NCBI GenBank assembly: GCA_964549615.1
Contig: CAZJVP010000032.1
Location: 1 to 37,187, forward strand
Source: an uncultured Thermococci archaeon
GTDB taxonomy: Archaea; CAYQAE01; CAYVLA01
Direction: 5' to 3'
Length of the DNA stretch: 37,187 nt
Part shown: positions 1-37,187 of the stretch, piece by piece
Numbering within the stretch: position 1 is the first letter of the stretch
How the letters are laid out: each line of letters starts with the position of its first letter
The notes under the pieces: model-generated
The model's database searches: none
Told to the model about the DNA's origin: nothing
The model's input: only the letters and a program-made list of their open reading frames with translations
Translations under genes and position numbers: made by a program

Positions 1-315
1 GAGGCTTTGCTGCCGCTCTTCGTCCAAGGTGGGGTGAACGCGATGATCCCCTTCGAGGTCCAGGCCGGAAACGACATCCTCGAGATCAGGCGCCGATTCC
101 CCAGGCTGGTGATCTTCGGGGGTCTCAACAAACTGGCGTTGGCCCGCGGGAGGAGAGAGATAGATGCCGAGCTGGAGAAAGTTGCCCCCATGCTTGAGGC
201 CGGCGGCTACATCCCGAGCCTGGACCACGCCGCGCCCCCGGACATACCGTTCCAAAACTTCCGTTACTACATCCAGAGGATCAGGAAGATAGGGGACCGC
301 TTCGCAAGCATTTGA
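1..315 (+). CDS. Uroporphyrinogen decarboxylase / MtaA-CmuA-like TIM-barrel family protein, C-terminal part (5' truncated by window)
   Basis: PFEVQAGND, IFGGLNK and GGYIPSLDHAAPPDIPFQNFRYY match the URO-D/cobalamin-methyltransferase C-terminus; the frame is open to the window edge. Confidence 0.75.
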   Translation, partial: EALLPLFVQGGVNAMIPFEVQAGNDILEIRRRFPRLVIFGGLNKLALARGRREIDAELEKVAPMLEAGGYIPSLDHAAPPDIPFQNFRYYIQRIRKIGDRFASI

Positions 316-628
316 GCCTACACGGCTGGGCCATCCGGATTCTTTTGACGGGCTTCATGCACGGGTTATTGGTGCCGTGGGGACGGCCAATCCTGCCAGC
401 GTCCTGGACTTGACTTTAGTTACACCCAAGTGCCGTCCCCGCGGCTGCCGCCGTCCTCGCAACCCGTCTTGGAGATATTCTGTGAGGTCACTGAGGCCAG
501 ACCGATTGAGCCAGGATTCAGGGCCGCCCAGGCAGGTGTCGATCCACTTGCCCTGAGTGTCTTCCAGCTCGTTTCCGACCGATCCCGGTTAGGATAGGCT
601 GTTCGGAGTCCACACCACCAAGTTCGCG

Positions 629-661
629 GACGGAGACTTACTCGCCGACGGAGACTTACTC
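629..661. repeat. Short direct repeat (2 x GACGGAGACTTACTC, 18-nt period)
   Basis: Identical 15-mers at 629-643 and 647-661. Confidence 0.85.
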
Positions 662-768
662 CGGACTAACCGGCCGCGCGCCCTGCGGCAGTGCGGACTA
701 AAGGATTGGTTGGATCTAGCTCCACCTAGGCGTAACACGCGCGTTGGGCTCGATCCCAGGGCCCCGCC

Positions 769-1158
769 CTAGCTCAGCCTCCAAGAAAGCAAGATCCCGA
801 TCAAGATCACTGCAAGTGGAAGGTAGGAAGGAATTGTATCATCGAACCCGGCTACGCGTGCTCCAATGAGAACGATCGCCGCACCTGCGAACAGTCTTAG
901 CACCGTAAGATTCAGAAAGTCCAAAGCTGCGCGGCCCAACAGGGCCGCGGCGAGCACCGCCAAGGTTGCCACGATGCATGCCACGAGAGCGGCCAGTAGT
1001 CTCGTCCTCTGGCAAGGATGTGAGACTGCAGCCGAGATCAGCGCGCCCGGGCCAGAGATGACCGTCAGGCCCACGGTGGCTGCGGTATCAAACGTTAAGA
1101 GGTCCAGGGATGATAGCACGAGAATGTTCCCGTCGAGGGCCGGCATGGACATGAGCAA
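769..1158 (-). CDS. Small multi-pass membrane protein, weakly MarC-like (start uncertain, possibly degenerate)
   Basis: About four hydrophobic segments, with GPGAL and RLFAGAAIVLIG motifs; the hydrophobic frame continues upstream without a canonical start. Confidence 0.45.
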   Translation of the reverse strand: MLMSMPALDGNILVLSSLDLLTFDTAATVGLTVISGPGALISAAVSHPCQRTRLLAALVACIVATLAVLAAALLGRAALDFLNLTVLRLFAGAAIVLIGARVAGFDDTIPSYLPLAVILIGILLSWRLS

Positions 1159-1801
1159 GGCCGTGGGAAGAGCAGCTCTAACAACAACCGAAAACCCGAC
1201 CCCTCTTCAACAAGCGGATCGCTTCCTTTCACCTACCGTCCAAAGATCTTATCGCTGCTAGACGCTGCTATTGAAAAATGGAATCACCATGCACGTGACT
1301 TTCCATATCTGCGTTGGCCACAGGCCCACCGGCACAAGCCCGGCTCACATTGTGCTAAGAGCGTGTCGACCAGCCTGGTCAACATCGCACTCTCCTCGGT
1401 GTCGCTGATGGCTGCTCCCATGACTCCAACGGATCTCGGGGATGCCAGACCGTGTTGTGTGCCACTCGCACACGGTTCTTCTGCATGTCCTGTGGTGCTG
1501 GCAGATCCTGGCAATAGTCCATCGTTGCTGTATGCGCCTTGTGCCTTTTCACGATCTCGTGTCTGAGGTCTGGATGTATCCTGGTGCTGTCTTCTTGTGG
1601 ACCTCTCCATAACTCCGATCAACCTCAATCTCACTCCCTGCACATGATTATGCGATGCCCTTCCAAGGCATGACGAAACCAGTCCTGGAGGTGAGATTGT
1701 TCCTGTCTGCCGTCGCAATACGCATTCCCGCTAGGCCATCCGAAGGGAGGGGACCCCCGTAGGAAGCCGAAGAACTGAGCGTCCGGTTGCGCTGCTGAAG
1801 A

Positions 1802-2353
1802 TCAGCGTCCAGCCCCGGAAGGGGTGAGGAGCCGCTGGAATTCCCGTGCGAAGGCTTCGAATGCTTCGTGGCCGTAAAGACAGAACAGGACCCTCTCCAG
1901 ACCCGTCCTGCCCCGGAGGTACTCGAAAGCTGCGCCGAGCATCACCTTGGCGCATCGGTCCAGCGGATACCCGAAGATGCCCGTGGATATCGCCGGGAAT
2001 GCGATGCTCCTTATCCGGCGCTCGTCGGCCAGTCTTAGGGAGTTCAGGGTAGCCTGCCTCAGCTTCTCGTCCTCCTGTCCCTCCCCCATCCTCGGCCCCA
2101 CTGCATGGATCACGTATCGGGCTTTCAGGTTCCCGCCGGTCGTGATAACGGCTCCGCCGACATGGGTTCCTCCTATCCTGTTGCACTCCTCCTGGATGGC
2201 GGGACCTCCCTTCCTGCGGATGGCACCCGCAACGCCTCCGCCCATCTGGAGCCTGCAGTTGGCGGCGTTCACGATCGCTTCCGTGTCGAGGTCCGTTATG
2301 TCGCCCTCCACCAGCTCAACCAAGGTCCGACCAATGACCGCCTTCATGGTCAT
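1802..2353 (-). CDS. Macro domain protein (O-acetyl-ADP-ribose deacetylase / ADP-ribosylhydrolase, MacroD/YmdB type)
   Basis: GDIT, IVNAAN, GGGVAGAI, HAVGP and AFPAISTGIFGYP motifs; alternative ATG at 2347. Confidence 0.93.
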   Translation of the reverse strand: MTMKAVIGRTLVELVEGDITDLDTEAIVNAANCRLQMGGGVAGAIRRKGGPAIQEECNRIGGTHVGGAVITTGGNLKARYVIHAVGPRMGEGQEDEKLRQATLNSLRLADERRIRSIAFPAISTGIFGYPLDRCAKVMLGAAFEYLRGRTGLERVLFCLYGHEAFEAFAREFQRLLTPSGAGR

Positions 2354-2455
2354 ACAATGGGATGTCCGGCCTGTAAGCTCTTGCGGTCAACCTTCCAATG
2401 TCTGGTGTGCGATGTATCTAGCGGGACGCAGGCCGACCCGCACCAGGAAATGTGT

Positions 2456-3238
2456 CTAGTCCCTTGACGCGGGCAGGAAGTATCCGCGCGAGAATTCGAG
2501 TTTCGCGTCAGAATGGATCCTGACGACCATCATCAGGCCGTAGTGTGCCGGCACACCCAGGGAGTTCACCATCAACCTGACCGAGAAGCGGTCGTCCTCC
2601 CTGTTTGCTTGGTACTCCTTCCGGCCCAATATCGGCGCCTGCATTATGGGTGGCTTGTTCTGGCTCTGTGCCTCGGATGCCTCCATGGTGAGGTAGGTCT
2701 CGGGATCCTCGTTCTTGGAGAGGGTGAGGGAGGCGAGGCTCTTGTTTCTGTTGAAGAAGAAGTCGGACACCCCCCGGAATGCTAGCTTCCCCCGGGCGCC
2801 CTGGACGATCGCGTAGACGGTCGTGGCCGAAATGGTGGCCTCCTCGGGGGCGAGACTTAAGAAGGCATCGGAGAAGTCATAGAGATCGCAATCCAGTCCC
2901 TGGGCATCGACCCGTTCGTGGACGAAGGGCGCCCCGATCTCGTCGCAGAGCTTGATGCACGCCTCCAAGGCGCGCTCGACGGTGCTCGTCGGATCTCCCT
3001 GCTTGTCGGTCGCGTTTGCCAGGCAGTCGAGATCCACGGTCAGGATCCGGACGTTCTTGCGCAGGACGAAGCTATAGGAGATTTCCCTGGTCGTCGCCTC
3101 TCCGGACGGCATCGCCTCCGGAACGTTCTCCTCGAGAATTTCGAGCGAGGTCTTCGTTTTGCCCTGCATGAAGTACGTGACCATCGTGGAGGCCACGATC
3201 GATGTCATGAGTATGCCGGCGATTGTTCTCTTTTCCAT
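2456..3238 (-). CDS. Hypothetical N-terminally membrane-anchored protein (260 aa)
   Basis: ATG at 3238 (MEKRTIAGILMTSIVASTMVTYF, basic then hydrophobic) lies 5 nt after the upstream gene's stop; the ORF-track start overlaps the upstream gene. Confidence 0.7.
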   Translation of the reverse strand: MEKRTIAGILMTSIVASTMVTYFMQGKTKTSLEILEENVPEAMPSGEATTREISYSFVLRKNVRILTVDLDCLANATDKQGDPTSTVERALEACIKLCDEIGAPFVHERVDAQGLDCDLYDFSDAFLSLAPEEATISATTVYAIVQGARGKLAFRGVSDFFFNRNKSLASLTLSKNEDPETYLTMEASEAQSQNKPPIMQAPILGRKEYQANREDDRFSVRLMVNSLGVPAHYGLMMVVRIHSDAKLEFSRGYFLPASRD

Positions 3239-3243
3239 AGCTT

Positions 3244-4446
3244 CTACCTTCCAAACCTCGTGGTCTCGATCTCCCTGTAGAGCCTCCTTCTCACCATGAG
3301 CGTCCACAGCACGAAACCGCTTGCGGCGAAGGTCCCGCTCAACGTCGTCCATTCAACCGTGTAGATCCACATCATGGCCTGGTCCTTGAGATGGATCGCC
3401 TTCCTCGTGGCGCGGGACAGGGAATCGAGGGAGCCGTCCAGAGCTTCCAAGCTCTTCGCAAGGTCTTGATCCAGGTAGGCCCGGGTAGCGTCCCCGTACC
3501 TAGACTCGGCTTCATCGATCATCTTGGCGATGGGGTTCATGTTCGCTCCGAACTTCTCGCCGAAGTCCATGACCGTGAAGAGGTAGGACTTGGCCCATCT
3601 GTACTCGAGGAACTTTCCCCTCGCCTTGTGTACGGTCTCCAAGTCCTTGGGAAGTTCGTTGTCGCTCAGGTAGAGCATCAGGTTGACGGCGAAGTCGCCG
3701 TAGTACTCCCACCTCATGAAGACCACGCCCCCCGCTGGCGTCCAGTCGCCGGCCATGGCGAAGGTTATCCCCTTCCCCGACCTCCACGTTGCCCAGAAAG
3801 GGGCCGGAGGCTTGGCCACGCGCACCATCTGTGCCAGCTCGCTTGCGCCGATCTTGAGCTCCACCTCGTTGCCGTCGTAATACCTCATCCACTCCAGGTT
3901 GGGCCTGATAGGAATGCTCGAGACCAGCGGGTGATCCGGATCGACGATCACGACCCTTCCCTCCGTCCATCGCTCGTACAGGGAGTTCACGGGAAGGACC
4001 TCCTCCACGGGCGTCGTTCCCCACGACCTGTGTCCCCCGCGGCCTCCGAAGGCCTCATTCCCGCCGATCATGACGAGGCCCGATCCTCCCTGCTTCACCG
4101 CGTCGCTGTACCACTGGAGCTGGTTGGGCGTGAACACATCCGCATTCGCGTCGCTCAGGATCAAGACCTGGTAGGACGAAAGGCTGGCGTAGGTTCTGGG
4201 CATGTACTGCCTGACGGAGCGCCTTGCGATATCGATCGAGTACACGACGGTGGAGGCCTTCACGGGGTAGGGGAGTATGAGCGGCTCTGACTCCAGCGTC
4301 GGGTACGGACTGGATCCCGTGGGTTCACCCACGTACAAGACCCTAATCCTCCCCGTCTCAGGGTCCCTGCTACCCACCGCACATCCCGATGCGATGACGA
4401 CGGCGGCGAAGGCAGAGCAGAGGGCGGCTGTGAATGTTCTTGACAG
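3244..4446 (-). CDS. Secreted/membrane protein with glutamine-amidotransferase-like (DUF1355-type) domain and C-terminal TM anchor
   Basis: GLVMIGGNEAFGG..SWGTTPVEEVLPV motif, C-terminal TM then RRRLYREI; the frame extends upstream of GTG 4377 into a signal-like segment starting at CTG 4446 (start tentative). Confidence 0.7.
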   Translation of the reverse strand: MSRTFTAALCSAFAAVVIASGCAVGSRDPETGRIRVLYVGEPTGSSPYPTLESEPLILPYPVKASTVVYSIDIARRSVRQYMPRTYASLSSYQVLILSDANADVFTPNQLQWYSDAVKQGGSGLVMIGGNEAFGGRGGHRSWGTTPVEEVLPVNSLYERWTEGRVVIVDPDHPLVSSIPIRPNLEWMRYYDGNEVELKIGASELAQMVRVAKPPAPFWATWRSGKGITFAMAGDWTPAGGVVFMRWEYYGDFAVNLMLYLSDNELPKDLETVHKARGKFLEYRWAKSYLFTVMDFGEKFGANMNPIAKMIDEAESRYGDATRAYLDQDLAKSLEALDGSLDSLSRATRKAIHLKDQAMMWIYTVEWTTLSGTFAASGFVLWTLMVRRRLYREIETTRFGR

Positions 4447-4512
4447 GCCAATCAGCCGGGACGCTTATGGATGGCCAGATATAACTCTTAATGCTGCGCG
4501 CCGCGACGTAGA

Positions 4513-4640
4513 TGGTCCCGCGGGTGAGATTTGAACTCACAACCATTCCCGGCCATGGGCTGAGCAACCATGAGCCGACGGTGGCTGTTCGCGGACTTGG
4601 GTCTACAGCCGTCCGCTCTGCCAGATTGAGCTACCGCGGG
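4513..4640 (-). tRNA. tRNA-Tyr(GTA) with two introns (4583-4602 at 37/38; about 4546-4576 near 43/44), encoded CCA
   Basis: Acceptor CCCGCGG/CCGCGGG-A-CCA (C1:G72), D arm GCTC-AATCTGGCA-GAGC, anticodon arm GACGG-CTGTAG/A-CCGTC, T arm GTGAG-TTCAAAT-CTCAC; 77 nt after removing the 20- and 31-nt inserts. Confidence 0.93.
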
Positions 4641-4755
4641 ACCAGGCTAGGGGCGCCCCCTATTCTGAAAAATGCTTTCCATTCACCCGTGGCTGTTTCG
4701 GGCGCGAGGTCATACTTATCACAATCACATGGGCTGGGCTGTGCGGTGAGAAAGG

Positions 4756-5412
4756 GTGATCGATCTGGCAAGGTACAGGCTGATCGACCTGTCGAAGGAG
4801 CTGAACCCCGGCGTAGCCAAGGTGAACGGGGAATACCTTCACGGAACCGAGAGCAGGAGGCTTGAACTGCGCCAGTTCATCTTCCAGCCTGACGGGATGA
4901 CCATGCACTGGGTTGATGCGGAAAGCCATATCGGGACCCACGTCGAGGGGCCCAACCATCACCCGCGGTCCAAAAGATGCCTCGCGGACCTCCCCTTGGA
5001 GACTTTCATCGGCGAGGCGATCGTGCTGGATTTCTCGGATCTAAGGCCCATCGGGGGGAAGGGGCGGCCCATAACCCCCTCCCGGCTGGCTGGCGTTAGG
5101 AAAGGAGACATAGTGCTGATGTGGAGCCCGTATGCGGACGCGGAGAGCCCGTACATCTCCCCAGAAGCCGCCCAGCACCTGCTCGAGGCGGGCGCGAAGA
5201 TGATCGGAATACAGGGCATCGGCCTTGAGGCTCCTGGCTCCACGGCCAACCACGAGGCGTTTCTGCTGAACGACATCCCGGTCGTGGAGGGGCTGCAGAA
5301 CCTTGACAAGATCAGAGGGAAGAGGGTCCTCTACATCGGGCTGCCCATCAGGATGCGGCACATCGATTCGTCTTGGATAAGGGCGGTCGCCCTTGAAGAT
5401 CGTGGGGAATGA
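4756..5412 (+). CDS. Cyclase family metal-dependent hydrolase (kynurenine formamidase-like)
   Basis: IDLS start, HIGTHVEGPNH (HxGTHxDxPxH-like), VEGLQNL and C-terminal RAVA. Confidence 0.88.
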   Translation: MIDLARYRLIDLSKELNPGVAKVNGEYLHGTESRRLELRQFIFQPDGMTMHWVDAESHIGTHVEGPNHHPRSKRCLADLPLETFIGEAIVLDFSDLRPIGGKGRPITPSRLAGVRKGDIVLMWSPYADAESPYISPEAAQHLLEAGAKMIGIQGIGLEAPGSTANHEAFLLNDIPVVEGLQNLDKIRGKRVLYIGLPIRMRHIDSSWIRAVALEDRGE

Positions 5413-5495
5413 AGAAGCAGGGCCGCTCCGGACGCCTCCGGCGCTAGAAATCGCGTTCCGAGTCTTGTAGGCTTCGGGCGGCATCCCGCATCCCT

Positions 5496-5804
5496 TCACG
5501 TTGCCGTAAGGGGAAGGAGCGGGTCGAGTCGGTAGAAGACGGCGTCCAGGGGCCTTTGTCTTCCACAGATCCTGCACTGGGCGACGTACGGATCGACAAC
5601 TCGCCACTCGTGGTCGAGATCGCAGGTTCCTTCGGGCCGTCTTTGCGGCAGCTCTGCGGATATGGAGGCAAGAATCGTCCTCATCCTGTGAAGCTGGAGC
5701 GCTGCCCCGAAGATGTCCTCCCGTGCAAGGCAATCGTACGCGCGACTGACGCAGTCCTGGGTTTCCATGATCTTGGCGGCAAGTCGTTCGGTTTTGTCCT
5801 CCAC
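5496..5804 (-). CDS. Hypothetical protein with possible C-terminal zinc ribbon
   Basis: Helical N-terminus followed by C-x3-HEW...CRICG. Confidence 0.5.
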   Translation of the reverse strand: MEDKTERLAAKIMETQDCVSRAYDCLAREDIFGAALQLHRMRTILASISAELPQRRPEGTCDLDHEWRVVDPYVAQCRICGRQRPLDAVFYRLDPLLPLTAT

Positions 5805-5924
5805 ACTACATCTTCATTCTCGGGCACTGAAAAGGGTTATGCAGTCAGCCGTGGGAACCGTTTGTTTGGTGGCAGCTCCAGGCCCGCAGCTGGACGTTGC
5901 CGTTCAAATCAGGCGAGCGAGGTC

Positions 5925-6113
5925 TCAAGGGATCCTCGGAGAGGGTGAAAGATCGATGCGGTAGATGCCCTCGTCGACCTTCAGGACCAGGGGCATCCCT
6001 TTCATCAGGGGCTCAAGGTCAATCTGGTATGCCCCCTCCCTCGTCAGCCTGACGTTCTCCACGGAGCCCGTCCTCAGCTCCGATCGCTGCACCTCGTCGT
6101 CATCCCTCGGCAT
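5925..6113 (-). CDS. Small hypothetical protein with internal EGxYxIDL duplication
   Basis: ATG start, upstream TTTTAAA TATA-like box near 6172-6178, repeated EGAYQIDL/EGIYRIDL. Confidence 0.55.
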   Translation of the reverse strand: MPRDDDEVQRSELRTGSVENVRLTREGAYQIDLEPLMKGMPLVLKVDEGIYRIDLSPSPRIP

Positions 6114-6250
6114 AGCTTGCTCAACGCCCCTACCCGGGGTTCCCCTAGCGCCATTGGGCTTGTAGCTGAAGTTTAAAAGAAGCTCGAAGAAGTGTTTCGA
6201 ATCGTTATATTGATCTCCGTCCGGGTTTCGGAAGGCGAGACTGGCGCGCC

Positions 6251-6817
6251 CTAGGCCAGAAGCCTTGCCAGCTCCTCCCCGGCCTTCTCAAGGACATCGT
6301 TTTTTATGATCTTGACCGGGGCTCCGACCTGGATGGCCATGGCGATCGCTGCTGCCCTGTCAAAGTCGAAATGCTGTTGGATCTCTTCCAGATTCTCGTC
6401 GACCCTGGCTCTCCCCTTGTCGAGCATTCGCCTCTTGAGTATATCGCCTGGGTCCGCCTCCAGTATGATTATCCTCTTGGGCTTTAGCTGGATCAGGATG
6501 TCCAAAGGCAATCCTGGCACGTACCCATCGGGGGTCGGTATGGTCAGATGCGTATCGACCACAACCTTGCCGTGCATCCTGCATATCCGCCGTGCGGCTC
6601 TGGCCTGGAGAGCCCTCTGGGTTTCCAGGTCCAAGAACCGAAGTTGGTCCCTGTCCTCGACGAGGTTCCGTTCCGTGGCCTCCCGAAGTATTGCGTCCCC
6701 GAAGTTGACCCTCTTCACCCCCGGCGACTTCTTCAGGGCATACTCGACAACCGACGACTTACCAACGCCGGATAGCCCTGCGACCACGTAAACCTCGGCC
6801 ACGTTCTCACTTCCCAC
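6251..6817 (-). CDS. adkA: Archaeal adenylate kinase
   Basis: P-loop GLSGVGKS, VNFGD, DRDQLR, VVVDTH and TPDGYVPGLP are typical of trimeric archaeal AK. Confidence 0.9.
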   Translation of the reverse strand: MGSENVAEVYVVAGLSGVGKSSVVEYALKKSPGVKRVNFGDAILREATERNLVEDRDQLRFLDLETQRALQARAARRICRMHGKVVVDTHLTIPTPDGYVPGLPLDILIQLKPKRIIILEADPGDILKRRMLDKGRARVDENLEEIQQHFDFDRAAAIAMAIQVGAPVKIIKNDVLEKAGEELARLLA

Positions 6818-7196
6818 TTCTGAAGCCCACTCCCCCCTGCTTGGCCGGCCACTGCCTGAGCTTGAGGATGTTAGTTATCCTCCAGTTCCCGGCCTCTCTC
6901 TTCAGATCAAATTCCTCCTCCAAGTGCCAGTCCCCCACGATGCTTCTCGTGGTGCTTGTGAGGACTACCCTTGCCGTTTCGCCGAGGACGTAGCATCCAG
7001 CCACTTTGGCGTCTTGGACTTCCATCTTGGTTCTCTGCGCGGTGCTCCTCATCCTCGAGCTGTAGGACTCCTTGGTGAAGTTCTTCCTGATCTCGCTGTC
7101 GCTCGCGTAAAGGTCATAGATCTCGTCGTATCTCTTTGCCCTGTAGGCCCGGGCGAAAGCCTCAACGACGCTTTCCGGACTGCCGGCCGTAGGCAT
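6807..7196 (-). CDS. NTF2-like fold (DUF4878-like) hypothetical protein
   Basis: SPESVVEAF..A...YDEIYDLY N-terminus and LKREAGNWRI C-terminal strand; overlaps the adk start. Confidence 0.65.
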   Translation of the reverse strand: MPTAGSPESVVEAFARAYRAKRYDEIYDLYASDSEIRKNFTKESYSSRMRSTAQRTKMEVQDAKVAGCYVLGETARVVLTSTTRSIVGDWHLEEEFDLKREAGNWRITNILKLRQWPAKQGGVGFRSGK

Positions 7197-7414
7197 CGCG
7201 CACCAGCTCCATGCAGGTAACGTACGATAATAAATGTGGCGCGGCCCTACAGGGCAAGGTTGGAGAGCTCGCGCGATCGGAACGCCGACCCTCGGTAATG
7301 CCGTTGGGCCGGATGCCGGTTCTCCATCGGCAGAGGTGTAGCGACGGATTCGCGTTTGGCTTCACGGCAATATTTGTAAGGGCCGGGGGCCCCTAACGAT
7401 TAAGGGGCGCGGCA

Positions 7415-10372
7415 ATGATCAAGAGACTAAGCCTCAGAAACTTCATGTCATATGCGAGCGCCGACATACCGTTATCCCCGGGAGTCAACTTCGTCTGCGG
7501 GCCGAACGGGTCAGGGAAGTCGAGCATCCTGATCGCCATCTCCCTGGCCCTCGGGCTTTCCCGCACCGAGCGGGGAAGGAAGCTTTCGGACCTGATCAGA
7601 TGGGGCAGCGACAGGGCTCTCATCCGCCTGGTCCTCGACAACAGCCCCGTGGACGGCGTTCGACCTTGGCCCGAGTTCGACACGGATGAACTGGAGATCG
7701 AGAGGTCGCTGACGAAATCCGGGTCCTATCCCTTGAAGATCGACGGGCTGCCCTCCACCAAGGAGGAACTAACCGCGCTCATCAGGCGGCAGGGGATCAA
7801 CCCTGACAACATGCTGATAATCATGCAGCAGGACATGGTGGAGGAGTTCAGCCTCTTATCGCCGACCCAGAAACTCGAGATGCTGGAGGAGGTCATCGAG
7901 TTCGAATCCTACAGAAAAGACCTGCTCCAGGCGAGAGAGGAGCTCGGAGCGCTTCTCGAGGAGGAGCAGCAGACCCGCAAAATCCTCGAGGGCCAGAGCC
8001 GCAGGGTTACTGAGTGGGAGAGGCTGTACGAGAGGTACCAGAGAAAGCGCAAGCTCGAGGACGAGCTTGAAGATCTCACTGCCGAATCGCTTTGGGCAAG
8101 GGTGGTTGAAGCGGAGAGGCAGCTGCAACAGCTCGAGTTGCGCAAGGCGGAACGCGAACAGGAGCTCCAGCGCCTCGCCAAGAGGGTCGAGGATCTGGAT
8201 GGCAGGATCAAGGAGAGGCTGGTCCGGGTTGAGGAGTCTTGGGCCGACCTTGAAGCATCCAAAAGGTCGCTGGTGCAGGTCGCAAGCGCCCAAGCGGCCG
8301 CAGCTTCAAAGGTTGAGATACTGGGGCGCCTGAAGGAGGACGAGGTGGCCGAGGTTGAGCGCCTCAGGCACTCCATGGCCCGCGATCGCGCGGAGGCGGA
8401 GTCGGCCGCCGCGAAACTGGACCGCCTGAGGGCCGGAGCCGAGCAGGGCGTTGGCGAGGTGGAGTCGCTGGAGAGGCGTCTGCAGCAACTGAGGAGCGAG
8501 ATCTCCAGCCTAGCTGAGTCCCGAAAGGTGGAGGAGCTTCAGTCGGAGCTGGGTTCGAAGAATTGCAAGATCAGCGAGCTTGAGAGGCAGATTTCCTCGT
8601 TGAAGGAACGGCTGGCAAGTCCCTTCGGCCGCGACCTGGAGACGGCGGCTGAAGCCGTCAAGTCGATCCCGGGCCTTGCGGGCGAAGTTTACGGGCCGCT
8701 ATACATGTGCGTTGAGAGCGAGGATTTCTCGCCCGACGTCCTCAGATCCCTTCTGGGCGACTCGCTGCTGCGCTCATTCGTAACCACGAACGAGAACGAT
8801 GCGGCAAAGGTGGCCGAGCTCCTGAAGGAGAGGGGCCTGGATTCGCAGGTCTTCACGGTCCCCGACTCGGCGTTGGTCCTGCTGGAAGAGAAGGAGCTCC
8901 CCGAGGAGGAAGGCGTCCTGGACTGGGCCGTCAACCGGATCAGGGCCCCAAAGCACGTTGAGGCCCTTCTTCACACCGTGCTGGGGGGGACGGTGCTCGC
9001 CGCACCCGGGCATTCGCTCCAGCAACTAGCCAGGTCGCTTCAGACGACCGTGGTCAACAGGGATGGCGAGCGGGCCGGGTTCGTGCGCGGGCTAATCGTT
9101 CAGGTCGGAACCAAGGTCCGGGCGGAGGCGAGGGAGCTGGAGGCGGAACTTGCCGAAGCGACGCAGGCGTACCAGAGGGTCCAGAGCGAGGTCGCCGACC
9201 TCTCGAGGCAGTTGGAGGCAGCGCGGGCCGATAGGGACAGGACATTGGGCTTTAGGTTGCAGGAGATGCTTTCTCTCCATTCAAGGATCGAACTCATCAG
9301 GTCAAGGGCGGTCCCGCAGGAGGCGGTTCTGCAGCGTGAGGCCGAAAGGCTTTTGACGAGGTCACAGGCCCTCGCGGAGTTGAAGGAGAGGATGTTGGAG
9401 GAGCGGGATAGGAAGTTGAAACAGGTCGAGAGGGATCTTTCCTCCGCTGCCAAGGCCGCCTCCTCGGCGGATGCCGAGCTTTCGAAGGCCGAACTTAGGT
9501 ACCAGAGGGCAAGAGAACGCCTCGAGCGGCAGCTTCAGGGCTACTACGAGTTGCAGGGCAAGAGGATGGTGCTGCTTGACCAGATGAGCTCGATGAGGGC
9601 CGCCCTGCGCGACATCGAGCATCGGATCTCGGGCAAAAGGGAGGAGACGCAGAGACTGGTGGATCAGGCGGAGGATCTTTCGCCGCGAATCCCTTCCCCC
9701 AGGGATCTGTTGGAGCTTGAGAGGCTGATCAGCAACATACGCGGGTCGTTGGCTGAGCTGAGCGACGTTCCCGACGACATCGAGGGGGTCTACAAGAAGT
9801 ACCTGGGCGAGTACGACGCCCTCAGGACGAGCCTGCAGTCGATCATAGAGAAAAAGGAGGAGATGCAGGCCGAGCTGAGGAAGGGGCTTGAGAGATGGCG
9901 CGAGATAATGGCTCGCCACCTGGAGGAGGTCAACAGGGACTTCAACGAGATACTTGCGGAGATCGGCGCCAGGGGCAGGGTTTCCCTGACGGATGGGGAT
10001 GTTCGCAGCGTAGGCTTGGACATCGAGGTCGGATTCGCCGGGAAGGAGCTAACCTCGATCAGCACGCTCTCCCAGAGCGGGGGAGAGAAGAGCCTCTCGA
10101 CCATGTCATTTCTCCTTGCTCTGCAACGTCAGGTCAAGTCCCCCTTCAGGGCCGTTGACGAGTACGACGTGCATCTGGATCCGATGAACAAGGACTTGGT
10201 TACCCGTCTGCTCAGATCGGCGGTGAGGCGCGGCGGGGGCAAGCAGTACATCGCCATAACGCCATCCCAGATTCCCAGGAAGGATCTGGAGGGGGCCGAG
10301 AACGTGGTGGTGGTGCAGAGCGTCGAGGGAAAAAGCAAGGTAGGCAGCCTCGTGCTGGAGGCGCCCGCATGA
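7415..10372 (+). CDS. SMC-family ATPase of SMC5/6-related (coalescin/archaeal SMC-like) type, 985 aa
   Basis: LRNFMSY, Walker A GPNGSGKS, Q-loop IMQQD, long coiled coils flanking a hinge (GEVYGPL...), signature QSGGEKS, Walker B/D-loop FRAVDEYDVHLD, QYIAITP. Confidence 0.9.
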   Translation: MIKRLSLRNFMSYASADIPLSPGVNFVCGPNGSGKSSILIAISLALGLSRTERGRKLSDLIRWGSDRALIRLVLDNSPVDGVRPWPEFDTDELEIERSLTKSGSYPLKIDGLPSTKEELTALIRRQGINPDNMLIIMQQDMVEEFSLLSPTQKLEMLEEVIEFESYRKDLLQAREELGALLEEEQQTRKILEGQSRRVTEWERLYERYQRKRKLEDELEDLTAESLWARVVEAERQLQQLELRKAEREQELQRLAKRVEDLDGRIKERLVRVEESWADLEASKRSLVQVASAQAAAASKVEILGRLKEDEVAEVERLRHSMARDRAEAESAAAKLDRLRAGAEQGVGEVESLERRLQQLRSEISSLAESRKVEELQSELGSKNCKISELERQISSLKERLASPFGRDLETAAEAVKSIPGLAGEVYGPLYMCVESEDFSPDVLRSLLGDSLLRSFVTTNENDAAKVAELLKERGLDSQVFTVPDSALVLLEEKELPEEEGVLDWAVNRIRAPKHVEALLHTVLGGTVLAAPGHSLQQLARSLQTTVVNRDGERAGFVRGLIVQVGTKVRAEARELEAELAEATQAYQRVQSEVADLSRQLEAARADRDRTLGFRLQEMLSLHSRIELIRSRAVPQEAVLQREAERLLTRSQALAELKERMLEERDRKLKQVERDLSSAAKAASSADAELSKAELRYQRARERLERQLQGYYELQGKRMVLLDQMSSMRAALRDIEHRISGKREETQRLVDQAEDLSPRIPSPRDLLELERLISNIRGSLAELSDVPDDIEGVYKKYLGEYDALRTSLQSIIEKKEEMQAELRKGLERWREIMARHLEEVNRDFNEILAEIGARGRVSLTDGDVRSVGLDIEVGFAGKELTSISTLSQSGGEKSLSTMSFLLALQRQVKSPFRAVDEYDVHLDPMNKDLVTRLLRSAVRRGGGKQYIAITPSQIPRKDLEGAENVVVVQSVEGKSKVGSLVLEAPA

Positions 10373-11133
10373 CGGAGCAGGCCGACGCCCTGAGGCGGGG
10401 AATCGAAACCTGCAAGAGGGCGCTGAGCGGCGAGCTTCTTCCGCACCAGGTGAACGCCTGGGAGCTTTGGCGCGCGCTTTCCGAGGCCTCGGACAGGCTT
10501 TCGGGACCAGAGGAGTACCTGCTCTACGCGACGCTTCTGAGGCTTATCGTTGGAGTTGCTCGCCTGCAGTGCCGTTGGCTGCGATACGAGGCGGACGAGC
10601 TGTTCATCGACGCGGATATGGCCAGGGAGAAGATACATTCGCTTTCCCTAAGGACCCTTCGGTCGATCTTTGCCAAGAGCTTCCACCCCCTGGTCGAGAT
10701 GGAGCGGATGACGCTGAAGGCTTTGGATGCGGGGAGGAAGCACTGGGAGGAACTGTCCGGCAGGCCTTTCCAGGAGTTCGCCGCCCCGGAAGCGTTCGCG
10801 ACCTACGGGAGGGGGTCCGAGGTGGAATTGCAGGTGGTTACCGAGGTGAGGTTCGAGGAGCTCTTGGACGAGATGATGCAGGAGTTCCTGTCCATGGGCG
10901 GAGGTTCGGACCTCCCGTACGAAGCCTTCATCTCAAAACGAGGATCGGCGAGTTTCCCCGAAATGGTGACGAGGAGCTATCTGGCGAGCTTCCTCGTGTC
11001 GCAGCGCAGGCTGAGCCTGAGGGGAGAAGGCAGGGCGCTGGTGCTATCGGGAGCCACTGCCGAGCCCGGTGCCACGCAGAGCGTCGCGGTCATCCTGAGG
11101 CAGAGGAGGCAAGGCGCGCATGCTGACCGATGA
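10369..11133 (+). CDS. Divergent kleisin (ScpA/Nse4-like) subunit
   Basis: ATGA overlap with the SMC stop; GELLPHQVN resembles ScpA GEIDPWDID; C-terminal VTRSYLASFLVSQRRLSL resembles the kleisin winged helix. Confidence 0.62.
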   Translation: MTEQADALRRGIETCKRALSGELLPHQVNAWELWRALSEASDRLSGPEEYLLYATLLRLIVGVARLQCRWLRYEADELFIDADMAREKIHSLSLRTLRSIFAKSFHPLVEMERMTLKALDAGRKHWEELSGRPFQEFAAPEAFATYGRGSEVELQVVTEVRFEELLDEMMQEFLSMGGGSDLPYEAFISKRGSASFPEMVTRSYLASFLVSQRRLSLRGEGRALVLSGATAEPGATQSVAVILRQRRQGAHADR

Positions 11134-11659
11134 CGAGCTCTCGGCACTGAGGCTATTGCTCTTCCGGCGCGGGATGCGGCCTGGGGCTAGCCTTGAGGAG
11201 CTCGAGAAGGTCTGCACCGAGCCTGTGGAGAAGGTCCTTGCGGGGCTCAACGAGAAGGTCGGGGATCTTGGGCTTGAGATAGTGACCATCGAGGAGTCCG
11301 ACGAGTTTCTCTCGGAAGGCAGGAGGCGAGCTTTCATAAGGTCGAAGGCCCCGCTGCACCGGGAGGAGCTCAAGCTCTGCGGCTGGGATAGGAGATCCCT
11401 TGCGGCGCTCGCGGTCGCCGCGAGCTATCTCGTGAGCCGCGGCGGAAGGGCGAAGGAGATCGAGCTCGTCAACGTCCTCAAGTCCAAGAACATCTCGGCT
11501 CGAAGGATAGACAGGATGGTGGAGGCTGGTTACCTGGCCCGGACGGAGGGCATGATCAGCCTGTCTTGGAGGTCGCTGGCTGAGATCGACCAGGATGAGC
11601 TGAAGCGCCTCTTCCTAGCCGCGAAGCCCCGGACCAAGCCTGCCAAGGAGCCGGGCTAG
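11120..11659 (+). CDS. Kite-like tandem winged-helix subunit (ScpB/Nse1/Nse3-like)
   Basis: Overlaps the kleisin stop; two wHTH-sized halves (LNEKVGDLGLEIV; IDRMVEAGYLAR); position in the SMC operon. Confidence 0.6.
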   Translation: MLTDDELSALRLLLFRRGMRPGASLEELEKVCTEPVEKVLAGLNEKVGDLGLEIVTIEESDEFLSEGRRRAFIRSKAPLHREELKLCGWDRRSLAALAVAASYLVSRGGRAKEIELVNVLKSKNISARRIDRMVEAGYLARTEGMISLSWRSLAEIDQDELKRLFLAAKPRTKPAKEPG

Positions 11660-12753
11660 GTCCATCGCATCGCGGATATCCAGTCGTAAAAGGCCATCCT
11701 CTCCTTCTCGTCCATGTACGCAAGGAAAAGGAACTTGCTTTCTTCCGGGAAAACGTCTATCTTCCTTCCCCCGAAGACGAACCTGACCTTGTGCAGCCTG
11801 CCGATCTTGGAGAGGTCCAGGCCGGCGCTTGAAAGCGAGCGGAGGGTGAGGAGCACGTCGTCTCCGAGCAGCGACATCTTCTGCGGGCGGCCCTGAAGGT
11901 CGATATTGGTGAAATCCACGTAGGATACGCCGACGGGGCCCGAGCCCGCGGCATCCGATTTCCACGCTGGATCCGAGATGCTTGAGAGGATGTTCTCCGT
12001 GGAGATCGTCCAGACGTCGAAAGCCTCGTCGCTGCCCGCGATGAAGCGCGAAAGCGTTGAGAGGGTCCTCGCCTCCCTGTTGGGGTCCGGCGTGCCTATC
12101 TCAAGGGTCTTGGATGGTGGGTGCAGGACCGCAATGACCCGTTTCACCAAGGTGTCCCAGTGCCGGCCCTCCATTTCCTCCGCATACCTGATCTTGTCCA
12201 CATACTTGATGAAGATGAGGTAGGATTCTCCCCTGAGCAACACCCTCTCCAGCGTGGCAACTTTTGCGGTGAAGCTCAGGCGCGTCTCGACCGCGCCCCG
12301 CAGATCCTCGAAGGCCGCGGAATCCTGGTCGAGGAGCCCCTCGAGGTCGGCCTCGATTCTGCCCTTCGAGAGGACGTACCTCCTGAACGTCTTCGCCCTC
12401 TCCTGGGCCATCAAGAGTTGGGCATCCCAGAGGATCTGTCTCGTCCTGTCCTCCATCAGGGAGAGAACGAGTTCCTGCCGGGTTGCGCCCTGCTTGGGGA
12501 GCCGCTCCAGGTCGGCTGCCCTCTCCAAGATGAGATCCTCCGAGACGTTCCTCCCGATTTCGGCGGCCTCGCTGAGCTCGCGCGCCACATCCTTCGCCTT
12601 GTTGATTATGAGCTCCACGAAGTCCTCCTTCGGCGTGTCAGGTGGGTAGGAAATTCCCCTCGATGCGGCGAACTTTATTAGGGCATCGAGCGGATAGGAC
12701 ATTATCCTGGACTTCATGAACGACTCGGGGATCTTGTCGGTTCTTTCATCCAT
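11656..12753 (-). CDS. Hypothetical protein (365 aa) with N-terminal HeH/LEM/SAP-like helix-extension-helix motif(s)
   Basis: Long ORF with ATG and upstream TATA-like TTATA (12783-12787); YPLDALIKFAASRGISYPPDTPKEDFVELI motif. Confidence 0.7.
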   Translation of the reverse strand: MDERTDKIPESFMKSRIMSYPLDALIKFAASRGISYPPDTPKEDFVELIINKAKDVARELSEAAEIGRNVSEDLILERAADLERLPKQGATRQELVLSLMEDRTRQILWDAQLLMAQERAKTFRRYVLSKGRIEADLEGLLDQDSAAFEDLRGAVETRLSFTAKVATLERVLLRGESYLIFIKYVDKIRYAEEMEGRHWDTLVKRVIAVLHPPSKTLEIGTPDPNREARTLSTLSRFIAGSDEAFDVWTISTENILSSISDPAWKSDAAGSGPVGVSYVDFTNIDLQGRPQKMSLLGDDVLLTLRSLSSAGLDLSKIGRLHKVRFVFGGRKIDVFPEESKFLFLAYMDEKERMAFYDWISAMRWT

Positions 12754-12813
12754 GGCAGCGGAATATCCGGAAGCGCGACCACTATAATCTTTTCGCTGGC
12801 GTGAGGTGGTGGG

Positions 12814-13575
12814 TTGGCTTACGTCATTCTCGGGCTCACGACCACGCTCGCCAGGTCTGGAACGGAGGCGGGCAGGATGATCTTGCAGGGCGGCTACGAC
12901 GGACTCCTCCTGGATTTTCCCCAGGAACTGGAGGGGACCGTTGACTCTCTCAGGAGCGGCGCGCCCTTGGAGGCGGCCGAGGAGGCCGTCGATCAGCTGC
13001 TGGGAGGATACTCCAAGAGCTGGCTGTACAGGAACCGCCCCGTGCTTGAGTCTCTCCGAGACATGCCCGAGGCTGAGGTGGTGTGCACCGGCCGGCTTGA
13101 GGAGGAGGGCAGGATGATGGAGGACCGCATGTCATTAGCCCTGCTGGAGTACAGGACGATGGTCGGCCGGGTCGTTGTTTCGCGGTGGCGAGAGGCCTTG
13201 AGGAAGGCTTCCCGCAATCTGCATGAGTCCGTCGTGGCGCAGGGCAGGAGGATTCTTAAAGCCATAAGGGAGGGAGGCAGGTGGCTGTGCATCGCGGGCG
13301 TCTATGCCAGAAGGCTGGAGCAGACCTTGCGCTCCCACGGACATCCGAGCGCGGCCGTCCTCCTCGGAAGACCCTACCTCGGGACTCCCCTGGAGGCGCT
13401 CTCTGCCGAGCTCGCCGAGGGAGATCCGTCCGATGAGAGAGTGCGATACCTCGTGGAACTCCACCTGGATTTCCTGCGGAACTACGTGATGGTCTCGCCC
13501 GCTCTGGACGAGGCATACGACTCTTGGCTGGAGAACGGGGAGTGGGCCAAGCTCTACCACTATGGCTCGAGGTAG
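12814..13575 (+). CDS. Hypothetical protein (253 aa)
   Basis: TTG start after a GAGGTG RBS, divergent from the previous gene; alpha/beta pattern with no confident family. Confidence 0.7.
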   Translation: MAYVILGLTTTLARSGTEAGRMILQGGYDGLLLDFPQELEGTVDSLRSGAPLEAAEEAVDQLLGGYSKSWLYRNRPVLESLRDMPEAEVVCTGRLEEEGRMMEDRMSLALLEYRTMVGRVVVSRWREALRKASRNLHESVVAQGRRILKAIREGGRWLCIAGVYARRLEQTLRSHGHPSAAVLLGRPYLGTPLEALSAELAEGDPSDERVRYLVELHLDFLRNYVMVSPALDEAYDSWLENGEWAKLYHYGSR

Positions 13576-14570
13576 GGAAAGGAACGCCTTTTCCTCCCTC
13601 GAAGGACCTGTGATGAACTGTCCGAGACGGTCGCAACCAGCAACGGCAGTGCGATCGTGGCGTCCGCGTGGACGGTCGCCATCCTCGCCCGCGGGGACAC
13701 CTTGCCCCACGAGATGGACTCCTCGAGCGTGCAACCCGAGAGTCCTCCCCACTGGGGCGAATCGGTTGTGACCTGGACTGCATACTTGTGGCCCCCCTTG
13801 TCGTCTCCGAGCAGCTTGGCCATCACCTGGGTCTGCTGGATGTAGTTCTTGGGGGTTCCTCCACCGATGTAGATCACCCCCGTGCTCTCGCTCTGGCGGA
13901 CGATCCGGGTGATCTCGTCGATGTCCGCGACGACGTCAATCTGGGGGCATCCCCCGTAGCGCTCCCTGGCCAAGAGAAGGCTCATTCCCAGCGAGCTATC
14001 CGCGATGGCGGGGCAGAAGACCGGGATGCCAGCTTTCGCTGCCGTGCCTACCAGGCCCTCTCGCTTGAACCGGGGAAGAAGGGACTTTCCGAGGCGGCTT
14101 ACGTACTGCCTCGTGGTGAGCCGGCAGGTCCCGATGGCAGCCGATGCCTCCGCGATGATTGCGTCTGTCTGCTCGAACGCCTCCTCGCTAGCGAAGACGT
14201 CGTATATCCTGTCGATCATCTTCCTCCCCAGGGCCCGGTCATCGGCGATGAAGTCTCCCTGCCAGTGCGATCCTCCGAGGGACTCGTGGATGTCGTGGTA
14301 AAGATTCGCTCCCGTGGAGACCACGACGTCGACCATCTTCTTGCCGAGGAGCGTGCACATGAGCCTTCTCATCCCGGCGGGGATCATTGCCCCGGCGAGA
14401 CCGAGAAAGATCGTTGTGCCCTCATCCGAGAGCATGTTTGACCATACGCTGGCGGCGTTACCCAAGCTTCTGGCCTGGAACGCAGTGCCCTTCATCTGGC
14501 CCAGCATGTCCGCTACGGTCATCCGAGGTTTGACTTTGATCCCTTCCACTGGGCGATGTTCCCCTTCCAT
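13560..14570 (-). CDS. dys: Deoxyhypusine synthase
   Basis: FLGLAGAMIPAG, STGANLYHD, DRIYD, PAIADSSLG, IGGGTPKN, GGLSGCTLEESISWGK (catalytic Lys present); start moved to ATG 14570. Confidence 0.92.
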   Translation of the reverse strand: MEGEHRPVEGIKVKPRMTVADMLGQMKGTAFQARSLGNAASVWSNMLSDEGTTIFLGLAGAMIPAGMRRLMCTLLGKKMVDVVVSTGANLYHDIHESLGGSHWQGDFIADDRALGRKMIDRIYDVFASEEAFEQTDAIIAEASAAIGTCRLTTRQYVSRLGKSLLPRFKREGLVGTAAKAGIPVFCPAIADSSLGMSLLLARERYGGCPQIDVVADIDEITRIVRQSESTGVIYIGGGTPKNYIQQTQVMAKLLGDDKGGHKYAVQVTTDSPQWGGLSGCTLEESISWGKVSPRARMATVHADATIALPLLVATVSDSSSQVLRGRKRRSFPYLEP

Positions 14571-14752
14571 GGAGTTGCCGGCCCCTCGCAGGTTCTTAAC
14601 TCCTTCGATCGGGTCGGAGCGGCAAGGTAGCTTCCCGGGCTGCGCAGGTGAAGGCCAAGACGATCGCCCCTCGGCGACGCAAGCAAGTCCCCAGACCAAG
14701 AAACAGCCTGGGGGTCCAATCAAGTCTTTAAGTCCACGGCTAGAGATCCTGG

Positions 14753-15898
14753 ATGGGGCAGAGATTGCAGAGAACGGGAACGATGGACCTGCCGCTCCAC
14801 GGAGGCGCTGCGCCGCAATGGTTGGTGCAGCGGATGAAGAAGCTGGGCAAGGCCATATCGGATGTCATCGTTGACCAGTACGGGCAGAAGGAGTTGCTTC
14901 TAAGGCTTTCGAACCCGGACTGGTTCCAGGCGCTGAGCTGCGTGCTGGCCTTCGACTGGCACAGTTCGGGTACCACGACGGTCTTGTGTGGCGTGTTGAA
15001 GGAGGTGCTGGATGCGCAGGAGCATGGCGTGGCGGCGGTTGGAGGGAAAGGGATTCGTTCCAGGCAAGCTGTGCAGGAGATTCCTGAGGTCGGTGAAGCA
15101 CTTTCCCTCCACCCATCGAAGGTCGAGGCCTTGGTCAGGGCGAGCAGGCTCTCCGCCAAGGTCGACACGGCCCTTCTTCAGGATGGCTTCAGTCTCTATC
15201 ACCACACCATGTTCATATCCGAGGGCGGCCACTGGGCGGTAGTCCAACAGGGCATGCGCCCCGAATCCCGGACCGCAAGGCGGTATCACTGGTTGTCCTG
15301 GGGCTTTGAGACCTTCGTCGAGGAGCCGCACTCTGGGATCGCGTGCGACGAGAGGATGGAGCGCGTGCTGAACCTGACGTCCTCGGCAAGCAGGGGCTGC
15401 AGGGAAAAGAGCCTGGACCTCGCCCTGCAGGGCCCCGGGCAGCTCCAAGACGATTTGGCGAAGGTCAGACTTGGTCCCCAGAAGACTCTCATGGAGTACG
15501 TCGGCCATGTCGCCACGGCGCGAAGCGCGCTCCCCTGCAAGATCGACTGGGAGGCCATGAAGAGAGTTTATGATTTCAGTCCGAAGAACTACGAGGATTT
15601 CATCCTCGTCCGGGGCATCGGGCCATCGACGGTGAGGGCCCTTGCCCTGATCTCTGATCTGATCTACGGCCAATCCCCTGACTGGAAGGATCCTGTCAAG
15701 TACTCCTACTGTCTAGGCGGCAAGGACGGGGTACCTTATCCCGTCGACAGGGCGTCCTACGACGAAAGCATCGAGGTGCTCACAAACGCAATCAAGGAGG
15801 CCAAGCTGGGCAGCAACGAGAAGATGGACGCTTTGCGGCGACTTAACAGGCTGATCCCGCCCGAGGTTCGCAGGGGCGAGCTTACATGGCTGAGGTAG
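14753..15898 (+). CDS. DUF763 family protein
   Basis: TG.DLPLHGG, DWHSSGTTT, AKVDTALLQDGF.LYHH, VVQQGM, ARRYHW, GGKDGVPYPVD; alternative TTG start at 14765. Confidence 0.88.
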   Translation: MGQRLQRTGTMDLPLHGGAAPQWLVQRMKKLGKAISDVIVDQYGQKELLLRLSNPDWFQALSCVLAFDWHSSGTTTVLCGVLKEVLDAQEHGVAAVGGKGIRSRQAVQEIPEVGEALSLHPSKVEALVRASRLSAKVDTALLQDGFSLYHHTMFISEGGHWAVVQQGMRPESRTARRYHWLSWGFETFVEEPHSGIACDERMERVLNLTSSASRGCREKSLDLALQGPGQLQDDLAKVRLGPQKTLMEYVGHVATARSALPCKIDWEAMKRVYDFSPKNYEDFILVRGIGPSTVRALALISDLIYGQSPDWKDPVKYSYCLGGKDGVPYPVDRASYDESIEVLTNAIKEAKLGSNEKMDALRRLNRLIPPEVRRGELTWLR

Positions 15899-18678
15899 GT
15901 CCGTCCTTGGAGTCGGAGCTTGCACCAGTCATGGAGGCCGCCGGGATATTCAGGCTTAACCAGGTTCAAGAGCGGGCGATTCCGTCCATCTTGGAGGGGA
16001 AGAACGTCCTCATCGTTGCGCCCACCGGGTCGGGAAAGACGGAGGCGGCGATGATCCCCATCCTGGCCAGGTACCTTAGGAACCGGTGCAGCGGGATCTC
16101 GATCCTCTACATCACCCCCCTCAGGGCCCTCAACCGGGACATAGTGAGGAGGATTTCCCAGTGGGCAGAACATCTCGGCCTCAGGGTCGATGTCAGGCAC
16201 GGGGATACTCCCCACCCCAGGCGGAGGGAGCAGACCAAGTCGCCTCCAGAGCTTCTCGTGACCACCCCTGAGACCCTGCAGGCTCTCCTGACGGGGAAGA
16301 TGATGCGCAGGAACCTCTCATCCGTCAGATGGGTCATAGTGGACGAGGTCCATGCGCTGGTGTCCAACAAGCGCGGCGTCCAGCTCTCGGTCGGGCTTGA
16401 GCGGCTGGCGATTGCCACTTCGGCCGACTTCCAACGCGTCGGGCTTTCCGCCACGCTCGCGAATCCGGAGGATGCTGCGAGGCTGATCTTCGGTTCCAGG
16501 CCCTTTGAGATCCAGGTCACCAAGATGCCCAAGCATTATCAGTTCAGGATCGAGTATCCCGAGCCGCGGATTGAGGACCTGCAGCTCGCAGACGATCTGT
16601 TCTCATCGCCCGAGGCGGCCGCGCGAGTTCGCAGGTTCAAGGAGCTTGCCGAATCCCACGATTCCGTCCTCATCTTCGCGAATGCGAGGACGATCGTCGA
16701 ACTCCTCGGCCACAGGCTCTCCAGGCTCGTGAACGCCGGGGTTCATCACGGGTCGGTCTCCCGGTCGGAACGAGAATCGATGGAGGACGCCTTCAAGAAA
16801 GGCGAGTTGCGAGTCTTGGTCTGCACCTCAACGCTGGAGCTTGGGATAGACGTCGGTTTCGTTGACTACGTGGTCCAGTATCAGTCGCCGATGGCCGTCT
16901 CGTCGCTGGTCCAGAGGTTCGGCCGGTCAGGCCACCGTCTGGATCGAACCTCCAAGGGATCGATCATCTGCACCACCCCGGAACAGATCCTTGAATCGAT
17001 AGCCATCGCCAGGCTTTTCCTGGAGGGGAAACTTGAGCCCCTCAAGATGCACAAGAACGCGCTTGACGTGCTCGCCCATCAGCTGGTCGGACTCGTGATG
17101 GACGGGCTGCGGATCGGGCCGAAGGAGGCATTCGCCATCCTGCGCAGGGCCCATCCCTACGCCACCCTTGATTTCGGGGAGTTCAAGGCCGTGCTAGACT
17201 TCATGCAGGGCCTGGGCATACTCTCGGTCTCGGCCAACCGGATTTCAAAGACCGGATCGACGCTGGACTACTACTACGAGAACCTGTCCATGATACCGGA
17301 TGAGCGCAGGTATCCCATCGTCGACACCTCCACCGGCGGCATCGTGGGAAGCCTGGGAGAAGAGTTCGTCGCCCTCCACTGCAAGGTTGGCCTGGACTTC
17401 ATATGCCGGGGCAAGGTGTGGCGCGTCGCAAGGTTGGGCGAGGATGGCGTCGTCTACGTCACGCCGAGCGGGAACGACGTCGGGGCCGTGCCCGGCTGGG
17501 ACGGGGAGCTTCCTCCCGTTCCGCGGGAGGTGGCGGAGCGTGCGGCCCTCTTGCGAAGGCACATGGACCTGCTGGAGCCCGGGATCGATGCGGACGATGC
17601 GGCCATGTACGCGGTGGAGGCCGAGATTCGATCCGAGCGGGCGGACGGCGTTGTGCCCGACCCCGAGGAGATCGTGTTCGAGGTCTTCGACCGCTTCCTC
17701 GTGGTTCACTCTTGCTTCGGAACCAGGATCAACCGGACCCTGCTCTTCCTCTTGAAACAACTCTCGCGGCGAGCCGGAGCACCAGGGAATGGTGGATCAC
17801 TGGTGGCCTCAAGCTGCGACCCATACAGGATCCTGATGCAGTTCGCACGAGCCCGGGAGTTCTCATTCGTGCAGGGGATGGCGGCGGCTCTTGGGAGCTT
17901 GACGCGGGAGGAGGTCGAAAGGTATGTTCGCTCGGAGATCGAGGCAGAATTCCCCTTCGTGCTCAAGCACATCGCGGCCCGGTTCGGCGCGATACCGCGC
18001 GGCATCCACCTGTTCGATCCGAGGTCCCGCGATCTTGAAAGGATATACAGGGATACCCCGATCTACCTTGAGGGGATCCGCGAGGGCAGCGTTGAGCAGC
18101 TCGACATCGACGGAGCCAGGGAGCTGGTTCAGGCCATCTGCAAGGGCAAGATCAAGGTTCGCTGTTTGGAGAGGTCGGACGAGGAGGGCCCGACGACCTG
18201 TGCCAGGCGCATCCTTAACCGTCTCGCGGAAGTCCCGGAACTCGGCCGCGGGACATCGAGGGAGGAAGTGGAGAAGGTGAGGAATAGGCTCCTGGCACGC
18301 ACCGTTCATCTGCGCTGTTTCGACTGCGGCCGCGCGGCACGCGCAAGGATCGCCGACCTGGACGAGATGCCAAGCTGCTCGTGCGGCTCCAGGTTCCTGA
18401 CCATGCCATCCGGGGCAGAGGAGAGGCTAATGTTGGACCTAAAGGTCTCCGGCGCTAGGATCGAAAGCCGCGAGGCAATATCCAGGCTGAAGTGGAAGGC
18501 CGACCTCATCTCGATCTATGGCAGGAAGGCAGTCATCGCGCTCTCCGTTAGGGGCATAGGGCCACAGACAGCCTCGAGGATCCTGAGCAAGATGCACGAC
18601 AAGGACGATGAGTTCATTGCGGATCTGATCCGCGCGAGCGGGGCCTACGAGGCAACGAGGCGTTACTGGAAAGCCTAG
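15886..18678 (+). CDS. lhr: Lhr-like SF2 (DEAD/DEAH box) ATP-dependent helicase with C-terminal Zn finger/HhH
   Basis: APTGSGKT, TPLRAL, DEVH, SAT, TSTLELGIDVG, QRFGRSGH; C-terminal CFDC...CSC and RGIGPQTA. Confidence 0.92.
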   Translation: MAEVGPSLESELAPVMEAAGIFRLNQVQERAIPSILEGKNVLIVAPTGSGKTEAAMIPILARYLRNRCSGISILYITPLRALNRDIVRRISQWAEHLGLRVDVRHGDTPHPRRREQTKSPPELLVTTPETLQALLTGKMMRRNLSSVRWVIVDEVHALVSNKRGVQLSVGLERLAIATSADFQRVGLSATLANPEDAARLIFGSRPFEIQVTKMPKHYQFRIEYPEPRIEDLQLADDLFSSPEAAARVRRFKELAESHDSVLIFANARTIVELLGHRLSRLVNAGVHHGSVSRSERESMEDAFKKGELRVLVCTSTLELGIDVGFVDYVVQYQSPMAVSSLVQRFGRSGHRLDRTSKGSIICTTPEQILESIAIARLFLEGKLEPLKMHKNALDVLAHQLVGLVMDGLRIGPKEAFAILRRAHPYATLDFGEFKAVLDFMQGLGILSVSANRISKTGSTLDYYYENLSMIPDERRYPIVDTSTGGIVGSLGEEFVALHCKVGLDFICRGKVWRVARLGEDGVVYVTPSGNDVGAVPGWDGELPPVPREVAERAALLRRHMDLLEPGIDADDAAMYAVEAEIRSERADGVVPDPEEIVFEVFDRFLVVHSCFGTRINRTLLFLLKQLSRRAGAPGNGGSLVASSCDPYRILMQFARAREFSFVQGMAAALGSLTREEVERYVRSEIEAEFPFVLKHIAARFGAIPRGIHLFDPRSRDLERIYRDTPIYLEGIREGSVEQLDIDGARELVQAICKGKIKVRCLERSDEEGPTTCARRILNRLAEVPELGRGTSREEVEKVRNRLLARTVHLRCFDCGRAARARIADLDEMPSCSCGSRFLTMPSGAEERLMLDLKVSGARIESREAISRLKWKADLISIYGRKAVIALSVRGIGPQTASRILSKMHDKDDEFIADLIRASGAYEATRRYWKA

Positions 18679-18690
18679 GCATGGATGGAT

Positions 18691-18717
18691 GAAAAAGGAG
18701 AAAAAAGGGAAAAAAAT
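18691..18717 (-). terminator. Oligo-T archaeal terminator downstream of thermosome gene
   Basis: Three T runs on the minus strand just after the stop codon at 18732. Confidence 0.7.
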
Positions 18718-18731
18718 GGGGCCAGCCGATC

Positions 18732-20363
18732 CTAGTACTCTGGCCCGTACTCACCGCTCGGCGGCGTCTTGGGCTTCTCCAGCTCCTTCGAAGCTATGAC
18801 GTCGTCGATCCTCAGGATCATCATGGTGGCGTCGCAGGCCGACTTGATGGCCTGGGTCTTGACCGACCATGGCTCGACGACGTTCAGCTTGTACATGTCC
18901 TTGATCTTGCCGGTGAGAACGTCAAGCCCCATCGCCGGGCCCTTCTCGGCGCTTGCAGCCATTAGATCCTGCATCGTGTCGATCGGGTCAAGCCCGGCGT
19001 TCTCGCCCAGGGCCCTTGGGATCGCTTTCAGAGCCTCGCTGAATGCCTCGACGGCCAGGCCCTCTCGGCCTCCGACCGTCTTCGCATACTCATCGAGCTC
19101 TCTGCAGATCGCTATCTCGCTCGCTCCCCCGCCCGCAACTATCTTCGGGTGCTGGAGCACTTGGGCGACCACGCAAACGGCGTCGTGGAGGGCCCGCTCG
19201 ATCTCGTCGACGACATGCTCGGTCCCGCCCCTAACGAGGATTGTCACGGCCTTCGGGTTCTTGCAGTTCTCAACGAATATCATCTCGTCGCCCGCGATCT
19301 TCCGCTCCTCCACAAGGCCCGCGGTGCCGAGGTCGTTCTTGCTCAGCTCCTTGAGGCTCATCACCACGTTGCCGCCGGTCGCTCGGCTCAGCTTCTCCAT
19401 GTCAGATTCCTTGACTCGGCGCGCGGCCAGTATCCCCGCCTTCGCGAGGTAGTGTTGGGCGAGGTCATCTATTCCCTTCTGGCAGAGGAGGACGTTTGCT
19501 CCGGTCTCCTTGACCTTGTCGACCATCTTCTTCAGCATGTTCTCCTCCTCCTCGAGGAACTGGCGGAGCTGGTCCGGGGACGTGATGTTGATCTTGGCAT
19601 CGGTCTCGGTCTTCTCTATTTCGAAGGCCTGGTTGACCAACGCAATCTTGGCGTTCTCGACGCGCTTCGGCATGCCCGGGTGCACTCGCTCCTTGTCGAT
19701 GAGTATCCCGTGGATCAATTGAGAATCGGTGACTGCGCCGCCCTCCTTCTTCTCGAGCTTGACATGGTCGATATCGACCTCGTACTTGTCGTTGACCTTC
19801 TCCGCCACGAGTTTGACTGCCTTCACCGCCAACTCGGCGAGCTCCTCCCTCGCCACCTCGGCGCCCTTTCCGGTCATCGCCGTGATCGCGATGTTGGTCA
19901 GAACCTTGACGTCATCGGGCTCGACGGGCTTTGCAATTTTGTCGAGGATTTCCAAGGCCTTGGCTTGGGCCATCCTGTAGCCCTTTATGATGACAGTCGG
20001 GTGCACGTCCTGGTCCAAGAGTTCCTCGGCCTTGGCGAGCAGCTCCCCTGCGAGGACCACGGCGGATGTGGTTCCGTCGCCGACCTCCTCATCCTGCGTC
20101 TTCGCGACTTCGACCAACATCTTGGCGGCTGGGTGCTCGACGTCCATCTCGTCGAGGATCGTTGCTCCGTCGTTGGTGATCACTACGTCGCCGAGGGTGT
20201 CGACGAGCATCTTGTCCATGCCGCGTGGGCCCAGCGTGGTCCTGACGGCTTCTGCGATTATCTTCGCGGCCATGATGTTGTTTCTCTGGGCGTCTCTACC
20301 TCTGGTTCTTTCCGAACCTTCCTTCAGTATCAAAACGGGTGTTCCGCCTAGCTGAGATGCCAT
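18732..20363 (-). CDS. thsA: Thermosome (group II chaperonin) subunit
   Basis: [35 protein letters not shown]; ATG at 20363; alpha versus beta subunit not distinguishable by eye. Confidence 0.96.
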
Positions 20364-20406
20364 ATGTAGGGTCACCTCGAACTCAACGGCTGTGGTTATT
20401 TGCCAG

Positions 20407-20418
20407 TTATATAAAAAT
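20407..20418 (-). promoter_or_regulatory. TATA box of thermosome gene
   Basis: TTTTTATATAA on the minus strand about 45 nt upstream of the ATG, with a GAGGTGA RBS in between. Confidence 0.65.
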
Positions 20419-20572
20419 CTTACAGCCGGGCCGTGCCTGGCGGACCTTCCTGGCATGCTGAAGACAGGGTGGAAATGCTCAGTTTTTCGGGCGACGCATC
20501 GTCACGGCGACCGGCTTTCCGGGCCTCCCCTCCTCGGTAATAGTTTTAAGATCTCCGTTTCGAAACGATGGC

Positions 20573-20824
20573 ATGCAGCTATTTCTGGGCTATGCCGCCC
20601 TGCTGATCGTTGTTGGCCAGGTGCTGGCCGTCCTTGGGGTCATCTTGGTCATCTACTTCTCCGTTCGCCAGAGACTGCAGGAGCGCGCTCGTCCCGCGAA
20701 GAAACGCAGGAGAAAGGGCCTCCCCTACCCGGATCTTCACTACCTTCACGTCTTGCGGCAGCGTTACCCTGTGGGCAGGCGGCTGAGGCAGGCTTTCCTG
20801 AAGGGAAAGACTCCGGGGATCTAG
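20573..20824 (+). CDS. Small membrane protein with basic C-terminal tail
   Basis: Hydrophobic N-terminal 30 aa, K/R-rich tail, upstream TTTTAAG. Confidence 0.55.
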   Translation: MQLFLGYAALLIVVGQVLAVLGVILVIYFSVRQRLQERARPAKKRRRKGLPYPDLHYLHVLRQRYPVGRRLRQAFLKGKTPGI

Positions 20825-20827
20825 GGC

Positions 20828-21616
20828 CTACGTGGCCGGCCTGGTCTTAGCCTTTGCCGTCTCGACGCTGGCCTTCAGGGCCTCGATCAGGCTCTTGGGT
20901 TCCTCCGGCTGTGGGGTTGGCGGCGGCTCGACCTTGATCCCGCTCACCTTCGACTCGATCAGGCTGATGAGCGCTTTTCTGTATTCGTCCTCGTGCGCCT
21001 CGGGCCTGAAGCTCTCGGTCATGGCATCCACGAGCTGCTGGGCCATCCGGAGCTCGTTCGGCCGAAGCGTTATGTTTGTGAGGCCCGCGACTACGTCGTC
21101 GGGTTTCCTTATCTCGTCCGGATAGAACATCGTCTCAAGGATCAGTGCTCGCTGAAAGTGCCTGACACAGCAGAGGCGCTGTCTGGTCTTGATCACGATC
21201 TTCGCCACGGCGATGCGGTTGGTCAGTTGCATGACCTGCGTGAGGAGAGCGTATGCCTTCTCTGCCCCCTCCTCGGGCGCCAAGTAGTAGGACTTGTCGA
21301 AGTAGATGGGGTCGATCTCGCTCAGGTCGACGAACTGGATGATGTCGATGTTCTTGCCCTTCGGGAAGGGGACGGATCTTAGGTCATTCTCGTCCAGGGT
21401 CACCCACTTGCCCTTCTCATACTCGTATCCCCTGGAAACGTCCTGCCACGCTATGACCGCGTTGCACTTCGGGCAGACTCGGTCGTACTTAAGCGGGGTG
21501 CCGCACTGGGCGTGAACATAGTTGAAGGCTACGGACTTGGATTCCGTAGCTGGAAACATGTTGACCGGTATCGTGACGAGCCCGAACGTGATGTAGCCCG
21601 ACCAAAGGTAACGCAC
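20828..21616 (-). CDS. ku: Prokaryotic Ku protein (NHEJ DNA end-binding)
   Basis: WSGYITFGLVTIPV, RGYEYEKG, IDPIYFDKSYYLAP, TMFYPDEIR, D.YR..L, LIEALKAS; GTG 21616 follows a GGTGAGG RBS (alternative ATG 21631). Confidence 0.95.
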   Translation of the reverse strand: MRYLWSGYITFGLVTIPVNMFPATESKSVAFNYVHAQCGTPLKYDRVCPKCNAVIAWQDVSRGYEYEKGKWVTLDENDLRSVPFPKGKNIDIIQFVDLSEIDPIYFDKSYYLAPEEGAEKAYALLTQVMQLTNRIAVAKIVIKTRQRLCCVRHFQRALILETMFYPDEIRKPDDVVAGLTNITLRPNELRMAQQLVDAMTESFRPEAHEDEYRKALISLIESKVSGIKVEPPPTPQPEEPKSLIEALKASVETAKAKTRPAT

Positions 21617-21672
21617 TGCCTCACCAGTCATTGCTGGCGGCGCTTTTCGTTATTAATCCTATCAGGCGCTGT

Positions 21673-22659
21673 TCACGCGACCTGCCGCGTGGCCTTCTTG
21701 AGCCCGCTCTCCCTGATCGCAAGCGTCACCGCTAGCGTCTTGGCCCCTTCCGAGATGGGCGTGAGCGTCGGCCTGTCCTTCAATATTGCCTCGGTGAAGT
21801 GCTTGGCCTCGACCTTGTTAAGGTCGACGGCTTGGCTGTGATACTCCTCCCTTGATCCGTTCTCGTTCCAGGTTATCTTCAGCGAATGGGGGTCTTGGAG
21901 GTCTAGGACCGCCCTCTTCGTGAAGATGGAGAGATCGACTATCCACTTGCCCGGATAGCCGCCCGTCGTTGCGACCATCGACCCGACCGCACCCGAGGCG
22001 AACCTGAGGGCGGTCGAACTCACATCCTCTATCTCCAGGTCCTGCACCTCGGTCCAGTAGCGACGATCCATTTCCGCGTGCACCCTGACGATTTCTCCGC
22101 AGAGGTATCTCAGCAAGTCGACCGCATGGGTGGACTGCTCAACTATCTGGCCGCCTCCCATGGAGATCTTCCTCCACCACGATCCGCCGAGGAAGTTGCA
22201 CACGTACTTGCCAAGGGCCATGGTGACCGGTCCGAGCTTTTCTCCTTGGAGAAGGGCCTTTGCCCTTTGAACCCCTTTGCCGAATCTCAGCTGGTAGCCG
22301 ACTTGGCTCTTCACGCCCGCTTTCTCCACCGACCGCACCATTCGCCTCGCGAGTCGCATATCCAGCGCGATCGGCTTCTGGATGAAGATGTGAATGCCCT
22401 TCTCTGCGGCGAGTTCGACCTCGTTGGTGTGTGCGAAGGGTGGCAGGCAGATGTAGACCGCGTCCATCTTTTCCTTCTCGTACATCTCCGCGAAGCTGGT
22501 GTAGGGATTGCCGCCGTACTCTTTGCAGTAGGATTTCGCCTTCTCCTCGACGATGTCACAGAAGGCGGCAAATCTCACGTTGCCCAGTTCCTTGAGCGGC
22601 TTTGCGTGTGCCCTGGCAATTCCGCCAGCACCTATGAAACCCACTGAGAGTTCGCGCAT
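21673..22659 (-). CDS. Gfo/Idh/MocA family NAD(P)-dependent oxidoreductase
   Basis: GFIGAGGIA, PPFAH, QKPIA, GGGQIVEQSTHAVD. Confidence 0.92.
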   Translation of the reverse strand: MRELSVGFIGAGGIARAHAKPLKELGNVRFAAFCDIVEEKAKSYCKEYGGNPYTSFAEMYEKEKMDAVYICLPPFAHTNEVELAAEKGIHIFIQKPIALDMRLARRMVRSVEKAGVKSQVGYQLRFGKGVQRAKALLQGEKLGPVTMALGKYVCNFLGGSWWRKISMGGGQIVEQSTHAVDLLRYLCGEIVRVHAEMDRRYWTEVQDLEIEDVSSTALRFASGAVGSMVATTGGYPGKWIVDLSIFTKRAVLDLQDPHSLKITWNENGSREEYHSQAVDLNKVEAKHFTEAILKDRPTLTPISEGAKTLAVTLAIRESGLKKATRQVA

Positions 22660-22792
22660 GCTATCGATCGTAGATCCCTGCCAATTCGCTTATTAATGCA
22701 ATAGGGCGATCTTCCCAGCAAGCGGACGCGGTCTTGCTCGGGGTTGAGGAATCCCAAAAGCGTTTTCAGATCCACCCCGCCTGCGAGGCCCG

Positions 22793-23956
22793 ATGGCCGC
22801 GCAGAGAAGGTTCAAGATCCTTTACTTCACCTACTTCGCTGCGCTTGGCGCCGTGCTCCCATATCAGGTCCTGTTCTTCGAGAGAAAGGGTCTCTCGTTC
22901 ACCCAGATAGGCGTGATCGGATCGGCCGCAGCCGCAGCAGCAATCCCTCTCGGGTTGCTCTGGGTGAATTGGTCCGACAGGGCGGGCAAACGCAGACCTT
23001 TCATCGCCTTCGGCTTCATCTCGCAGATCGCCCTGTGGCTGGGAATCTCAGCGGCATCCGGCTTCTGGGCGTTTCTGCTCCTCATGCTCCTCGCGTCAAT
23101 CCTTGTGCCCCCGCTCGAGGCGCTGCTGAACGTGGTGGTCCTAGCAGGGAGCGACGAAACTAGGAAGGGAACCGAGTACTCTCTGGTCAGGGTATGGGGC
23201 TCCGTCGGCTGGATCGTCTCGGCTGCAGTCGGGGGTGCCCTGGTCCAGTCAATCGAGTTGAGGTTCTCCTTCTTCTTCGGCTCGGCACTGTTGGCTCTCT
23301 GCGTGGTCCAGCAATTCGGAAGCGAACCGCATGGCTCTGGAAGCGCGAACGGCAGACGGCGAGAGGCGACCCGCCTGGGAAGGGAGGTTTCATTCCTCGC
23401 GGCGACCCTGATCAGAGAACTGAGCGTGGGAATTGCTTATGCCTTTCTTTCGATCTACTTGGACAAGATCGGGACCCCCTACTGGCTGCTTGGATGGGCC
23501 TGGGCGATCTCGGCCTTGCCCGAACTCCCGATCATGGTCCTCGCCGGCCGGGCCTCGGACCGGATCGGGAGGAATCCGCTGCTCATTGCGGGGTTTGCCT
23601 GCTCAAGCGCGATGGGATACGCGTACTCCGTTGTGCGGACCCCGGTCCTAGCGGTGCCTTTGATGTCTCTGAGCGGGATATCCTTCGGGCTGTCGCACAT
23701 TGCCTCGGTCGGTTTCATGGCCGACATCGCTCCGCACAACCGGCAGGCAATGGCCCAGGGGGTGTACGTCGTCCTGACCACCAATGTCCCAAGAGTCGCG
23801 GGGCCGTTCCTTGGGGGTCTCATCCTGGACAGGATGGGTCTTGCCGCCCTGTTCTCGACGTCCGGGACGTTATCCCTCATTTCCGCGGTGATCCTTGCTC
23901 CCAGGTGGCTAAGCAGCCGAGGAACGGACCCAAAGGGCCATCATGAAAGTACCTAG
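22793..23956 (+). CDS. MFS transporter
   Basis: About 12 hydrophobic segments, SDRAGKRR and GRASDRIGRN MFS loop motifs, RVWGSVGW. Confidence 0.9.
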   Translation: MAAQRRFKILYFTYFAALGAVLPYQVLFFERKGLSFTQIGVIGSAAAAAAIPLGLLWVNWSDRAGKRRPFIAFGFISQIALWLGISAASGFWAFLLLMLLASILVPPLEALLNVVVLAGSDETRKGTEYSLVRVWGSVGWIVSAAVGGALVQSIELRFSFFFGSALLALCVVQQFGSEPHGSGSANGRRREATRLGREVSFLAATLIRELSVGIAYAFLSIYLDKIGTPYWLLGWAWAISALPELPIMVLAGRASDRIGRNPLLIAGFACSSAMGYAYSVVRTPVLAVPLMSLSGISFGLSHIASVGFMADIAPHNRQAMAQGVYVVLTTNVPRVAGPFLGGLILDRMGLAALFSTSGTLSLISAVILAPRWLSSRGTDPKGHHEST

Positions 23957-24210
23957 GGGGTTGGTCTGAGTGACTTCCTGCCGGTTGCCTTGTGTGCGGT
24001 GAAGACGATCGGGGAGGAGTTTGGCCAGAAGAGTACACGCCTTGCTTGCCTTTGGGGGGCAGGCCGGAACGATAATGCTTACGGAGGCTGAGTCTCGACA
24101 TGCCCGCCCGGCGCAGGCAGACGGGACCGGGGGTCGGAGAATTCGTAGTAGTTAAGAACGGTGGCGCTGTTCGGTGGCAAGGAAAAAGAGGCCTTGGGAG
24201 GCTGGCTTAC

Positions 24211-24600
24211 ATGGAATACGTGACGAAGATCGACGGCGTGCCGATCAACGTGTGGAGGGCTCCGAAGGAAGGCGAGCCTCGGCCGATAGCTACCCTGCTG
24301 GATGGACAGGATCTAATCACGCCGGGATCCAGGGGCGCCATCGCGGGGTCGGAGAGATTGACGGTGTTGGTCCAGAACTACCGGCCCGGCGGCTTTCACG
24401 AGCCCCACTCCCATGATGATTGTGAGCAGGTCTTCTACGTCCTCAAGGGCAAGGGGGAGTTCCTCCTTGGAAAGGAGTGGGTCCGCATTTCGCAGGGCGA
24501 CGTTCTCTATGTTCCGCGCCACGAGGAGCATGCGGCAAGGAACACCGGTCGGGGGACGCTCGTCCTGATATTCGTGAGCGTCCGATTGCAATCCAAGTGA
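24211..24600 (+). CDS. Cupin domain protein
   Basis: PGGFHEPHSH..EQVFYVLKGKG and GDVLYVPRHEEH..RN cupin motifs; ATG 24211 after GGAGG. Confidence 0.88.
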   Translation: MEYVTKIDGVPINVWRAPKEGEPRPIATLLDGQDLITPGSRGAIAGSERLTVLVQNYRPGGFHEPHSHDDCEQVFYVLKGKGEFLLGKEWVRISQGDVLYVPRHEEHAARNTGRGTLVLIFVSVRLQSK

Positions 24601-26120
24601 TCGAGCAGAGAAAGGCAGTTGGCGTGAAATCCGTGTCGTCGAGAGAAGGGCTGCTGAGGGTCCAGATCGTTGAGGGTGGTCGGCTCGCTCCCGCCAGGGT
24701 CCACCTCAGGGCATCGGACGGCAGGTGGCGCTGCCCTCCGGGCTGCATCCCATATGAGAAGGACGAGCATTTCACAACGATGGGCAGCTTCGCCCTGTCG
24801 CTTCCGGTTGGGAGCACGTCCATCACGATAGAGAGGGGGAAGGAGTGGGAGCCGATCACCGATTCCTTCACGATGCGAGGGGGTAAGGTTGTCTCGAGGA
24901 GGTATGAGCTTCATCGATGGATCGACATGGCTCGGCTCGGGTGGTATTCTGGGGACACTCACGTCCATCGGCCCATTCGTCAGATGCTCCATCTCATGGA
25001 GGCCGAGGACCTCAACGTCGCCCCGGTCATCACGGTCTGGAATGAGTGGGATGCTTGGCACGGCAAGTTGCCCGGGAGGCGTCGGATTGTAACCAGGGGT
25101 CGCCGTGCCTACGGCGTCCTGAGCCAGGAGGACGAAAGAGGTGGCGGTGCCTTGATAGGATTCGACCTAGTCCGGCCCGTCAGGATGAGGACGACAAGGT
25201 GGTATCCTGCTCAGGTTGTATACGCGAAAAGGTGGAAGAGGCAGGGGGCGTTGGTGGAGCAGGAAAAGCCGTTCTGGTTGGAGGCTCCGGTGAACGTGGC
25301 GCTGGGGGTTGTGGACGTCATCGGGATCGTCAACAATCACATGCAGAGAGCGGACGTCATGGACCACGAGGCATGGGGACGCCCCCGTGACAGAAGAAAG
25401 TATCCAGGCAAGATGGGCTACGTCCGGAACGTGCTGGACCTTTACTACCGGTACCTGAACCTTGGAATCAAGATCCCCATCTCGGCCGGGTCAGCATCGG
25501 GGGTGCTGAGGAACCCCCTGGGCTACAATCGGCTCTACGTTCGTTTGGAGGAAGGCTTCAGCTACGAGGGTTGGTTCCGGGGCATGAAGGCAGGCCGCGG
25601 GTTTGCAACGAATGGGCCGATGCTGTTTCTAGAGGTTGGTGGCAGAACGCCGTCGTTGACGGAAAGCCTTCCCAGGTTCTCGTGCGTCGAACTGAAGATC
25701 AAGACCCTGTCCGCGAACGGACTCCGGTTCGTGGATCTTGTGAGGAATGGCAAGGTGTACAGGAGGTTTCACCTCCAGGGGCAGAGGGAATTCGAGGCGA
25801 TCGTTCAGCTGAAGCTAAAGGAGAGCTGTTGGATCGCTGCGAGGGCGTTCGAGGAGAACGAAAGGACCGTGCGCCTCGCGCACTCAAACCCGGTTTTCTT
25901 GGAGGCTGACTGCCAGCCGATGACGCCGTCCCAAGATGATGCGCTCTACTACGCAAGGTGGTGCGAAGACCTGCTGCGAGGTCTTAGGGAGGAGCCGGGC
26001 AGGTTCGTGTCGGATCGCCAACGCGCCGAGGTGGAGCGGGCATACAGGTCTGCCATCTCGTTCTACCAGGGACTGGCGGCCAGAGCGGGTCCAAACGAGC
26101 GGGACTGCAACAACCGTTAA
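24597..26120 (+). CDS. CehA/McbA-like PHP-fold metallohydrolase
   Basis: GWYSGDTHVH, ISAGSASG, GYNRLYV, FATNGP, AHSNP; GTGA overlap with the cupin stop (alternative GTG 24624). Confidence 0.78.
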   Translation: MIEQRKAVGVKSVSSREGLLRVQIVEGGRLAPARVHLRASDGRWRCPPGCIPYEKDEHFTTMGSFALSLPVGSTSITIERGKEWEPITDSFTMRGGKVVSRRYELHRWIDMARLGWYSGDTHVHRPIRQMLHLMEAEDLNVAPVITVWNEWDAWHGKLPGRRRIVTRGRRAYGVLSQEDERGGGALIGFDLVRPVRMRTTRWYPAQVVYAKRWKRQGALVEQEKPFWLEAPVNVALGVVDVIGIVNNHMQRADVMDHEAWGRPRDRRKYPGKMGYVRNVLDLYYRYLNLGIKIPISAGSASGVLRNPLGYNRLYVRLEEGFSYEGWFRGMKAGRGFATNGPMLFLEVGGRTPSLTESLPRFSCVELKIKTLSANGLRFVDLVRNGKVYRRFHLQGQREFEAIVQLKLKESCWIAARAFEENERTVRLAHSNPVFLEADCQPMTPSQDDALYYARWCEDLLRGLREEPGRFVSDRQRAEVERAYRSAISFYQGLAARAGPNERDCNNR

Positions 26121-26150
26121 ATAGGTGCCGAGCAAGAGGCAGGGCTGCCC

Positions 26151-26483
26151 ATGGACTACGTGGCCCGGTCAAGAAATCGGCTTCTGGAGAGGTTGGGCTG
26201 GGGCAGCTTCCTGATCGGCCTAGGATGCCTTTACCTTTGCAAGGACTACTATGATCTCAACTTCTGGGCGCTGTCTTTCCTCCTTGCGGGCGGCATTCTC
26301 TTGATGATGAACATCGCTAGGGCCTGGTGGAAGATGAAGATAGCCAAGGGAAGCCTTGGGATCGGCAGCATACTCGTCATCGTCGGCGCGGCCACGCTGA
26401 GGGGAATCAAGCTGAACTGGATCGCGTTGGCATTCCTGTTGATCGGGATCTGGATCATCCTAGATGCTCTGACCAAGAGATAG
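26151..26483 (+). CDS. Four-TM membrane protein
   Basis: Four short hydrophobic helices; ATG preceded by TTAAATA. Confidence 0.75.
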   Translation: MDYVARSRNRLLERLGWGSFLIGLGCLYLCKDYYDLNFWALSFLLAGGILLMMNIARAWWKMKIAKGSLGIGSILVIVGAATLRGIKLNWIALAFLLIGIWIILDALTKR

Positions 26484-26539
26484 AGGGGCTACACGGCCGC
26501 GGCTACGAATCGTTCGGTGCCTGGCTTGATCGGCGAGGA

Positions 26540-26713
26540 TTATAGGTCTTCTTCCTTCTTCTTCATCATCTCAAGCCATCTTCGACGCCGGTTCTCCTCC
26601 TCGATCCTCAGCCGCTCCTTGTAGTGCTTTTCGCGCTCCACACGGGGATCCCTGAACGACTTCAGGGGGTCTCGCTTGCGCCTAGGTATTTCATCCTCGC
26701 CGTCCCACGCCAC
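26540..26713 (-). CDS. Small highly charged hypothetical protein
   Basis: GTG at 26713 after a GGGGTGAGG RBS; E/R/K-rich helix. Confidence 0.55.
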   Translation of the reverse strand: MAWDGEDEIPRRKRDPLKSFRDPRVEREKHYKERLRIEEENRRRRWLEMMKKKEEDL

Positions 26714-27111
26714 ATCCTCACCCCCGGGGAAATCTGCGGACATCGTGTCCGGTTTCCACGGATCGACGCACGGCAGTCTCCATGAGCCAGAGATTTGAAA
26801 AATGTACGTCCTTATCGAGCTTTCCTGCAGGGTGCATCCTTGCCATGCCGATGTCGTCTACAGCCGTGAGGGAGGAACGGATGTCCCGAGAGACTGAGGC
26901 GACGAAATCCAAGGCCCCCATCTCATCCTCCGAGCAGCTGCGCAAGCAGGAGCAGAAGGCCTGGGAGTGCTCAGCTTTCCGCCTCCCTCCCTTGGCGATG
27001 AATCCCCCTTCATGTCTGGCAAGGCCGCCTTCGAGGCGTTCGGCGTACACTTTTAAGGACATTTTTAAACATAAGGGCCACTTTAGTACGGGGTAGAAGC
27101 AGGACAAAGGG

Positions 27112-27666
27112 GTGTTTAACTTGGAGAAGCCGAGGATCGAAGTTCAAAACATCGTCGCCTTCGTGGATCTAAAGACCGAACTGGACCTTGAGCGCCTGGC
27201 GTTCGAGCTTCCCGACAGCGAGTACGACCCGGATCGGTTCCCTGCCCTGATCGTGAAATTCAAGCAACCCAAGATCTCCTTTCTCGTTTTCCGGAATGGG
27301 AAGATGAACTGCACCGGTGCTGACCATATCAGCAAGATCGAGGAGGGCGTTGCAAAGCTCGTCAAGATGCTTAGGAGCCTGGGGATAGACATCAAGAAGG
27401 ATCCCAAGATCACGGTCACGAACGTGGTGGCGACGGTTGACCTGGGACTAACGATGAACCTCGATGAGATCGCCCTTAACATCGAGAACGTGGAGTACGA
27501 GCCGGAACAGTTCCCGGGGCTCGTCTACAAGCCGTACGAGTCGACGGTTTCCGTGCTAATATTCGGCACGGGAAAGCTGGTGGTGGCGGGCCTTCGCGAT
27601 GCCTCGGAAGCCAGGGGGGTCGTGGACGGACTTCTCGAGAGGCTCAGGGAGGCCGGCCTGGTCTAG
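27112..27666 (+). CDS. tbp: TATA-box binding protein
   Basis: Two repeats: NIVA..YDPDRFPAL..LVFRNGKMNCTG and NVVA..YEPEQFPGLVY..LIFGTGKLVVAG; upstream TTTTAAA. Confidence 0.96.
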   Translation: MFNLEKPRIEVQNIVAFVDLKTELDLERLAFELPDSEYDPDRFPALIVKFKQPKISFLVFRNGKMNCTGADHISKIEEGVAKLVKMLRSLGIDIKKDPKITVTNVVATVDLGLTMNLDEIALNIENVEYEPEQFPGLVYKPYESTVSVLIFGTGKLVVAGLRDASEARGVVDGLLERLREAGLV

Positions 27667-27669
27667 GGC

Positions 27670-28137
27670 CTAGAATACCTCGAAGTTCAGGTTCCTAGCG
27701 GCGCGCTCGGGGGACATCAGCAGGAGACTGTCATCTCGGATCGCACCGTCGTACCTGGTCCTGAAGTCCTTGAGGAAATCCTCAAGCTCCGTGAACCCGG
27801 GATGGGCCGAGACCACGATGTGCGTGAACCTCGAGCCTTCGACGGGCGCCGCGAAGATGATGCCTTTCGTCTTCCTCAGGAATTCATCGAGCTCCCCCAA
27901 ATTGCCCTTCGAATGGTCCCACCTGAAGAGGAAGATGCTAACGATCTTGAAGCCGATCTTCTCGAGCGCCGGAAGCGCGATGTAATTGGTGATCACCCCG
28001 CTGTTCTCGAGCCGGTCTATTATCTTGCCGACGCCGGGGCCCGTTAGCCCGGTCTCGTTTCCGATGTCCTCAAGGGTCCTTCGAGCGTTCTTGCAGAGGG
28101 CCCTCAGGACCTTGATCTCGTTCTTCTTGATTGGCAT
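27670..28137 (-). CDS. Lrp/AsnC family transcriptional regulator
   Basis: L..NARRTLEDIG..TGLT...V...IDRLENSGVI..Y HTH followed by a RAM-like domain. Confidence 0.85.
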   Translation of the reverse strand: MPIKKNEIKVLRALCKNARRTLEDIGNETGLTGPGVGKIIDRLENSGVITNYIALPALEKIGFKIVSIFLFRWDHSKGNLGELDEFLRKTKGIIFAAPVEGSRFTHIVVSAHPGFTELEDFLKDFRTRYDGAIRDDSLLLMSPERAARNLNFEVF

Positions 28138-28258
28138 CCGGCGTTCCCCAACTGTGCGCTCCCTACTTACCGATGCGAAATATAATCCGAAATTTTGTTG
28201 ATAAATATTTCTGATTCCCCTCGCCTTACTTACGGAAAAAAACAGAGGGGTGCGAATC

Positions 28259-29032
28259 CTACCAGAACCTTGGGAAAAGGCTTCCTATCCTGTAGTAATG
28301 TCGGAACAGTAGGCCAACGGCCTCGGCGGCCGCCCTCCCCTGGAACTCGATTGCCGAGAGGAAGGTGTTGTCCGAGCCGACCAGCTCGATCCCGGACCAG
28401 TCTCCGTCAATAACTGCGAACGAGAAGGGGATGTCGGCCACTCTTGTGTTCTTCCACAGCTCCTGAGCTCGGCTGAGAACATCGTTCCTCACCAGTTCAA
28501 GAAGGTCCAAGGCCAGCTCGCCAAGGTGGGTCATATTGGACTTGTACAGCACTTGGATTTGGACGTTCCTGTCCAACGCGTCAAACACCGCCTTCGCTAT
28601 GGTCGGATCAACGTATCTTGTTGCAAGCTTGATCCGCCTAGCCGCCCGGTCAATCTGGTCCAGCAGGGTGCTGACCATCTCGGGGTACGTCGATATGAGC
28701 CGGGATTCGAGCGGTAGACTGGACCTGTTTTGTGCTAGTGCCCTGCGCAGGCGGTCTTGCATGTCCAGGATGAGTTTGCCCCTTTCCGTCGTCCTGTAGG
28801 ATCTCAGCCCCTCCCTCTGAATGAGTCCGAGCCTAATCAGCTCGGAAAGGCGCGAATAGTATAGCTTCTGGCTTAAGCCCGTGCGCCTCAACGCATCCTT
28901 GCCGCTCGTTAGCTCCTCGTTAGCTTGGGCTAGGATCTCCATGGCGCCTTGCTTGCCCAGGACGCTGAAGAAGCGGCCGAGGCCCGGATCCGCCGAGCGT
29001 TCCACGTCATCCGTTAGACCTGCTTCCGCCAT
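28259..29032 (-). CDS. Winged-helix transcriptional regulator with TrmB/PLD-like effector domain
   Basis: LSQKLYYSRLSELIRLGLI...YRTTERG wHTH; IDRAARRIKLAT and FAVIDG PLD-like C-terminal domain; T7 run downstream at 28236-28242. Confidence 0.78.
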   Translation of the reverse strand: MAEAGLTDDVERSADPGLGRFFSVLGKQGAMEILAQANEELTSGKDALRRTGLSQKLYYSRLSELIRLGLIQREGLRSYRTTERGKLILDMQDRLRRALAQNRSSLPLESRLISTYPEMVSTLLDQIDRAARRIKLATRYVDPTIAKAVFDALDRNVQIQVLYKSNMTHLGELALDLLELVRNDVLSRAQELWKNTRVADIPFSFAVIDGDWSGIELVGSDNTFLSAIEFQGRAAAEAVGLLFRHYYRIGSLFPRFW

Positions 29033-29383
29033 ATAACCTTATCGAGCGAACGAGCGAACGGGCGGCGATGCTGTCCGAAGAATGATCTCAATTCCGCATC
29101 TTAGGCGGGTTGGCGGCGAACGGAGTTGTCGCAATTCCGTAACATGATGGGGAAGATAGGGGTGTAGGATGACCGACGCGAAGGCCGCAAAGGGTTCAAC
29201 GCAGCGGCAGAAGAATCCGACAACTGTGCCATGGTCACAGATGAACCGGGCATTCCAACGATTTAGCTGGGTCGTTCGCCTCGGTGCAGCGGCGCCAGCT
29301 AGGTAGGTCGCAGGGTCGCAACCGGATCAAATCGGCACAAAGAACAGAGGAATATTCTTTAGTTGGGGCGGAATAGCGCCAGC

Positions 29384-29500
29384 GTGGAACGCGAGAAAAA
29401 GCTGGAAAGGCGGCTCAGATTCTACAGCCTGAGATTCATGTTCATCCTGATACCGGTGATTGCCCTCCTGCTGGTCGTGATAATACTGTCGCTCATCTAG
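29384..29500 (+). CDS. 38-aa single-TM microprotein (not in ORF track)
   Basis: GTG...TAG frame reads MEREKKLERRLRFYSLRFMFILIPVIALLLVVIILSLI; AT-rich box about 25-30 nt upstream. Confidence 0.6.
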   Translation: MEREKKLERRLRFYSLRFMFILIPVIALLLVVIILSLI

Positions 29501-29717
29501 CCTGGAGGCCCAGCTTACGGAGCTTTCCAACCGTTAACCGGATGGACCCTGCGCACGGATGCCGACGCCCACAGGCCCGAGCATCGACATGCTTTCCTGA
29601 CCTTGGTGGGACGAGCTTCGGCCGTGGCGAAACTCCGTGACCTGTGCGAGGTCGTACTCAACTAAGACGCGCGGCGAAGACATGGGATTGTCAGTCAGAA
29701 TGACATTTGCAGCTTCG

Positions 29718-29921
29718 CTATCTCGCTGCCAACTTGATGTCTTCCGCCTTCACGGTCTTCCTTCCAGCATGCCTGGCAAGCTTCACGGCCTTGGCGGCGA
29801 TCTCAGTGCCGTACTCCTCAAGTACCTCGGCCAAGGCCTTCGCCGCTGAGGCACTAACTCTCTCGGCATTCGCGTTCTGCTTGATTATCCTCTCGACAGG
29901 TGCCAGCGGAAGTTTCGCCAT
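29718..29921 (-). CDS. Archaeal histone (HMf family)
   Basis: [35 protein letters not shown]; TTTATA box near 29960 and GGTGA RBS. Confidence 0.96.
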
Positions 29922-30112
29922 CGTCGATCACCGGTGGCCCGTGATATCCGGCAACCGAATATAAAGATTTCCAACGAGCGGGATCCCGCCGCCGCCCATC
30001 AAGGGCTTCTCCGGCTTTCGGCAAGGATCTCGAGCTCGCTCGGAACCGCAAGATCTCGGCCATCGGCTCTGTGACCACTGCGGGGCCGCAAGAAGATCTT
30101 CGTTTTGCTGGG

Positions 30113-31636
30113 CTAAGCCTCGCCGCCCGCGTGGCCGGCTTCCATCGGTAGAAGGCTGTCGCGGATTGCATCCAGCGAGGACAGTATCCTGCGTCCTCTC
30201 GGGGTTAGCGCGAAGTACTTCCTCCTGCGGCCGCGCGCCCTCACCCTCTTGCCCTTCATTTCGACGAGGCCCATCGACTCAAGCTCGCCCAGATGTTGGT
30301 ACACTGCCTGCAGGCTGATGGTCTCGCTGAACCTTACATGCAGCTCGTGCCAGATGGAGTATCCATATGTTGGACGGGCTCCGAGGGCCTCAAGGATGTG
30401 CATCTTGGTCGGGCCGAGCGCACCGAGAGATTTCTGGTCGATGTTCACCAGGTCCCATCCGGTGGAGAGCCTCGGTTCCAGGGTCTTGGCAATGCTCTCA
30501 GGGACCTTTAGCCCGCTGCCGGTGACGACACAGACTATGGTGTCCGAGGCGTCTGCTGTGCCGTCATCGATCAGCTCCCTCGCTGCGCATATGGTTGCCG
30601 CGGAGGCCGGCTCCGCAAAGATCCCCTCCTTGGATCCGAGAAGGTTCACAGCCTGGGTCATGTCATCGTCTTCGACGCAGTAAGCGAGCCCCCTTGATTC
30701 CCTTAGCGCGGCAAGGGCTGCCTGTCCGTTTATCGGATCCCCGATTGCGATGCTTGGGGCTATCGTCTCGCTCGGACCGACCGCTCGGATGGGCCTCTTC
30801 TTCTTGAAAGCAAGGGCGATGGGCGCGCACACCGCCGCCTGGGTTGCGACCATCCGAGGCATGCTGGAGATCACGCCGCACTCCCGCAGTTCCTTGAACC
30901 CCTTCCAGATCGCGTAGAGGTTAGTCCCCGTTCCGACGGGCACGACGACGAAGTCTGGGGCATCCCACCCAAGCTGGTCCGCTACCTCGAATCCCGTGGT
31001 CTTCTCCCCTTCCACGGAGTGCGGATTGGTCTCGATGGTTAGGTCGTGGCAGTCAGGAGTTCTGCATGCGGACCGGCATCTTGCTACCGCGTTCCTGAAG
31101 CTTCCGCGAGTGCGGTATACCTTAGCTCCATACACCAGGGTCTGAAGTAGTTTGCCGGCTTCGGCGGACTCTGGCGCGAAGATCAGACATTCCAGTCCCG
31201 CCTTCGAAGCGTATGCCGCAATCGATGCCCCTGTGTCTCCGTCCGTGGCGCACGCGACTCGTTTTGCGCCTAGGCTGACTGCAACGCTCACAGCAACGGT
31301 GCTGCCACGGTCGGCAAAGGACGACGTGGGATTCCGCGACTCGTCCTTGACGAACAGCTCTTTGAATCCCAGCAGCCGTTCGCACCGGTGAAGCGGCGTC
31401 CCCCCCTCGTCCAAGGTGACCTCCGGCTTCTCGAGAGGAAGAAGTTGGTGATACTTCCAGACCTTCGGGACGCCCTCTCGGAATTCCGATGCCAAGAGGC
31501 TCGAATGGTCGTATGTCGCCTCAAGCATGCCCTTCTCGCAGCGCGGACAGGTCAACGGAACAGCGCCCAGCCGGAAGAACCCGGAGCATCGCGGACATCG
31601 GTATCCGAGGAAAAGCGAGCCGGTCAGCTTCCTCAC
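30113..31636 (-). CDS. Threonine-synthase-like (fold-type II PLP) protein lacking the catalytic Lys, fused to C-terminal PadR-like wHTH
   Basis: CPRC..CPRC, TLDEGGTPL, NPTSSFADRG (K replaced by A), EGEKT, VPVGTGT, EPASA, VTGSGLK; C-terminal YGYSIW...VYQHLGELESMGLV...RKYFALTPRG. Confidence 0.85.
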   Translation of the reverse strand: MRKLTGSLFLGYRCPRCSGFFRLGAVPLTCPRCEKGMLEATYDHSSLLASEFREGVPKVWKYHQLLPLEKPEVTLDEGGTPLHRCERLLGFKELFVKDESRNPTSSFADRGSTVAVSVAVSLGAKRVACATDGDTGASIAAYASKAGLECLIFAPESAEAGKLLQTLVYGAKVYRTRGSFRNAVARCRSACRTPDCHDLTIETNPHSVEGEKTTGFEVADQLGWDAPDFVVVPVGTGTNLYAIWKGFKELRECGVISSMPRMVATQAAVCAPIALAFKKKRPIRAVGPSETIAPSIAIGDPINGQAALAALRESRGLAYCVEDDDMTQAVNLLGSKEGIFAEPASAATICAARELIDDGTADASDTIVCVVTGSGLKVPESIAKTLEPRLSTGWDLVNIDQKSLGALGPTKMHILEALGARPTYGYSIWHELHVRFSETISLQAVYQHLGELESMGLVEMKGKRVRARGRRRKYFALTPRGRRILSSLDAIRDSLLPMEAGHAGGEA

Positions 31637-32265
31637 CCGCTTTGGATCGCCCTACGCAGCAGGAACTCGTATACCTGTGAGCTATCGGAGAGCTCCGGGT
31701 GGAAGCAGGTCCCAAGGATGTTATTTTGCAGGGCGGCAACAGGCTTGCCATCGACCCATGCGATCGGTTTGCAGCCACCCCAAGTCTTCTCGATAACCGG
31801 CGCCCGTATGAAAATGCCGGTCTCCCTCACCGTGCCGCTCGGCAGCTTGAGCTCCAGCTCGGTTTCGAAGCTTTCGCGCTGTCTGCCGTACGCGTTGCGC
31901 AGAACGGATGCATCCATCACCGAAGGGAACCCCGGGTTGTTGCTCTGATCCCTGCCGTTGACGATCCTCGAAAGCAGGATGAGCCCGGCACACGTGCCGA
32001 TGATGGGTCGACCCGACCGGGCGAGCTGGATGATCGGCTTCTTCAGACCATTGGCCGCGATGAGCTTGGAGATCGTCGTGCTTTCGCCCCCCGGTATGGC
32101 CAGGCCCGCCGCATTGCTGATCGAACGGCCGTCCGTTGCCGATCTCACGCTGCCGGGCAGGGACAGCCTTTCCATGGCGCGGTGGATCGCCTCGACGTGC
32201 TCGGACACGTTCCCCTGGAATCCGAGGACGATGAACTCCGGACTCCTACCGTGCGCGCGGGACAA
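31633..32265 (-). CDS. pdxT: PLP synthase glutaminase subunit
   Basis: QGNVSEH, PGGEST, GTCAG, RNAYGRQ.ESF, FIRAP, FHPEL. Confidence 0.95.
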   Translation of the reverse strand: MSRAHGRSPEFIVLGFQGNVSEHVEAIHRAMERLSLPGSVRSATDGRSISNAAGLAIPGGESTTISKLIAANGLKKPIIQLARSGRPIIGTCAGLILLSRIVNGRDQSNNPGFPSVMDASVLRNAYGRQRESFETELELKLPSGTVRETGIFIRAPVIEKTWGGCKPIAWVDGKPVAALQNNILGTCFHPELSDSSQVYEFLLRRAIQSG

Positions 32266-32300
32266 GGCAGACCCACTTCGTATGGTTGGCCCGGGGTGGC

Positions 32301-33203
32301 TCAGATGCCCCTTTCCTGTAGCCTCTGATCGGCCGGGATGGCGGCGATCTCCAGCCCCTTCATCGGTTTGCCAAGCGATTTCGATGCCTCAAGGACCGCG
32401 GATGGATCGTTGTAGTTGTGGGTTGCCTCCACGATTGCCCTTGCCATCCTCTCGGGGTTCTCTGACTTGAATATCCCGGACCCAACGAAGACTCCATCCA
32501 CGCCCAACTGCATGCACAGCGCTGCATCGGCCGGGGTCGCTATGCCGCCGGCAGCGAAGTTCACGACCGGAAGTCTTCCCAGCTTGGCTACCTCCCTAGC
32601 CAGCTCAACGCTGACATGGTACTCCCGGGCCTTGGCAAGGAGTTCTATCTCATCGCAGAGATCCACTATGCCGCGGAGTTCGGCGATCTGCCTGTTGACC
32701 GTTCTGATGTGCTTGACCGCCTCCACGACGTTGCCGGTTCCCGCCTCCCCCTTGGTTCGGATCATCGCCGCTCCCTCCTCTATCCTCCGCAGCGCCTCGC
32801 CGAGGTCCCGGGCACCGCAAACGAAGGGTATCTTGAACTTCTTCTTGTCGATGTGGTTCGCGACGTCGGCAGGCGTCAGGACCTCGCTCTCGTCGATCAT
32901 GTCGACTCCCAACGCCTCCAGCACCTTCGCTTCAGCGAAGTGGCCGATTCGGACCTTGGCCATGACCGGGATGGTGACCGCGTCCATGATCTCGACGATC
33001 TTCTCCGGATCCGCCATCCTAGCCACACCTCCCTGGGCCCTTATGTCGGCCGGAACCGCGTGCAGCGCCATGACCGCAACGGCGCCCGCGGCCTCTGCTA
33101 TCCGGGCCTGTTCGGCGGTAACGACGTCCATGATCACGCCGCCCTTCTGCATCTTGGCAAATCCGCGCTTCAGCCTTTCCGTCCCGACGATTCTCTCTGC
33201 CAT
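32301..33203 (-). CDS. pdxS: PLP synthase lyase subunit
   Basis: [58 protein letters not shown]. Confidence 0.98.
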
Positions 33204-33241
33204 TGTCCCGCCTCAGATCAAGACGATGTTTCGTGCGGAAT

Positions 33242-33274
33242 ATGCAAGTTCGGGCTTGTATTTAACTCTTATTG
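33242..33274 (-). promoter_or_regulatory. BRE/TATA of pdxS operon with overlapping imperfect inverted repeat (candidate operator)
   Basis: Minus strand reads CAATAAGAG-TTAAATA; ATGCAAG-N6-CTTGTAT at 33242-33261. Confidence 0.5.
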
Positions 33275-33284
33275 TCATGCACGC

Positions 33285-34532
33285 TCATGCGTGGGCAAGC
33301 TTGGTTGAGCCGATCTCCCTGTAGAGCCGTCTCTTGACCATGAGCGTCCAGACCCCAAAGCCTGCCACCAGGAAGGTCCCCGAGACGCAAAGCCATTCGA
33401 TGGCGTAGATCCAGAGGAGCGCCTTGTCCTTCAGCCTCAGCGCCTCGTCCCTCAGCGAGGAGATGTCCGCGAGTAGGCCATTCATGGCCTCCCACGATCC
33501 GGCATAGTCCTGCGCGATGTACTGCGACCGGGCATCCCGCCAGCGCTCGTCCATTCCGAAGACCTTGCTTTCCAGCGGGGCCATGTTTGCCCCGAACTTG
33601 TCGACGAACTCCATCAAAGAGAAGATGAAGGCCTTCATCTCGGCATACCTCGAGAAGGCACTGCGAAGCTCGTGGACCATGACGACATCATCCGGCAGCC
33701 TCCGGCCGGTGCTGTACATCATCATCGCGATCATGACATCCGTGCCATAGGGGTTGACGCCCTCGTTCCAGAAGCTGGCGCCCAGTATGTCTTGGACCGA
33801 CCACGTATAGCCCTTGCCGTATCGCCACCCTAGGATATGAGGGAAGAATCCGGGCTTCGGATACGAGAATTCCGGGAAGACGTCCGTTTTCGACCACGTG
33901 TAGGTCTCGGAGCCATCCTTGGGTATCATTAGGTTGTTGCCCCACCATCCGACGTCGAAGACCAGTACGTGTTTATAGGCTTTCACGACGTCCGGGAGGG
34001 TCGGATCCTCGTTGAGGACGACTTGCATGTTCCCATTCCGATGATAGTTGGTTGATATCACAGCATCTGCATCATTTGGGAAGGCATCGGAGAGCACGGA
34101 CTGCGCCCAGCTGGAGGACAGATGCAGGTGCATGCTCATCACGCTCCTGTCTTGGAGTCCCCCCAGCCCCGCTTCCTCTATCGAGCGCCTCATCCACTCA
34201 AACTGCGTCGGGGTGAAGTAGAAGCAGTCTATCTGCTCCAACAGCATGAATTCATACTTTGTCGTCAGATCTTGGTAGGTGCGGGGGAAATAAAGCCTCA
34301 TGTATCGGCGGACCATGTCCGAGGTCATGTCGATGTTGGCGCTTCCGATCCGGGTCGGTATGACGACTGCATCCGTCATTGGTTCTCGCTTCAGCAGAGC
34401 CCCCATTAGGGGCATGCCGGAGGCATGTCCGGTACAGAGAACTTCTAGCGGGTCGTCTCGCTCACCTGCGCCGACAGGCAAAGCAAGTGAACCTGCTATG
34501 AGCAGCAGCACCGCCAGAACGTCCGATTTCAC
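33285..34532 (-). CDS. Secreted/membrane protein, paralog of 3244-4446
   Basis: Signal peptide from GTG 34532, YFPRTY, FVDKFGANM.P, C-terminal TM then KRRLYREI; TTTAT box near 34570. Confidence 0.78.
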   Translation of the reverse strand: MKSDVLAVLLLIAGSLALPVGAGERDDPLEVLCTGHASGMPLMGALLKREPMTDAVVIPTRIGSANIDMTSDMVRRYMRLYFPRTYQDLTTKYEFMLLEQIDCFYFTPTQFEWMRRSIEEAGLGGLQDRSVMSMHLHLSSSWAQSVLSDAFPNDADAVISTNYHRNGNMQVVLNEDPTLPDVVKAYKHVLVFDVGWWGNNLMIPKDGSETYTWSKTDVFPEFSYPKPGFFPHILGWRYGKGYTWSVQDILGASFWNEGVNPYGTDVMIAMMMYSTGRRLPDDVVMVHELRSAFSRYAEMKAFIFSLMEFVDKFGANMAPLESKVFGMDERWRDARSQYIAQDYAGSWEAMNGLLADISSLRDEALRLKDKALLWIYAIEWLCVSGTFLVAGFGVWTLMVKRRLYREIGSTKLAHA

Positions 34533-34634
34533 CGGGACCAGCTCGCAGGGTCCTTGGCGATCTCGGATCATAAAGAGTTTTCGGATGGAGCATCGATGAT
34601 CGATGGAGCAAGTGGCGTCCGCCATTCTTGCGGC

Positions 34635-35738
34635 TCAGATGAAGAGAAGCAAGAGCGCGCAGAGAGCCGCTTCGCCCACAAAGGTGGCATCGACGATCAG
34701 TCTCTGCCTGCTCCGGTCGAATCTGAACTTCGAGATTGCAAGGAAGGTCATGAGGCCGACCGTCCAGAGGAATGGCCACGCATGTCTACCGCTGGCTGTC
34801 CAGCCAGTCGCGAGGCGGCTCCCGAACGCCGCAAAGGCCGGGAGGGATACCAGGGCCAGCGCTTGGAAGAGGACGAAGATTCGCCTGCCTATCCAGCGGG
34901 TCTCGAGGAACCAGTACTGAAAGTTGTCCGAGATGTTCATGTAAGGAACCAACCAGAGCACGACGATCGCCGACGCCAGAAGCCCTGAGCTTGATGCTGG
35001 AACTGGCGCCAGCTCCTCCCCCATAAGCCAGGCCGAAGCACCCAAGGCCAATCCTCCCCAGAACCCTACGCTGTGCTCCATGAACTTCCAGGAGTCTACC
35101 TTCCAGCCCGCCGCGCTGCACTGGCGGTGGATGATGGCGCCCAGTACAAAGCCCCCGCCGAACCCAAGCCAGCCAAGCGCCGCCGTTCTAAGAACGACCA
35201 TATCGTGCGGGCCAAAATAGAAGAAGGCCACCGTCGCAAGGCATCCACCGAGCACCGCCGCCCAGGCATCGCTCCTTGGCGGTGAGAGATGCAAATCCAA
35301 CCCCACGACGAGGAGCTTGTAGGCGAGGAACGCGCCAAGCGAGGCCACCACTGCCCAGACCGCGAGTTCCCCCATTCGGTAGGAAGCGTCGCTCATCAGC
35401 AAGCCGAGCGCCGTTCCCCCGAAGAATCCCCATAGACCGCCGACGAGGAAGAGCGCCAACGAGCCGAAGAGCGGGGACCTGTCGTGTTCGGACTTCACGT
35501 AGCCGACGATCTTCCCGTAACTGAGGACCCCGCCCAGGGATATGCTGACCGCCATCGCGGCGCCAAAGATAAGGCTCTGCCACCCGCTCTCGATGGCCCC
35601 GAAGGCAAGCCATGTGGCCATCCCGCACAGAGCGCCCGGAACGGTTGCGCCCCACCAGTGGCCCCACTCCCCTCTAAGGCCCCATCCCAGCGATGTGGCA
35701 AAGGCCACTAGGAGCATGCCCGGGATGGGTTCCGACAT
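34635..35738 (-). CDS. Polytopic Gly-rich membrane protein of unknown function
   Basis: About 11-12 hydrophobic segments; GWGLRGEWGH, SYG, WKFMEH motifs; ATG 35738 (alternative TTG 35750). Confidence 0.78.
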   Translation of the reverse strand: MSEPIPGMLLVAFATSLGWGLRGEWGHWWGATVPGALCGMATWLAFGAIESGWQSLIFGAAMAVSISLGGVLSYGKIVGYVKSEHDRSPLFGSLALFLVGGLWGFFGGTALGLLMSDASYRMGELAVWAVVASLGAFLAYKLLVVGLDLHLSPPRSDAWAAVLGGCLATVAFFYFGPHDMVVLRTAALGWLGFGGGFVLGAIIHRQCSAAGWKVDSWKFMEHSVGFWGGLALGASAWLMGEELAPVPASSSGLLASAIVVLWLVPYMNISDNFQYWFLETRWIGRRIFVLFQALALVSLPAFAAFGSRLATGWTASGRHAWPFLWTVGLMTFLAISKFRFDRSRQRLIVDATFVGEAALCALLLLFI

Positions 35739-35923
35739 GGCACCGGACAAGCGGTTAGCGGCATAAGAATCTATCTCGACTCCCTTCTCCCTTCTTCATG
35801 GCAGCTTTGATCTGGGTAGCTTAGCAGCGACTGGCTGTATGGCGGACTGCAACGGACAGTGGCGACGGGATGCGCGCTAGAAAAAGCGGGGGTAGCTCGG
35901 CGAGCCACTCCGGCGGACGCGGT

Positions 35924-37187
35924 TCATTTCTTCGCAGGCTTCGCTTTCGGGTTCTCTTCCGGCGGCCCTCTCCCCTGCGGTTCACCCTTGTCTTCAGGTG
36001 GTCCTCTGCTCACAGGCGGGGTCTTGTGCTCAGGGGGTCCTCTCCCCTGCGGCTCTCCAACGTTCTGAGGCGGGCCCCGACCTTCTGCTGGTTCCTGTTC
36101 GTGATCGTCTTCCCCGTTCTCTTTCTCTTCCCCGCCTTCTTCTTCGTTTTCGCGTTCGTCTTCCTGGTCAGCGTCTTCCTCGTCTTCCTCGCCATCCCCC
36201 GGCTCGCCCATGTTGTTTATGCTGTCGCAGATCTCCCTGGCTAGTTCGTAGTCCTGTTGGTCGTCGCCGTTGGCGATCAGGTCCTCGACGCGCGCCATCG
36301 CATCGGAGAATCTCGTGTCGGGTTGCCCGTCCCAGTCGGTGTCTACCATGTCGTCCATCCCGACGGCCCCATTTGCCCAGTTGAGCCAGCAGGCAAGGCA
36401 CTGCTGAACGGATCGGTTCAGCATGGACGCCTTTCCTATCCATAGGTAGTTGGTTGCATTCGCGTAGGAGAGCGGGAAGATCTCCTCGAAGATGCTGGAC
36501 TCATCCGGTATCAAGGCCAGATACGCCATCAGAACCTCCTTGGTGAGGTGCTTATGGCCCTTCTCCGAGAACTGGTGCTTCCAGTAACCCATCGACCTCA
36601 TGTCGCTGAGGGTCAGCACGCGCACGGCTGCAGTGTCGCTTGCACGGACCGGATTCCCGAGCGGATCGAACCCCACGGCGGTTGCCGTGTTGAATGTCGT
36701 CGAGTATATCTTGGCCTTGACGCTGACGCTCAGGCTCTGGGCCGGCATCAGGTCGAATGGTCCGGCTATGTGCCCCAGGTGGTCGTCGGTGACCATTATT
36801 GCGGTCACCTTCACGTCTCCGGTGTTATTGATGAAGAACTTGTAGGTGACCTCCTCTCCGTAGCCAGCCGTCTTGGGATCCACAGACTTCACGAGGGTCA
36901 GCCTGGGATGGATCACATCGACGAACGCTGTATCATTCGCCTCCACCGTCCCTCCGAGAGGATCGATGCCGACCAAGGTGGCGTTGTTCAGGGTATCCCT
37001 CTCGATCCTCACCTTCACCTGGAAGGTCAGCCAGGTTCCCGCGGGAAGGTTGAAAGGCCCGGCTATGTGTCCCAGGGCATCGTCGCTAAGCGAGACTGCG
37101 GAGAGGTCGACGTCACCCGTGTTGTTGACAACGTATGTGTAGGTCACCTGGCCTCCGACGTATGTCATCGTCGGCTCGGCCGTCTTG
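35924..37187 (-). CDS. Extracellular repeat protein (DUF11/DUF7507-like Ig repeats), 5' truncated
   Basis: Repeats VTYTYVVNNTGDV / VTYKFFINNTGDV, a GYWKH domain, an acidic linker and RGPP repeats; the frame is open to the window edge. Confidence 0.8.
   Translation of the reverse strand, partial: KTAEPTMTYVGGQVTYTYVVNNTGDVDLSAVSLSDDALGHIAGPFNLPAGTWLTFQVKVRIERDTLNNATLVGIDPLGGTVEANDTAFVDVIHPRLTLVKSVDPKTAGYGEEVTYKFFINNTGDVKVTAIMVTDDHLGHIAGPFDLMPAQSLSVSVKAKIYSTTFNTATAVGFDPLGNPVRASDTAAVRVLTLSDMRSMGYWKHQFSEKGHKHLTKEVLMAYLALIPDESSIFEEIFPLSYANATNYLWIGKASMLNRSVQQCLACWLNWANGAVGMDDMVDTDWDGQPDTRFSDAMARVEDLIANGDDQQDYELAREICDSINNMGEPGDGEEDEEDADQEDERENEEEGGEEKENGEDDHEQEPAEGRGPPQNVGEPQGRGPPEHKTPPVSRGPPEDKGEPQGRGPPEENPKAKPAKK
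35958..36085 (-). repeat. Intragenic imperfect tandem repeats encoding four RGPP units
   Basis: GRGPPQ/GRGPPE/SRGPPE/GRGPPE with 12-aa spacing; CCTCTCCCCTGCGG occurs twice, 72 nt apart. Confidence 0.8.

Follow-up and report, generated by a model that had tools for sequence, protein, structure and literature searches.

Vitamin regulators that join an enzyme-type domain to a winged helix-turn-helix (wHTH) domain are described from both Bacteria and Archaea. [quoted passage not shown] Archaea possess RbkR, a riboflavin kinase/regulator that is reported to control genes for the synthesis of its vitamin as well as for its transport (PMC5397151). For archaeal vitamin B6 metabolism, no transcription factor is described in the literature that we searched, and passages of a further source call B6 transporters an open problem (PMC9997740).

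Here, we analyzed a stretch of 37,187 nucleotides from an uncultured Thermococci archaeon (the window), in which pdxS, pdxT and, as the third gene, a fusion of a threonine synthase (ThrC)-like domain with a PadR-type wHTH form one operon on the minus strand. A public DNA run contains the whole stretch with one letter different and may be the source sample. Like PdxR, the fusion couples an enzyme-derived PLP-fold domain to a wHTH, and the PdxR targets correspond to the pair that we infer for the fusion family, pdxST and a PdxU-like S component. In contrast to PdxR, its only DNA-binding match is a C-terminal PadR-type wHTH, its ThrC-like domain belongs to fold-type II and is devoid of the Lys, and it is archaeal. 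The two proteins are convergent, not homologous. Membership in the MocR/PdxR group was considered and rejected, as the fusion has neither an N-terminal GntR-type wHTH nor a fold-type I domain with Lys-bound PLP. With RbkR it shares the enzyme-type domain, the wHTH and presumably a role as archaeal vitamin regulator, whereas RbkR is reported to be bifunctional, with an active enzyme domain of unrelated fold, and serves vitamin B2 rather than B6.

Organization of the operon and of the fusion protein

The features of the locus are compiled in Table 1. The GTG start codon of the fusion gene overlaps the pdxT stop codon by 4 nt (GTGA), and the fusion architecture (zinc ribbon, PALP domain, C-terminal PadR wHTH) is complete in this protein. 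Since CxxC pairs are also found in canonical archaeal ThrC homologs, the zinc-ribbon-like segment is not specific to the fusion. The match of the wHTH to the PadR model PF03551 (E 3.2e-12) reaches 46.7 bits, compared to a Pfam gathering cut-off of 27, and the solved PadR structures 6abq and 6abt match at E values of about 5e-5. In common with the PadR regulators, the fusion has a PadR-type wHTH with a C-terminal helix and, as the presumed target, a palindromic candidate operator. PadR proteins are typically about 110-180 aa long and accommodate the ligand in between their wHTH and a C-terminal domain of small size, whereas in the fusion an enzyme-derived domain of 400 aa is the presumed sensor.

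Table 1. Positions in the window of genes, domains, diagnostic residues and promoter elements of the pdxS-pdxT-fusion locus.
Feature	Position	Strand	Basis
pdxS, PLP synthase subunit, 300 aa	32301..33203	-	PF01680 SOR_SNZ, E 3.7e-102
pdxT, PLP synthase glutaminase subunit, 210 aa	31633..32265	-	PF01174 SNO, E 2.3e-40
Fusion of ThrC-like pseudo-enzyme and PadR-type wHTH, 507 aa	30113..31636	-	ORF and Pfam
Zinc-ribbon-like segment (CxxC...CxxC), N-terminal, fusion residues 13-34	31535..31600	-	Read from translation
PALP domain (fold-type II PLP-enzyme-like), residues 73-373	30518..31420	-	PF00291, E 1.3e-70; 2zsj, E 4.3e-70
PadR-type wHTH, residues 414-485, recognition-helix motif SLQAVYQHL	30182..30397	-	PF03551; 6abq, 6abt
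GCC codon of Ala108, site of the Schiff-base Lys	31313..31315	-	Sequence and structure alignment
ATDGDT loop, residues 130-135, replacing ASTGNT	31232..31249	-	Alignment and clade rows
Ser207, replacing Arg of NPxRxEGQKT	31016..31018	-	Alignment and family rows
Glycine-rich loop GTGTN, residues 235-239, counterpart of ThrC phosphate loop GNAGN	30920..30934	-	Alignment
TATA box TTAAATA of the pdxS promoter (minus strand)	33259..33265	-	Sequence reading
Candidate operator, 26-bp imperfect palindrome, minus strand TAAATACAAGCCCGAACTTGCATATT	33239..33264	.	Promoter comparison

The ThrC-like domain lacks residues of the enzyme but keeps its pocket scaffold

Alignment of the fusion to the solved threonine synthases 2zsj, 2d1f and 1uim places NPTSSFADRG opposite NPTGSFKDRG and ATDGDT opposite ASTGNT. 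Since the plus strand reads GGC at the site, the codon of residue 108 is GCC, three substitutions away from AAA and AAG. An earlier reading of this DNA, made from the sequence only, had claimed this codon, the exchange of Lys for Ala and of ASTGN for ATDGD, and the retention of the VPVGTGT, EPASA and TGSGLK motifs; all of these were borne out by the codon and the alignments, which show VPVGTGTN, EPASA and TGSGLK, as were, by the ORF coordinates and the PF03551 match, its three-gene operon with the GTGA overlap and its PadR-like wHTH placed C-terminally on a ThrC fold.

Within the clade of the fusion, the Schiff-base Lys site is occupied by Ala in 18 of 19 members and by Thr in the remaining one, and Ala108 is therefore not an error of this assembly. 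Asp132 (18/19 rows) and Asp134 (19/19) are clade-specific; the canonical ThrC rows have Thr and Asn, respectively, at these positions (99/99 each). Asp134, standing at a conserved Asn position, might weaken cofactor binding instead of retuning it. The Arg of NPxRxEGQKT is present in 99/99 canonical ThrC rows, a set defined partly by having this residue, compared to 0/93 fusion rows. The first Asn of GNAGN is Thr in the fusion, while G235 and G237 do not vary in any group. We take the Arg of NPxRxEGQKT and the Asn residues of GNAGN to bind the substrate phosphate in ThrC.

The clade shows a mean column identity of 68% (n = 16 members), and its invariant pocket scaffold consists of N102, P103, T104, S106, D109, R110, G133, E209, K212, T213, G235, G237, Q266, E342, P343, T372, G375, L376 and K377. 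Judged from these alignments, the Lys-less state is kept under purifying selection, and the fusion is functional rather than decaying.

The homology to ThrC is clear (same fold; E 4e-70 to 2zsj), and the N-terminal zinc-ribbon-like segment, the glycine-rich loop, EPASA and TGxGLK are common to both; the fusion differs by the absence of the Schiff-base Lys, the NPxRxEGQKT Arg and the Thr and Asn of ASTGNT, and by the extra wHTH. Its score against the threonine synthase model TIGR00260 is 242.8 bits, compared to a curated cut-off of 167.1, so annotation pipelines will label it threonine synthase. A separate canonical thrC with the Lys (NPTGSFKDR), the check for which the sequence-only reading had called, was found elsewhere in the same genome (G000:C30:16143-17090) and scored 337 bits in the genome search, compared to 244 bits for the fusion gene. 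With Ala108, Ser207, ATDGDT and this separate gene, it is unlikely that the fusion acts as the threonine synthase of the cell; the third gene most likely codes for a transcription factor.

We know of no active fold-type II PLP enzyme in which the Schiff-base Lys is missing, which argues against a bifunctional enzyme-regulator (like RbkR, BirA or NadR) in which the PALP domain would carry out Lys-independent catalysis on a B6-related substrate while the wHTH regulates. The strongly conserved pocket scaffold and the TIGR00260 score above the cut-off are compatible with such a protein, as is the precedent of archaeal RbkR, described as a vitamin kinase with a wHTH (PMC5397151). However, the variation at the Lys site from clade to clade fits a lost catalytic constraint, and the clade has acquired no new invariant Lys. 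Among its invariant Lys residues (K97, K145, K162, K212, K377 and K411), K212 and K377 are conserved in canonical ThrC, K97 and K162 align with Lys and K145 with Arg of the solved ThrC chains, and K411 lies outside the ThrC-like domain. We therefore regard bifunctionality as very unlikely.

A widespread archaeal family annotated as an enzyme

The fusion is neither rare nor uncatalogued, which corrects the sequence-only reading, although that reading had allowed for ThrC-HTH fusions being catalogued already. It belongs to a large family that is widespread in archaea and currently labelled as an enzyme, and the NCBIfam model NF004170 (PRK05638, a 'threonine synthase' equivalog of 442 positions) covers the ThrC-like part together with the wHTH. 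Residues 13-488 of the fusion align to positions 3-441 of this model with 338 bits, below the cut-off of 421 bits, whereas a member from lineage f8, with Arg at the Lys site, scores 740 bits. The fusion stands apart from the NF004170 members: its linker is longer by about 30 residues, the Lys site holds Ala, and it falls into a clade of its own that is linked to pdxST and that FastTree separates from the other fusion clades with 100% local support.

Homology of the wHTH extends to every fusion clade, with YQHL invariant, and the residue at the Lys site varies between them (A, T, R, I, L, M, V, K). Scoring of Lys loss among the ThrC+wHTH fusions, which the sequence-only reading had called for, showed that 70 of the 93 members of the archaeal ThrC+PadR family lack the Lys; the other 23 keep it, and Lys loss is thus not required for the role of the family. 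New here are the family-wide counts of Lys and Arg loss, the linkage of the Ala clade to pdxST, the linkage of distant members to an S component, and the distribution of the promoter palindrome.

Gene neighborhoods connect the family to vitamin B6

The linkage of the fusion to pdxST, expected from the sequence-only reading, stood for one part of the family only: pdxS-pdxT lie directly upstream on the same strand in 7/7 loci of the Ala/Thr clade (the window, three related genomes, L063-L065, and the metagenomic loci L066-L068) but in 0/33 distant fusion loci. A gene for an ECF S component of family PF07155 was found in 24 of these 33 distant loci, mostly adjacent to the fusion gene (six of the 24 were seeds of the HMM), and the HMM search found none in the other 112 loci or in the window. 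The only PDB sequence match of the S component at E values up to 10 is 4hzu_S (E 1.2e-9), which is HmpT/PdxU2, shown to bind pyridoxamine according to an excerpt of PMC4860826; PdxU and PdxU2 both belong to PF07155, as stated in part of PMC9997740. Riboflavin transporters also fall into PF07155, and NCBIfam yielded weak, sub-threshold matches only. From this distant match, the S component is a candidate PdxU2/HmpT-like B6 uptake protein. PdxS was absent from all seven genomes with the arrangement of fusion and S component that were checked (five Bathyarchaeia MAGs without a completeness estimate and two genomes that are 97-98% complete), and PdxJ from all five in which it was sought.

These neighborhoods bear on what the protein might sense. 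If the pdxST transcription factor responded to O-phosphohomoserine, threonine, phosphoserine or a PLP-amino-acid adduct, the supply of B6 would be tied to the metabolism of amino acids rather than to free B6. In favor of such a sensor, O-phosphohomoserine is a ligand of the enzyme from which the fold derives, sensing of an amino acid via bound PLP is reported for MocR regulators such as GabR, and in two metagenome loci a fusion gene lies near a canonical thrC (divergent and 76 bp apart in L075; about 1.3 kb away with one gene between in L078). Yet the genes to which the family as a whole is linked are pdxST and that of a PdxU2-like transporter rather than genes of amino-acid metabolism, the canonical ThrC Arg is missing from every fusion row, the Ala clade has two acidic residues in place of the Asn loop, and a protein without the Lys offers no internal aldimine to prime adduct formation. 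An amino-acid sensor is consequently unlikely in our assessment.

A candidate operator abuts the TATA box of the pdxS promoter

In all six orthologous promoters, a TTAAATA or TTATATA-like box occupies the same place. A palindrome of the CAAGTT-NN-AACTTG type lies directly 3' of this box in 6/6 clade promoters, its arms matching at 8-10 of 13 positions in five of the six; in the window it overlaps the box and has the core CAAGCC-CG-AACTTG (33245-33258). This position of the candidate operator suggests repression. When the 3.2-Mb genome was scanned with a PWM for which the site itself was in the training set, the operator of the window (33.1 bits) was the sole match above 14.2 bits. The core motif (14 bp) carries little information. 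Its genome-wide counts in G000 were those expected by chance, with five sites at no more than one mismatch (2.8 expected) and 63 sites at exactly two (52 expected), and the counts in the other genomes scanned equalled those of controls. The operator therefore rests on its position and on conservation across lineages, not on enrichment.

In the unrelated lineage f8 (99% complete genomes), in which the regulator gene is unlinked, the pdxS promoter of one genome carries CAAGTT-TT-AACTTG as the only perfect match in 2.0 Mb; a second genome has a site with one mismatch at pdxS, and a third a half site. We compared the 130 nt or less upstream of pdxS in genomes with and without the regulator. The best matches had 0, 1, 1, 1, 1, 2 and 3 mismatches in the seven regulator-bearing genomes, which represent two lineages and not seven independent cases; those of the 23 genomes without it had 3 (one genome), 4 (nine), 5 (11) or 6 (two). 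A site with at most two mismatches is thus present in 6/7 compared to 0/23. As the consensus had been built from the promoters of the Ala clade itself, independent testing is confined to the sites of f8 and g17. In the R/K clade, the motif TAGTATAGTT-NN-AACTATACTA is found at the S-component promoter in 12/12 loci and has the AGTT-NN-AACT core and the promoter position in common with the palindrome of the Ala clade. Across the fusion clades, the recognition helix co-varies with the operator type.

These promoter data can be set against a protein with no transcriptional role, i.e., a PLP carrier or buffer, or a PdxST partner, whose wHTH would serve protein-protein contacts while the palindrome would be one of the usual elements of a promoter. 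PLP is reactive in its free form and has to be carried in the cell (PMC9997740), the motif lacks genome-wide enrichment, and the palindrome takes in the quasi-symmetric TATA box itself. Nevertheless, the palindrome is missing at the pdxS promoters of all genomes without the regulator gene and occurs at S-component promoters that have no pdxS, and the wHTH exceeds the PadR cut-off, matches solved PadR structures and has an invariant YQHL in a helix that co-varies with the palindrome type. We consider such a carrier barely credible.

A proposed vitamin B6 regulator of Archaea

In our opinion, the fusion is probably a dimeric, B6-vitamer-sensing autorepressor, PdxR-like in action and built from fold-type II and PadR domains. 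The proposal of the sequence-only reading that a non-catalytic fold-type II sensor with a wHTH controls B6 synthesis gains support from the separate thrC, the conserved Lys loss, the complete pdxST linkage of the clade, the palindrome and the PdxU2/HmpT-like linkage of distant members; the gene order, the domain architecture, the residue losses, the linkage and the conservation and distribution of the operator are observed, whereas the ligand (PLP, PMP or an adduct), the binding to DNA and the sign of regulation are what we infer. The ThrC-derived domain, keeping the cofactor-pocket scaffold without the Schiff-base Lys, the canonical Arg and the Asn loop, would serve as a reversible binding site for a B6 vitamer, with PLP, which PdxST produces, as the most likely ligand. 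Dimerization would take place via this domain, and the two PadR wHTH domains of the ligand-loaded dimer would bind the palindrome abutting the pdxS TATA box. The occupied operator would block use of the promoter and repress pdxS-pdxT and the regulator's own gene by feedback. In other clades of the family, the target of such control may be a PdxU2/HmpT-like B6 uptake gene or a pdxS gene located elsewhere in the genome.

We also lean, with little conviction either way, towards a wider reading in which the whole ThrC+PadR family is the missing B6 regulator of Archaea. The Lys would have been lost repeatedly (to A, T, R, I, L, M or V) for reversible reading of the free B6 pool, pdxST or a solitary PdxU2-like uptake protein would be repressed, an adjoining transporter would mark B6-auxotrophic archaea, and NF004170 would be a systematic misannotation; the family itself spans the hot-spring Ala-clade lineage, Bathyarchaeia, Odin- and Loki-type Asgard archaea, Nitrososphaerota and the NF004170 lineage. 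If true, a B6 regulon would be established for Archaea in which the operator is defined and pdxST is joined by a candidate archaeal transporter of B6, and a different PLP fold with a different wHTH would have evolved convergently to do the same job, with the Lys removed for reversible cofactor binding. Correction would be due for the widespread 'threonine synthase' label, which is passed on to genome-scale metabolic models built for MAGs of Bathyarchaeia, Asgard and Nitrososphaerota, and a natural PLP-responsive switch could be used in biosensor design.

A predicted homodimer is consistent with the proposed quaternary structure. The model of two chains (residues 56-507) with PLP scored 0.83, compared to 0.00 for the best of three controls, and passed a mark that is reached by 20/30 proteins solved as same-chain pairs and by 1/23 solved as single chains; since solved ThrC dimers exist, this pass may reflect structures that the predictor had learned. 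At least 52% of contacts are shared between runs, with a partner pLDDT of 81 or higher. The modelled interface lies in the ThrC-like domain, with the wHTH domains outside its confident part.

A threonine synthase-like protein with an altered pocket is encoded at the end of the pdxS-pdxT operon

The pdxS-pdxT operon ends in a gene for a two-domain protein, for which a Pfam search reported PF00291/PALP at residues 73-373 (E 1.3e-70) and PF03551/PadR at residues 414-485 (46.7 bits versus a cut-off of 27). We aligned its ThrC-like domain residue by residue with the threonine synthase structures 2zsj, 2d1f, and 1uim (E 4e-70 to 1e-62). These alignments bear out what the sequence-only reading had described: NPTSSFADRG is found in place of NPTGSFKDRG and ATDGDT in place of ASTGNT, and VPVGTGTN, EPASA, and TGSGLK are kept. 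The codon at the position of the Schiff-base Lys specifies Ala108 and, as had been stated, lies three substitutions away from any Lys codon. Beyond that reading, Ser207 replaces the Arg of NPxRxEGQKT, and Thr replaces the first Asn of GNAGN. In threonine synthase, the phosphate of the substrate O-phosphohomoserine is bound by this Arg together with the loop Asn. The window protein passes the threonine synthase HMM cut-off, yet it fails four defining sequence features.

Features of the operon and its surroundings (positions in the window)
Feature	Position	Strand	Remarks
446-aa ORF	33285-34625	minus	upstream of pdxS; hydrophobic terminal stretch (...WTLMVKRRL...)
Candidate operator	33239-33264		core 33245-33258; upstream of pdxS; from comparison of six promoters
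pdxS	33203..32301	minus	300 aa; Pfam PF01680, E 3.7e-102
pdxT	32265..31633	minus	210 aa; Pfam PF01174, E 2.3e-40
Third gene (ThrC-like + PadR)	31636..30113	minus	507 aa; GTG start, shares GTGA with the pdxT stop
Ala108 codon	31315..31313	minus	GCC
Archaeal-histone-like ORF	29718-29921	minus	67 aa; just downstream of the third gene (ORF list)
HTH-regulator-like ORF	28259-29032	minus	past the histone-like ORF (ORF list)
HTH-regulator-like ORF	27670-28137	minus	past the histone-like ORF (ORF list)

A separate canonical thrC that retains the Lys is present on another contig of the same genome (3.2 Mb, 99.5% complete), as the sequence-only reading had proposed to check; it scored 337 bits against TIGR00260, and the fusion gene 244 bits. 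The third gene is predicted not to be the cell's threonine synthase. Its 15 closest relatives share 54-79% identity, with a mean column identity of 68% in the alignment. Throughout the clade to which the window protein belongs (Ala/Thr clade), the Lys site is occupied by Ala in 18 of 19 rows and by Thr in the remaining one, D132 is present in 18 and D134 in all 19, and the scaffold residues of the cofactor pocket are invariant. Since this pattern and the scaffold are conserved across the clade, the sequences argue that the gene is not decaying and that purifying selection acts on an altered pocket.

The C-terminal coding sequence of the 446-aa ORF also precedes pdxS in two related loci (L064 and L065), and the neighborhood is thus syntenic within the family. 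The host is an archaeon, as judged from the histone-like ORF, promoters of the TATA type, and relatives that are archaeal without exception.

ThrC-PadR fusions form an archaeal protein family that is annotated as an enzyme

A homolog search retrieved many archaeal PALP-PadR proteins (Odinarchaeum, Lokiarchaeota, Bathyarchaeia, and Thaumarchaeota/Nitrososphaerales); the few with a name carry the label threonine synthase or PLP-dependent enzyme. As the sequence-only reading had allowed for, databases already contain such fusions: as Atlas clusters with 50, 104, and 53 members of the same architecture from Thorarchaeota and Nitrososphaerota, and as NCBIfam NF004170, an equivalog model that spans both domains under the name "threonine synthase". 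The window protein scored 338 bits against this model, below its cut-off of 421 bits. A ThrC-PadR fusion from another archaeal lineage (L058:1495-2829; genome G010) reached 740 bits and has Arg where the catalytic Lys belongs; NF004170 therefore probably spreads a wrong enzyme name over archaeal genomes, which would be a systematic misannotation brought to light by our analysis.

Of 261 pooled sequences, 252 were unique and at least 300 aa long; these we aligned. The scoring of Lys loss, which had been called for, covered the 93 fusion rows in which the Lys site is occupied: 23 have K, 20 have R, 18 each have A and I, eight have L, four have M, and one each has T and V. Rows without a C-terminal extension carried K in 153 of 156 cases, and the three exceptions resemble truncated fusions. 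Arg at position 207 was found in none of the 93 fusion rows versus all 99 canonical rows, a set that was partly defined by this Arg. In a FastTree phylogeny of the ThrC-like domain (249 rows), the fusions fell into an Ala/Thr clade (19 rows, support 100), a K/R clade (46 rows, support 100), and an I/L/M/V clade (31 rows, support 91); these three and canonical ThrC join in a polytomy, from which neither fusion origins nor Lys losses can be counted. The C-terminal wHTH can be aligned between all fusion clades, which have the YQHL of the recognition helix in common without exception; this homology suggests that the fusion arose once.

Fusion genes are found next to genes for vitamin B6 synthesis or candidate uptake

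The expected linkage of the fusions to pdxST was only partly confirmed. All seven loci of the Ala/Thr clade (the window itself, three from related genomes, and three on metagenome contigs) have pdxS-pdxT directly upstream on the same strand, but neither gene occurs in the fetched DNA of any of the 33 distant fusion loci. The distant fusion genes are adjoined by a gene for a membrane protein of the ECF S-component type (Pfam PF07155; e.g., L009:7487-8239). An HMM built from six of these neighboring proteins matched ORFs in 24 of the 33 distant loci, with three of the nine misses cut by a contig end, and gave no match in the other 112 loci or in the window. The S-component gene directly follows the fusion gene in R-clade and K-clade loci; in those of the I/M/V clade, it is placed upstream in divergent orientation.

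In a search of PDB sequences (E up to 10), the only match of the S component was chain S of 4hzu (E 1.2e-9). This protein is HmpT/PdxU2, for which pyridoxamine was identified as the bound substrate (PMC4860826), and both PdxU and PdxU2 belong to PF07155 (PMC9997740). NCBIfam models (TIGR04002, FolT-family, and RibU) gave sub-threshold matches and no substrate call. The distant match to 4hzu points to a B6 vitamer as the substrate and makes the S component a candidate uptake protein. PdxS was absent from all seven genomes with the fusion and transporter arrangement (five possibly incomplete Bathyarchaeia MAGs and two genomes that are 97-98% complete), and PdxJ from the five Bathyarchaeia MAGs, incomplete as these may be. 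With pdxST adjacent elsewhere, the family is thus found beside B6 synthesis genes where these are present, and otherwise beside a candidate uptake gene.

Several further genes were observed in these neighborhoods. In R-clade Bathyarchaeia, the PdxU2-like S-component gene has an ORF of about 340 aa downstream of it in the same orientation (e.g., L009:8253-9290); it is the second gene downstream of the fusion in L004-L007, L009, L010, L012, and L071, and the third ORF downstream in L141. The one copy scanned, from L009, is an AIRS/AIRS_C protein with sub-threshold matches to HypE, ThiL, and SelD, and may belong to the regulon as a salvage enzyme. PF08543 (ThiD/PdxK family) had full-score matches in three of five Bathyarchaeia genomes; as a guide to whether the AIRS-like gene replaces a kinase, this distribution was uninformative. 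At two metagenome loci (L075:1177-2412 and L078:2326-3561, both minus), a canonical thrC with Lys, ASTGNT, and Arg all kept lies just upstream of the fusion on the opposite strand, on one contig with a gene in between; both fusion genes retain the downstream S-component gene. No S-component gene is close to the fusion gene in a subclade with Leu at the Lys site (L077, L079, and L091). A scan of one of these loci, L077, found a gene for a ParA/NUBPL-type P-loop ATPase ahead of the fusion and, after it on the other strand, genes for an SMC-like ATPase and a phosphoesterase; ORFs of L079 and L091 match these neighbors in size and strand.

A candidate operator precedes pdxS and S-component genes

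Six orthologous pdxS promoters share a TATA box that is directly followed by a palindrome of the CAAGyy-NN-rrCTTG type with AT-rich flanks. When we scanned the whole genome of the window organism with a position weight matrix of these sites, the window site scored 33.1 bits and the next best 14.2 bits; as no second site was found, no wider regulon can be claimed for this genome. Its single weak PF07155 match (C48:63021-63473, 27 bits) had no matrix match above 14 bits in the same scan. The core motif is short: CAAGTTNNAACTTG occurred in this genome at the frequency of chance or of controls, as did CAAGTTNNAACTTG or its TATAGTT variant in 10 other genomes, and we consequently claim no genome-wide enrichment.

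All 12 R/K-clade loci have a TATA-like box in the short spacer between fusion and S-component gene and, after it, TAGTATAGTT-NN-AACTATACTA, which has position, the 2-nt spacer, and the AGTT/AACT core in common with the pdxS palindrome. Lineage g17 carries two tandem CAAGTA-NN-AACTTG-type sites at the S-component promoter. An independent test of the operator is provided by archaeal lineage f8 (three single-contig genomes of 1.8-2.0 Mb, 99% complete), in which the regulator gene, of the NF004170 type, is located far from pdxS. The pdxS promoter of the first f8 genome has a TATA box followed by CAAGTT-TT-AACTTG, the sole perfect match in this 2.0-Mb genome; that of the second has two sites, with one and two mismatches, and that of the third only the right half of the palindrome. 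Among the 15 best sites in five genomes, 12 were inside ORFs and three intergenic, two of the latter being f8 pdxS promoters.

As a control, the 130 nt preceding pdxS were scored for their best match in each of 30 archaeal genomes. The seven regulator-bearing genomes, which represent two lineages with the consensus taken from one, had 0, 1, 1, 1, 1, 2, and 3 mismatches, versus 3 (one genome), 4 (nine), 5 (11), and 6 (two) in the 23 genomes without the regulator; six PdxS genomes were left out (G005, with its match at a contig end, and G022, G038, G042, G045, and G053, for which no locus was available). Related genomes are not independent cases. The recognition helix (L/Y)QAVYQHL pairs with CAAGTT-type sites (Ala clade, g17, and f8), and TRAAIYQHL or xGA(V/I)YQHL with TATAGTT-type sites; in these sequences, the recognition helix thus co-varies with the operator type.

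Two further occurrences were recorded. A perfect, intergenic CAAGTTTAAACTTG palindrome at G010:C1:886943-886956 (L170), with no ORF of at least 80 aa starting within 150 nt, could be a further regulator site or a chance match. The same two-mismatch variant of the Bathyarchaeia palindrome (TATAGTTCCAACAACA) is present at G061:C1:466714-466729 and G062:C4:19554-19569, and may be an orthologous second site or conserved coding sequence.

Dimer model and proposed mode of regulation

The Atlas model of the exact window protein sequence has a pTM of 0.74 and a mean pLDDT of 0.81. Modeled as a homodimer together with PLP, residues 56-507 scored 0.83 versus 0.00 for the best of three controls. Among proteins solved as one-chain pairs, 20 of 30 attained the mark, and among those solved as single chains, one of 23. 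The dimer runs had a contact agreement of at least 52% and a partner pLDDT of at least 81, with the interface in the ThrC-like domain (residues 75-390). Since ThrC dimers have already been solved, this result may reflect memory of them. A dimer with two wHTH domains would fit a palindromic site, and the position of the candidate site, directly next to the TATA box and across the expected start region, would fit repression by occlusion. Occlusion of this kind is established for many archaeal repressors.

Beside the observed architecture, residue changes, linkage, and operator distribution, we infer the ligand, DNA binding, and sign of control as follows. The pocket would take up PLP, or PMP or PNP, reversibly; with the Lys replaced, no covalent aldimine would form, and occupancy would track the free pool. 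The ligand-loaded dimer would bind the operator and silence its own gene together with pdxS-pdxT; for genes of B6 synthesis and uptake, repression under plentiful B6 would be a sensible logic. The choice of vitamer may be retuned by the two clade-specific Asp residues that stand in for Thr and Asn; speculatively, the 4'-amino group of PMP may play a role.

The window protein is thus a predicted functional archaeal counterpart of bacterial PdxR, a MocR regulator that controls pdxST and, in some bacteria, pdxK-pdxU. It differs from PdxR/MocR proteins in its DNA-binding domain, PLP fold, domain order, and Lys status, and therefore stands outside the MocR family. With NF004170 proteins it has the architecture in common, but it scores below the cut-off and belongs to a clade of its own. 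Within Archaea, RbkR offers the closest analogy, as an enzyme with a wHTH that acts in riboflavin regulation (PMC5397151). We found no description of a ThrC-wHTH regulator or of an archaeal pdxST regulator in a search of the published literature, with subscription journals and supplements outside its scope; PMC11237513 mentions only a cysH-thrC fusion, and supplementary tables there and in PMC9997740 could list ThrC-wHTH proteins. We rate the window protein as a putative member of the enzyme-derived vitamin-sensing transcription factors, and B6 regulation and transport in Archaea become directly testable.

Representation of the window in environmental datasets

The best match to the window, covering the whole stretch, was a hot-spring metagenome DNA run that may be the source sample. 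In a microbial-mat metatranscriptome, two 151-nt contigs matched at 32033-32183 (pdxT) and 32345-32495 (3' part of pdxS) with two differing letters each; such contigs cannot show level, strand, or ends, and their absence over the regulator gene and promoter proves nothing. They provide a hint that the window organism or a very close relative, with pdxS and pdxT, is represented in this RNA library.
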